In this document: positions 1-64,000 of the stretch, one piece after another
Layout of the letters: each line of letters opens with the position of its first letter
Numbering within the stretch: position 1 is the stretch's first letter
From: Prasinococcaceae sp. CCMP 1430
Lineage: Eukaryota > Plantae > Prasinodermophyta
Length of the DNA stretch: 64,000 bases
Assembly: GCA_013416795.1 (NCBI GenBank)
Contig: RQSC01001231.1
Location: 1-64,000 of the forward strand
Reading direction: 5' to 3'
The notes under the pieces: model-generated
Seen by the model: the letters and a program-made list of their open reading frames with translations, nothing else
Told to the model about the DNA's origin: nothing
Database searches by the model: none
Translations under genes and position numbers: made by a program

Positions 1-305
1 TCCTGCTGGCACTGGCCGTTCCACCACACGCAGCCGTCCAACGGCGCACAAGCGTTGCACGACTTGTAGTCGCCACAGACGGGAGCCGGGCAGATGTCGT
101 CGCCAGAGTAGCAGTCATCCTTGCCTTCGCAGGTGTCTTCCCAGCATTGGCCGTCGTACCACACGCAGCCGTCCCACGGCGCACAAGCGTCGCACGTGAA
201 CATCAGCGGTGTCTGCCCGCGGCCCGTCTACAGCAGCGGTCTCATCGTCAGATCCTTGCCGTCGCAGGTGTCCTGCTGGCACTGGCCGTTCCACCACACG
301 CAGCC
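1..305 (-). repeat. Detached copy of the 135-bp Cys-rich (PSI-like) coding repeat of the gene at 10756-16287; runs off the window edge
   Basis: Minus strand reads GCVWWNGQCQQDTCDGKD...CDACAPWDGCVWYDGQCWEDTCEGKDDCYSGDDICPAPVCGDYKSCNACAPLDGCVWWNGQCQQ, near-identical to units at 11.3-13.4 kb. No 5' part of the gene is visible to its right. Confidence 0.85.
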
Positions 306-727
306 AGCGGCCTGGGACCCCCACCGCTGGCGCGCGCGTGCGGCAGCCAGCCGCGCGCGCGCGGTGTGGCGCCGCGCCCCGCCTCGCGCCTCTTCCTTTT
401 GCTGTGTTGCTGCGTTAGTGTGTTTGCTGTTTGCCCGTTGGCGAGGTTTCCTGTGTTTGTTTGTTTGTTTGTTTCTTTTCGTTTCGACTGTGCTGCGCGG
501 CACGCATGCGTTTTCGCCCGGCGGGCGCGCGCATGCGTTCTGATGGCGGCGCCGCGGCGCGCGCGCGCGCGTGCGAGTCTCGACGTGGTCTGTTTTGCGC
601 GCGCAGCGCTCGGCCGGCGGAGGGGCGCGGGCACCGGCGGGGCGCGCCACACATCGCACGTGCGCGCGCGGCAGCCGGCGGGTGCGCGATTGTACCGCGC
701 GGGTGGGGGGGAGGAAGGGCGGGGGCG

Positions 728-1765
728 ATGACGTCGGCGGCCTCCTTTGCAGCGCGCGGCGCAACACCGGCTGTTCGCAGCCCCGCCAGCGTGCTGTGGA
801 GCTGTTTCGTCCTCGCGGTGCTGCCGCAGGTGCTACCCACCGCCGCTGCCGGGAGCGCGCAAACCGCGCCAGCAGCAGGCGCTGGGAGCGTGCCGTCTGT
901 CGAGGCTGTGGGTGATGCGGCGGTGACGCTCTCACGCGACGTGCAGTGGGACTTGGTCGTGTCCTCAGCCAAGCTCGTGCTGGACCATCTCGACATGCAC
1001 AGCTGCCCGAGCGTTTATGACCTCGCAATCAGCACCACCGACGTCGCACACGGCGCGAACAATCACCACATCTTCGCATCGTACGAGATCGAGATGGTCA
1101 GGAGCGCACAACAGGCCGAGCCGAGGCTCGGGGTCACCGTGAACATTTCGGCGACGGTGATGCGCGACAGTGCAGGCGAATTTAGTGAATGCATGAGCGA
1201 CAGCATTCCCCTGGACGTGGACGTGAACGAAATGTCTTTCGCTCCAGCAGAGAGATATGCGCCCACGTCGTCCCCATCCGCGCACGAGCTCGTCACAGAC
1301 TACTTTCCAACCGCCTCTCCTTTGAGATCGTGGGAGGAGAGTGCGCCCAAGCCGATGCCTGCTGAGGACGACGGAGGCACGTTTTTCAACCCACCTGCGG
1401 ACGCTTCGTTGGTAGCGCCCGCAGCGCATGCCCCCAAAGATACAGCGCTGTTGGCACCTGCTCCCGGACCCGCACCAGCAACCTCCCCAAGCGCTACAGC
1501 GATGCAGAGCCCCTCGCCTGTTGGGGTCGAGCACAGCAATGGGGAAGAATCACGCGACGAGGTGTCAAGCGCCACTTCCCTCAAGCCCACTCTATCGCCG
1601 ACGGCGTACATTGAGATGATTGCCGGGCTCTTCTCCGCGTCGCCAGCTCGGGAAGCAGTGGTCACAGCATCACCCACCTCCTCTGTCACCCCTCAGCGTC
1701 CGGACGACGAGTTGCGTTGGGGCAATAATCCTGCAGCAATCACGAGGTCGCCGGGTCGCACTTAG
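728..1765 (+). CDS. Hypothetical secreted or surface protein with a possible cystatin-like segment and a Pro/Ser/Ala/Thr-rich tail
   Basis: ATG at 728 in ORF 431..1765. Hydrophobic stretch VLWSCFVLAVLPQVLP, then a ~100-aa globular segment, then a low-complexity P/S/A/T tail. Confidence 0.55.
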   Translation: MTSAASFAARGATPAVRSPASVLWSCFVLAVLPQVLPTAAAGSAQTAPAAGAGSVPSVEAVGDAAVTLSRDVQWDLVVSSAKLVLDHLDMHSCPSVYDLAISTTDVAHGANNHHIFASYEIEMVRSAQQAEPRLGVTVNISATVMRDSAGEFSECMSDSIPLDVDVNEMSFAPAERYAPTSSPSAHELVTDYFPTASPLRSWEESAPKPMPAEDDGGTFFNPPADASLVAPAAHAPKDTALLAPAPGPAPATSPSATAMQSPSPVGVEHSNGEESRDEVSSATSLKPTLSPTAYIEMIAGLFSASPAREAVVTASPTSSVTPQRPDDELRWGNNPAAITRSPGRT

Positions 1766-2266
1766 TCACATCTCTGCGCAAACAACGTGAGCAAAAACCG
1801 AGAACAAGCAAACGGACCAACACACATACCGCACGAGGACTGGTTCTGTGCTCACTCGATTCAACCAAGGACCACGCAAATGCACACGCATCACACTGAT
1901 TCTCTACTCCCGGCTACAGTAGCGCGAGCACAGACGGAAAGATCGACTTCTCAAGCCGCTGCCATTGCATGCACCAATCAAGACACCCGAACCGTGCTGA
2001 CGAGGTCAGCCTCATTTTTATGGGGGAAGCGCCATTGCGCGGCGCAATCTGCGCGCTGTAAGGCTGCCATTTTCATTTTGTTTCTCATTGCTTTGTCGCC
2101 GCAGGCTCTACCTGCGGTGTCACTTTGTTTCTCTCTGCTTGTTCGCGGAACGGATCTTGTTTTTGCTAATCGTATCAGTCGAGACGTCTCAGTCATCGCT
2201 GACGCCCTTGCAGCGGCGTCGAGGGCCCACACGACGACCGAGCGTCCGCGATCGAAGTTGCCATCG

Positions 2267-5200
2267 TCAACTCATTTGCAGACGAACCAGGGCGGCGTAC
2301 GCACCGCCCGTCTCCATGAGCTGGTCATGTGTGCCCGTCTCGAGCGCCTCACCGCGCGCCATGACAATGATTTCGTCGGCGTTTCGCACTGTGGAGAGGC
2401 GGTGCGCGACCAGCAGCGTGGTGCGGTTGACCATGAGCGTCTCGAGAGCGCGCTGCACGAGATTCTCGCTCTCGGCATCGAGCGCCGAGGTGGCTTCGTC
2501 GAGAAGCAGTATGCGCGGGTCGCGCAGCAGCGCGCGCGCAATTGCCAGGCGCTGCTTCTGCCCGCCGCTGAGCTGGGTGCCGCGCTCGCCGCAGAACGTG
2601 TCGTAGCCGTTGTCCATGGCCTCGACGAATGTGTGCGCGTTGGCGGCACGCGCCGCCGCTTCCACCTCTTCGTCACTCGCATCCGGGCGGCCGAAGCGGA
2701 TGTTCTCGCGCACGCTGCCACTGAAGAGAATGGGCTCCTGCGACACCAAGCCCATCTGCTGGCGGAGCCACCGCACCTGGAGCTGCCGCAGGTCCACGCC
2801 ATCGAGCATGACCACGCCGCTGGTGGGATCGTAGAACCTCTCGATGAGCTGGATCACCGTGCTCTTGCCGCTGCCAGACTCGCCGACCAGCGCCACCGTC
2901 TGACCGGGAGGGACCTCCAGCGAGATCCCGCGGAGCACCTCGTAGTCGGGGCGCGCGGGGTACGCGAAGCGCACGTCTCGTAGCTGTAGCGAACCTCGCA
3001 TGTCATCTCTGTCCGTGATGGCGAGCCCGAACGAGGACTCGGGGTCGATCTTCGAGCGGCGATTGAGAAGCTCGAAGATGTTCTTGACCGCCGCGTCCGT
3101 CTTGGCCCAGTCGGGCAATAGCGCTTGGGACTGAGCGATCGTGGTCGCGGATATCACCAGCGCGAAGAACACCTCAAGGACTTGCTGGAAGGTCAGCTTG
3201 CCCTCGTCGACGAGCACCCCGCCGTACCAGAACGCCAACGCGTACGCGCCAAAGATGATGGCGTAGCACAGGCCGTACCCGCCACCGGCGATCTGCGCGT
3301 TGCGATATGCCGCGCGCCTGGGACCGGACAGGGCGCTGCGGTAGGCGATTGCTATGCTCTCCTCCGCGGTCGACGAAGCCACCGTGCGCACGTTGAGGAT
3401 GGCCTCGGAAGCCACGAGGCCGGGCCTCCCCGCGCTTGTGGCCATGCCATGGGCGGCCTCGCGTTCGCCGGCCTCCTCGGCCGCGAAGTCATCGAGGGTC
3501 TTTCCCGCGCCCTTGTTGTCCATGAGGTTCTTGCCCATCGTCTGCATCTCGAGGTAGCCTGCGAAGCCGAGCAGCGGAAACAAGGCCATGACCACGAGCG
3601 CCAGCTGCCATCCAGCGGTGAGCGCCAGCACCATTCCAACCACGAGTGTGACCAGCCCCTGGATGAGAATGCCGACTCGCTGGCCGGCGAGCACCTGCAC
3701 GGCCTTGGCGTCCGCCTCGAGCTGCGAGGCCATCTCAGCGGTTTGGTGCGTGTCGAACCAGCTCACCTCCTGTCGCAGCATGTGTGCAAAGACCTCCTTG
3801 CGCACGCGCATGGTGAGGCGACCACCGCCGATGCCAGTGGCTCCGTTGGCCATGGACGCGGCTATGAACAGACCGCCGCCGAGGCCGATGAGGATACCGC
3901 CCCACTTTGCGGCCTCGCTCACCATCTGTGACGAGTCGGGCAAATAGTATACGTTGATGGCCTCGGACAGGAGCAGACCAAAGACGGGGAAGGCAGCGCC
4001 TATGCATCCAGCCGCGACGAAGCCCACCAGGCCGTACTTCCACTCGGGCAACACGAAGCGCACGAGCGAGTACCGAGGCCCTGCGTCGTCAGCTGCTGCT
4101 GCGGAGGCGGCGTCGTTGTCCGTTGAGGTCGGACGCAGCTCGCTGCTGGCACCGCCGTTCCCCACTGGTGTCGATACAGGAGCGTCGGCAGCTTGGGGCG
4201 ACACTCCGTTCCCGCTCGACGCCCTGCCTCTGGTGACGTCTTCTTGGTCGGGATCCGTCGCCAACGATGGCACAACAGCAATCGACTTCAGCGATGCGTC
4301 CACGCTTGCATCATGATCACCCTTTTTGGCATTTGGCGCGTCGACGTCGTACTTTGATCCAGCTTTGGAGGGTTCTGAGAAGGTCCTCTCGCTGTCCGAG
4401 AACATGACCTGTTGCAGCTGCACGAGCGAGGCATAGGCGCTGCCGCTCGTCGACACGAGCGAGGAGTGTGACCCCTTTTCAATCACCTGCCCGCGTGCAA
4501 GCACGAAGATGTTGTCGGCGTTTCGCACGGTGGAGAGGCGGTGCGCGACCAGCAGCGTGGTGCGGTTGACCATGAGCGTCTCGAGAGCGCGCTGCACGAG
4601 ATTCTCGCTCTCGGCATCGAGCGCCGAGGTGGCTTCGTCGAGAAGCAGTATGCGCGGGTCGCGCAGCAGCGCGCGCGCAATTGCCAGGCGCTGCTTCTGC
4701 CCGCCGCTGAGCTGGGTGCCGCGCTCGCCGCAGAACGTGTCGTAGCCGTTGTCCATGGCCTCGACGAATGTGTGCGCGTTGGCGGCACGCGCCGCCGCTT
4801 CCACCTCTTCGTCACTCGCATCCGGGCGGCCGAAGCGGATGTTCTCGCGCACGCTGCCACTGAAGAGAATGGGCTCCTGCGACACCAAGCCCATCTGCTG
4901 GCGGAGCCACCGCACCTGGAGCTGCCGCAGGTCCACGCCATCGAGCATGACCACGCCGCTGGTGGGATCGTAGAACCTCTCGATGAGCTGGATCACCGTG
5001 CTCTTGCCGCTGCCAGACTCGCCGACCAGCGCCACCGTCTGACCGGGAGGGACCTCCAGCGAGATCCCGCGGAGCACCTCGTAGTCGGGGCGCGCGGGGT
5101 ACGCGAAGCGCACGTCTGTGAGTTTGAGCTCTGCGGCTACTTCCTGCGGCGTTTCGCCGGGGCCATACACGTCAATGTCCGGCGTGCGATCGATGAGCGC

Positions 5201-6434
5201 ATACAGCCTTCGTGCGGCCGGTATGCCACCCAGCATGCTCGAGGCGATAGGCGCCAGCTGGCCGAGAATGATGCCGCCGATCATGACGGCGAAGAAAGCC
5301 GTCACAACCTCGCCGCCGCTCATGTGGCCGTCCCTCACGAATACAGCCGCAATCCACAGCACGGAGCCGTACGTTGCGAACATGAGGAAGAAGAAACCTC
5401 CCCAGATGGCACCCCGCGTGATGCCTTCGGTCCGGTCGCTGCGCACTGCTGGCGCAAGGGCGTCGTTGTACGAGGCGTTGAGGAATTCGTGCGCGGTCGC
5501 GCTGAGCACCTCGCGGATGGAGCACAGCGCGTTATTTGCGATGCTGGCCGCGGATGCGTACGCCTCGCTTGACTTCTTCGCCGCTCCCATCAGCACGGTT
5601 CCGAGCACCGCCAACACGAGGATGAAGAGTGGAATGAAGGCTAGCACAACTAGCGCCACGCGCCAGCCCCTGATGAATCCGATAATGAGCCCGGCGATGA
5701 ACGTTGTCACGTACTGAATTGCCAGGCCCACGTTTTGTCCGACCGCCTCTGTCATGGACGCCACGTCGGGGCCTAGCGCGGCAAACGTGTCGCCGGGTGG
5801 CGATACGACGTCGTAGTAGCGAGCGTCCTGGCGCAGCGCCGCTTTGAGGTACTCCTGCGTGCGCGAGCAGATTGAGGTGAGCATGCGGAGGCGTGGGCGG
5901 CATTGAGGCGCGCTCGAGCATGCGCGAGCGCACCTCGCGAACGTGGCCCATCAGGCGCTCGCCAGCCAGCGTCCAGAACGCAATCTGCGCCCACCCCGCG
6001 ACAAGCGTCCCACCAGCGAGGATACCCAGCCACTTGACCTTGTCGTCCACGGCGCTGCGCACATCCAAGGTGTCGTTCAGGCTGTCGAGGAGATCGCCGA
6101 AGATGAGCGAAAAGAGTGGGAGGCCCATGCCGTTCGCGAGTGCGCCCACGGTGCCGATTGCCATCAGGAGCGCGTCCGCCCTGTCGGTGTAGCGAAACAT
6201 CGACGCAAACGAGAACAAATCGAAGGTCTGCGCGAGCCCACCGGTTGGCGCGCCGCCGTCGCTCGCCTTATCGGCGTCGCCCTTTGCCTCACCTCCCTCG
6301 CTTGTCGTCACTTCACATCCGTTGCCCTTGACGGCAAGCGCGCGCTCCGCCGCGCCATTGCCGATGGCGGTGCCGTCACTGCTGCCGTCGCCAGCAGCGG
6401 TCTTTTCCACCGGGCTTGCCTCCTCCTCAGACAT
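2267..6434 (-). CDS. ABCB: Full-size ABCB (MDR/P-glycoprotein) transporter, TMD1-NBD1-TMD2-NBD2; exons 5934..6434 and 2267..5854
   Basis: Two Walker A motifs (GESGSGKS), two signatures (LSGGQKQR), two LLLDEATSALD and two VAHRLS. A 79-nt GT-AG intron (5855-5933) joins GHVRE|EYLKAALRQD. About 1362 aa. Confidence 0.95.
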
Positions 6435-7006
6435 CGCGGCCGCGCGCCACGCCTTTGGGTTTGGCGCGGCGCGACGCAGCGCCAAAGCAGCCCGCCGAGC
6501 GGGCGGGCTCCAGCGGATTCACCGGCGGCTCGCGGGCGCCACCCCGCGCACACCCCGCCGACGCGGCGGTGTGAGGCGCCGGCTTTCGCGCGCGCGCGCG
6601 TGTGCCTCGCGCGCGCGCGTGTGCCTCGCGCGCGCGCGGAAGCTTCCCAGTTTTGGATCCGAACAGCCCCAAATTGTCCGGCGGCACCGCGAAGGGTCAC
6701 GCCCCGTTTCCACCCGAGTCACCGCGCGCTCCATCCGCAATCCCAACCTATTCGATCGATCGAAGCCGCACCGAAGAATGCCTTCTCGGTGGCAGGCGAT
6801 CGAATTTGGACCACGAGAAATTCCACTTCGGAACGCGAAAGGGGAGAAGCGTTACGTTAAGAGCGGGCTGGTTCAAAATGCGGCGGCCGCGGTGGCGGGG
6901 GCGCGAGATTCGCACCGCCACGTGGCAGCGCAGCGCGCGCGCACATCGACCTGCGAGGCGCGCGCGCGCGAAGCTCTGCGCACTCGTGCGGCGTGCGCAC
7001 ACACAT

Positions 7007-7155
<149 letters not shown>

Positions 7156-7552
7156 CTGGGCTGGCATGCATCCACTGTGTACACGCGCACACGCGCATCG
7201 AAAACGGCGCGTGAAAAACCACACTGTACTGTACATCAGGCAACGTGCGAATGCAGAATCACATCACTTTGAATGTGATTGGTCCACCAATGAAATTGTT
7301 GGGCGATGAAATTGCTGCGAGGTGTCGCGCGTGGTCGTGAGCTGCGCCAGACCGGACCGGCGGGCGGCGGGCGCGGTTGCCGCCGGCGCGTCCGGCCGGC
7401 CGGTCTTTCGCGTGGGGGCAGGGGGGGGGGGGAAGAGATCTGTGTGCGCCCGAGCGAGGGGGGCTCCCTGCTTGTCGCGCCATCCTCCCTCGCTCGCTCT
7501 TGCCCTGCCCGCAGCCCGCCCCCCCGGTGCGCGGCGTGTGGCGGCGGTCGGG

Positions 7553-10415
7553 ATGCGCCCCAGCTCGAGCCGGCAGGAGCTCCTGGGGTCGGTACCGCCG
7601 CCGACCGCGGAGGAGGAGGATGATTCCGAAGGCCGCAACGACGAGGCCGGGGTACCAACGCCCCGCTCTGAGGGCGGCACCCCGGGGCTGGCGCCCCCGG
7701 CGGCCGTCGTGGAGATGAGCGCGCTCTATGTGGTGGACGGGGAGGTCGCGCCCACACGAACGCCAGGGTTTGTGGGATCGGGTGAGGTCAGAGAAGAGGG
7801 TGGCGCTGGTGTCGCCGACGAGAGCCGCGCTTCCAGCAACCCTGCCATCGGCGGCGACGGCGGCAGCCAAGACGGTGCGGTTGCAGGCGGTCGAGCAGGC
7901 GGCGCCTGGGGGGTGTGCTATGGCTGCGGGATACTGGCGCGTGCAACTTGCGGGCGTCTCGGTGAGGGCGTGGCGGCCGACGCCGCGCGACGGTGGGCAT
8001 GGTACCGCCAAGACTGGGCGGACGGCGCGGGCACCCCCGGGCGACTCTACAGGCTCCTGGCTCCCTCCACGTACATTTTCCTCGCCTCCTTTATGCCAGC
8101 AATTGCATTCGGAGAGCAGCTGAACGAAAACACCCGCGGCGCGTTCTCAGTGCCCCACGTGCTCATTGCCGACGCCATCGGCGGCGTTGCTCAGTCCGTG
8201 ATTGGCGGGCAGCCGCTCCTCATCGTCGGCGTGGCGCAGCCGATGGTCCTGATTTATTCGTTCGTCTTCGACTACCTGGACAGCGCGGGTGACGCGGACG
8301 TCTTCCGGCCAACGATGTCGTACGTGTTGCTGTTTGCGGCGGCGCTCCACGCCCTGGTGGCTCTGCTCAACGCGTGCGGCCTCGTTGCGTACTTCACGAG
8401 GTTCAGTGGCGAGACATTCGGCGCCTTGATAGCTGTGCTCTTCGTGCAGGACAGCATCAAGGGCCTGGTCCGAGAGTTTCAGGGGGATGGCGTCGTGTTT
8501 GACCCGGCTGCGGGGGTGGACGCAGAGCGACAGAGCGCGTGGCGGCTAATCAATGGCCTGTGGAGCCTGTTCCTGGCGGGGACACAGGTGCTCGTCTCTA
8601 TTGCCGCACTGGGTGCAACGTCGTGGCGCACGCTGCGCGGGCCTGCGCGCCGTGCGCTGGCGGCGTACGGGCCTCCGCTCGCGGTGGTGTGTGTCACGGG
8701 GCTCAGCTACGCGGTGGGCGGGGCGCCTGGGGGGGCGCAGGTTCCGACCCGTGTCGATGCCGAACAGGTGTACGCAGATGGCGTGAGGGAGTCGTGGTCG
8801 ACCATCACGCGGCTCGGCGAAGTCGAAGGAAAGGTGCGTGGGCGCGCGTCCTCATTGGGCGGTGCGCGCTGCTGCGAAGCGTGCGCGTTGCTGTTGGCCA
8901 GCACATCGTATTGACCGCGCTGCGTGAGCACGCTATCTCATGATCAAAAAGTACGTTGGTTTTGCGTTCGGAGTGGCCGTGCTTGTCACTGTGCTGGACT
9001 TCTTCGACCACAACGTGAGCGCAGCACTCGCACAACAGCCTGAGTTTGGACTACGCAAAGGGACCGCTTATCACTACGACTTTTTGCTGCAGGCGTTCAT
9101 GTTCGTCGTTTTCGCTTGCGTGGGACTCCCGCCGACCAACTGCGTGGTCCCGCAGGCGCCGCTGCACACGCGCGCATTGGCCGTCACTCGCCGCAAGCGG
9201 GGCAAGGACAAGGGCAAGCGAAAGCAGGAAACGCGAAGCGGCGGCGACCGCAACACTTTAGCCGATGCCGCGGGCAGGTCGGGGACGCGGGAACCAAACC
9301 GTGGCTTACAGTCCAGTCTGTTCGGGTCGACCACGAAACTCGTGACCACGTCCGAGACTGCAAATGCGTCGACAGAAATGCCGATGGAGGAGATCGTTTG
9401 CGTCGACTCGCCAGCATCGAGCACACAGGCCCATCGCGCCGTGGACCGAACTGCGATCGAAAATGCCGCGAGCCTCTCAGAAGCCACCAGCGGGAGCTCG
9501 TTCGGTGCCGAGCAACAGCCAAAAGCCTGCGTGGATCACCCGTCGCCGAGGCGAGGCGAATTATCGTTCGCAAATGGCACTCGACCCCACCAGAATGGCT
9601 CAGCACTGCCGCCGTCCCTCGCCGAGGCAAAGGGCGTCGAGGTTCGTGTCTATGAGCAGCGAGTATCGAATCTGGCGCAGAGCCTGGCCATGGGTGCATG
9701 CGCATTTCTTTCGCCCGCGTTGCGCCTCATTCCTCGTGCGAGCGTGTGGGCGTACTTCTTTCTCATGGGCGTGGAGAGCCTCCCAGGCAACCAGTTTTTC
9801 AACCGAGTGGTTCTGCTCATCACCGACCCAAAGGTACGAGGCGCCCCTTCACCACCACCACCCCATCCCCCCCAACGTGCGGATCACGCATGCCTTTCGA
9901 CGCTGACAGACGACACGCGTGGACCTCTCGCGCGGACTGGTGCGTAGCTGCGACGTGGCACCGGCGCCCCTGGGGAACGCGTGCTCGCATTCGTTGATAC
10001 GGTTCGCTGGCGAACGATCGTGCTCTACACGCTCGTGCAGGCGCTGTGTCTTGGCGCGGCATACGGCATAACTTGGGCCGGCGTCGCAGGCTTGCTCTTC
10101 CCTCTCCTGATTATGGCGCTCGTTCCCTTTCGACATTATGTGCTTCCGCGCATATTTTTAGTACAGGAGGTGGATGATCTGGACAGGAGCGAAGCGCTTG
10201 AGGAAGAGGTAGAAGAAGTTCCACGCGAGCTTGTTGCTGCGCGCGCTGCCGAGTCCGAGCACCCGGCTGTCGACACGCTGCTCGGCGACGAGCGCGGCCT
10301 GGCCGGCCACGGTGCTGGCTTCCTGCAGGTGCCACACGTCGTGCGGGAGAGCGAGTTGCGGCGCAGGCACGGGCGCGCTGCCCATATTCTCGTCCCACCC
10401 GACGGTGCACAGTGA
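7553..10415 (+). CDS. BOR: BOR/SLC4-family boron/anion transporter; exons ~7553..8833, 8952..9833, 9948..10415
   Basis: Motifs WYRQDWADG, PAIAFGEQL, GGQPLLIVGVAQP, YFTRFSGETFGALIAVLF, FFDHNVSAALAQQPEFGLRK..YHYD, VVPQAPLHT, EQRVSNL and LFPLLIM are typical of plant BOR1-like proteins. Phase-0 GT-AG introns join the three ORFs. Start codon is uncertain. Confidence 0.88.
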
Positions 10416-10755
10416 GCACGTATGCGGCCTCATAATCTCGAGAAGCCAGCAGAGAGTGTAGTGTAGTGGGGTGTCTTCCGCACGCGCGCGCTGGCGAACG
10501 GGTGGGACGGATCGCCCGGCAGCGGCAACGCGCGTCCTTACAAAATGCTCGACGTAATACACACTCTAAGGGCCTTGCACGCTCATCTTTCAGAGACGAA
10601 GGTCGTAGTAGAGAAGCGCCCTCTCTCCTCGCTCGCTACATCGCTCACTCACTCAGAGAAGGCCGCTATCCTGTGTTCCACGCCATGTCTCTCGGGTCCC
10701 GACCGCGTCCTCACTCGCGCTCGAGGGATGCCCTGGGCTCACATCGAATTCAACC

Positions 10756-13700
10756 TCAGTCGGCGTCATCAAATACGGGCTCGGCCACGGGCTCGATCTC
10801 CGGCTCTACGGCCTCGAGGTTGGACTCCTCTGAGTCTGGATCGGCCTGAGGCGGGGGCGATTCCTCGACAGGCTCTTCTTCGGGCTCCTCCTCCGGTTCG
10901 GCTTCGGGCTGCGCCTCGGGAGGGGGCGATGCTTCGACAGGCTCTTCTTCGGGCTCCTCCTCCGGTTCGGCTTCGGGCTGCGCCTCGGGAGGGGGCGATG
11001 CTTCGACAGGTTCTTCTTCGGGCTCTTCTTCAGGCTCTTGCTCTGGCGGGGTGCCGTCAGGCACACCCAAAATGTCTGGAGAAGGGCATTCCCCGCAGCA
11101 GAAGCAGTCGTTCTTGCCTTCGCACGTGTCCAGCTTGCACTGGCCCTCGTGCCACACGCAGCCGCTAGTAATGGTGCAAACAAAACATGACGAGGCCACC
11201 TCACAACTGAAAATCGGGGGGCAGGTGCCCTCGCCAGAGTAGCACTCATCCTTGCCGTCGCAGGTATCCTGCTGGCACTGGCCGTTCCACCACACGCAGC
11301 CGTCCAACGGCGCACAAGCGTTGGTGCTGAACATCAGCGGTGTGACGGGCGCCGGGCAGATGTCGTCGCCAGAGTAGCAGTCCTGCTCCTTGCCTTCGCA
11401 GGTGTCTTCCCAGCACTGGCCGTCGTACCACACGCAGCCGTCCCACGGCGTACAAGCGTCACACGACTTGTAGTCGCCACAGACGGGAGCCGGGCAGATG
11501 TCCTCGCCGGAGTAGCAGTCATCCTTGCCGTCGCAGGTGTCCTGCTGGCACTGGCCGTTCCACCACACGCAGCCGTCCAACGGCGTACAAGCGTCACACG
11601 ACTTGTAGTCGCCACAGACGGGAGCCGGGCAGATGTCCTCGCCGGAGTAGCAGTCATCCTTGCCGTCGCAGGTATCCTGCTGGCACTGGCCGTTCCACCA
11701 CACGCAGCCGTCCCACGGCGTACAAGCGTCACACGACTTGTAGTCGCCACAGACGGGCGCCGGGCAGATGTCGTCGCCAGAGTAGCAGTCCTGCTCCTTG
11801 CCTTCGCAGGTGTCTTCCCAGCATTGGCCGTCGTACCAAACGCAGCCGTCCCACGGTGTGCACTGGCCGCACGACTTGTAGTCGCCACAGACGGGCGCCG
11901 GGCAAGCAGCGTCATAGCACGGGAAGTCGCTCTTGCCTTCGCAGGTGTCTTCCCAGCACTGGCCGTCGTACCACACGCAGCCGTCCCAGGAGATACAATC
12001 GCCGCACTTCGTGTAGTCGCCACAGACGGGCGCCGGGCAGATGTCATCGCCAGAGTAGCAGTCCTGCTCCTTGCCTTCGCAGGTGTCTTCCCAGCATTGG
12101 CCGTCGTACCACACGCAGCCGTCCCACGGCGTACAAGCGTCGCACAACTTGTAGTCGCCACAACTGGGAGGAGGTGGTGGGCACGTTGAGAGGCTGTCAT
12201 AGCACGTGTCCTCTGCGGCACACTGCACATCTGTGCACTCGATACCGTCCCACCAACAGCCAAGCCCGGAGCTCGTGCACGTGCTGCACAGATAGTAGTC
12301 GGCGCACGTCGGCGGCAAGCACTCCTGGGGAGCACCCCAGGGAACGCAACCACCCGACGAAGAGTCGCAGGGTTGGTCACTGCACCCTGACCCGTCCCAC
12401 CAGCACCCGAGTGCAGAGCCGGTACACGGGCCACACTCCGCGTAGTCGTCGCACGTTTGTGGTGTGCAGGTTTCGGGCTCGCTGTGACACCACTCCTGCG
12501 CGGGGTCGCACCCGACGTTTGTGCACACGCCATCGTACCACCAGCATCCCAGTGATGATGCCGCGCACGTGTTGCACTCCTTGTAGTCGGAGCACTCTGG
12601 CGGGGGGCAAGACCCGGAGGAATCGTAGCATTCGTCGGCGTCGCCGTCACAGGGCGAGTTTGTGCACGCTCCCTTCTCCCAGGAGCAGCAAGGTGGGGAA
12701 GAGCAGCCTGGATACGTGCCATCAGCGCATGTTGCACACGTCTTGAAATCCCAGCAGGCCGGCGGCGGGCAGGTGAAATCATCAGCAACGCAGCCAATCC
12801 CGGCGCACCCGGCTTGCTTGCAGTACCTCGCGTCGCCGTCCCAGAAGCAGGCCAGTTCCTGCGGCGCATCTGCGCACGCTGCGCAGTCGATGTATGCGCC
12901 ACACGGGTTCACTTCGGCGGGGCAGATGTCGTCGCCAGAGTAGCAGTCATCCTTGCCGTCGCAGGTGTCCTGCTGGCACTGGCCGTTCCACCACACGCAG
13001 CCGTCCCACGGCGTACAAGCGTCACACGACTTGTAGTCGCCACAGACGGGAGCCGGGCAGATGTCCTCGCCGGAGTAGCAGTCATCCTTGCCGTCGCAGG
13101 TATCCTGCTGGCACTGGCCGTTCCACCACACGCAGCCGTCCCACGGCGTACAAGCGTCACACGACTTGTAGTCGCCACAGACGGGAGCCGGGCAGATGTC
13201 CTCGCCGGAGTAGCAGTCATCCTTGCCGTCGCAGGTGTCCTGCTGGCACTGGCCGTTCCACCACACGCAGCCGTCCCACGGCGTACAAGCGTCACACGAC
13301 TTGTAGTCGCCACAGACGGGAGCCGGGCAAGCAGTGTCGTAGCACGGGAAGTCGCTCTTGCCTTCGCAGGTGTCTTCCCAGCACTGGCCGTCGTACCACA
13401 CGCAGCCGTTCCAGGGAAGGCAATCGACGCACGTCGTGTAGTCGCTGCACTGGTTGGCGTCGGCAGTGCAGCTCTCTGGCGTTGCCTGGCAGCCAATCTG
13501 ATCGGGGCTGCACGGTCCCGAGGCGCAGGCCCCGTCGTACCACACGCAGTCATCAGTGGCGGCGCATGCCAGGCAGTCGGTGTAGTCCTTGCAAGGGGCC
13601 GGGCACGAAGCTGCGTTGAAATCAGTATAACACTCAGAGCCGTCGACAGGGCAACCTCGTTCGCACCTCGCGCCCTTCGCCCACCATCCGCAGCCCGGCG

Positions 13701-16287
13701 ACGCCGAGCAGGCTGCACAATCGGTGTACTGGTCGCACTCAACGGTGTCTTCGCACTTCCCTGCATCCCAGCCGCACACCTCCGTGTTGCAGACGGAATC
13801 GCACACGTCGTCGGTTTCCCAGCCCGGTGCACAGCCCGGCGCGCAGCCACCGACGCAGACGTAGTTGTCCCAGGTACAGGCCTCGTTGTCGCACTCGGGA
13901 TGGCACCGCGCGTCCCAGACGTACTCGGGCAGGCAGCCTGGTGCGCAAAGGCACGCTCCGTTGTCGTACGCGCACGGGGCTACGTCGCACGCAGGGTCGC
14001 AAACGTCATTCTTGAGCAAGTCGGCCGTGCACCCGGGCGCACAATCCGGGAGGGCACAGTAGCCGTTGTCCCACGCGCACTCGTACGTGTTGCACTCATC
14101 CTGGCACACCCAATCTTTCAGCTTTTCGTAGGTGCAGCCCGGCGAGCACTCAGGTCCCTGCGAATCATCGGGAGGGGGCGAAGGTCGCTCGCAATCATTT
14201 GCGTCCCAACCGCAGTCCTTGTTGTTGCACAGGTCATCGCACTCGCCATCCCCGAGCCACCGTTTCTGGCAGCCAGGTGAGCAGAAGTCGCAATCGCCGC
14301 CATCCCAGTCGCAGTCTGCGTTGTAGCACTCGGGGTCACACCAATGATCTCCAGGCCAGTTCCACTTGCAGCCGACCTGACACGCGTACTGGTCGTTGCA
14401 CGGATCCCAGCCGTCCCCGGCGTCGAAATTGCAGCTGGCCACGTTGCACGCCTCCTGGCACACGAGGTCGTATGTCCAGCTCACTGGGCAACCAGGCGCG
14501 CATTCGGGCGCTGTCTGGCAGTCGACGCGATCGTAGTTGCCGCATGCTGGGCGCTGACACTCCCAGTCGCAAAAGCCGTCGGCAATGTAGTGCGGTGGGC
14601 ACCCCGGAGCGCACCAATCATCGCGGCTAGGGCTCGGCTGGGATGACGGACCGCCGCTGCCCGAAGGCGAGCTCGGCGGTGAAGAGGAGCCACCGGACGG
14701 CGAGGTCGGCGGCGGCGACGAGCCGCCGTACGATGGAGAGGTTGGCGGCGGCGACGATCCACCGGACGGCGAGGTTGGTGGGGGAGAACCCGACCCGGGG
14801 GGGGACGTTGGGGGTGTGCTTGCACCTCCATCATCGCCCTCGACCGGGATCTCCTCACCGCAGAACCCATCCAGTGACCCCGTCCACGGCGTCGCCGGAA
14901 TGGTAGTGTTCAGGTACCACAAACGCTTGCTGCAGTCGGTGTAGTAGACGCCGCCGCGCGAGTCGCAGGCGACACCAGTCGCACGCACGTCGGTGCGCAC
15001 GTCGTCCCAGGTGCCATCGCCCGTGTAGCGACGCAGCTGGCCGCCCTCGGAGTTGCTCTCAGTGACGTTGTCATTGTCCACGATCCACACACCGGCGCCG
15101 CACGCGGCGATGTCGCTGGCGTTCGCGCCGACCTTCACTAGATCGTCCTCCTCGAAGGGCGGGGGCAGTTGCCAGACGTCGCCCACCGGATCTACGTACC
15201 AGACGGTGTCGTTGCCGTCCACCGCCACGCGCTTCGCCCGCGTGAAGAAGAGCGGGGGATCCCACACGTTGAGGTCGAGGGGGCCGGACTCGCGCTTCCT
15301 GCGCAGGGGGCCGCCGCCGCCGCCGCCGAGCGTGAAGGGGTCAGCTCCTGCCGCCCACACGGACGAGTAGTCCGGTCCGCCGCAAGCGACGTCCTGGGTG
15401 CCATTCAGGCGCGGCTCGGGCACCACGCCCTCGTACGGGGGCGCCAGGCTGTGCAGACTGCCACCGTGGTTCACGAGCCACACGACGCCGCGGCCGTCGA
15501 CGGCGACACGCTTGGCATGAGTCTGGTTGTACGGAGCGCTGTAGTCTTCGCAACACAGCGACTGAACCAGCGCGCCGCCCGTCTCGTTGTCCTGCTGTGA
15601 GACGGCCACCAAGGGCGAGGTGATGATGGGTGGGAGCGATGCGGAACCCTGCAGGAGCGCTGGGCCAGTCTGCGCGGGCGGCGGCGTCGCGCCGGGAGTC
15701 GTCGACAGCAGCCACAGCTGCGTCTTGTCCGGGCCGCCAGTCGCCACCGCGTGCGCGCCCTTGTGGAGGCCACCGGTGGCGTTGGTGGGGTCAGGAGGCG
15801 GGTAGATCACGCGCGTGGCATTGTCGCACGCGCCGTCCGTCTCGCACACCGGGCACGACCACCACTCGCACGGCGGATCGATCACCGGCACGAAGTCGGG
15901 CACCGCCGGCGCGGGTGGCGGCGGGGGTGGGGGTCGCGGCGGGGGCGGAGACGCCGGCACGACGGGTGGCTTCGGAAACCCGGGTGCCGGTGTGATGACC
16001 GACTGCGGGTTCGTGGGCGGCGGACGCACGCCTGCGAAGCGCACGAATGCGCCGCGGGCGGAAGTCGGGGGTCGGTGGTAAGCGTGAGTTCATTGCATCG
16101 GCGAGTTGCGCACGCCGTGGGCACTCAACGATGGTGGCTCACGCCAATCGCAGCGCGCGCGCGCCAGCGCTCGCGCACCTGCCGAGGTCGGTATGGGCTT
16201 GGGGAAAACTATTGGCTGCGCCAGTGCCGGCTGCCCCACCACCGCGCCTGCGGCGGCCAGGAGGAGCGCCGTCGCACGTCCCGCCAT
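10756..16287 (-). CDS. Large secreted Cys-rich protein (~1794 aa): signal peptide, Pro-rich segment, tectonin-like propeller, 8 LNR-like repeats, ~20 PSI-like repeats, acidic Glu/Pro tail; exons 16179..16287 and 10756..16031
   Basis: Exon 1 MAGRATALLLAAAGAVVGQPALAQ is signal-peptide-like. A phase-1 GT-AG intron (16032-16178) joins it to the 1762-codon ORF. Repeats are visible directly in the translation. Confidence 0.85.
11330..13420 (-). repeat. Intragenic tandem arrays of a 135-bp (45-aa) unit, CGDYKSCDACTPWDGCVWWNGQCQQDTCDGKDDCYSGEDICPAPV
   Basis: 135-bp period seen at ~11467/11602/11737 and ~13030/13165/13300; units are near-identical at nucleotide level. Confidence 0.92.
13753..14616 (-). 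repeat. Eight LNR (Lin-12/Notch)-like coding repeats
   Basis: Pattern C-x-PGC-x(5-6)-D-x2-C-D/Q-x2-C-x4-C-x-W/F/Y-D-x3-C occurs eight times, e.g. CSPGCQKRWLGDGECDDLCNNKDCGWDANDC. Confidence 0.8.
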
Positions 16288-17198
16288 CGCCTCCGGCTAG
16301 AACCGCGTGCTCGATGCTCTCTTGCTGTCTCCTGTATCTCTCACTCCGTCTCCCTCTGTGCGTGCGTGCGTGAAGTCGTGTGTGCGTGTGTGCGTGTCCC
16401 TCCGACGTGCGCTCCTCCGAGCCGCGACGCCTCGCGCGGCGCCGGCGCCGCCCCCGCGGCGCGACCGCACGCCGCGCGCGCCGCGCGCGCCACCCGCGCG
16501 GCGTTCGCGCCGCCGATCGGAAGCTGTGCAGCGCACTCGAAAAACAGTGAGCAAAACGGCTGCGATGTGCTGCAGATACGCACCCGCATGCTCAATGCGC
16601 CTGTGCTGTGCAGCACCCGCGCCCCATCCCATCCCCCGTCCCCATCTCAGCCCGCTGAGCACCCCGCGCCCGTCGCGTGCGCGTGCGCGGCGCAGCACGC
16701 ACGCGCGGTCGCGCGCACCCTCCTGCATGCATGTGCATGCACACGTCTGTGGGCGCGAGGCGGCTGCGCGTAGCTTCCAAGGTGGGTGGGGTGGCGAGGG
16801 CCTGTCTGGTTACGCGGTTACGCGCCGGGTGCCGCGCTGCGCTGCGCGCGCGCGCGCCGCGTGCGCTGCTGGCGATTTCCGCGCGCGCGGTCAACCGCCG
16901 CGCAGCGCTGCCCGGATTCGGTTGGGCCTGTAAGTCAACGCCCGATGGAAGAAGGCCCCATCGACCAATAAAAAAGATCGGATCGAGACCTGGGGCAATC
17001 GGTACGGTCCCAGACAACGTTTGAGAAACACGTTGGCGGCTGGGGGCCCACGAGGGGGGGGGGGGGGGGGGGCGCACTGGCGCGAGGGAGGCACTGTGGT
17101 GTGGCACACGGCAGGGGAGACGAGCGCGCGCACCACACAGTCACGTGTGATAGACACGTTGGCGGCTGGGGCCCCACGAGGAGGGGGGGGTGGCGCTG

Positions 17199-18352
17199 GC
17201 GTGGGGGAGGCGCTGTGGTGTGGCACACACGGTAGGAGAGAACAGGGCGCGCACCACACAGTCGTTCTTATGTGAGGCGCATGTCGCGCGCCCAGGGCGA
17301 GAGCGCATGCTACGGTACCTGAGCGAGCGTGGGAAGGCTGCGCGTGCGGCAGCGAACGCGCCAACGATGGCAACGATCTCCATCCGACCCCGGGCGAGCG
17401 CGTCCAGGCCGGCTAGCCGTTGCCGGTAGGCGTGCTCGAGGTGGGTGCGAGCTTCCCGCCGTCTGGTTGCTCCTTGCGCGCGCTGTTCGACGCCTTCCCC
17501 TCCGGCATCGCGGTGGCTTCAGCGAAGAAACTCCGGCCGCTCGGCCCGTGCCATTGGTACATTTCGCCTGGCCACTGCGCAAGAGAGATCAGTCGTCGTT
17601 GGCCATCCGCCCGCGCGCAGCGCCCAGAGAGTGCCCCAGCAGGCCGACGATGCGGCACGCGCGCACGCGCGCACACGCCACACCAGCGTCAGCACGGGGG
17701 AGGGGGGCTCGTGCCGGCAAGTGCTAGTGGGCTCGCGACTATCGAGCGCACGCCAAACGGATGTCACGCAGACCGGCGTGGGGGAGGCGCTGTGGTGTGG
17801 CACACACGGTAGGAGAGAACAGGGCGCGCACCACACAGTCGTTCTTATGTGAGGCGCATGTCGCGCGCCCAGGGCGAGAGCGCATGCTACGGTACCTGAG
17901 CGAGCGTGGGAAGGCTGCGCGTGCGGCAGCGAACGCGCCAACGATGGCAACGATCTCCATCCGACCCCGGGCGAGCGCGTCCAGGCCGGCTAGCCGTTGC
18001 CGGTAGGCGTGCTCGAGGTGGGTGCGAGCTTCCCGCCGTCTGGTTGCTCCTTGCGCGCGCTGTTCGACGCCTTCCCCTCCGGCATCGCGGTGGCTTCAGC
18101 GAAGAAACTCCGGCCGCTCGGCCCGTGCCATTGGTACATTTCGCCTGGCCACTGCGCAAGAGAGATCAGTCGTCGTTGGCCATCCGCCCGCGCGCAGCGC
18201 CCAGAGAGTGCCCCAGCAGGCCGACGATGCGGCACGCGCGCACGCGCGCACACGCCACACCAGCGTCAGCACGGGGGAGGGGGGCTCGTGCCGGCAAGTG
18301 CTAGTGGGCTCGCGACTATCGAGCGCACGCCAAACGGATGTCACGCAGACCG
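17199..18352. repeat. Perfect tandem duplication, 2 x 577 bp (17199-17775 and 17776-18352)
   Basis: Identical ORFs recur at a 577-bp offset (e.g. 17310/17887, 17413/17990); breakpoints read directly. Confidence 0.95.
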
Positions 18353-20160
18353 TCTTGGCGTGCGCTGCGCGCCAGCGAACGCCGTCATCACAGGCTGGCA
18401 CGTACCTCATCCTCGGGCACTCGGTGAATGGCGGCGAGATATCCGCGGAACTCGAAGTTATCCGCGTCGTCGGCAGCGTCCGCGCGCTGCATGCAGCACT
18501 CGGGCAGCAGAAGCCCCGTGAGACCCACTCCGAGGCGAGGGGGGGAAATCGGAGTCGAGGCTCCGTGCTGCTGAGGCCCCTGGCCCGCGTGGTCTCCGTC
18601 GTCGCTCGTGCGCCCCCCTACCTGCCTCACTACCGAATGCGCGGCCACGTTGAGGTTGGCGCAGAGGCATGTTTGCCGCCATGGCGCGTCGATGCCACTT
18701 GCGTACACCTCAACGCGGTTCTGTGGCCTGTCGCGCAACCATATGAGCGTGCCGTGGTGCTGGTAATTGATCATCGGCAGGCGAGGAACTACGTCGCCGC
18801 GGTGCACGAAGCGGAAACCGCGCAGCTGGGAAAACGAATCAAGCTCCGAGACAAAGTCGGGCGAACCCACGCGGGGGGCGCCGAAGGTGAACAGGTTGAC
18901 GTGCACATCTTCGGGAATGATCGCCAGCCTGAGCAGCCTGTAGGCCAGGATCGTGGCGAGCGCGCCCCCCAGGCTGTGTCCCATGAGGTACAGGTCAAAT
19001 TCCGGATTTTGCGTGGTGAGCTCCGAAATGCGGAGCTCGAGCTCCTTCGCGACTCCGCCGAAATAGTACGCACGATGAAAGCCTTCGTGCACGCGCGGAC
19101 CCTTGGAGCCACGCCTGTTCGCCACGCCAGTCTTGAGCGCGGACACATCAACACGGAGATTGGCGGCCGAGTCCGTGCCCCTGAAGACTACCATGATTGC
19201 GCGCAATGCGTGCGATGTGACGATGAGTGCGTTGACATCGGTCTCATCTTTCACTGACTTTGCCGTTGCAACGTACCATGCCCTGTCCGCGACGTGCCTC
19301 TGCCAGTTTTCCAAGGCAGGCAACACTGTGTAAGCAATAGTGCTGAGTGGCTCGACATCGAAGCCACGAGCGAAGTTGCGCAGCCGGCGCGCGGTGCATT
19401 CCTGAGTCGGATGATCGTCGGCACCCAGCAGCGAAGGAGGCGAGCCGCTGGGCTCACGCCGCGTGCTCGCGCGCTGCTGCTGCGGGGCCTGCGTCGCGTT
19501 CTCGTCCCCTCCGCTGCTCTCAGCTCCTCGCGTCGCCGCCACGAGCATTTCGTACTGAGTGTCACCACAAGATGCATCGCCCTCCTTATCGAGCTGCACA
19601 ATGTCACCGTATTTGTCGATGAATCCGTCCTCGGTGTAATAATATATGACATTGGAGAGGAGGCAGCACAGCAGGCAGATGTCTTTGGGCGGCACCTGAG
19701 GAGGGAGCCGCTTCCCATGCCAGATGCCTGCCTGGAAGTGGCTTTGCCTGTTGCGGAACGCGATGGACCCGCCCTCGCGCCAGATCGAGCCAATGCACCC
19801 ACGCCACATCTCGCGGATGAGACGCCAAGGAACGGCGAGAACGCCGAAAGTCGTGCGGAGCTTGGCTATCGTCTCGGAACCTGCCGAAGCTTCCTCCATG
19901 ATGTCACCCTCCTCTTGCTGACGACGCAGCTGGCGCGCTCGCCGCATGGAACGCGCGATGTAGTCCGAGTTTGCACCGGTGTCCCCACCACCGTCACTGC
20001 CGTCATCGTCTCCGGCCCTGCGACGTCTCGCCCTGTCGGCGCGTGCTTCATCGATCGCCTCGGCGACGGCGCTGACTTCGGGCGACGCGATGCGAACAGC
20101 CGCAGCGGCTGTTTCTACGACGGCACCTCCGACACGCGCCGCGGCTCGCCCCGCCCTCAT
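17990..20160 (-). CDS. Class 3 lipase (alpha/beta hydrolase); exons 18406..20160 and probable terminal exon 17990..18151
   Basis: Motifs MVVFRGT, VHEGF, LYLMGHSLGGALAT, LFTFGAPRVG and RFVHRGDVVPRLP. Donor GTACGT after ...PEDE and acceptor CTCTCTTGCGCAG give a phase-0 join to WPGEMYQW...GNG*. Confidence 0.85.
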
Positions 20161-21437
20161 GATGGCCCACGCACAGCCTCGCCACGCGCTCGGGTCTCTC
20201 CCCCGGCCACTGGCGGCCAGTCACCCCCCAGTCACCCTCGCGGCGCCCGCCGTTTGCACGCAAAAATCCTGCGCCGCGCCGCGCGGCGCGGCGCCGGCCC
20301 CGCCCCGCGGCCTCGCCGCCTCGANACGCCCATCCGCGCCCCGCGGCCCGCGGCCCCGCCACGGCTGGCGCAGCCCCCGCAAGCGCCGCCGCGCGCCGTA
20401 GGCGCTGTGGCGCGCCCGCTGCCAGAGCGCCCGCGCGCGCGTCCAAAGCTACGTCCGTCGAAAAACGAACCCTAACCCAAATTCCAGCGCCCCGCCGGGA
20501 CGGTCCCTCTCAAACAAAGCCTCGATCCTGAGCCTGGCGTACTGATGGTAACACATCCATGTGGCTCCCGCAACCGTAACCTCCGACATGCTTCCATTCG
20601 TTTTGATGGGACGCCGCCCACTCTCACGGCGGTGCGTGAGGACACCGAGCCGCCGCCATTGTGTTTTAGGGCGAGCGCCCGGGGGTGCTCGTGAGGGTGT
20701 GCGCGGGGCGGGGGGCGCCACAGCTCGCGCGAGCGCTGCGGCGCGCGCGTTGGCTGTCACGTCGGCCGCGATGGGAGCGTAGGTAGGCCCGGAGGGCGCG
20801 AGCTCTCGCGCCGGCGCTCTCGCTCGCTCGCTCGCGCGCGGCGCGGCGCGGCGCGGCGGGAGGCGGGCTTTCGGCCGGTGCCGCGCCGCCTCATGCAGGG
20901 CCGCCGCGCACGACCGAGCGCCGAGAGCTGGTGGGCGCGGCGGTCCGCCGCGGGCAGTGAGCGCCGTCGTCAGGTGCGTGTCCCGCCGCGCGCAGAAGCA
21001 GCGACAGCGGCGACCGACGCCCGCAGTGATGACATACACTATTTTGCCGATTTCCCACTGAGGCCCTCGGGCCAGTGTCGACACAGTAGTATAAATCGTC
21101 TGAGCACAAGCACTCGCACGCCTCTTTGTTCCCCCTCTCTCTCTCGCGCTCTCTCGCGTGTGCGCGAGAGAAAGCGAGAGAGCGAAAGAGAGAGTCAGAG
21201 CCCGCCCCGTGCGCATCGAGCTCGCCCCGCGCATGCACTGACCCCGCACGCCGCCCTCATGGCCGTCGCGCGCTCGCATAGGGACCTGCATATGAGGCGG
21301 CCGGCCGCCGAATGGCGCTGGCACCGTCGGCGCAGCTGCCGAGGCCGCGATCGCCGCTGGCGCCTCTGTGCATGCCGTGCCGACACATCTTCGCGCGCAT
21401 GTTGTAAAATGTCAAAGTATCATATTACACGGAGCAC

Positions 21438-24296
21438 TCAGACAGGGGCGGGCGTCGCCTTGATCGCGCAGCGCAGCGCCCTCGCCTTCAGCAGCATCTC
21501 CTCGTGCTCCTCCTCGGGGTCGCTGAGCGCGACGACGGCCCCACCCGCACCGATGCGCATGCTGCCATCTTCGCCGAGCATCACCGTGCGGATGACGATG
21601 TTGAGGTCGGCCGCGCCGCACGCAGAGAAGTAGCCAAGCGCGCCGCTGTACGGCCCACGCGGGGCGCGCTCGATGTGGTCGATGATGTCCATAGTGCGCA
21701 GCTTGGGCGCGCCCGTCATGGAGCCGCCAGGAAAGGACGCGCGCGTGCACTCGACTGCGCACATGTCCGGTCGGAGCGCGCCGCGCACGGTGCTCACCAT
21801 CTGGTGCACCGAAGCGAACGATTCGATGTCGAACAGCTTGCCCTTGGGCACGTGCACCGAGCCCGGCACGCACACGCGCGCGAGATCATTGCGAAGCAGG
21901 TCGACGATCATGAGATTCTCCGCGCGGTCCTTCTCACTCGACTGCAGCGCCGCGCGCGACTCCTCGTCGTCCGCCTCGTCTGGGTGGCGCGCCGCGGTGC
22001 CCTTGATGGGCTTGGCCTCCACGGTACCGTCGCGCGCGATGCGCAGGAAGCGCTCGGGCGACGAGCAGCACAGCACCGTCGAGCCGCGGCCGCCGTGTAC
22101 GTACGCGGCGTACGGGGCCGGGTTGTACCCGCGGAGCTCACGGTAGAGCTGCAGCGGGTGCAGCTGCTGCGCGCCGCCATGCTCAGGCGTCGGCACCTCC
22201 ATGGAGGTCGTCAAGCACACCTCGTAAGTCTCGCCAGCGGCAATCTTTCGCAAACAGGCGCTGACGTCCGCCATGTACTCGTCGCGCGACCGGCGAACGT
22301 TCACGGCAGCCAGCGGCGCTTTCGAACTGTCCTTGCGGCTGATGGGCAGCGGCGCGGGGCGTGGCTCCATGGACTCAATCGCCCGGCACGTCGACTCGAC
22401 CCATCGCGCAGCAGCGTCCGCACTCGCGCACTCCCACGCGCTCGCACTCACGCCCACCTCCGCAGCGGCTCTCGCATGCGCGCTTCCCTCGCCGCACTCG
22501 TTCTCATCCGCGGCCGCACGCGCGCGGTGCATCGCCACAGCGTACACGTCGCCGTTGGTGTGGTCAACCGCCACGAAACGGTCTGCAAAGGCGAAGGATG
22601 CATCGGGACCGACGTCGTACCGCCGCGAGAGCACCGCGCCGCACTCCGCGCGCATCTCGTACCCCAGGTGGCCCACGAAGCCGCCGCTAAACTCGAACGG
22701 CAGGGCGTCTTCCGGCGCGCACGCAAGCGCGGACAGCGAAAGCCGCAGGTGCGACAGCATTCCGTCTTCGAGCCGTGTGCGCTCCTCGACGAACGTCTGT
22801 GGACCTCCTGCCGCGGCGCGCGCATCGGACAGGCGCACCGTGCGGAGCGTGCCGCCCGGGACGCGGTCGTTGGCGCCGTTGACAGAGCTCGTCGGCGCGC
22901 CGTCGCACCGCTGCTGCGCAATCGCCGGCTTTTGCTTTTGTTGTTGGTGCTGCTGTTGCTGCTGCTGCTGCTGCTCTGTCCGCGCGCCTTCATCGTCGCT
23001 GGGCTCCTCAGAAGCGTCCGGGGGATCGAGCGAGAAGTGGAGCGCGTGCCAGAGCGGACCATCCGCGCCGCCCATGAAAGAGAAGCGCGCGCGCTGACCC
23101 GCGGTGCAAGAGCTGTCCAGCCAGAACGTGTGCTCGCCCACGCCGCCGCCGCGGCCGGCGTAAAGACCCTCGTAGAGCGCCTGGCTCCCGCCGCAGCGGT
23201 CGAGCGCTCGGTGCAGCCGCCGCCACGCCAGCCGCAACGGCGCCCCCCTTCCCGCGTGCCGCTTCTCGGCCACTCTCGCCGCCGCCGCCGCCACCGTGGC
23301 GGCCTCGCCCCGAAGCGCATTCGTGCCCGACTGACCCAGCTCGACGTCCGCGGCGGCGGGCGCATGCGCCTCGTCCTCGGCACAGCACTCGCCGCTCTGG
23401 CCGCCGCCGGACGCGGGGCCGAGCGCGGGCGCGGACTCGGGGGCTGGCGCGGACGCGCTGCCACCGCCGGCGCCAGCGCCGGCGCTGCCCTTCGCATCGT
23501 CCTCCTCCTGGCGTGGGCGTTTCAGCGGCGCACCGCCCGCCGGCGAGCCGAGAGGCGAGGCCGAGGCGGTGCGCCATGCGTCGCGCGGATCAGCTCCCCT
23601 CGCGGAGGCGGTGAGACGCAGGTGTCGGCACGCGAACGCGCAGAAGTTGGCGAACATCGCCTCGCCGAACTCGGTGGCAACGCTCTCCGGGTGGAACTGC
23701 ACACCGAAGTGCGGCCTGGACGTGTGCTCCATCGCCATGATGAGCGTTTCGCTGCCACTTCCCGGCGCGGCCGTGCGCGCAGTCACGCGCAGGCACGCGG
23801 GCAGCGTGCTCTCGTCGACCACCAGCGAGTGGTAGCGCACGGCGGCGAAGCCGTCCGGCAGGCCGGCGAATATGCCCGTGCCAGCGTGGTGCACCGGGGA
23901 GATGCGCCCGTGGCACGGCTCAGGGGCGCGCACGACGCGCGCGCCGTGCGCGGCTCCGAGCGCCTGGTGGCCGAAGCACACGCCTAGGATGGGCACGTCG
24001 ACCGCGCGCCGCAGGAGCTCGACGACCACGCCAGCGTCGTCGGCGCACTCCGGCGTGCCGGGCCCCGGCCCGATCACCACCGCGTCGTACTGGCGGGGCC
24101 CCACCCCGCCGCCGTCGCCCGCCCCGCAGCCGAGCGCCGCGAGCGTGTCCGCGGCGTCGAGCGCATCGTTGCGCACGACGTGCGGCGGCGCGCCATTGAC
24201 CGCCGCGAGCGTGTGCGCGACGTTGTACGTGTAGCTGTCGTAGTTGTCGATGAGCAGCACGCGCAGCGGCCGCACGGGCGCCGCGCGCTTCGACAT
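21438..24296 (-). CDS. pabAB: Bifunctional aminodeoxychorismate synthase (PabA glutamine amidotransferase + PabB)
   Basis: GATase motifs LIDNYDSYT, IGPGPG, LGVCFGHQ, YHSL, QFHPES. Chorismate-binding motifs GETYEVCLT, SSPERFL, KPIKGT, KDRAENLMIVDLLRNDL, GGSMTGAPK. First ATG at 24296; 952 aa. Confidence 0.95.
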   Translation of the reverse strand: MSKRAAPVRPLRVLLIDNYDSYTYNVAHTLAAVNGAPPHVVRNDALDAADTLAALGCGAGDGGGVGPRQYDAVVIGPGPGTPECADDAGVVVELLRRAVDVPILGVCFGHQALGAAHGARVVRAPEPCHGRISPVHHAGTGIFAGLPDGFAAVRYHSLVVDESTLPACLRVTARTAAPGSGSETLIMAMEHTSRPHFGVQFHPESVATEFGEAMFANFCAFACRHLRLTASARGADPRDAWRTASASPLGSPAGGAPLKRPRQEEDDAKGSAGAGAGGGSASAPAPESAPALGPASGGGQSGECCAEDEAHAPAAADVELGQSGTNALRGEAATVAAAAARVAEKRHAGRGAPLRLAWRRLHRALDRCGGSQALYEGLYAGRGGGVGEHTFWLDSSCTAGQRARFSFMGGADGPLWHALHFSLDPPDASEEPSDDEGARTEQQQQQQQQHQQQKQKPAIAQQRCDGAPTSSVNGANDRVPGGTLRTVRLSDARAAAGGPQTFVEERTRLEDGMLSHLRLSLSALACAPEDALPFEFSGGFVGHLGYEMRAECGAVLSRRYDVGPDASFAFADRFVAVDHTNGDVYAVAMHRARAAADENECGEGSAHARAAAEVGVSASAWECASADAAARWVESTCRAIESMEPRPAPLPISRKDSSKAPLAAVNVRRSRDEYMADVSACLRKIAAGETYEVCLTTSMEVPTPEHGGAQQLHPLQLYRELRGYNPAPYAAYVHGGRGSTVLCCSSPERFLRIARDGTVEAKPIKGTAARHPDEADDEESRAALQSSEKDRAENLMIVDLLRNDLARVCVPGSVHVPKGKLFDIESFASVHQMVSTVRGALRPDMCAVECTRASFPGGSMTGAPKLRTMDIIDHIERAPRGPYSGALGYFSACGAADLNIVIRTVMLGEDGSMRIGAGGAVVALSDPEEEHEEMLLKARALRCAIKATPAPV

Positions 24297-24539
24297 CGCC
24301 GCGCGGGTACGCAGCCTCAGCCGCCACCGGCGCGCGCACTGGCGCCCGGCCGCGGATGGACCCGCCTGGATCCACCCTCGCGCCGGCGGCGCGCACCTCG
24401 CCAGCCCCGCATCCCACCCCTTCTCCCTCCCCCTCCCTCCAGCTCTCCCCTTCCCTCCCCTCCCCCAGGGTCGCTCCCGGCGGCGGCCCCGGCCTCTCGC
24501 ACGCGCGCGGCGGCTGCGCGCTCGCTCGCGCGGGCCGGG

Positions 24540-24780
24540 CCGGCCATCAAAACGCACCCCCAGACGCACATATATCAAACCCTATAAAGCGATTGTACCC
24601 TATCCACAAAACCTCAACGGCACACCACCTCCCATCGTGTGTCGCCACGTAGGTTCGTGCGCACGGCCCAGCCATCAGACGGGCCTCCTGGGCGCCCCGC
24701 GAGACGCGCCTGACGTAACACACAACAAAACCAACATCAACCCTAAAATAAAAAACCTTAAAACGAAACCTAAACAGGCG
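24540..24780. promoter_or_regulatory. AT-rich putative bidirectional promoter with telo-box-like motifs
   Basis: AT-rich island between divergent ORFs; AAACCCTA near 24577, AACCCTAA near 24739, further AAACCT variants. Confidence 0.4.
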
Positions 24781-25056
24781 CTCCGTTCGGCGCGGGAGGT
24801 CGCCACACCCCTGCGCGTCGAATCGACGCTGTGGTTCCGGTCTGATGATGGGGGAGCCCGCCTCATCCCGGGGGTACCGATCGGTCCCCCGAGTCAGAAC
24901 CGGAGGTGTCGCCGTCTGTTCGGGTTGCGTTGGCCTGGTGCGCCGATGGGGATGGGAGGTGCGTTGGCGTCGGTTGTCGGCCGGGGCCGCTGAGTCAGCG
25001 CGGCGGCGAGCGCTGCTGCGCGCAGCGACGCCGTAACCGCCGCGGGCGCGGGCGCA

Positions 25057-25734
25057 ATGGTCTCTGCCGGTGCAGCGGTGCTGTGCAGGTCGTGCAGGTC
25101 GACGAGCGCGCGCCGCGGCGGGTGCCAGGTGCGCGCGATGAGCGCGGCGATGTCGCCCGCGGGGCGCCCCACGAGCATGCACCTGTGCCTGCCCTTCTCG
25201 AGGGTGTGCGTCGACGTGCCGCGCCCGGGCGGGCGCGCCGCTCGCCGGGCGGGCGTCGTCACCGCGGGCGTTGCGGCGGTGTGCGGCGTGGTCGCGCTTG
25301 GCAGTGGCCACAAGTCGCCGCACACCTACGGCTACGCGCCAGCCTTCGCCGAATTCGAGCGCGAGCGCCGCGAACGGAGCAAGCGCCAGAAGTTCGAGCG
25401 CGAGCGGCGCGAGCGGAGCCGGCGAAAGGCGGCCGAGGCTGAGCTCATGAGCGCCATCGAGCATCAGCTCGACGGCATCGTTCCGGGTCAGGGCAAACGC
25501 CAGCGTGCCGAGCTGCGCGGCATCGACCACTCCCTCGACCTGGTTCCGCTCTTCGTGCCGTCGATGGGCGTGTACGTGCCGGCGACGCTGCCCGCGTGGG
25601 CGGCGTCCTTCCACCACGCGAACTTCGACGATCTCGGCCACCTGCCGATGTTCGGAGTCGAGGTCGCCGACGACGCGCACCATCACCACACGCAGACGGC
25701 CTATCAGCACAGCGGACGCGCGGCGAAAAAGTAG
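25057..25734 (+). CDS. Hypothetical protein with one hydrophobic segment and a charged coiled-coil-like repeat
   Basis: 225-aa ORF with high GC3; TM-like AGVVTAGVAAVCGVVALG followed by FERERRERS twice. Confidence 0.5.
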   Translation: MVSAGAAVLCRSCRSTSARRGGCQVRAMSAAMSPAGRPTSMHLCLPFSRVCVDVPRPGGRAARRAGVVTAGVAAVCGVVALGSGHKSPHTYGYAPAFAEFERERRERSKRQKFERERRERSRRKAAEAELMSAIEHQLDGIVPGQGKRQRAELRGIDHSLDLVPLFVPSMGVYVPATLPAWAASFHHANFDDLGHLPMFGVEVADDAHHHHTQTAYQHSGRAAKK

Positions 25735-26227
25735 GTGGGATGCCGGGGCCCACCGGAGGGGAACGAGGGAGGGAGGGATGATGGAGAGCTTTCGAGCAAA
25801 GCGACACAGGCGCGCCTGCCCCCAGCGCGAGCGGCGGCCGCCAGATGCGCAGGACTCTTCTTCAGGGAGGCCGCGGCAGTGACTGAGCAAGCGGCCGGAA
25901 GCCAAGCCCAAGGGGCGAGCGGCAGCGCAGCCGTCGCGCGACTCGCCCGTCGGTCCACGACAGCGCGGATGCAGCCATTCAGTGGTAGTTACAAGCACAG
26001 GCTCTCTCTCGAGCTCAAGAGCTAGCCATTTATGTGTAAATGGGAAGAACGGCGAGAGGATGTATCGCGTGCTGCCTTCCAACATTTCAAAGGTGACGGA
26101 TAGAGCGCCTCCTTCCACCCCCTCCCCCCCCCCCCTCCCTCCTCCTCCCCCGTCCCTTCCCGTCCCCTCCTGCCCCTTCCGGCGTCGTCGACACCCACCA
26201 AGCCCACCGCCCTCGCTCGGCTCGCGT

Positions 26228-28090
26228 CTAGTTGCCTTCGGCCTTGCCGATCCTGGTCCCGCTCCAGAAGCTCGCGTACATGTTGATCCTATCGATGTAC
26301 GGCGTGCCCTGGGCGTGCGCTGCCTCCTGCTTGCACTCGAAGCCCGCGGCCTCGATCTGTTTCCTATACGGCGGGTCCCTCGTCGCACTGCGCCAGATGA
26401 TCTTGCCCCCCGGCGCGATCTGCCTGGCCAGCGCCGCGCTCAGCTGGTCGCCATACGCTTCGCCCAGCCAGTCCATGTGGTCCATGATGACAGCGCGCGT
26501 GTACTCGCACTTCTCCAGCTCAGACTGGTACGTGCCAGTCTTGATGTGCAGCCTCGTCACCGCGTTTGTGCGCTTCAGCTCGTCGAAGTTCTCCTTCTTT
26601 AGCCAGAAGGGGCAGCACGACTTGGTGAACTTGCCCGTCAAACACACGCGGTAGAAGTAGTTGCTGTCCCTGAGGTGGTTCGTCGTCGCCACGCCGTCGA
26701 GCAGGTTGAGCACGTACTCGCAGATGGGCACCTCGTCAGTGATCAGCTTGAGCTGTGCCGGGGGCACGCCCGCCCCGAACCACATCATCGGCTTCGACAG
26801 GAAGATCGACGTGACCACCCACTGCAGGAAGCCCCACAGGATGCGTGGCATGTGCTTCCAGGCGTACACGAGCCAAAACGAGTTCCACGCCTTTACCTGG
26901 TCCTCGAGCGTGGGCGCCTCCAAGAAGGCAGCGATGTTCCTCTGCATTCCCAAGAGCATGGCCGTGTACTTCATGCACATGATCATCATGCCCATGCCAC
27001 CGAAGTAGTACAGGCCGTGCTTGAAGTAAAACATGCGCTCCGACCAGAACTCAACGGCGTCCTGCGAGAGGTAGGGGAAGATCTCGCGCTGGAAGAGCGC
27101 CTCCGCGTCCTCGTGGACGCCCTCGCCGAACAGCTTCCACACGTCCTCGTACGGCAGGCGCGCCACACACACCGCCTTCAGCTCCAGCAGGTGCGTCTGC
27201 GCGGGGTTGAGGTCCACGGCGGTCACCTGCGCCGCCCCCTGGTGCAGGTACTCGAAGCAGTTGCAGCCGCCGGCGCACAGCGTGATCAGCCGATCGCCGG
27301 GCTGCACGTCGAGCACCGGGCGGTCGGGCTCGGGATCCTCCCAGCTCACGCTGTACAGGAACGACGAGGGGAACAGGCTGAACATGGGCGGCTTCGCCGC
27401 CTTCTCGCCGGGCGAGCGCACTATCGGGCCCGGCGCCGCCAGCACGCGCAGCTGCTCGGGGTCGGTCGAGTTGGAGCCGATCCAGACGTAGAAGGGTACG
27501 CGCACCAGCGGCACGTACGGGATGCGGCCGAGGCCGTTGTACTCGTGCACCGTGGTGAGGCGGTGCTCCAGGTACGCGCGGCGCTCGGGGCCGATGTCCA
27601 CGCCGTCAAGGTCGAAGATCGAGCGCCAGAAGAAGCGCGCGATCGACGACGTCTGGCGCAGCGACGTGTCGTACTTTGAGCTCACGAAGTAGTCGGCGCC
27701 GCCGATCAGGCCGCCGGGCGCGAGGTACGAGATGGTGCCGTCGATGACCGAGTGGAACTCGGGCATCATCGACAGCGAGTACGCGAAAGTGATCAGGTCG
27801 GCCGTGCCCCCCGGCGGGCGGAAGGTGGACGCATCCTCGCGCACGACGTGCACGTTGGTCCAGCCGTTCTCCGCGATCTTGGCCTCGGCGGCCTGCGCGA
27901 GCGGCTCGCACAGGTCGACCACGTAGATCGCCTTGAAGCGTCCCAGGTCCATGTACTGGGCCATCTGCGCGATCGCCTCGGCGGTGCCGCTGCCCAGATC
28001 GCACCACACCAGGTCCGTCTGGTTCGCCAGGCGCTGCGCCAGCGCCGCCATCAGGCGATCTCGGCCGTGGAAGCGCGGCAGGTGGTCGTC
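26228..28090 (-). CDS. BTA1: Betaine lipid (DGTS) synthase BTA1: BtaB-like methyltransferase fused to BtaA-like domain; 5' end missing or damaged
   Basis: Motifs LVWCDLGSGT, IYVVDLC, LITFAYSL, FFWRSIFDLDGVDIGPERR, FLYSVSWEDPEPD, VDLNPAQ..LLELK, NYFY..CLTGKF, IMDHMDWL, IIWRSA and DRINMYASF match the Chlamydomonas BTA1 layout as recalled. Confidence 0.93.
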   Translation of the reverse strand, partial: DDHLPRFHGRDRLMAALAQRLANQTDLVWCDLGSGTAEAIAQMAQYMDLGRFKAIYVVDLCEPLAQAAEAKIAENGWTNVHVVREDASTFRPPGGTADLITFAYSLSMMPEFHSVIDGTISYLAPGGLIGGADYFVSSKYDTSLRQTSSIARFFWRSIFDLDGVDIGPERRAYLEHRLTTVHEYNGLGRIPYVPLVRVPFYVWIGSNSTDPEQLRVLAAPGPIVRSPGEKAAKPPMFSLFPSSFLYSVSWEDPEPDRPVLDVQPGDRLITLCAGGCNCFEYLHQGAAQVTAVDLNPAQTHLLELKAVCVARLPYEDVWKLFGEGVHEDAEALFQREIFPYLSQDAVEFWSERMFYFKHGLYYFGGMGMMIMCMKYTAMLLGMQRNIAAFLEAPTLEDQVKAWNSFWLVYAWKHMPRILWGFLQWVVTSIFLSKPMMWFGAGVPPAQLKLITDEVPICEYVLNLLDGVATTNHLRDSNYFYRVCLTGKFTKSCCPFWLKKENFDELKRTNAVTRLHIKTGTYQSELEKCEYTRAVIMDHMDWLGEAYGDQLSAALARQIAPGGKIIWRSATRDPPYRKQIEAAGFECKQEAAHAQGTPYIDRINMYASFWSGTRIGKAEGN

Positions 28091-28119
28091 TGCGGGGGCG
28101 AGCGGCGAGGCGGGCGTCC

Positions 28120-28431
28120 GACGACGGCGATGACAACCAGGCCAAGAACTCCTACGACCGCAAGATGGAGCGGCTTTTCGATGAGGTCGACGAAGTTATC
28201 GTATCGCTGACTGACGCACGCGGGAAGCTTTTGCAGCTTGTCGTCATCGTGCAGCAGATGGTGTGCGAGGGCTTCATCCCTTGCCTGGACGAGTGTCGCA
28301 GGAAGTACAAGCGACTAGACATCTTGACTGAGGACTGGAACACAATGCAGGGAGATTCGGCCCGGGTCGACCTCGCAATCGCTGAGCTGAGACAGATTCT
28401 GGCCGAGAACGCAAACGCAAATCCAGAGTAA
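28120..28431 (+). CDS. 3' fragment of a helical or coiled-coil protein; 5' end not found
   Basis: Coding-like frame DDGDDNQAKNSYDRKMERLFDEVDEVIVSL...ANPE* begins abruptly inside the BTA1 upstream intron-like sequence. Confidence 0.45.
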   Translation, partial: DDGDDNQAKNSYDRKMERLFDEVDEVIVSLTDARGKLLQLVVIVQQMVCEGFIPCLDECRRKYKRLDILTEDWNTMQGDSARVDLAIAELRQILAENANANPE

Positions 28432-28673
28432 ATCCCCAAAACACTACGACGAAACCCGCTCGCGCAAGGCCCACCACGCTGTAGCTGCTTCGCGACGGAG
28501 GGGGGCCTGTCCCTAGCTAGCTCCCTACCTACGTGAGAGCTCGGCGCAGTCGCGTGCATCTTACGGAGCGCTCTCGAGAAGAGCGAGCGCTGTTGCGCGT
28601 CGGCGGTCGACGCCGTACAGGGTGCTGGCGTCAAGTGTGCGTTCAGACCCGCATGCATTGTCATGCGTACGCA

Positions 28674-29119
28674 TCATCCAGAGGCGGCCGGTTGAGGGAC
28701 GGGGGCGTCCGTTGGCGGCGACACGGGCGTCGCGATGCATCCTGGCAGGGTGGGATCATTCGCAGCTATTGCCACGAGTACATTCTGCGGCGAGTCCGTA
28801 GGGACGCACGAATCTTCAGGCATGTCAATGGAGGTCAACTCCAGCAAGTTGGCGAAAATCCCTGACACGAAAGCCTGCGTCCCGTTGAGCGTGGGGTTGT
28901 CGTTCAGTTCGAGGTTCTCGAGCGCCTTCGTGTCGTCGAAGAGACCGTATGGCATGCCAGCGCCCGCCGGCTCGAGCACGTTGTCGTGTAGCGTCAGGTT
29001 GACCAGCTCATTCAGGTCGTCGAACGCATTGCTGTCCAACGCGCGCATGCCGTTCGAGTGCAGCTTCAGGGTCTTCAGCGCGGACATCTCTTCGAATGGT
29101 TCCGACGGGATGCTCCCGA
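28674..29119 (-). CDS. Leucine-rich repeat protein, 3' fragment truncated at N 29120
   Basis: Extracellular-type LRR units LKTLKLHSN, LVNLTLHDN, LENLELNDN. Confidence 0.75.
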
Positions 29120-29648
29120 NCCGGCACCGCGCCGGTCCGCGTCTGCGTTCGCGCGCTCGCGCGGTCGCGTGGATCGATCTCCCACTCAACCGTGGCGCGC
29201 CCGCGCCGCTCGCCCCCCACCCTCCCGGCGTGGGGCCTCGGTCCGTCCTCGGCGGTCCGGATCCGGATCGCGCGCGCGGAGACGCGCGCGCAGCGTCCGG
29301 AATTCGGCGGAAACGCCCCATCGACACGCACCCGCGTGAAACGACGGACCGGCGATTTCGATGCCGCGCGCGCGGCGGCGGGAAACGACAGAAAAAGATG
29401 CTCCTTCCGCGGCGTTTCGCCGGCAGACAGGCAGGCAGACAGGCAGGCAGGCAGGGAGCGGCGCTGCCGCGGCCTCGGCGCCGCGCTGGCCGGCTGAGTG
29501 GTATGCTGGCCAGGAGCCCCACGGTGATGGATGCGCGAGCGGAGCGCGCGCCGCGCGCGCACGCGGGTCCGTGGCGGGGGTATCGTGTATCGCGATCGCC
29601 GCGGCGGCATCATCGGCCAGCGCGCGGGAATCTTCACATGCCCTGTGG

Positions 29649-29687
29649 GGTTAGGGTTATGATTAGGGTTAAATGTTAGGGTCAGGG
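29649..29687. repeat. Cluster of degenerate TTAGGG telomere-like (telo-box) hexamers
   Basis: ggTTAGGGttatgaTTAGGGttaaatgTTAGGGtcaggg. Confidence 0.6.
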
Positions 29688-30136
29688 CGCCGGGGCACGC
29701 CGGCATGGGTCCGGCCGGGTCCGCGCGCGGGCGCTGGCCGCGGCGGCGCATGACAGGTGAGCGCACCGCAGCTCTGCGCTGCTCTTCTCTGCTCTGCTCT
29801 GCTCTGGCGGCTCGGAGCGGGCGCGCGCGCATCGACCGCAGCGGCCCAGGACGCGGCCGCTGCGCGCGCTTCGACTGAGCTATTATGGGTGGGAGCCTCC
29901 ATCAGGTGGCGTGCAACGCTGGGCTGGGCGCTGCTGCTGCCGATCGTCGCGGCCGCATCTGTGCGGGCGGGCGTGGGTGATAAGGTACACTTCGAGGGTT
30001 TACAATGGGCTCCCACCGGCCGCCGCCCGGCGTGCGCGTGCAGCGCTCAGCCGTTTGCTCCGGCTCATCATCCGCTCACGCTGTCGATGGCGCGCCGTCC
30101 GAGCCCCGCCCGAGGCCCCCGCTCTCGCGCCCGCGC

Positions 30137-30973
30137 TCACGCGTCGGCGACGCCGTCGGGGCCGAGCGGGCCGCCGATGGCGGCGCGCGCCTTGTCGGAG
30201 AGCTCGCCGGCGTCCTTGCCGGTGAGCTGCGGGTGCACGACGATGCGGATGTTGCCCGAGCGCAGCTGGCCCGCGTTGCCGTTGGGCATGAGGTCGCCCG
30301 TGCCCACGAGCGTGATGGGCACGATGGGCACCTTGGCCTTGGCGGCGAGCGAGAAGGCGCCCTTCTTGAAGCCGTGCATCTTGCCGTCCTTGGTGCGCGT
30401 CCCCTCGGGGAAGAGGAGCACGGAGGCGCCCTCGCGCAGCATGTAGCGGCAGGTGAGCAGCATCTCCTTCATGGAGCGCGCGTCGGTGCGCTTGAGCGGC
30501 ACGTGGCCCGTGAGGAACATCGACCAGCCCACGATGGGGATCATGAAGACGGACGTCTTGGACACGAACTTGAAGCCCCGCCACAGCGAGAACAGGGTGA
30601 AGATGTCCAGGTTGGAGGCGTGGTTGGCCACGTACACGGCGGGCGTCGCGTCGTCCGGCAGGTTCTCCTCGCCCTCGATGGTCACCCGGTAGAACGGCCA
30701 CGTGCTCAGGTTGGCCCACACGATGTTCACCCAGTGCAGCGCCTTGCGCCGAATGCCGTCGAAGCGGGCCACGAACGGGTACATCGCGAGCATGAGCATG
30801 AAGAGCGGGACCGACAGCGCCAGCGTCCACACGTAGAAGCAGACGGCGCGGCACACCGCCACCGCCGTGGCGAAGGCCCCCCCGCTCGCGGCCTCGGGCT
30901 CCGGCGCCGCCGTCGCCACTCCGGCCGCCCCCGCCACGCACGCCAAGCGCCGCTGCGTGGGCGGCGCCGCCCC
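30137..30973 (-). CDS. plsC: 1-acyl-sn-glycerol-3-phosphate acyltransferase (LPAAT, plastid LPAT1/PlsC type); 5' end truncated at N 30974
   Basis: Acyltransferase blocks VYVANHASNLD, FKFVSK..VF.IP..GW, LFPEGTR and KKGAF..A, plus an N-terminal TM segment. Confidence 0.92.
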   Translation of the reverse strand, partial: GAAPPTQRRLACVAGAAGVATAAPEPEAASGGAFATAVAVCRAVCFYVWTLALSVPLFMLMLAMYPFVARFDGIRRKALHWVNIVWANLSTWPFYRVTIEGEENLPDDATPAVYVANHASNLDIFTLFSLWRGFKFVSKTSVFMIPIVGWSMFLTGHVPLKRTDARSMKEMLLTCRYMLREGASVLLFPEGTRTKDGKMHGFKKGAFSLAAKAKVPIVPITLVGTGDLMPNGNAGQLRSGNIRIVVHPQLTGKDAGELSDKARAAIGGPLGPDGVADA

Positions 30974-31774
30974 NGCACCGTGTGGCGCACGCGGCGGCGG
31001 CGGCGGCGCGAACTCGTGGCCCTCTCGCGCCGCGCCGCGCGGATTGCTCTATCCGCTTGGCAATTTCCCCATCAAATGAACGCCACAGGTCAAACCGAAG
31101 GGGCAGCACACTCAGAAGTCCTCAGCAAAACGAACCTGCGAGCCGCATGCGGCGCGGCGGGAGGAAGGGCGCACGCGGAGCGCCTTCCACCGAGGAAAAG
31201 ACCCAGGTCTGGAGGCGCGGGGTGGCGCGCCGGGCATCGGTGGAGGCAAGAACTGACCCAGGATTTCATCCGCTGTTGCCGGCCGGGGGGGGGGTGAGGG
31301 GAGGAAGAAGAAGGCGAAATACGGACGGGGCGGACGCGCACCCGACCGAGGGGCGATTCCGCAGCGCGGCCGGCCAACTTTTGTGCGGCGAGACGAAAAT
31401 GCGCACAACGCTGACAATGAATGCATATCGCACATGTCTTTTTACGTACATCGCTCCAAATTGAAGCGAAATAGCTGGCGGCAGATTGATTGAGCGTGGG
31501 ACCGCGTGACGGCCATCAGACCACAGCACCGCGCGGAACGGTTCAGGTTTCAGTTTGGGTTTTTATGCATGGTTCTAATTCGTATGCATTTTCACCAGAC
31601 GCTCCGGCGGGGTCCGTCGCGCGCCGCGCAGCACTGTGCTTTACTACGCTCGATCAAAGCTCACGTGAAAAAAGTGATTTCACTCGGAATTGTTTGGGAG
31701 AAATTGCGGTCGAAAATGCGTCGCCGCGCATCCGAATTGATGTGAGATCCAGCCACCGAAAAAACCCCCGCCAG

Positions 31775-31946
31775 CGTGGTGGGGCGCGGGGATGCCATGG
31801 GCGCTGGGCAGCAGTTCCCGATGCCTGGCTACGGAGGAATGATGGCGCAGCCGCCCATGCAAACGATGGACCCTGCCATGATGGCGCAGTTCCACTCCGC
31901 GGGCATGGCGCCTGGCATGCCAGGGCCGGGCGCGCCGGGGCCGTGA
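31775..31946 (+). CDS. Orphan Met/Pro/Gly/Gln-rich terminal exon or small ORF
   Basis: MGAGQQFPMPGYGGMMAQPPMQTMDPAMMAQFHSAGMAPGMPGPGAPGP* from ATG 31797, preceded by a CAG acceptor at 31772-31774. Confidence 0.4.
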
Positions 31947-32218
31947 GCTGAGCCGCTCGTGTCGCGGCGTGGCCTTTCTTCCAGGCGTGGAGGCTTGAGA
32001 GTGCATGCTCCTCTAGCTAAGCAAGCCTTTCGAGACTGCGGCGATGAGGGTCTGGGGTCTTCCTTCACAAACGCGCGAGCGCGACCTGAATGGACACGCG
32101 TCAGCGCCACGGCGCACCAGCGGCCACACGTTGAAAAAAAAAAACTCCATAGGATATTATCACCGTCGCCGCGAAACCTCGCCTGAATCACGCCACGGCG
32201 CGCGAGCCGCGCGCACGT

Positions 32219-32749
32219 TCATGCCGAGCGCTCGCCGCCGCCGCCGCCCTGGACACCCTTGTGCGCGTTGTACCGACGCTCGACCTCCTCTGCCAGGGCC
32301 GCGCCTGTGGGCGTGCGCCACTTGCCACGCGTCGAGTTGAAGAAGCCGCTGAGGTCCATCCCCTGCGCCTGCTCGTACTCATTGGCCTGCACAATCATCT
32401 CGAGCTTGTCGAAGTCCTTGACGAGGTTGGCCTCCTTCGTCTCGCCAGCCTCGTATTCATTCCACAGTGCCGCCACCTCGGCGGCCGCCGCGCCGCCACC
32501 TAGCATCTCTTTGATGCTCTCGAGCGCCTCGGCCTCGCGCCTGTGCTTCTCCTCGTCCGAGACGCCGCAGTGCGGCGTGATGTCACCCACGAGCGCTTCG
32601 GCCATGTCGTGCACGAGCGCCATCTTGATGCAGCGCGACGCGTCGGTGCCCTCGGCCCCAGCGAGCACGAGCGCAAGCGACGCCATGCGGAAGGAGTGGT
32701 CCGCGACTGACTCGGGCTCAGAGACCCCGCTGCGCACCCATCCGGTGCG
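32219..32749 (-). CDS. HDDC2: HD-domain 5'-deoxynucleotidase (HDDC2/YGK1-like); first exon lost at N 32873
   Basis: RTGWVRSGV..PESVADHSFRM, MALVHDMAEALVGDITP, LWNEYE and VKDFDKLEMIVQA.EYE; CAG acceptor at 32750-32752. Confidence 0.92.
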   Translation of the reverse strand, partial: RTGWVRSGVSEPESVADHSFRMASLALVLAGAEGTDASRCIKMALVHDMAEALVGDITPHCGVSDEEKHRREAEALESIKEMLGGGAAAAEVAALWNEYEAGETKEANLVKDFDKLEMIVQANEYEQAQGMDLSGFFNSTRGKWRTPTGAALAEEVERRYNAHKGVQGGGGGERSA

Positions 32750-33018
32750 CTGCGAAGCGAGTGCGTGCAGGAGCGCCGGCGCGGGCGACCGCCTCTCGAG
32801 TCAGCGGCAGGCGCGGGCGCGCGTCTGCACGCTCGGGCGCGCGCACGCGCGCGGCTGCCGGGCGTCCCACACNCACACACTCCCCCCCTGCTCCCCTCCC
32901 TCCCTCCCCTCTTGGGCGGGCTCCCGGCCGCAGCAGCAGCAGCGGCGGCGCCAACAGAGCGCGCGCAGAGCGGCGGCGGCAGCCGGCAGAGGTGGCGGAG
33001 CCCCACCAGCCAGCAGCC

Positions 33019-33915
33019 ATGGCGATAGGCGAGCTGGACTTCAGCGACCCGGCGACCGGCCGCCCGAAGGACGGCTGGCCGCCGAAGAACGAGGCCGAGA
33101 AGTTCGTGTACGTGCTCACGCGCCGCGACCGGGCGATGAAGGTGTGGAACAACGTGTACCAGTGCCGGCGCTGCGGGCTGCGCATCACCGGCCAGCCCGC
33201 CAAGATTCGCTGCCACAACACCGGCGTGCCCGAGGGCAACGTGCACTGCAGGCCGTGCACCAACCCGGACCCGGTCGCGGTCAAGCTCTTCTCGTCGATG
33301 GTGCGCACCGCGCCCAAGGGGCGCTACGTCGGCAAGTCGCCCAAGGCGCAGGGCACCAAGCAGGTGAAGGGCCACGCGCCCAACAAGGTGCTGGTGCTGG
33401 CCACGGGCGGCACCATCGACAAGGACTACACCAAGCAGGTCGACGGCGCCGGCTTCGAGTTCGGCTCCGAGCCGGCGGTCACGCGCATCCTCGAGCAGGT
33501 GACCACCAAGGGGAGTGTGCAGATCAAGGTGCAGCTGCACAGCAGCAAGGACAGCACGCAGATGACCGACGAGGACCGCTACGCGCTCGCGCAGGCCGTC
33601 GTCACTGCCAAGCAGCACAAGATCGTCGTGACGCACGGCACCGACACCATGCTCAAGAGCGCCCAGGTGGTCGAGGACGCCCTCATCAACTCGGGCAACC
33701 CGATGGTCAAGACGGTCGTCTTCACGGGCGCCAACAAGCCGCAGCGCTTCGCGCAGGGCGACGCCTCCTTCAACGTCGGCGCGGCCTTCGGCTGCCTGTC
33801 GGTCGCGCCGCCCGGCGTGTACGTCTCCATGGGAGGCGCCGCGCGCCTCGCCAGCGCGTGCGTGCGCGACGAGACCACGGGCGCCTTCACCGGCAAGCGC
33901 GCCAGGACCGAGTGA
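33019..33915 (+). CDS. BED-type zinc finger fused to a short single-domain L-asparaginase (298 aa)
   Basis: N-terminal W-x5-C-x2-C...H...C (WNNVYQCRRCGLRITGQPAKIRCHNTGVPEGNVHCRPC). C-terminal LATGGTIDKDY, SKDSTQMTDEDR, IVVTHGTDTM, VVFTGA and DASFNVGAA. No intron. Confidence 0.85.
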   Translation: MAIGELDFSDPATGRPKDGWPPKNEAEKFVYVLTRRDRAMKVWNNVYQCRRCGLRITGQPAKIRCHNTGVPEGNVHCRPCTNPDPVAVKLFSSMVRTAPKGRYVGKSPKAQGTKQVKGHAPNKVLVLATGGTIDKDYTKQVDGAGFEFGSEPAVTRILEQVTTKGSVQIKVQLHSSKDSTQMTDEDRYALAQAVVTAKQHKIVVTHGTDTMLKSAQVVEDALINSGNPMVKTVVFTGANKPQRFAQGDASFNVGAAFGCLSVAPPGVYVSMGGAARLASACVRDETTGAFTGKRARTE

Positions 33916-34644
33916 GGCGGCCGGCGCACGAGGCGATGAGCGGCGCCCGAGAGGCGCCCTCGGATGAGACACACAGAGTGACCGACCGCGTGACGCTCCC
34001 GGCTCACATGCAACCAGCTCCGCGCACACGCGCAGATGGGACGACGGCGTGGGCGCTCAACGCCGCGGCCCAAGCAATAGGCTGCCCCCCACTCTCACCC
34101 CCACCCCCACGAACGAGCGGACACGCGGCAGCTGCGCGTGCTCCGGCGCGCAAACACCCCCCCCTACCTTGTCCACTTCTTCACGCGAACTAACAACCGC
34201 ATGGCACACGCCGTGATGCTGCCAGGCGAGCGCCAAAGCGGTCGGCACACACAGAACTAGCCCGTTCACGCAATAATACATATATTTCTGGCGGGCTGCC
34301 ACCCACCACATTTGATTTATCACACGTCGGCCAGTTTACATGGAGTGCGACACGCGGCCGGACGCTTGGGCACAGTCAGTGTCGGCGTGTCTGCGCTTGC
34401 TAGAGAGTATGGTACAGGTGCAGCCGCCACGCGTCGACCGCGGGGCGCGAATGCTCACCCGCCGCGGGCGCTCACACGCTCGCAGTCGTCAGCGACGGTG
34501 GGCTCATCAGAAGCAAGAAGAGTTCCAAGGGAGGAGCGGTGTGGCCGCGGCCCCAATGCTCGGGAAGTCGGCAGCGAGGTGCGACACAAAGCCCAGTGCA
34601 GCAGAGCGCGAGCGCTCGTGAGCCCAGGGCCAACGCGACACCGA

Positions 34645-36048
34645 TCAGGCCGCAGTCGTGACGTCCATCGCGGGCTCGGCAGCAGTGTAGAGCAGCGACA
34701 TGAGGTGCGCGCCCGACTCGCCCGGAAGGGCCTTCGTGCCTGCCGCACCCGGCGCGCCGGACGGGCCGGCGGTAGTTCCATCTGCCTGACGGCCGTTGGA
34801 GCCCCCGTCGTCGCCGCCGGCGGGTGCGATCGGCGCCCCCGGCTTCTGCAGCTGCTCCTGGCACAGGCAGCGCATCTCCTCGATCTGGCGCAGCCAGCGC
34901 TCGAGCTTGCTTCCCTCACCCGCCAACGCGGCGTCCATGGAGCGAAAGAGCTCCTCGGCAGCCGCGGTCGCCTTCGTGTCGGATGTGCCGGTCTTCCGCG
35001 CTTTCGAGTTGGACTCGTGGCGCGTTTTCTGCACGCGGTGCCTGCTGCGGCGAAGCGCCGCCAGCCGCCCCTTCGAGTCGGCGGCGAGAGCATCCAGCCA
35101 GCGCAACGTGGCCGCTACGACGGCGTGCTTGCCCGTCGGCGTCGCGAGCGCTTCGATGCACTGAGGGAGTCGCTCCGCCAGGCCACGCAGGCGCTCGGCG
35201 TCGACGGGAGCGCCCAGCTCCACCACCCGCTGCTCTGAGGCGCCAACGACGAATTGCAGCGCCTCCGCCGAAGTGGGCGGCGGCTTGGGCGGCTTGGGAG
35301 GCACGACGACGGGCTCGACTTTCACGCGCGGCGGACGGGGCGGGCGTTTGCCGCTCCTCCGCCTAGGCGTCGCACCATCGCCGTCGTCGGCGCTGCGGCG
35401 CGCGCGGGCGCCCGACCTCGACCCAGAACGCGCCGCCGATGGCTTGGCTGTGAAGGGGCTGACACCCGTCGCCTGCAGCAGGAGGTCCAGCCCCCCGAGC
35501 GCGTCCATATCCATCTCGTCGACGGTGTCCTCATCGTCGTCGTCGTCGTCCTCCCCCTCGCTGTCGTCCACAGTAGCGCGAGGAGCCTCCTTGGGCTGCG
35601 CTCTGCGCCTCTTGCCCGAGGACACGCTCCTACCGCCGGAGCTGCCGCGACTGGTGCGCGCCGCCTTGGTCGCCCCTGCGCCGGCGCGCGCGCGCTTCTT
35701 CGCCTTGGGCGGTGCGGACGTGGCCGCCGCCCCTGCGCCGCGCTTGAGGGCGCCCTTGCCTCTTGGCACCGGAAGCTCGGACACGGTCGTGGTAAAGCGC
35801 TTCGGCATGGACGTGTTGCGCCTGCTGCGCCCGCCAGCGGGGGCCGGCACCTCTGCGTCTGGCGCCAAATCTTTGCCTGCCACCATGGCCGCTGCGCCCT
35901 CTTGCGGCGGTCCTGGCGCCCCCTCGTCGCCCGCCCCGCTGCGCGGGGCGTCACCGCCCCGCCCGTCGACCTCGTCGCCCGCCTGTGCCCCTTCTTCGCG
36001 CCCGACCTCGGCCGGGCGCCTGCGCGCGCCCGCCCAGAAGCGCGGCAT
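34645..36048 (-). CDS. Hypothetical, probably nuclear protein: basic NLS-like stretches, acidic patch, helical C-terminal domain
   Basis: ATG at 36048 within ORF 34645..36471; PPKAKKR, KRRR and a DDDDDDED tract. The in-frame hydrophobic part 36049-36490 may belong to another gene cut at N 36491. Confidence 0.55.
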   Translation of the reverse strand: MPRFWAGARRRPAEVGREEGAQAGDEVDGRGGDAPRSGAGDEGAPGPPQEGAAAMVAGKDLAPDAEVPAPAGGRSRRNTSMPKRFTTTVSELPVPRGKGALKRGAGAAATSAPPKAKKRARAGAGATKAARTSRGSSGGRSVSSGKRRRAQPKEAPRATVDDSEGEDDDDDDEDTVDEMDMDALGGLDLLLQATGVSPFTAKPSAARSGSRSGARARRSADDGDGATPRRRSGKRPPRPPRVKVEPVVVPPKPPKPPPTSAEALQFVVGASEQRVVELGAPVDAERLRGLAERLPQCIEALATPTGKHAVVAATLRWLDALAADSKGRLAALRRSRHRVQKTRHESNSKARKTGTSDTKATAAAEELFRSMDAALAGEGSKLERWLRQIEEMRCLCQEQLQKPGAPIAPAGGDDGGSNGRQADGTTAGPSGAPGAAGTKALPGESGAHLMSLLYTAAEPAMDVTTAA

Positions 36049-36752
36049 GCTCCTTGGAGCTCGGCGGGTGCGGCGCGCGGCGCGCGGCGCGCGGACGCTG
36101 CGACAGGCCTCTTCCGCTGCGCAGGCGCAGGCAATGCAGCCTATCTTTCCTGCAGGCAGCTCCATAACCTCCTCGCTACCGCCGCGTGCCACGCGCGCCA
36201 GCCGCCGATACGCACCGATAGCGTGGAGCGCCTCGGGCAGCAGCGACATGATGGTCACGCCGCACGTGGTCGCCGCCAGCGCTGGTAATTGCCAGGCCGT
36301 GGCCGCAGACCGCGTAGCCGTCCACCACTGCGCGGCCTGCAGAAGCGCCGCGAACGCGAGCGAGTGCGGCCGCAAGGGGCCGAGCCACGCGTTGGCGCCC
36401 GAGCATCCCAGAGCGAGGGCTGAGAGCGCCAGCTGCAGAGCGCAGCAGGCAGAGGCGAGCATCGACACCACCGACCACAGTGCGAGGCTGNCGGCCCCCG
36501 GAAACGATCCGGCGTCCCGCGCGCCGCGCCGCGCCGCGCCGCGTCAGCGGACGTCGCTGATCGTGCGGATGCCGACTCTGGCTGACGCGTTCCCGAGCGG
36601 TGGCGCGGCGGGAGCGTGCTCGCCCGTGGGTACATGTATCATCGAAACACATTCAGAAAGAACCGGAGGGGCGCGCGGGGCGGCGGCGGCCCGGCCGGCC
36701 GCGAACGCACCCGCAACGAAAACGAAAAGGCGCGCGCGCGCGCGCGAACGCG

Positions 36753-36790
36753 GGCGAAAGCGAAAGCGAAAGCGAAGGCGAAAGCGAAAG
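36753..36790. repeat. (GCGAAA)n hexamer microsatellite
   Basis: About six tandem GCGAAA/GCGAAG units. Confidence 0.8.
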
Positions 36791-37020
36791 CGCCGCGGCG
36801 AAGGAAAAAAAAACGACCGGCCGACCGACCGAACGAGCGCGAACGCTGGGGCGGATGGGTATCGCGGGCGGGGCCGGGCGCGCCGCGCGCCGCGCGCGGA
36901 TCTGAAACGCCCGCCTTCCCTGGCGCGGCCGCGGAGGGACGGGGGCGCGCCAAAAGGCGCGCGCTCGNCGCGCGCGCGTGCCGCGGCCGCCGGCGAGCGC
37001 GCCCCGAGTGCGCGGCGCCG

Positions 37021-40000
37021 ATGCTGGCGCTGGTGGCCGCCGCGGTGCTTGCCTTGGCGCTGCCCGCTGGAGGCGAGATGTCAGGTGCGTCCCGGGAGCC
37101 GGTGCGGCTGCAGCCGGCGCCACCGCTGCCGCTGCCGGTGCTGCTGCCACAATCGTCGCTGCTGCTGCCATCGCCGCCGCTGCTGCTCGCGCCCCTGCTC
37201 CCGCCGATGCTGCTATGGCTGCTGCTGCTGTAGCTGCGGTAGTGGCAGCAGTTGCCCGATGCAGGGCCACGCGACGGCGCCGCGCCGCGCTGCGCCCTGC
37301 AATAGAACGCAGCTGACGCTCCTCCACGCGCCCCTACCGAACACGCGCTGCCATCTCGCCAACTCGCAGTGACGTCGGTGCAGCCGCGCGCTCTGCCGCT
37401 GCGCGGTGGCACCACCGTCACCGTCCATGGCACTGGCTTCGTTGACGCGCCGACGCTTTCGTGCAGGTTCGGCCTCTCGGACGTGCCAGCGTACTTCGAC
37501 AGCACGGGCACGCTGCACTGCATCTCGCCACAGGGACCCGCGGGCTTCGCTGCAGTCCAAATCGCGCTAGGTGGGGACGGCGACGGCGACGGCGACATCA
37601 CCCGTTCGTCAGACACCACCGTGCTATTTCGAGCGCCACCGTTGGTGACGGCGGTGTCGCCCGCGGTGGGTGTCGCTCATGTGCCGACTAGCGTGCACGT
37701 CTTTGGAGGCAACCTCGTCGCCGGCACTGCGTGCGGCGTGCGCACAAGGGCTGGTACCGCGGAACTGCCCGGCGCTCGCGTCAGCAGTGCGCTGACGCGC
37801 TGCGAGGTCGGGCCGCTGGCGATTGGACTCCACACGCTTGGAGCTGGCCTTGCCTCAGCGGATGAATCGGTGCCGCTTGTGCTGGACTCAGAGCTGCCGT
37901 TTCCGGTCATGCGTGCGGGAGAGGGCGCAACTCGCGTGAAACCCCTGGTTACCGACGAGGGAGGTGGAGTTGTCGTCGAAGTCGACACCGGCGCAGTGCC
38001 AGACGTTTTGGGCGTCTCCTGTTCTTTTGGTACCACCACACATGTGCGCACCTGGCACTCGCGCAACGTCCTGAATTGCGCAGCTCCTGCGCGAGCGCCT
38101 GGCCCGACGCTGCTCGCCCTATCGCCTGAGCAGTCGATCGCACGCCTGGGCGACGGAGAGCGTTTCACGTACGTCTCGACTGCAGGCCCATTTGAGATTG
38201 TGCCAATGATGACGGCAGCCAGCGGTGGCACCTTAGTAACTGTGACCGGAGACAGCTTGCTAAACGGAGCTGTCAGTTGTCTATTTGATGGCAAGGAGGT
38301 GCCAGCTTCGGCAGGCAGTGGGGCGTCGTGGACTTGCGCGTCTCCTCGAACTGGTCCCGGATTCGTGCCATTGCATCTCGTGAACCACGGGACCACGGTC
38401 GCATCCTCGCAAGTGCACGCGGTGGCGGAGGCGTCTTTGACCTCCTCACAGCCTCAATACTCAGTCGAGGATGCGACGATCGTGCGTCTGCAAGGCGAGC
38501 ATCTGCACGCTCGCGTGGCCTGCGACCTTCGATACGGACAACCATCCGCAGTACACTTCGTGTCAACAGGGGTGGTCTTCTGCATACAGACCACCCAAAG
38601 CTCGTCGTCAGTCTCAGTAATCGAGGTAGACGACGTGCGCAGAGGGGCTGTGCCGTCTGTCGACACCAGTGACGTGGCCGTCATGCAAGAGGAGGGCGGA
38701 GATGTGGTCGCGATCCAAGGCGATGGCTTCACCACAGACAACAGCATCACAGTGCACGTTGGAAGCATAGCGCTCAATGCTGCAAAAACACATTCGTCGA
38801 GTGCTCTCGAATTCATCGCACCCGCAACAAAATCCAACAGATACGACCTGGCAATATCGATTGACAAACAAACCCATTCAAACACAATCACCATTCAATC
38901 AAACCAACAGATCATCCCTCGGGAAATCGAACCGATTCAAGGGCCCGCGAGCGGCGGCTCGATGGTGTCCGTGCACGGCTCGGGCGTGGGCGCCTCGAGC
39001 GCGCTCTCGCTGGGCTCGTCTCGCAGCGCCGCGTCTTCTTCTTCGTCCGACGGCGCTTCGCTGTCCGGCGTGTCGCCGGCGTCTTCCTCGGGCGCCGGCT
39101 TCGTGGGCGTGGGCGTGGTGACGGGCTCCGGCTCGGTGTCCTGGGGCTTCGGCGTGGTGTACGAGTACGCCGAGGACTCCGTGGTGGAGTCGGTGCGTCC
39201 GCGCACCGGCGCGGAGGGCACGCTGCTTTCGGTGGGCGGCGCCCACCTGGTGGGCCCCTCGCCGGGCTGCGCGCCCGTGTCGAGCGGCCTCCGCGTGTGC
39301 GAGGGCGGCCGCGAGACGTCTCTGGCTGGCTTTTCGTTGCGCTCGGTGGGCTCGGTGGACTCCATCGAGCCCTCCGTGGGCGGCGAGGAGGGCGGCTCGG
39401 TGGTTTCGGTGGTCGGCAGCGTGTCTTCGCTGGCCGAGGCCGGGCTGGCCGCGTGCGCCTTCGGCGCGGTGGGCGGCATCACCGCCGCCCGCGGCGGCGC
39501 GGACACGCTTGAGTGCGCCTCCCCCGCGCGCGCGGCGGGCTCTTCCTCCGTGGAGGCGAGCGCGCACGGCCACGCGCACGAGTACACGACGAGCGGCGAG
39601 CAGTTCACCCACCTGAGCGGCTCGCTGGTGGAGTCGGTGTGGCCGCTGAGCGGCCCCGCGAGCGGCGGCTCGATGGTGTCCGTGCACGGCTCGGGCGTGG
39701 GCGCCTCGAGCGCGCTCTCGCTGGGCTCGTCTCGCAGCGCCGCGTCTTCTTCTTCGTCCGACGGCGCTTCGCTGTCCGGCGTGTCGCCGGCGTCTTCCTC
39801 GGGCGCCGGCTTCGTGGGCGTGGGCGTGGTGACGGGCTCCGGCTCGGTGTCCTGGGGCTTCGGCGTGGTGTACGAGTACGCCGAGGACATGTTGTTTCAG
39901 AAATTTTATCCTCACTTCTTCAGTGTGGGATCCGTGGCGAATGTCGAAGGGTCACATTTTGCTCTTTCATTACTTAGGCAGAAGATTGATATTGCTACAG

Positions 40001-42852
40001 TTGGCTTCGTGTCTTCGGCAGTGTATAGGCATGAGGTTGGCTGCTCTATCGGGCAAGGTCTTAGTGACTCTGGTACGTTTGTGTCTTTCCCTGGCTCGCT
40101 TAGCCCTTTGGTTTGTCTTTCTGTCGCGTCGGTTGAGGACATCGCTCCGCTGGCAGTCTCCGAGGCCGGTGGTACTGCTATCACTATACATGGGCGTTTC
40201 TCTGGCTCTGTTGAAGAGGCCACATGTGCGTTTGGTGCCGTGTCCGCAATCTCAGCCGTGGTTGTGCATGCCGGTAGTGTCATCGAATGCATCGCCCCAG
40301 CTCTTGCTCTTGGCCAGGCCATGGTGCGGACGTCTGCAAACAGTATTGACTACTCGTCTCAGCGGATCGTCATGTCCGTGGTTGCACCTGCCGGTGTTGC
40401 AGGAGTCTATCCCGATTATGGCACGACTGTCGGTGGCAGGGGCGCGCTAGTGTATGGCAACGGCGTTGGCTTGGAAGCAAATCTTGCGGCGAGGGGATTG
40501 GACATCGTCCTCTTCGGAAATGAGGCTGGGATGGTGGTGTCTACGGACTCGGCCGGCTGGCTGAGACCAGATCTGCTTGCAGCAATGCCTGATGCATCCT
40601 TCAGTATGGTGCCAATGGTGCGTTCACCCGGCTTTGTCTTGGTGTCGCTTGTGGAAGATTCGCGCAAGGAGCGGGCCCTATTCTTGTACCGCGCCGTCCC
40701 TGTTGGCACTGGCGTCCAGCCATCGCTCGGATCCGCTCGAGGTGGTTTGCGTGTGGCCCTGAGTGGTCAAAACTTGTGGCTAGATGGCCCAAACTGGGTG
40801 TGCGCTTTCGACGATGTCGCTACGCCTGTTCACCTTGTCTCGAGCACTTTGGCCCTATGTGAGGTGCCGGCGGGCGCAACTGGATCTGCAAGTGTGTCGA
40901 TTGCTGAGGCCGGCGCGGGCAAGCCGATGCCCCATCGTACAAACGCATCGTTTGTCTACATGCGTGATGCGGTCATCATTGACGTCACCCCTAGCTACGG
41001 CCCTGAAAGCGGTGGCACCGTTGTAGGTGTGAGTGGGAGCACATTCGCCGATGCCATCCACCATGCATGCTCATTCGGCGCAGTCGGCCACATCGCGGCC
41101 GCAAGGCAGGCTGACTCTGTGATTGAGTGTGCATCGCCAGCCCACAGTGATGGATATACGGACGTCAGGGCACAGAACACGCACATTGTCGCGCCGTCTG
41201 GCGCAGGACCGACGTTCGAGTTCCGCGTTGACCCAACGCCACATGCTGTCATTCCTGAGATAGTGAATGAGGGTGCGGGAATGAGAGAAGTGCTGCTAGT
41301 GGGCACTTCCTTCGCGTTTCCGCTCGAGGTGGCCGTCGGTCAAGGCACGGCGGGTGTCCTTGCTGTTGTCCCTGAACGTGCACCGTTTTTAGGTGACGAA
41401 GCAACCGTCCGCCTGCCAGTAGGTACAGTGGGCTTCGCCCCAATCCATGTCAGGACGCGGGACAAGGTGCTTGTGCCACCGCACGGGTCGCTACTGCAGG
41501 TGGCAGTCGTCTCGCCGCCGCGTATCGATGCAGTGCAGCCTGCAATCATGGGCGCTCGTTCCGGTGGAGTGGTCACCCTCCTCGGAGCAGAGATAATGGA
41601 CCACGTGTCGCGCTATTGCTATGTTGGTGCGCGGCGTGGGATGCTCGTGAGACGCTCCTCGACTGTGGCAACATGTGAGGCGCCTGCGGCCGCTGAGATT
41701 GGTGACTACGATGCCGAGATGTCGGTGGGAACTGAGGCTGCACCAGAAGGCACGAGTGCGCCAGTGCATTATCACATCGAGCCTGAGCTGTGGTTCGTGA
41801 AGCCAAATCACGGTGCAGCGGCTGGTGGCACCTTGGTCTTCGTGGCTGGATCCGACTTCAAGGAGGGTTCGAGCTGCAAGTTCGGCTCTGTGGTGGTAGC
41901 AGGCGCGGCCGTGCCAGCGAGCTCGCGTGCGCAGTGTGCATCGCCAGCCGGCGCGCCGGCGCAGACAGTTTGGGTGAGCATCGGCAGCAATGGCCATGAC
42001 TACTACACGGATGCCTCGCACGCGGGTGCTTTCGTGTATGTGCCCAACCCCGAGGTGGCCTCGATAGATGAGCCCGTCGGCGCAGCGGGTGGCGCGCCGC
42101 TCGTCGTTCGTGGGTCGAACATTTTCCACACGGAGCATGTGCGCGTGCGGGTGGGTCTCGTGGACCTCACTGTGGCTACTGCTGGAGATGGCTTCGTTAA
42201 GCTCTTGACCCCACCGCCACGCTTCCCCGGGTTCGTGCCAGTGGAGGTCACTGTTGATCAGGGCAATTTCACTTCTCAGGGTGTGCAGTACTTGTACACG
42301 GATGCGCCAATCGTGCACATGTTCCAACCTGAGCGTGGCCCGGCACTCGGCGGTACCAACATGATGGTGTACGGCGAAGGCTTCGCCCTCGGCGGCAGCG
42401 CGTCCTGCCAGTTGGGCAGCCGCGCCACCTCCGCGGTGTTCTGGTCGACGATCGTGATGACGTGTGTTGACGTGCCCAGCGCCCCTGCGTTGGGCGAGGT
42501 GGAGGTTGTGGTCTCAACTGGTGGTGATCACATGGCCTCTGTCCCCAATACCAATGTCCAATGGGAATACCTCGCAGAGATCACTCTGAACAGTATGAGG
42601 CCCTCCGTCGGACCCGAGACTGGTGGTGTGATTGTCAACCTCTACGGACAGAACTTCGGAGAGCCAGCTTTTGGCTTGATGTGCAGGTTCAAGACCGTGT
42701 ATGTTGCTGGTTTCCTCGCGACCGGATCAAGTGACGAGAGCTCGCATGCCACGTGCGTCTCGCCGAGCATGGGAGAGGGAGATGTAGAAGTTGCAGCGAG
42801 CAACAACCTCAAGGACTTTTCGTCAGACAGCAACCCCACCTTCTCAGTCTAG
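37021..42852 (+). CDS. Giant secreted IPT/TIG-repeat protein (~1848 aa); exons 37021..37084 and 37370..42852
   Basis: Exon 1 MLALVAAAVLALALPAGGEMS is a signal peptide. A phase-1 GT-AG intron (37085-37369) joins the 1827-codon ORF. Recurrent IPT signature V..P..G...GGT.V.V.G..F......C.FG....A......I.C.SP. Confidence 0.88.
38944..39888 (+). repeat. Direct repeat, 2 x 234 bp (38944-39177 and 39655-39888), inside the IPT/TIG gene
   Basis: Identical peptide PASGGSMVSVHGSGVGASS...GVVYEYAED at a 711-bp offset. Confidence 0.93.
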
Positions 42853-43224
42853 CTACTGTAGAAAGTAGTCTAGTTGTAATCTATCAGCGGTTACTACAGT
42901 TCCATTGCCTGATTGGGAGGGCCAGTCTCGCCTGGAGCGTCACCTGCCATGCCCGGTGCGCGCGATCGCTCGGCATCGACCCCCTTCGGTGGCTGCGGCG
43001 AGGTCATATCGGGCACTCGGTCTTGGCCGCCTAGCCCCCTCGCGAGGTCCCGCGTGGCTGCAGCTGCCTCATGCCCCGCGCTCCGCCACCCGCCCGGGCC
43101 TACCTTTCCCCGCCCGCCGCTCTGCGATTCCCCGTCGCCCGCGGCGGCGCAGCAGGCCACCCGGCCGACCGCGCCGCTTCGGCGAGCACGCCCTCCGCCC
43201 TCCGCCCTCCGCCCGCGGCCCGCN

Positions 43225-44369
43225 TCATTTGCGTGCCGACCAAGGTACGTACGCGCGTGCACTCCTGCGCTCGCTCGCGGGCGCGCCGTGTGCGAGCCCG
43301 TGCGCGCGCCGCGGCCGTGCGAGCGCCACCCCTGACCGCCTCGCCCGCGCGCGCGCGCAGGAGCTGGGCGCGCAGCTGGCGCTGCTCATTTGGCGCCTGT
43401 TGGGCGGCAACACGACGTCCGCCGAATCGCGCGGCCCCGGCGACGCGACCAACATGTTCCAGTACATGGGCCCGCGCGGCGTGCGCGTGGTGGGCATGCT
43501 CGACGACGACGACGTGACGCGCGCCACGGAGGACTGCCTGCTTGACGGCGCGAGCATCGTCGTGGGACGCCCCGACGTGCTCAATGAGGCCTACCAGCGC
43601 GGCGCTCTTGACATGCCCTCGGTGCAGTACCTGGTGGTTGACGAGGCCGACGAGTGCCTCTCGCGCCACTACGACGCGGTCGCGGCGCTGCTGGCCAGCC
43701 CGCCGGGCGGCCCGCGGCAGACGGTGCTGTGCGGCGCGACCGTGCCGCGCACGCTGCGGCAGGCGGCCGTGCGGTCGCAATGGGTCATCGGCGAGCCCGC
43801 CCTCATCTCGGACAGGCCACTCGCCGCGGCGCGCGCTGCGGAGAGTGAGCGCGGCGCCGCGGAGGATGGCGAGGGCACCGGCGAGGGGGGCGCCGCCCAA
43901 GGTGCCGCTCGCGGGGTCGGCCGAAGAGGCGGCGAGGCTTGGAGCTGCGCTCACGCGGGACTGCGGAAAGGGGTCGATTGCCGAGGGTGAGCGCTACCTG
44001 TCGAGGGCGGTGGCGCTCGCGGCCTCGCCGGCGGGCGCCGCCGCCGAGTCCGCGTCCGTGTCGGTGCACGCGCGCGCGGCGCTCATCAGCAACCTCGCCG
44101 CACAGGAGAAGGCGATGGACGCGGCGCAGCTGCTCTGCGCCGCGCTGCTTTCGGAGGCCGCCGACCACGAGATGGTGGGTGCCAGCGAGGACGCGCGCGA
44201 CGCGCTGCGCCTCGCGATATCGGACACGCTCGACGCGCTGGACGCGGCGGTCAAAGGCGCGGGCGCGACTGCCGTTCTCGCGGACAAGGCGCGCCAGCGG
44301 CTGCAGGACGTCGCCAGCCAGGCCGCACAGAGGCGACGAGTCGTATACATGTCGGCCGCTGTGCGCTGA
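43225..44369 (+). CDS. DEAD-box helicase N-terminal domain, partial; intron 43245-43360; frame break near the G-run at 43885-43890
   Basis: Spliced motif Ia ICVPTK|ELGAQ, plus VVGRP, YLVVDEAD and VLCGAT. 5' end lost at N 43224. No helicase C domain; the downstream helical ORF is in another frame. Confidence 0.7.
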
Positions 44370-45301
44370 GCCAGGAATTTTCTTCAAACTTTGGCTAGCT
44401 GTGGCAACACCAGGCGCGTGCAACGTCGCGGACGGTCGCACAGTGCTTGCTGGGCAGGCAGGCTGGGCGCCCGCGGGCGGGTGGGCGCTCGTGTGACCTC
44501 GAAGTATCCACGCACCGAGAGTTCCTCACCGTGCCAGGTGCAAGATGTCTCTGTGTGACGATGCTATGTAGCTGTGTTCTCTCCCCCTCTCTCTCTAGAG
44601 TAGCTAGAGCTTGCAGGCATTCGGTACGAAGTAAGTACAGTAGCTACTGTAGTACTACTCTAAGCCTACCGAAAGCGTTGTGCACAGCTGAGAGGCTGTG
44701 GCCGACTCTCCCGATTTGCTGACCTCCCTCTCACTATCTCGACTGGTGCGGCTAGCTGCTTCCGCTCTGCAGCAGCGCTGCCACTCGCCACTTCTAGAAA
44801 ATGCAGCGCAAGCGCATCGGTGGTCGCAGCGCGCTCTGCAGTCGACCGGCTGGCGGCCAGTGCCAGCCGCGTAAGTGCCTGCCAGTCCCAGCGGCTTGCC
44901 GGCTCCTCGGCGGCCGCAAAGCCAAGCAACGCACCAGAGGCGCCTTCCACCGCCTAGCAGCGCACCAGCCCACTTGAACCACGCCACAGCAGCCCAAGCG
45001 CCCACGCGCTCGTGCGCTCCGCGCGTGCCCGTTGTGTGCGTCGGCATTGCCGTTTTGGCGATGGCGAAGAGGCACGCCCGCTCGTTGCGTGGAAAGCGCG
45101 AAAGGGCGCGCGAGCCTTTCGCGCGCGCGCGCGCGCGCGCCAGGCTGTGCGGGACTCTCCGCCAGCATCGCGCTTGCGGGGAGAGCGCGATGGAGAGGCG
45201 GGGGAGGGGGGGGGGGGCGTCGCGGCGCCACACGGACACATAGAGGGGAGAAGCGGGGAGCTGCGCGCGTGCGCTCGGGCATTCGCCTCGGGCGAGACGA
45301 C

Positions 45302-48300
45302 ATGGCCGGCACGGGCGGGTACACGCGCGCATACAGCGCAGTGCCGGCAAACGACGATGGAGGCGACGGTGGCGGCTGCAGCGCCTTGGATGCCCTCGGG
45401 CCGCGCACGCGTGGGGCGCACGGGAGATGGATCTCGCGTGCAACACGTAGGGTCGCGCAAGCGCAGGTGCGCCGACCGTGGCTCTTCGTTGCCATGGGCG
45501 CGCTGCTCGCAACCCTGCTGGGTAGCTGGGCGGCGTGCGAGCGCACGCAGCTCCTCACCGCGCTTGAGACCTTCTTGCCCCGCGGCACACGCATCGCAGA
45601 CGCAGATCACGTCGCCATGGTGCTACGAGATGACCCCGGCGGCGCTGGCCTCACGCGTCTGGCGCCACCTGCCAAGGACGTCTACGCCCCTGAAGGCGAG
45701 CTTGCGCTGCGGGCGAGGGCCTTGCTAGATACTGAGAGCGCTGGGGATGCCGGCCGCTATGATCCTGGCTCCCACCCCTTCTACGTGCTCTTTGAAACTG
45801 TTGACCCCTCTGACGACATTTTCAGCCCTGAAAATGCGCGTGTGGTTTGCGAGGCCAAGCGGGCAGTTGAAGCGGTAACCACCAGGCGCGCGGCGTGTCT
45901 CCAAAGCGCGATCGCGCCCGGCTACGGTCCTCCCCCGGACCGCCTCGCGCGGAGCTGCTGGGGTGGTGCCTCGGTGATGACGCTGTCGACATTCGTGGAC
46001 GTGCAAATGCGCCACCTGATTGGCCTTGCTTCAAACCCCAAGGTGGCGCGCGCGCTGGCGGGCCCTGTGAAGTTGGCGTGCCGCGCAGCCGCAGCAATGG
46101 GTACACCGCTCACACCCCCGTGTGGCAGCCGCTCGTCCCTCGGCTGCGACGACGTGGATGCGTGCGACGCGCCATGCTTAGTGCACGGCCTCGACGTGTG
46201 CGAGTTCCTGATCGAGGCAGATCCGCGCGTGGCCGAATTGCAGGCGCTCTCGGGGCTGCTCCAACCTCCCGCTGATGCGAACGGCTGTGGCACTGGCGAG
46301 CTCAACACAACCTCGCTCTCGCTCTCACTGGCCGGTCTGGGTGCCACCATTGCCTTCTCTGGACGCGCAACAGCGCCTTCGATGACGCGCGTACTGCCGC
46401 ACGAGGGCGGCCGCATGTTGGTATCGCGCGAAGCAGCGCTCGCCGCTGCCGCGGGCGACACGGCGGGCTGCCCACCGCGCTCGAGCGTGACGCGACTAGC
46501 GTACGACCTTCGCAATGTGCCTGCGGCACTTGAGTACGCGGAGGAGGCTGGCGCAGCCGCGCTTGCGGCTGTGCGTGCGTACGGCGAGGGGCGCGTTCGG
46601 GCCTCCTGGCGTGACTACCCCGCATTTGAGCACGAGGCGGACACGTCCCTGCTGCAAGACGCGCTTTGGTGCGTGGGTTCAGTCATCTTTGTGTGCTGTT
46701 ACATGATCTGGCACACACAGAGCGCCATCATTGCGGCTGGAGGAATCGCCTGCGTGGCGGCGTCTTTTCCCGTGTGCGCGTGGGTGTACAGGGTGGTGCT
46801 AGACATCGAGTGGATGGGGGCATTCAATTTTATTGCGCTCTTCCTGGTCATAGGGATCGGCGCGGACGACATCTTCGTGGTTGTAGACTACTGGCGGCAG
46901 GCGCGAATAGGCCGTTGCTCACGCACTGGAGTGACAACTGACCGCACGCTGCGTCTCGCGTGGGCGCTGGAACACGCCGCCGTGTCTATGGCCTGCACCA
47001 GCGCCACCACTGCCGTGGCCTTCGCAACCAACTTCGGTAGCCCTATTCCACCTGCGAGACTCTTTGGGATTTTCATGTCAAGCCTCGTTGTGGCAAACTA
47101 TGCTCTCGTTCTGCTCGTCTTCCCCTCCTTCGTTGTGCTGCACGACAGAATGGTCACCGCACGCCACGCAGCGAACAAACATGACCACCGCGACTCCCAT
47201 GGCCATGGCAGGAGCGACGATGCATGTGTATGCGGTGTGTATGAAGGCACAGGCGGCGCTAATCTAGCGCCCGACACGTCGCCAATAGCAATCTCAGAAG
47301 GTCAACGTTCTCAACCACGGGCACCTTGCCACGGGCGCAGCCTCTCTGCCGACATTGAGGCCGAGTGGTGCATCAACCTCAGCAATGCGAGTGTCGACGC
47401 GAGTGTCGCCGTCGCCACCAGTATGGGCGACGTATGCACCGCCGCCGGTTGTAGCCGCGGCGATAACCTGAAAGGCATCTTCACCTTCCAGGAACTCCAA
47501 GAAGTCGGTACTGACCGTACGGCTGGCCGTGCCATTGAGAGTGGCAATGCAAGGGGCGCGTGGACGACAAATGTAGGTGTAGGTGCACCTGATGCTGCGG
47601 AGGGAGCAGCAGCCGAAGAGGCCAGCGCGTGGGTGCCAGTATCAGAGATTGATATTGCAAATGCTTCAAGGGTCTCTGACCAAGGCGGCGAGGCGACCGC
47701 TGCGGCCACCGCTGGCAACCATGCAGTTGCCGACGATGCGACGGTGCTTGCGACAGCGGTTCTGCGGAGTGCTGTCGCTGACGCTGCAGCGGTCACACGA
47801 CATGAGTCGAAAGGCAACGACGATGAAACGAATGACTGCACTTGCATGGAGGACGAGGACATCACTAGTGAGTCACAGCCGCTCCTCGGACCCGGCACGC
47901 GCGCGCCTGCGCAAGCGTGCCACGCGATTGTGCCCAGCACTGTGGGATCGCCGACCGGTACGGCGCGCAGTGGGCTCACGATCGAGCGTGCGACTCGTCA
48001 CCCACGCACGCGCCAATACATGCGCGCGCGGGCATGGCTGCGTCAGGTCTCCCCAGAAGGCTTCGCCACCTTTTTCGGCGGCTGGTACTGTGACTACATA
48101 ACCCGCAACTGCATGCGCGTGGTAGCCGTCGCGGGGCTTGCTGTGCTCACTGCCGTGGTAGGGGCCGCACTCTCGCTCCGAGGGCCTGATCGCCTGTTTC
48201 AGATATTCAGAGATGGTCACAACACAAATGAGTACTATCGCATGGAGCAGGCATACGATGGCACCGCCTCGCTCATCCGTCCGCGCCTTATATGGGGTTT

Positions 48301-49644
48301 GACACCCAGCGACAGGGGACGCCGTGATCTTCCTGGCAGCTTGGGTACGCTTGATGTTGACCCGCGCTTCGACATGTCAGGTGAGGATGCACAAGTTTTC
48401 TTGTTGGGTCTGTGCAAAGAGCTCGCGAGCACGGAGCACGGCGAAGAGGGCCCAAACGAAAGGGCTGCACGCATGCTGCCAGGGAGTCTTTCTTGTGTGC
48501 ACCTTGACATGGACAAGTGGCTCAAGGAGGCACAGAGGCACGCCGACGTGTGGGCAGCTGGCGGCGGCGGGCGCACTCAGGAGCTCCTGCTTCCCCGTGG
48601 ACTACCTGTTCCGTCCAACGTATGGCCGGCGGCACTCTCAGCGTGGGTGCACTCCACACACTTCAAGGGAGGCATCACACCCGATGGACAAATGGAGGCA
48701 ACTGGTGTGTGGTTTCACAATGGAAGTGCCGCCTTCGATGGCGCCGAGAGCCTCAATGGTCGTGCCGGCTCGGTCGCCGCCTTTTCCATCGGCTTCTATA
48801 CGCGCACAACCATCTGGCAGTCGTACGATCACATGGAGCCGCAGTATGACTACTGGCACGCGTGGTTAAGCGAGCGCCTCGCGCGAGCCCCCCCATCGCT
48901 GCGCAGGGGCTTCCTAGCGTCAGAGGTGGGCTGGTCTATCATGCAAACGCAACGCCTGTTCGTGCGCACAGCTTGGACGTCAATGTTTGCATCTGTCGCG
49001 CTTGCATTTGTGACTCTCTTCGTGGCGACGCGCGACGCACGCGTGGCTGCGTGCGCGTGCGTATGCATCGGTGGCGTGGTGGCGCTCTTTCTGGGATTCA
49101 TGGTTTGCGCGAAGTGGCGGCTCAACATGATCGAGAGTGTCTGCATGACGATACTGGTGGGTATGGCGGTTGACTACGTCGTGCACGTTGCGAGCGCATA
49201 TGTGCGCTGCCCCGATGAAGAGCTGCACAAGGCAGAGACTGAAGCCGAAGCGGCCGCCGCTGTCTGCGAGACCTTCACGAGCGGCACGGCACGGAACGCG
49301 CGCGCACGTGCGCGCGCAGCCTACGCGCTGTCAGCGATGGGCCCCCCTATCGTTGGAGGATTTGTCACTACGGTCGGGGCATCGGTCTTCCTTTGGCAGT
49401 GCAGCATCGTCATGTTCGTGCAGTTCGGCGTCTTCGTAGCAGTGGTGCGTGTGCGATATGCGTGCAAACTCGCGCGCCCGCTCTTGCACGTGCTTGCTTT
49501 GCCGAGATGCTCACACCGCGACTGCGCATCCCACTGCGATCGCAGGTGATGACGCTCTCGCTCACGTTTGCGTCAACGGTGTTCCCCGCGCTGGCTTTGT
49601 GCGTCGGCCTCGAGCCTTCGCCCTCGCGCGCATTCGCGACATGA
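45302..49644 (+). CDS. Dispatched/Patched-like RND-family membrane protein with sterol-sensing domain; exons 45302..49444 and 49546..49644
   Basis: Two TM bundles with GIGADDIFV and GMAVDY (GxxxD) motifs, SMACTSATTAVAF, F..FGVF, and large extracytoplasmic loops; phase-0 terminal intron. Confidence 0.88.
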
Positions 49645-49901
49645 TGCAGCCAGCGACGAACCGCTGAGTGCCTGCGCCGACTCGAACGCTCCATAGCCAC
49701 AGCAGCTACTGTAGCTACTGTACTGTAGTGTGAAATTGCAACAGCGGCAGCAGCAGCAGCAGACAAGCTAGGGATAGGTCGAGGTCGAGAGAGGGGAGGG
49801 CGCGGGTTACAAGCCAGCGCGGTGCTCTTGGGCGCGCGCGAGCCCCTCGCTGGCGCCGCACCGGTCGTGGCGCGGTCACAGCGACCGTACCCGCGGCCTG
49901 C

Positions 49902-50216
49902 CTACTGCGCCCCGGACTCCTCCGGGGTCTTGGCCTTGATCGACAACGCGTGTATTGTCTCCATGAGGTCGCCCAGCGATTCATAGATCAGCCTGTGGCG
50001 CTGGATCAGGCGCAGGCCGTCGAACTTCTCACTGATGACCTCAACGTTGAAGTGCGTCTCGGCGTCTGCCGCGCCATCTGGGTTGCCGCTGTGGCCTGCG
50101 TGCGCCGCCGAGTCGTTCGTGACGGTCAGCGACACCGGCTTCAGAGCGCCGAGCCGCTCGACGATCGCGCGATACGTCGGCAGGCGCGCTGTCGCGGCAG
50201 CAGTCGCCGACGACAT
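49902..50216 (-). CDS. bolA: BolA family protein (BolA1-like)
   Basis: NDSAAHAGH, ETHFNVEVISEKFDG...QRHRLIY..L and IHALSIKAKTP. Confidence 0.92.
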   Translation of the reverse strand: MSSATAAATARLPTYRAIVERLGALKPVSLTVTNDSAAHAGHSGNPDGAADAETHFNVEVISEKFDGLRLIQRHRLIYESLGDLMETIHALSIKAKTPEESGAQ

Positions 50217-50491
50217 GTCTGAAACCGCGACCGTCCCGAACCTCCTGCCCCGCCACGCCCGCCCTCTTCAGCACACCAGGCCGCTCGCGCACCGCCCGGG
50301 CGCGCTGTGCGGCGCGCGGCGCGCTGTGTGGCCGGCCCGCCCCGCCCGCGCCCCAGCGCGCTTGATGTACGTTTTGCCATCACTCTGATACTGTGCCGAG
50401 TCCCTCCGAGCAGACGGAGGGGCAGGAGGCGCACTGCTGCGCTGGGTGCGCGGCTGGAGACCACACGCCGCACGCGTGCCGGCGGGGCGCG

Positions 50492-52913
50492 ATGGCGCCG
50501 CTGGCGCCGCCCGCGGCGTGTGTGGACGCCTCGACCGCGTACGAGCAGCCGCTGCTGGAGCGCGTGCTGCGCGCGCGCGGGTGGGCGGTGCCCGCGTCCG
50601 CGGCGGCCGCATCCTTGGCGGCGAGTGGTGGCGCGCCACTGCTGCAGCTGCGCAGCGCGCGCGACGTGGACTGGGGGCCGGTGCTGAGCGGGAGGTGCGC
50701 AGCGAGTGCGCTGGCGGTTCGCACAGCGCTCACGCGCAAGGCTGAGCTCGCGCGTGCGCTCGCACGCGACGCAGCCGCGCGCAGGCGCACGCCGGCGACC
50801 GGCCACGTCGAGCCGGAGGCCAACTCTCCCGAGACGTACGTTATCGACGAGGACGATGACACATCCGAAAGCGATGGTGATGGTGACTTTGCGGATGGCG
50901 ATAATAGCCAGGGCTCACGCCTCGATACGATCGGCCGCGCCTGGGCCGCCGCGAGAGGGCGCGGAGGCGTGTGGGTGCTCAAGCCCAGCGAAGCCAACCG
51001 CGGGCACGCCATTTCGTTCCTCCGCGCCGACGAGGGAGTGAGAGCGCAAGCGCCGCCAAACAACGGTGAGCGCCATTTGCGATCGCTCATCGCGCGCGGC
51101 GGTGGCTTAGGCACGCCGTGGGTGCTTCAGCGGCGCGTGGAGCGCCCGTTACTCTACCGTCGCCGCAAAACGCACCTGCGGATCCACTTCGTGTTGTGTG
51201 GCGACGCCAGGCTACTCGTGCATAGAAACGCGGCGCTTGTGTTGCCGGCTGCGAGAGAGTACGACGCGAGCGCACTTGCAGACAAGCTGGTCCACGTGAC
51301 AAACCACTGCGTGCAGAAGAACGCGGCCAAACAGGAGGCACAGGCGCCTGGCGAAGGAGTACGTGCCAAGAACTATGCCCTGCAGGATTTTCTGCAGTAT
51401 GTCTTGGAGGAGGGAGACGCCAATGCGCGAGCGTGCGTCGAGTGTGCTGGCGGCGCGCAGTTGGCGTGCGAGTCCATCCTGCGCTCGTGCGGCGCCTCAC
51501 TTGCATCGGCGGTGCGCGGTTCGCCCAAGTATGGATTGCTTTTTGCACCCGGCACATTTGAGCTGTTCGGCGCAGACTTCATCGTTGACGACACCCTCCG
51601 ACCGTGGCTGCTCGAAATCAATGCTGATCCAAGCATGTCGCTCTTTGAGGAAGAGCGTAAGGAAATGTGCGAGGAAATGTGGGCAAATGTCGTGGATATC
51701 GCTGTGCCTGAGGCGCTGCGCGCACTCGATCTTGACGCCGAAGTCGCGGCAGGGGTGGCCCACCTCACGACGGATGCGGAGATGTGTGATACGACGGACG
51801 ATGTGTGGATCGAGGCATGGCATCGGGAGGCAACAAGCACGGCGTCGGCAGCGCGCAAGCGCGCGCGCGCTCTGCTGCAATGCGCCGCTGCGCTGTTGGC
51901 AACGAGCCGAGAGAACGTGCGGATGGGTGGCGGCCGCACTGACGGGGCAGACTTTGGCAGCAGCAATCGTTGGCGCGTGTCGTGGTCGGAGAGCGAGCGA
52001 GGTAGCAGAATCGCTGCGAATGCCATCTGCACACGGCCGGGATGGAGCATCGACGCGCGTGGCCAGCGCGGGGGTGCCGCACATGTGCAGTGGGTCTCAC
52101 ACTCGGTGCGTCAGCGCGCGCGACTCACGCGTGCTTGCCGTGTGTCGATGTGCGCGTCGTCCTGTGGAGCCACGAGCGCTCGCTTTCCTTGCATCTGCGT
52201 CGAGCTGACGGCAGCCAGTATCTGGCCCTCTCTCGTAGGAGGTCGCTTGGGATCGCGTCATAGATGGGCGGGCGACTGCGGCGCATTTCTTCGCTCGCTC
52301 TGCTCTAATTGGCGCACATGCGCCTGCCCCGTCGGCAGCCAGCTCGGCGCTGTCGGCTTCTGGCGTGAGCGCAACGCGGATCCTGCCAGTGCCGCTTTTG
52401 CTCATGGGCACGCTCGATGTTGCCGCACACGCCGCATGGTGTACTTCTGCCACCAAGTCAGTGGATTCCCGCGTCATTTCTTTGTGCGTTGAGCGCGCAC
52501 TCTGCGCAGTGCGACATGTGGTTGCACAACAGCAGGACGGCGGTAGGACGGACTCGAGCGTCAGTGGCGCTCGAAAGAGCTTTCTGCCGATGCCGGGGAC
52601 GTTCGAGCTCGTGGTAGCACTGGTTGACTCAAATTCAGGTCACTGGAACCTCGAAGCTTTTGACACGTCCAAAGCATGCTGGGCGGACGGCGATGAAGTG
52701 ATCGATGGCGGTACTGCAAAAATGGCGAGTATGAGCAACGATGCAATGACCTGTGTCCTCGAGGACGCTGGCCACGCTGTCGCGGCGGCGATTGAATCGG
52801 GCGCCCCACGCGGCCCGCTTTCGCTGGGACTGCAGAGGGGACTTAGCGGCGAGGTGCTCACGCCCAAGGGCTTCCACAGCGCCATACACGTGCCATGGCA
52901 ATCTCAAAAGTAA
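50492..52913 (+). CDS. Tubulin-tyrosine-ligase-like (TTLL, ATP-grasp) protein; 3' exon structure uncertain
   Basis: WVLKPSEANRG..I, VLQRRVERPLL..RRK..LR, HVTNHCVQK and FELFGADFIVD..LRPWLLEINADP. Downstream ORF 52365..52913 echoes PGTFEL and may be a spliced degenerate continuation. Confidence 0.75.
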
Positions 52914-53216
52914 TATGTGTACATGGTCTGCGCCCAGAGTCACCAATTACCAGCAGCTTGTACGGTCACCGCAGTCGGCGTCTAGCTGACATGCCTGAAC
53001 CTGCTTCGGTCTTTTTGGCGGTGTCCGCTCCCCTGTTCGGCGGTTCCGTGCAGTCGTCATCGCGCGTCCTCGCCCGCGGCCAGTCGCTGGAGATACCTCA
53101 GGTTCTCTGGAGGAGTGTGCGCGGTGTCAGAGCTTGCACGCTAGAGGGGACGCGTTGGCGTACGCACTCGATCAGGTCCGCGCGCATGAGGGATGTGTAT
53201 GCCCACCGCTGCACAT

Positions 53217-55181
53217 TCACGCACCTAGCATTGCCTGTCCCCCGCGTACTTTTGCTTCAAACTGTGCCTTCACCGCCCTTTCCGAATCTTTCGCTGCTTG
53301 TGCGTCCTTCATAGCCCTCTCCTCTGCTTTATGTCTGTGCAACTTCTTCTTCTTGAGATACCTGCCGAGGGAGTCGATCACGTCGTGTAGATGCATGATG
53401 TTGTCACGCACACCACGTGTTCGCACGCTGCGTGTCAGCGCGCTGACAGGCCTGAACGACTCGCGCTTTGTCGACATACGCTCGTGGCTGCCTCGCAGCG
53501 CCTGCGCACCTTAGCACGTGCTTTTGGATCGTTTTCGCTGCTTGCTCCATTTCAAGGGTCGGAGCTGGCCTGAACATGGTGCGGTCGAGGTGCCTACCAA
53601 GCAGGCCGCTGGCGCCGACTTCGCCGTCGGACGCGGCGGTGGCTTCGGCAGCAGTGAGCTTCCGCCGCGGAGTCGCGGTCGCGACCGTTCCGAGCCCTCC
53701 CTTCTCTAGGATCATTGTGCCATCCCAAGGCGTGATCATGCCTTGGCCAGTGGGAATCCAGCCTGCGATTCCCGTGCACCCATTGGAGTTGACTAGCATG
53801 AGGGTGTGGTCAACATCACGTGAAGCCGATCGTGAGACCGCGATCTGCGCAACCTCGCCCTCGGCACGTACACCTCCCTCCGGCATCCCTGAGCCGTCCC
53901 CGCTTTGTTCAGCGAGCTCAGGCGAGCCCCCCCTGCTGGTGGGCATGTCAGCGGGGATGCGGTGGCGGCGCTTGTAGATGCTGCTGGGAGAGAACGGCCC
54001 TAGATCAAAGTTCTTCCGCAACGGCGCCGACGGCAGCTTGGTGTTCAAGGGCTTGACTGTGAGGCGCGCGTACTCGCCAGCCTCGACTTCGACAGCCTTA
54101 ACGATGGCGCCGAGAGCCAAGCGTGTAGACTCGTACATAGGCGAGTTGATGAGCATGGGCTCCAACTCGATAACTCTGTGCACCAGCGCGCGCACGGCAT
54201 GCAACACGCCGAGCGCCGCGAACTCGGGTCGCGCGAGCACGCGCGGAGGCACCTCCTTCCACGCAAGCACCAACGACTCGAGCAGCTTGAGAGTGTCCTT
54301 TGCCGCGCGACCGGCCAGCGTTGCTGAATTCGCGACGTCCCAAACCTCCATGAGCATCCGCGAGCAGTTCTCGGCGATGTGTGCGGGGAGCGGTGCTTGC
54401 AGGTGCAGCACGTGCAGGCCGCTGTCCATGTGCAAGATTGGGGCGTCCTTGAGCATGGTGATCATCAGTACCAGCAGCTCGGGCAACAACTCGGTCATCT
54501 GCGGATCGATGCGCACTTGCGACGCCGTCGAGGTCGACCAGCCCTTCTCTCGTCCGGTGAGCAGCATCGGCAGTACCGCCACCAGCGGCGCGTTGTCGTG
54601 CCCGAAGGGGACGCACAGTAGCGCCTTGCAGATCTCCAGCGCGGTGGCCAGCGAGCTGCTGCCCTTGGACTCGTTGCGCAGCTGCCGCCGAGCGCGAGGC
54701 GGCAACGCGCACCGCGGCACGCACGCGAGGCGGACGGCATCAGCACCAAGGCGCGCGGCGGGGCACGACGCGCTCTCGCACGGGCGATCGTGGCGCGCGA
54801 GCGGGCGCGTACCTCGAATGTGAGCGCCCTCACGCCTGCAACCGTTCGCAGGGCCGCCCTGACCCTAGGCGGTGCGACCTCGAGCTCCCAGTAGCGCAGC
54901 TGGTCGACGAGCGCCGGATCGTTTGCGAAGTACAGCGCGAGGCGCATCACGTGGCGGCACGCATCCGCGCGGGGTAGCTGCTGCAGAAGGTGCGGCTCGA
55001 CACGCGGGTACCGCCGGCTGGTGCGCAGCGCTTGGTAGGCATCTCTATCGGGCGCGACAGGTTTGAGCGACGGCGACACGGAGAGCGACGGTCCGCCACG
55101 CGGCCCACCCTGCGCCGACGCAGGCTGCTCCGCCCCGCCATACCGCGCTGAGATCGCCGCCCGCCGACGCGAGAGCGTCAT
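53217..55181 (-). CDS. Hypothetical multi-exon protein with a helical repeat-like region, an IQ-like motif and a basic coiled tail
   Basis: Coding-like segments 54870-55181 (MTLSRRR...), 53520-54690 (LRNESK...AAKTIQKHVLR) and 53217-53480. Joins not resolved. Confidence 0.45.
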
Positions 55182-55928
55182 CGCCGCGCGCTCGCGCTCG
55201 CCCACCCCCCTTGCGCGCGCTGTGGCGGCGCGCGCAGCCCCCACCCCACCCCAACTACCTGCGCCATCCACCGGTAGGTCCACGCGAGTGCGTACAGCGG
55301 GCGTCCCCCAACCACCCAGCTGCATGCGCGCTCGCGCGCCCCGCGATCCGGTTGGCGCCCGAAGGGGAAAGGGGCACGCCGCGACGTCCGGGACCCTTTT
55401 TTTTCTTTTTTTTTTGGGGGGGGCAGACCGCCCGCGGTTGGGATTTCGCGCTTCGCAACCTTCTTTTCGGGCCGTTTTCGCCTGCGAAACGGTCTCAACG
55501 CGCGCCCGACCCGCCGGATCCGCGACACGATTCCAGAACTCCGCTGTAGTCTTTTTTCTCTCTCTTTTTTTCTCTCTTTCGTTGCAAGGTGGGCTCTCCG
55601 GTGGGTGCATGGGTTGGGCCCGCGTTTGTGCGGACGGGGTCCCGTCGGAACATCGGATGTAAACCCTGTCATATACCCGTATTATGGCTTCGACAAGCCC
55701 CCTGGGATGGTGCACCTGCCCGTGTGACGTGAGGACGCCTTGGCTTGGCGCAGGCCGCTCGCGGGCCGATGGCTGTCTGCGCGCGCGCGCGCGCGCGAGC
55801 GCGGGCGAGCGCGCAATCGGGGAACGGAACTCGGCGACGCCGCGGCGGTGCGCGCCACACTCTCGCGCGGGAGGGGAGAAGGAGGCACGCCCGTGCGCGT
55901 GCGGGTGGGTTTGGGGGGGGGGGGAGGG

Positions 55929-57142
55929 ATGGCGCGGGCGGCGCTGCCGCCGCTGGTGCTGGTGACGAATGACGACGGCGTGGGAGCACCCGGTATCAGC
56001 GCGCTCGTCCGCGCGCTCGCACGCGGGGGCCGCTTCCGCCCGATCGTGTGCGCGCCCGCGCGAGACCGCAGCGGCGTGAGCCACTCGCTCACCATCCACG
56101 GCGCGCTGAAGGCAGAGCGCGCCAGAGAGCCGGGAGTGGGCGAGCTGGCTTCGGTGGCGTGCCACGGATCGCCGGCAGACTGCATTGGATTCGCGCTGTC
56201 TGGCGTGCCCTTCGGATTGCCAGAGGTGCGTGGCGTGCGGCGCCCGCTTCAGCCGATCCCGCGCCTGCGCCTGCGCTGGTGGCGCGCCCGGCGCTGGTAG
56301 AGCGCTGACAGGAGCCGGTTGTCCCCCTCCCCCCCCCCCGAGGTCGCACGCAGCAAGGGTGCGTAGCCGTCGTGTCGGGCGTGAACCGTGGAACAAATTG
56401 CGGCAGCAACGTAGTCTACAGCGGCACGTTGTCGGGCGCACGCGAGGCGACCATGCGTGGCGTGCCCGTCAGCCTCGCCGTTTCGACATGCAGCGAGAAG
56501 CCATCTGCGGCGGCGTTCGACATCGCTGCCGAAATTGCCGCCGGTCTGTTGGTCAAGATTCTCGCCGATAGGGCTGAAGACGAGCGCAGGGAGCAGCAGG
56601 GCGGGCCGAGCGGTGTTACCTGTCCGACTGCCGCGCAGTCTCAACCCGCGCGCGGCGCGTCGCAGCTCCTGCTGAGCATCAACGTTCCCTCCGTAGACCG
56701 GCTAGAGGAGCTCAAGGGGATCCGACTCACGCGACAGGGTGACGAGTACATCGAGCCATTTTTTGAGGAGGTCCTCGAAAGCGGAGAGGCGCTTCCGGAG
56801 GGTCACGCCGCGCCGCCCTCGGAGAGCGTGGCGCCGGACGTCACGCTGAACATGCCACCTGCGGGGGAGGGCACGCGGAGCTTCATGAATCGGATCGCAG
56901 CTTGGATGCCCACGTCGAGCGATGACCCGCTGGTGGACTCAAACGCCACAGCCTCGGGGTACGTGTCTTGCACGGCGGTGCAGATCGACCAGGGCGCTTC
57001 GCCGGGCAACGGCGGCGACGAGGCACGCCGGCTTGTGGACGCCGCCAACTCGCCCGAGTGCGGATTGGCGGGGCTCATCGCGGCCATTGATAGCGCAGGC
57101 GGGGGGTCGCCGGCGGAGGCTGTTGCGCCGAGCACGCAATGA
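55929..57142 (+). CDS. surE: SurE-family 5'/3'-nucleotidase (acid phosphatase); exons 55929..56225 and 56354..57142
   Basis: LVTNDDG, APARDRSGVSHSLT, GSPADC, VVSGVNRGTNCG..VYSGT..GARE and INVP; phase-0 intron. Confidence 0.92.
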
Positions 57143-57218
57143 GCGGGCGGTGCGTGGAGGGAAGTAATATATTCACACATTCACATTACCCGCAGCTCAC
57201 GCTTACCAACAGCTCATG

Positions 57219-58571
57219 CTATACGAGCGGATGGAAGGCCGTAGCGGTCGCTGGCCTGTCGTCGACGCCCACGAGCATGAACAGGTCGGCGAGCATCTGC
57301 CGCTTGGCTCCCTCCGTCACTGAGCCCTCGGTGGCCTTGAGGCTGGGTGTGCCGTTTATCTCGAGCAGCCATGGTCGCAGCTGCGCGTCGATGAGGATGT
57401 CCGCCCCCAGGATGGAGAAGCTGCTGTCGGACACATTCCTGTTAGCATCCCATGCCTGGGCATACACCTCGAGGGCATCCTCGGCGACGCCGTCCGCGTT
57501 GGCGGCCATGGCGCGCTGGAGGCACTTCCTGATCTTTTCCCACATCTCATCGAACGTCAAGCGGCTCTCAAGCCCACTCGTGCCCCAATATTCGCGCAGC
57601 GTCTCTATCGACCAAACCTCCGCCTCGGTGTTCAGAGCGGCGTTAGTGAGCCCCCCGCCATCGCTATCATACTCGTCCTCGGCGAACAGCACCAGCCCGC
57701 CGCTGTAGAGGGAGGCCTTCAAAGTAGGATAGGTCTGCTGTAGCATCACCCACAAGCGCAGCCCGAACTTGCGCCCGTTGTCCAGGATGAGCGGCGGGTC
57801 GATGTAGCGCTGGGCCATCGTGTAGGGTTTGTCCTTTGACGCGCGTGGGAGCGGTGGGACGCTCTCACTGGTGCCGCATCCTCCTATGTCGGGGTCGAGG
57901 CAGCTTACGATGCGTAGGTCCCTGCCGAGGTGAGCGCTATTCTTGAGCATCCAGCGCGAGGAGGGTTCGGACTCCATGGCCGCGCGCCACTGCGTCTCCT
58001 CCTCCGGTAGGAAAAACGTTTCGGGCACCGGCGTCACGGCCAGCCCATCTTTGCGTTTGCCGAACACGTGCTGCACCGCCCGGGGCATGGTGGTCTTGCC
58101 AGTGAGCCGATACACGCCCGGCAGGCAATTCAGCTGCTGTGCGGGGCGAACTCCCTCCGTGTGCACCGGCAAGCATCGCCGCGTGGGCGTCCACAGCACG
58201 TCCCACTTGTCGAGGTTGTCGATGGCCAGGCTTTTATTCGCGCTTGGATGCCATGCCCACGCGGCAGCTGCGGCATGGCCGGTGCGCTCTCCGGAGTGCG
58301 GCTTGGCGTGCGGGTGCGCCGGCTCGCACCCCGCGAGGTCTAACGCCTCGGCGACCAGCCGCGTCTCGCCCACCTTGAAGCGATGGGTCTCGATCCACGC
58401 GCGACATCGGGCAGTGCTCTCCGCAGTGCCCTCGCCTGGCTCCCGTCGCTCGCACCCGCGCAGCTTGTCCCGGTAGTACCCCGCCGCGCCGAGCGCAGCG
58501 GCGAGCGCCGCCACGAGCGCTGCGCGCTGCAGAGCTGCCGCTCGCCCGCGCGCCGCCGCTCCAGGCGCCAT
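57219..58571 (-). CDS. TTL-like ATP-grasp ligase with an N-terminal membrane anchor (450 aa)
   Basis: AALVAALAAALGAAGYY anchor; WDVLWT, LNCLPG, PETFFLP, WMLKNS, AQRYIDPPL...RKFGLRLWV and FSILGADILID..LRPWLLEINGTPS. Confidence 0.85.
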   Translation of the reverse strand: MAPGAAARGRAAALQRAALVAALAAALGAAGYYRDKLRGCERREPGEGTAESTARCRAWIETHRFKVGETRLVAEALDLAGCEPAHPHAKPHSGERTGHAAAAAWAWHPSANKSLAIDNLDKWDVLWTPTRRCLPVHTEGVRPAQQLNCLPGVYRLTGKTTMPRAVQHVFGKRKDGLAVTPVPETFFLPEEETQWRAAMESEPSSRWMLKNSAHLGRDLRIVSCLDPDIGGCGTSESVPPLPRASKDKPYTMAQRYIDPPLILDNGRKFGLRLWVMLQQTYPTLKASLYSGGLVLFAEDEYDSDGGGLTNAALNTEAEVWSIETLREYWGTSGLESRLTFDEMWEKIRKCLQRAMAANADGVAEDALEVYAQAWDANRNVSDSSFSILGADILIDAQLRPWLLEINGTPSLKATEGSVTEGAKRQMLADLFMLVGVDDRPATATAFHPLV

Positions 58572-58812
58572 CGCCGCCAGGGCGTCGGCGCGGGCGCGGC
58601 CACGCTCGCGCTGTGGCGCGCGCGCACAAACGTCGCGCCGTTTCCTCAACAGCCCCCCTCTCTGCGGCACACGCCCGGAGACACGCGCCGCGAACGTTGT
58701 ACATTCCCAGACTACTTTTCCATTTCCCACCTGTTGACGTGATGTACAATTATTAATTTGGTCAAACAAAACCACGGGCGATCATTCAAGCCCACCGCCC
58801 ACGCACGGCAAA

Positions 58813-59870
58813 ATGCAAGCGCGATCTGCGCGGGCGCGGTGCGCGCGGCGGCCCCCGGCCCCGGGGGCGGATCGAGCGCGCACGTCGTCAGGGCGGCGTG
58901 GTTCCCGCGCGCGGCGCAGCGGCCCGGCGCGGGCGCGTGGGTGCGCGAGGTGGAGCGCGCACTCAAGAAGAACGGCGGGTGCTACGAGGCGAAGTACGCA
59001 CAGCTCGCGACCATCGAAAAGGGCGAGGCGGGAGACGGTGCGTGCCGGGGAGGCGGGCGACCCCCGCGAGTGGCGCGAGTGGCGCGAGCAGGCGCGCAAA
59101 CGCCGGCCGCAGCGAGCGAGCGCGCGCACTGACAGAGCTCACCCGCCCTCGGCGGTTCTCGCCCCTTCGGCGCCACTCTCGAGTCCTCAGATGGGATCCC
59201 TGCAATGCTGCCGCGAGTGCGCACCATTGTGTTTCGCTCGTTCCTGAACGCGCCGACCGCGCCGGGTGCGCCAAGCAGCAAGACTGAGACGCTCGAATTC
59301 ATCACCGACCGCCGCAGCCGCAAGTGCAACCAACTGCTAGAGCATTCTGCCGCGGAGCTCTCGTGGTACTTCCCGCGAACGCGCGAGCAATTTCGCGTAG
59401 CGGGCCAGCTCAAGCTCGTCGGCGCCGATGCCGACGAGTATGGCATGGGCCACATGCTGGAGGCTCGCCTGAGGCGGTGGAAGGTGCGAGCCCACGCGCC
59501 GGTCCCGTGCGCTCGCGCGAGCTCGGTCGCCGCCGCCGCGCGTCACGGTGCCGCAAGCTGACCTGCGCTTGCATGGCGTATCACCAAGGGGGGCATGAGC
59601 GACAACGCCCGCGCTCAGTTCATGTGGCCCGAGCCCGCCGCGTCGCGCGAGCAGCTTTCGGATGCCGCCGCGCAGGAGGAGAAGGACAAGACCGACTTCG
59701 TGCCCGAGCCGCCGCTTGGGCCCGACAGCGAGCCCACCGACGCTTTTTGCCTCCTGCTGCTCGAGCCAAGCTCGGTGGACCACCTGGTGCTTAAGGGCTT
59801 CCCGCAGAAACGCACCCTGTACAAGCTGGGCGATGACGGCGAGTGGAGCGAACAGCGCGTCAATCCGTAA
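58813..59870 (+). CDS. Pyridoxamine 5'-phosphate oxidase-like FMN-binding protein; introns 59038-59190 and 59484-59588; apparent frameshift near the 5' end
   Basis: W..AL.KN...KYAQLAT, PRVRTIVFR, FITDRRS.K, LSWYFP.TREQFR..G, MSDNARAQF.WP.P and FCLLLLEP..VDHL.L. The only ATG (58813) is one frame off, upstream of a C/G run. Confidence 0.8.
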
Positions 59871-60021
59871 TAGCGCGATCACTGCGAGGTAATAATGCCG
59901 ACCGCAATGGGTTATTCAGACAGCGCGGGCGCGGCTCGCGCAGCCTTGGCTCCGCATAGGAGCACGCGCGTCTGGCCAAGAAAGAAATTCTGGCGCGCCT
60001 CAAGCGCGCTACATCATCGCA

Positions 60022-61380
60022 TCATAGGTGGTCCTGTAGCTTCTTGAAGCCCTCCACCGACACCGAGCGGAAGAGGCCGCTGCCATGGCTGCTCGAGCTG
60101 CGCGGGGGCGGCACGTCGGTCAGGCACACCACCAACACGCTCACGTTGTCGGTGGTGTGTCGCTTCAGCGCCTCCTTCACCAGCGCGTCCGCGGCAGCCT
60201 GTGGATCGTTCTTGGACTGGCGGAGCACGATGCGCGCGTGCTCTATCGCGCTTTGCGAGCTGAACACCGACCACAGGCCGTCGCACGCCAACACCATGAA
60301 CTCGTCGCCGTGCTGCAGCATATACTCCACGACGTCCGGGCGCGCGCTGAGCACGTCCTCCTTTCGCTCAACGTCGGCCCCGTCGTGGTCGTCTCCCGGG
60401 ACGCGCTTCATCCCGTGGTGGTGGAAGTCCCCGAGCGCGCGCGCCACGGAGAGCTCGCCATTCACTGCACCGGGAGGTCGAGCGCATCGCCAACGCGCAC
60501 GCGCGCGCGTCAGCGACGGCGGGGCGGGGGTCGCAGCATCGACGGCAGCGCGCCGCTGGTGTAGGCGCGGCGCTCGAGGCTCGCGCGACGCACCATATCC
60601 GTCGTCCACAAAACCGCCCGCCTCCTCGATGCGCGCACGCTCGTTCACGTCCCCCGGGTCGTGATCCTGCGAGAGATCGACAGCCCTCCCGCGGCGGCTC
60701 AGCACGCCGCGGCAGTCGCCGAGATTGGCGACGACCGTTCGCCTGCCCCACAGGAGCACGAGCAGCGCCGTCGCGCCGCTCTCTTCAATCTCACCCGCGC
60801 TCGTCGCCTGGTATACGTCGGCGTCGGCCGCGGCGAACGAGCGCTCGAGCAGCGCGCGCATGGCGTCCGCATCCACGCCGGCCCCGCCGGTGCACGCCCT
60901 GCGCAGCTCTGCCGTGACGCTGTCGCGCAGGTGCGGCGCCGCGAAGCGCGCCGTGTCGGGCCCGCTGTGCCCGTCGAGCATGAGATAAAGCGCCGCTGGC
61001 GCGGGGAGGCCGCTGACATCGCCATCGGCCTGCGACCCTCCGTGGTCGCCCGCCCCGCTCGCCCCGACGCCCTGCACCGCCGCCGAGGCCGCTGGCGATT
61101 CCGCCGCGGCGCGGAGGCTCTCCGAGAGGTCGTCGACCGCCAGGTGGAAGTCCTCCATGTGCTGCCGCGCCCCGACGTCCTGCGCCGACGCGGAGCGCAC
61201 CCGCGGCCTCCAGTCGGCCGGGTCCTTGTCCTCGTCGATGGGGCGCAGCTCGTCGCCCGCGAACGAGCCGGCGAGCGACCCGCCCATCGAGCTGTTGCGC
61301 GAGACCGGCGCCGCCGCGGCCTCTGGCTCCTGCCCGGCGTCGTCCTCCCCTCGCACCTCCCCCGGGAGGTCGGATACCAT
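60022..61380 (-). CDS. Protein phosphatase 2C; exons 60594..61380 and 60022..60464
   Basis: RQHMEDF, LDGHSG, GATA, VANLGDCRGVLSR, LSQDH, ERARIEEAGG, spliced DGY|VNGELSVARALGD, VLACDGLW and DNVSVLVV. Confidence 0.93.
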   Translation of the reverse strand: MVSDLPGEVRGEDDAGQEPEAAAAPVSRNSSMGGSLAGSFAGDELRPIDEDKDPADWRPRVRSASAQDVGARQHMEDFHLAVDDLSESLRAAAESPAASAAVQGVGASGAGDHGGSQADGDVSGLPAPAALYLMLDGHSGPDTARFAAPHLRDSVTAELRRACTGGAGVDADAMRALLERSFAAADADVYQATSAGEIEESGATALLVLLWGRRTVVANLGDCRGVLSRRGRAVDLSQDHDPGDVNERARIEEAGGFVDDGYGASREPRAPRLHQRRAAVDAATPAPPSLTRARARWRCARPPGAVNGELSVARALGDFHHHGMKRVPGDDHDGADVERKEDVLSARPDVVEYMLQHGDEFMVLACDGLWSVFSSQSAIEHARIVLRQSKNDPQAAADALVKEALKRHTTDNVSVLVVCLTDVPPPRSSSSHGSGLFRSVSVEGFKKLQDHL

Positions 61381-62278
61381 GGTCTCCCTTCCGTGCTTGG
61401 ACCTTGCCCCTCCTTCCTCGCCCCGCGGCGCGCCCGCCTCGGCCCCAGCCGCGGCCACAGCCCTCGGCCGCCGCCGCGCGCGAAATGAGCCCGCGCCCAG
61501 GCTGGCGCTGCCGCGCGCAGACGGCGGCCCGGCTGGCGCGGCGACGCCCGGCGTCCAAACCAAAACCAAACCGGGCAGACAAACAGACAAAACCGACAAC
61601 CACACCGTGGCGACCCGAATCAAAAAGCAGAACCGCGAACCAAACCAGACCAGACAAGACCGGACCAGCAAAAGACCTGGGTGAACAAGACATATGTACA
61701 GTATGGATGCATGCGTTTCTGCGCTCCAGGCGACGCCAAGGTCAATATGCATGTACAATGTACTGTAAGTCCGCGCCAAAGCGGGTTTCGGAGCGGCGGG
61801 CGGCGGTTCCCCGGCCGGCGCCGAAAATCGAAGTCGGTTGCGAGGCGCGCCACGCGTACGAGCCGCGCGCCGCGCCCCTCTGCTGGCCCGGCCGGGGCCG
61901 GCGGCGGTCCGCGGGCGCACGCCCGGCGGTGAGGTCGAGGAGGGGGGGGCGCGGCGCGCGCCCAGCCAGGCCCCGCCTCTCCATCCCCGCCTCGTTCGGC
62001 CCTCCACGTTGCCGCGCGGCCGGCCGCCGCCGCCGCTGCGGTAATCAGGCCGGGAGTGCGGAGAGGGCCGAGACGCGGGCCAGCCAGCAGCATGGTGCGC
62101 CGAGGCCGCCTCCCTCCGGCCATGCGCCCATCTCGATCGGTCGGTGCCGCCGACAGGGACAGGGACACGCTCCATCCGACGATGCGCTCACCCCCCCATC
62201 CCCTTCGGTCGGGGAGCCTCCCGTGCGCTCGCACCCTCCCCCGCGCCCTTCCCCTCTCCCCTCCCTCTCCCCCCCCCC

Positions 62279-62646
62279 NNNNNNNNNNNNNNNNNNNNNN
62301 NNNNNNNNNNNNNNNNNNNNNNNNNNNNNNNNNNNNNNNNNNNNNNNNNNNNNNNNNNNNNNNNNNNNNNNNNNNNNNNNNNNNNNNNNNNNNNNNNNNN
62401 NNNNNNNNNNNNNNNNNNNNNNNNNNNNNNNNNNNNNNNNNNNNNNNNNNNNNNNNNNNNNNNNNNNNNNNNNNNNNNNNNNNNNNNNNNNNNNNNNNNN
62501 NNNNNNNNNNNNNNNNNNNNNNNNNNNNNNNNNNNNNNNNNNNNNNNNNNNNNNNNNNNNNNNNNNNNNNNNNNNNNNNNNNNNNNNNNNNNNNNNNNNN
62601 NNNNNNNNNNNNNNNNNNNNNNNNNNNNNNNNNNNNNNNNNNNNNN
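62279..62646. other. Assembly gap (368 N)
   Basis: Run of N flanked by poly-C and poly-G tracts. Confidence 1.
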
Positions 62647-62884
62647 GGGGCGCCCGGGAGCTCGCGCGCCCCTCCTCGCTGCGGCGAGGGGGCGCGCGCT
62701 GGGCGCGCGCGCGCGCCCAGCGCTGGGAGCTGGGTGCGAACGCGAGTGCCGCTTTGGGTGCGCGAAAATGCGGTGATGAAATGCGGCGCGGCATCGCGGG
62801 GCCGCCGCTGACTGACGCGGCGTCGCACTGTGCCCTTCCGCCCGGACCCTTCCTCATCCCCCCCCCTCCCGGGACGCGCACTAG

Positions 62885-63782
62885 ATCTCGACGCGCACCG
62901 ACGTCAAGGCCGATGGCACAGGCTCGGTTGGCCAGTGCGACGTGGTGGCGTCGCGCGACTTCAACGGCGTGACGGCCACGCTGACGGTCAAGCCCAAGCT
63001 CCCGGGCTTCTCGACCTCGGGCCTCAGCGGCACCGACATCTCGGCATCCGCGGACCTCGTGCTCTCGTCCAACAGTACGTCACGCGAGCTGTCGATCACC
63101 TCGACCTCGCGCCAGCGTGCTTTTGCTTGCGTGCGCAAACGCGTGCGGTTCCTCGCGTGGCGGAGACGCGCGTGCGCGCGCGCGCGCTGGGGAGAGATGG
63201 GCGCCGCGCGTCCCGCAGCGCGACGTGCGCGCGTTGACGCGATCGCCAACGCGCACACCCCCGCTCCTCGCCGCAGACGTGACCGCGACCTTCGACGGTA
63301 TCGACGCGGGCATGTCCTCGATCGAGGCCCCTCGCATTGGCTACAAGCACAACCTCGAGGCCGGCGGCAACACCTACGGCCTGGCGGCGACCTTCGTGCG
63401 CAAGGGCAACTCGGACGCGAAGAACAGCGACGACACCATCAAGCTTGCGTGCACCATGCCCAAGTTTGAGGGCATCGGTTCGAAGCTGGAGTACGACACC
63501 CTGTCCAAGAAGGCGTCCGTGACTGCCGACAAGGCCTTCAACGACACCAAGGCCAAGATCAAGGTGGACGCCAAGGACGGCAGCGTGTCGTGGAAGGCGA
63601 CCGTCTCGCACCCGCTGCCGGAGGGCGTGGGTCTCACCGCCGACATCAACAACAAGCAGGCTGGTACCATTGCGCTCGCTAAGGACGCCTTCACCCTCGA
63701 GATGCCGTACTCGGTTTCGGGCGGCGTGACCGCCTCGAGCGCCAAGCTCAAGTACAAGTGGAGCACCACGCTCGACCTGTAG
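62885..63782 (+). CDS. Beta-barrel pore-like protein (OEP24/porin-like); 5' end probably in the gap; exons 62885..~63074 and 63277..63782
   Basis: Many short amphipathic strands (ATLTVK, SKLEYD, ASVTAD, KIKVDAK, WKATVSH), ending AKLKYKWSTTLDL; phase-1 GT-AG intron. The family assignment is by eye only. Confidence 0.5.
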
Positions 63783-64000
63783 GCGCCGCGTTTGCCGGGG
63801 AGATCGTTAATTCCATGTGATCTTTTGCAGACTTCGGACCCCTCCGCGCACTGTCCCCTCGTTGCTCCTGCGCCTGCCGCACGACCTGCGCGTGCGCGGC
63901 GCCGGCAGGCGCCTGTCCTCCCCGCGCGAGCCAGCTGCCCTCGCGCGGCGGCAGCATTGGTGCCAAGTACGTCTAGTACCTGGGCCTTTCAAGACATACA

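Follow-up and report, generated by a model that had tools for sequence, protein, structure and literature searches.

A short-chain asparaginase joined to a transposase-derived, BED-like zinc finger in Prasinococcaceae sp. CCMP 1430

We find that in the marine green alga Prasinococcaceae sp. CCMP 1430 a single coding exon joins an N-terminal Cys/His finger to a short-chain L-asparaginase (scASNase). The exon lies near the middle of the 64,000 nucleotides of contig RQSC01001231.1 (assembly GCA_013416795.1) that were analysed, hereafter the window; its features and two neighbouring simple-sequence tracts are listed in Table 1. By analogy with the better-characterized relatives of its two halves, we propose that the product may be an active asparaginase that is tethered to DNA or to the nucleus by its finger, and that a tetramer of it would present four fingers. 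We put the probability of this reading at about 0.45. The evidence for the exon and for each of its halves is laid out below, followed by the distribution of the fusion and the alternatives to our reading.

Table 1. Location of the finger-asparaginase gene, its parts and the flanking tracts in the window.
Feature	Position	Strand	Details
Whole gene	33019..33915	+	Single exon, 298 codons plus TGA, no N; start context GCC ATG G
N-terminal CCHC zinc-finger domain, aa 15-105	33061..33333	+	hAT/DUF659-type, BED-like; phmmer relatives, family alignment, AF2 model
Four invariant putative zinc ligands	33163..33258	+	C49 33163-65, C52 33172-74, H66 33214-16, C80 33256-58
Lys-rich linker, aa 96-122	33304..33384	+	Outside both domain profiles
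scASNase domain, aa 123-295	33385..33903	+	PF00710, PDB 8UOO, Foldseek
Active-site loop T132-I-D-K135-D-Y137	33412..33429	+	RrA Thr16, Lys19, Tyr21; invariant in 50 scASNases
D178-S179	33550..33555	+	RrA Asp57/Ser58, substrate binding; invariant; aligned to RrA 'KDS'
T208-D209 of HGTDT	33640..33645	+	RrA Thr87/Asp88; invariant in family alignments
Basic KRAR, aa 293-296	33895..33906	+	C-terminal; sequence present, putative role
(CA)n / C-rich simple sequence	32860..32900	.	Upstream; N at 32873; homology to contig L001 starts and most shorter environmental contigs end here
Poly-C tract plus ~48 nt	34085..34157	.	Missing from the aligned part of environmental contigs; downstream contig break point

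The G+C content of the sequence is roughly 70%. The length of the open reading frame is no proof of a gene in this high-GC window, because its six frames together have 59 stretches that run for at least 298 codons without a stop. The gene is instead identified by its codon periodicity together with the homology of both of its halves. GC at the third codon position (GC3) is 0.97-1.0 in each 90-nt interval from 33019 to ~33870, compared with 0.74 upstream (in frame) and 0.76 past the stop codon, and GC at the second position is 0.46-0.53 within the ORF versus 0.66-0.84 outside it, with the value of 0.84 found upstream. The GC3 signal is alike over the N-terminal 120 codons and the enzyme domain, and the shift occurs at the first ATG; further in-frame Met codons are present at positions 40 and 94. 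A preliminary description of this DNA, made from the sequence alone, had reported one intronless ORF with uniformly high GC3 and no N, and our analysis confirms this from the ATG to the stop. The residues named in that description (W43, C49, C52, H66, C77, C80, TGGT at 129-132, HGTDT at 206-210 and KRAR at 293-296) are likewise all at the positions given for them.

Residues 123-295 are a complete scASNase of the RrA family, closer to RrA than to the long type I and type II enzymes. RrA, from Rhodospirillum rubrum, is the prototype of the scASNases (Zhang et al. 2024, PMC10949315), which have 160-180 residues, are without a C-terminal domain and occur in about 7% of bacterial species (PMC10949315). 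The Pfam profile PF00710 matches aa 123-286 (E 7e-21; profile positions 1-163 of 193) and, given that the protein ends at aa 298, there is no room for a C-terminal asparaginase domain. The best sequence matches in the PDB are the 185-residue RrA chains 8UOO and 8UP* (E 2e-22), compared with 7e-9 for the best long asparaginase, and in NCBIfam the full-length type I and type II asparaginases and GatD were matched only in part and far below threshold. In a full-length model of the protein, most of aa 123-295 is predicted with confidence (pLDDT mostly 85-97); because the model was built with enzyme homologues only, it is silent on contacts between the domains. In a Foldseek search, the top 25 matches are all entries for the 'atypical asparaginase from Rhodospirillum rubrum' (target TM 0.85-0.90, rmsd 2.0-2.9 A, E 1e-16 to 1e-13), and the next match after these RrA entries is a truncated Pyrococcus enzyme (E 1e-11). 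The short single-domain asparaginase recognized in the preliminary description is therefore well supported, with its catalytic motifs TGGT and HGTDT intact.

The residues of the active site are also conserved. T132, K135, Y137, D178, S179, T208 and D209 do not vary across 50 sequences (the window protein and 49 scASNase members), and these seven positions align to the RrA motifs GGTIDKDY, KDS and THGTDT. Their roles are taken from RrA (PMC10949315), in which Thr16, Tyr21, Thr87, Asp88 and Lys158 are catalytic and Lys19 is specific to the family. Lys158 is only moderately conserved in scASNases (PMC10949315); we find K or R in this column family-wide, and the window protein has R283 in 'VRD', a position that lies beyond the end of the direct alignment to RrA. 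Enzymes of the RrA type assemble at nanomolar concentration into tight tetramers of unusual topology, in which a mobile loop and residues of another protomer complete the active site (PMC10949315). The affinity of RrA for Asn is only millimolar (PMC10949315), and for this reason it is in doubt that Asn is the true substrate of the family.

To place the enzyme domain we collected 564 asparaginase homologues, among which both bacterial and eukaryotic names are found. The named eukaryotes are three decapod crustaceans, two scallops and the green alga Cymbomonas; eukaryotes are absent from the RrA paper (PMC10949315). In a tree of 119 domains, the window domain falls inside a subgroup that holds all of the named eukaryotes together with Bacteroidetes, where it sits on a terminal branch of 1.62 that is among the longest in the tree. 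This tree gives the window domain no supported sister and no supported bacterial donor. On the sequences compared here, the phylogeny thus favours neither the horizontal acquisition suggested earlier, as a recent transfer from a bacterium that can be named, nor inheritance by vertical descent. Retention of all the active-site residues along this long branch is the strongest indication at hand that catalysis still matters. A comparison of the window with L002, the contig that encodes the closest asparaginase homologue, turned up only generic ABC and TIG similarity, and synteny between the two was rejected.

At the other end of the protein, aa ~15-105 are a genuine conserved domain. Using HMMER (phmmer) to compare aa 1-120 with 1.84 billion representative proteins, we found 41 relatives at E<1e-3, including 14 at E<1e-10; all of the matches fall on aa ~18-100, and many of the relatives carry two copies of the finger. 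In an alignment of 40 finger copies, C49, C52, G58, H66 and C80 (numbered as in the window protein) are invariant and E27, R35, Y47, I63, R64 and G69 are nearly so, which gives the family a ligand spacing of C-x2-C-x13-H-x13-C. The window finger keeps every one of these residues at ~45% identity to its nearest relatives. W43, C65, H76 and C77 are not conserved among the 40 copies, and the 'W-x5-C' and 'C77' that had been read as features of the finger are thus incidental. An AlphaFold (AF2) model built with the family alignment (pLDDT 86.6, pTM 0.73) is built from three short strands and two helices, the first of which bears the His and the second of which comes past the last Cys. Two candidate kinships were set aside. 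For P0148, a protein of 3300 aa with LVIVD repeats, the match was short and partial. For the poly-C2H2 proteins, the family profile gave only summed weak matches to PDB sequences, which came from the 'Y-x-C-x2-C-x3-F' knuckle.

The preliminary description assigned the finger to the BED type of hAT transposases, and we find that the two parts of this assignment fare differently. The link to transposases holds: the same finger (aa ~20-107) is N-terminal to DUF659 in P0160, P0165, P0166 and P0167, which are hAT-like proteins of 539-845 aa (finger E 1e-19 to 1e-26 with the family HMM; DUF659 E 5e-5 to 2e-14) and of which P0160 is XRB03840.1 from Pycnococcus provasolii. The closest relative of the window finger, P0127 (46% identity), is colinear with P0167, and their alignment runs past the finger to reach the first part of the transposase body. 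In plants, BED-DUF659-(hAT) is an established architecture (PMC7761493), and BED fingers of hAT transposases bind DNA (PMC7761493; PMC3606216).

The label 'BED' fits less well. The two Pfam families expected from the preliminary description were PF00710, which is matched at the E-value given above, and zf-BED (PF02892), which is not matched by the window protein or its N-terminal pieces even at E<=10; at that level only zinc-ribbon models appear, as noise. Within the finger family, 5 of the 40 copies match zf-BED at E<=1 (best 8.8e-4), where C2H2 models score about as well, and the best whole-protein score for zf-BED is 18.6 bits (P0123) versus a Pfam gathering cut-off of 20.6 bits. The spacing also differs from the canonical BED signature, Cx2CxnHx3-5[H/C] (Aravind 2000, quoted in PMC3606216): the family has no conserved H or C 3-5 residues past H66, and its fourth ligand follows 13 residues on. 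In structure searches, BED fingers are the top, though weak, fold match by two independent methods. Foldseek ranked ZBED1 (2CT5) first of 350,542 chains for the finger model at a weak E-value of 0.46, with ZBED3 and ZBED2 entries at ranks 9, 11 and 15 (the BED matches span E 0.46-2.3, all weak), and VIA-align placed 2CT5 (ZBED1, 64 residues) and 2DJR (ZBED2) at ranks 1 and 3, again weakly (Z 3.0 over 61-64 residues). The model of the N-terminal region is confident and places the ligands as the BED fold would, with the Cys knuckle on a beta hairpin and the His on a helix, and its matches to solved BED structures are too weak for a firm assignment to that fold. Based on these comparisons, we regard the finger as a transposase-derived, BED-like CCHC variant for which no Pfam model exists and for which 'BED finger' is an approximate name only. 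By analogy with the N-terminal fingers of hAT transposases, it would bind DNA.

The two domains are connected by a basic segment. Residues 96-125 include 8 K/R and no D/E, and in the full-length model the linker has a pLDDT of 39-66 with an alignment depth of nil; it is probably flexible over ~25 residues. The Lys-rich linker and the C-terminal KRAR that had been pointed out in the preliminary description are both present, and the composition of KRAR makes it a possible patch of the nuclear-localisation type.

The fusion of finger and asparaginase is restricted to one species among everything that we searched. An asparaginase domain is found in 0 of the 43 finger proteins retrieved and, conversely, no finger is found among the 120 asparaginase matches listed. 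A word-based search with aa 1-120 gave no match. On contig L002, no finger is present within 14.8 kb of P0002, the closest asparaginase homologue (46% identity), and a scan of JGI metagenome contigs returned one locus, in which the enzyme is alone and without a finger. In the literature that we searched, a BED finger and an asparaginase are nowhere mentioned together. The preliminary description knew of no protein with this architecture, and our protein, locus and literature searches agree, with no sign that the fusion is widespread. Because it was found in one species only, the fusion is possibly young. In metagenomic gene calls, scASNase domains follow a variety of other N-terminal segments (phosphatase-like, GHMP_kinases_C, PhzF and TP_methylase), and some of these multi-domain calls may be run-on calls.

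The gene itself is recovered repeatedly from the ocean. We found 17 environmental contigs, drawn from TARA Oceans assemblies, one JGI sample and one Logan run, that code for exactly this 298-aa protein (P0168), and on at least ten independent contigs the product was predicted at its full 298 aa by gene callers. Ten of the 17 were compared with the window and are 99.1-99.8% identical to it at the nucleotide level over 32868-34108. Within the ORF, the differences of these ten contigs from the window come down to the stop codon, which is TAA in place of TGA in three of them, and to four codons changed synonymously at the third position, of which 15, 58 and 79 are N-terminal and 146 is in the enzyme; most of the variation is in the flanks (337 nt), which carry up to 11 differences. 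The absence of amino-acid variants is partly a matter of ascertainment, because the contigs were looked up by the exact protein. The 90% cluster of the window protein, which is represented by a 132-aa fragment, contains no other full-length variants.

Two further uses of the environmental sequences were considered and rejected. The first was to read the ~1.23-kb contigs as transcripts. Most of them end at the (CA)n and poly-C tracts, and three longer ones continue into downstream genomic sequence; given these ends at flanking simple repeats and the run-on into genomic sequence, we treat the contigs as DNA. The other was to read contig L001, which has a coverage of 0.9, comes from an unrelated-looking sample and is 91-98% identical to the window, as a second allele. 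L001 is indel-rich throughout, and one- or two-base indels at 33091, 33315/33318, 33332 and 33887/33890 break the frame in the finger, the linker and the C-terminus. Because indels outnumber substitutions across this contig, we treat it as unreliable and set it aside as uninformative.

Our proposal for the function of the protein combines what is known of relatives of its two halves. The finger descends from the one that heads DUF659-type hAT transposases and serves them in DNA binding, and it would bind zinc and DNA as those fingers do. The enzyme half would be catalytically competent, converting L-Asn or a related amide to the acid and ammonia, and is probably tetrameric like RrA; with one finger per chain, such a tetramer would carry four fingers per assembly. 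The basic linker and tail may favour nuclear import, and together with the finger they could bring the enzyme to DNA or into the nucleus. We consider it improbable that such a DNA- or chromatin-bound amidohydrolase has a regulatory job, either as a metabolite-gated transcription factor that reads Asn/Asp with a functional active site or through finger-targeted deamidation of a nuclear substrate. If true, the genome of an early-branching green lineage would be directly tied to nitrogen status by this protein.

Other readings of the same gene have to be weighed against a tethered, active enzyme. The fusion could be a young, species-restricted chimera in which a finger without a DNA role, binding protein or RNA or being nearly neutral, rides on a cytosolic scASNase. 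Some BED fingers do bind proteins. The presence of the fusion in one species only, the closest asparaginase homologues (46% identity) without a finger, the unrelated segments that precede scASNase domains in metagenomic gene calls and the frameshifts in L001 are all compatible with this reading. However, the window finger has kept all of the invariant and nearly invariant residues of its family despite ~45% identity to its nearest relatives, ocean populations show only synonymous variation in the finger region, and codon bias is equally strong in finger and enzyme; we therefore judge a finger without a DNA role to be unlikely, though less so than the other alternatives. A more radical view is that the fusion is absent at the protein level, with the asparaginase made from an internal start such as M94 and the finger frame separate or untranslated. 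A prokaryote-style gene call on L001 (P0001) does have its start inside the gene, at a GTG immediately ahead of the enzyme domain, and the in-frame Met codons at 40 and 94 would offer starts. This view is very improbable given that both parts share one stop-free frame with the same extreme GC3 from the first ATG, that the finger is conserved and foldable, and that the full-length product was called on so many independent contigs.

Two additional readings accept the fusion and assign the asparaginase a different job. In one, the domain would serve mainly as a tetramerisation scaffold that makes a four-fingered DNA binder out of a finger that is weak by itself, giving a regulator of the domesticated-transposase type in which catalysis is secondary or vestigial and the tetramer replaces the oligomerisation that hAT transposases supply themselves. 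The tightness of RrA-type tetramers at nanomolar concentration (PMC10949315) suits such a role, as does the long branch of the enzyme domain, and the tandem pair of fingers in most non-transposase members of the family suggests that multivalency matters. Yet all seven conserved active-site residues survive that long branch, which argues that catalysis is still under selection and makes a mere scaffold rather unlikely. In the other, occupancy of the enzyme by Asn/Asp (or Gln/Glu) would control DNA binding by the finger, so that gene expression would follow nitrogen status. A sensor is consistent with the architecture, and a ligand-dependent conformational change is conceivable given the mobile loop and the residues of another protomer that complete the active site (PMC10949315). 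The long and probably flexible linker, with no contact predicted between the domains in a model built with enzyme homologues only, counts against such coupling, as does the lack of a precedent in the literature that we searched, and we regard a sensor as quite unlikely. An active asparaginase brought to DNA or the nucleus by its finger thus remains the reading that we prefer.

The gene is informative about both of the families that it joins. The scASNases were defined only in 2024 and from bacteria only (PMC10949315), and the gene described here shows the family in eukaryotes. The finger family, for its part, heads DUF659 hAT-like transposases of prasinophytes and, in marine eukaryotes that are uncultured, has repeatedly been domesticated as proteins with one or two fingers. 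The fusion of a scASNase with a transposase-derived finger of the nucleic-acid type can be viewed as a natural experiment that points to a possible nuclear or DNA-associated role.

Compared with known systems, the enzyme half resembles RrA in being a single domain of ~170 residues of the asparaginase N-terminal type, with ~33% identity, a target TM of 0.85-0.90 and the seven active-site residues conserved. The published RrA family consists of stand-alone bacterial cytoplasmic proteins of 160-180 aa, whereas the window protein is eukaryotic, has 298 aa with 122 residues of N-terminal finger and linker, has Arg in place of Lys158 and is set apart by its long branch. The eukaryotic homologues from shrimp, crayfish, scallops and Cymbomonas (P0003-P0005, P0031, P0037 and P0074) belong to the same subgroup and share the motif DKDYP..GYAFE; they are 167-178 aa long and 40-45% identical to the window domain and, unlike the window protein, none of them has a finger. 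The finger half is similar to the BED fingers of hAT and ZBED proteins (PF02892) in being a small Cys/His finger with a C-x2-C knuckle followed by a His-bearing helix, in its N-terminal position in DUF659 proteins, in its best though weak structural matches to ZBED1 and ZBED2, and in the sub-threshold zf-BED matches of some relatives. It differs from them in its C-x2-C-x13-H-x13-C spacing, in scores below the Pfam cut-off in the members tested, and in that the N-terminal aromatics typical of BED fingers are not conserved. Captured BED fingers are known from the BED-NLR immune receptors of plants and from the SLEEPER/ZBED regulators (PMC7761493, PMC3606216), and the window protein resembles these in that a host gene has taken up a transposase-derived finger as an extra module. 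The partners of those captured fingers are immune receptors or the transposase body, and we found no metabolic amidohydrolase as a partner in the literature. The gene represents a species-restricted domain architecture in which two modules of known kinds are combined, one of them as an un-modelled variant, and involves no new principle.

An exon for an HD_3/HDDC2-type phosphohydrolase lies at lower coordinates than the asparaginase gene and is oriented away from it. We find that a TGA shortly upstream closes the frame of this HD exon without an ATG, and an additional 5' exon is therefore required. It follows that this genome has introns, though the asparaginase gene itself is without any.

The HD gene falls within a segment that differs between the window and L001, the divergent, indel-rich environmental contig. 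Where the window carries 1.1 kb that includes the HD gene, L001 instead carries 1.4 kb of unrelated sequence, and both flanks of the replaced segment are colinear and homologous between the two. The changeover point is a (CA)n/poly-C tract, beside an N at 32873. In a second environmental contig, L004, nucleotides 1-27 do not align to the window, and alignment with L001 starts at L004 nucleotide 14. Going by these alignments, the 5' end of this one TARA contig appears to match the L001 version rather than the window. For the swap there are two readings, a structural variant and a join made during assembly at the simple repeat.

Downstream of the gene, the alignments of L001 and of L004-L006 pass over about 48 nt located 3' of a poly-C tract. 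This gap is a homopolymer length difference that sets the assembly apart from the environmental copies. The stop codon of the asparaginase gene is TGA in the window versus TAA in three of the contigs encoding the same protein (L006, L009 and L012), and a synonymous change at codon 146 is common to these TAA-stop contigs. Given the shared stop and codon 146 change, they therefore represent a second ocean haplotype.

Coordinates of the features at and around the asparaginase gene and on the environmental contigs
Feature	Sequence	Positions	Strand	Pfam match
HD_3/HDDC2-type phosphohydrolase exon	window	32219-32788	-	PF13023, E 1.5e-45
Replaced segment, 1.1 kb	window	31771-32866		
Replaced segment, 1.4 kb	L001	4073-5511		
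Asparaginase gene stop	window	33913-33915		
Gap 3' of poly-C tract	window	34108-34157		
zf-TAZ gene	L014	1483-2112	-	

The finger relatives P0121-P0156, aligned as A2, make up a conserved family of CCHC fingers for which Pfam has no model, with the consensus ...EE..h.VL.R....sN.kY.C.yC...F.GGpqKIRvHltG..eG.....C...P... In about two dozen clusters at 50% identity, which come from uncultured eukaryotes, the proteins have two finger copies in tandem and no further recognisable domain, and they look like transposase fingers that were domesticated repeatedly. The window's nearest finger relative, P0127, is 193 aa long, a truncated N-terminus of hAT-like type encoded on contig L014. Its gene is adjoined there by a zf-TAZ gene.

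Short-chain asparaginase (scASNase) domains also occur behind other partners. For instance, in five metagenomic gene calls (P0020, P0052, P0041, P0104 and P0107) the domain is C-terminal to other segments, namely a dual-specificity-phosphatase-like Cys loop, GHMP_kinases_C, a PhzF fragment and TP_methylase; these may be true fusions or run-on gene calls. The scASNases were published as a bacterial family (PMC10949315). The annotated proteins of decapod crustaceans, of scallops and of the green alga Cymbomonas include clear homologues (P0003-P0005, P0031, P0037 and P0074), and these eukaryotic proteins cluster with the Bacteroidetes-type scASNase subgroup.
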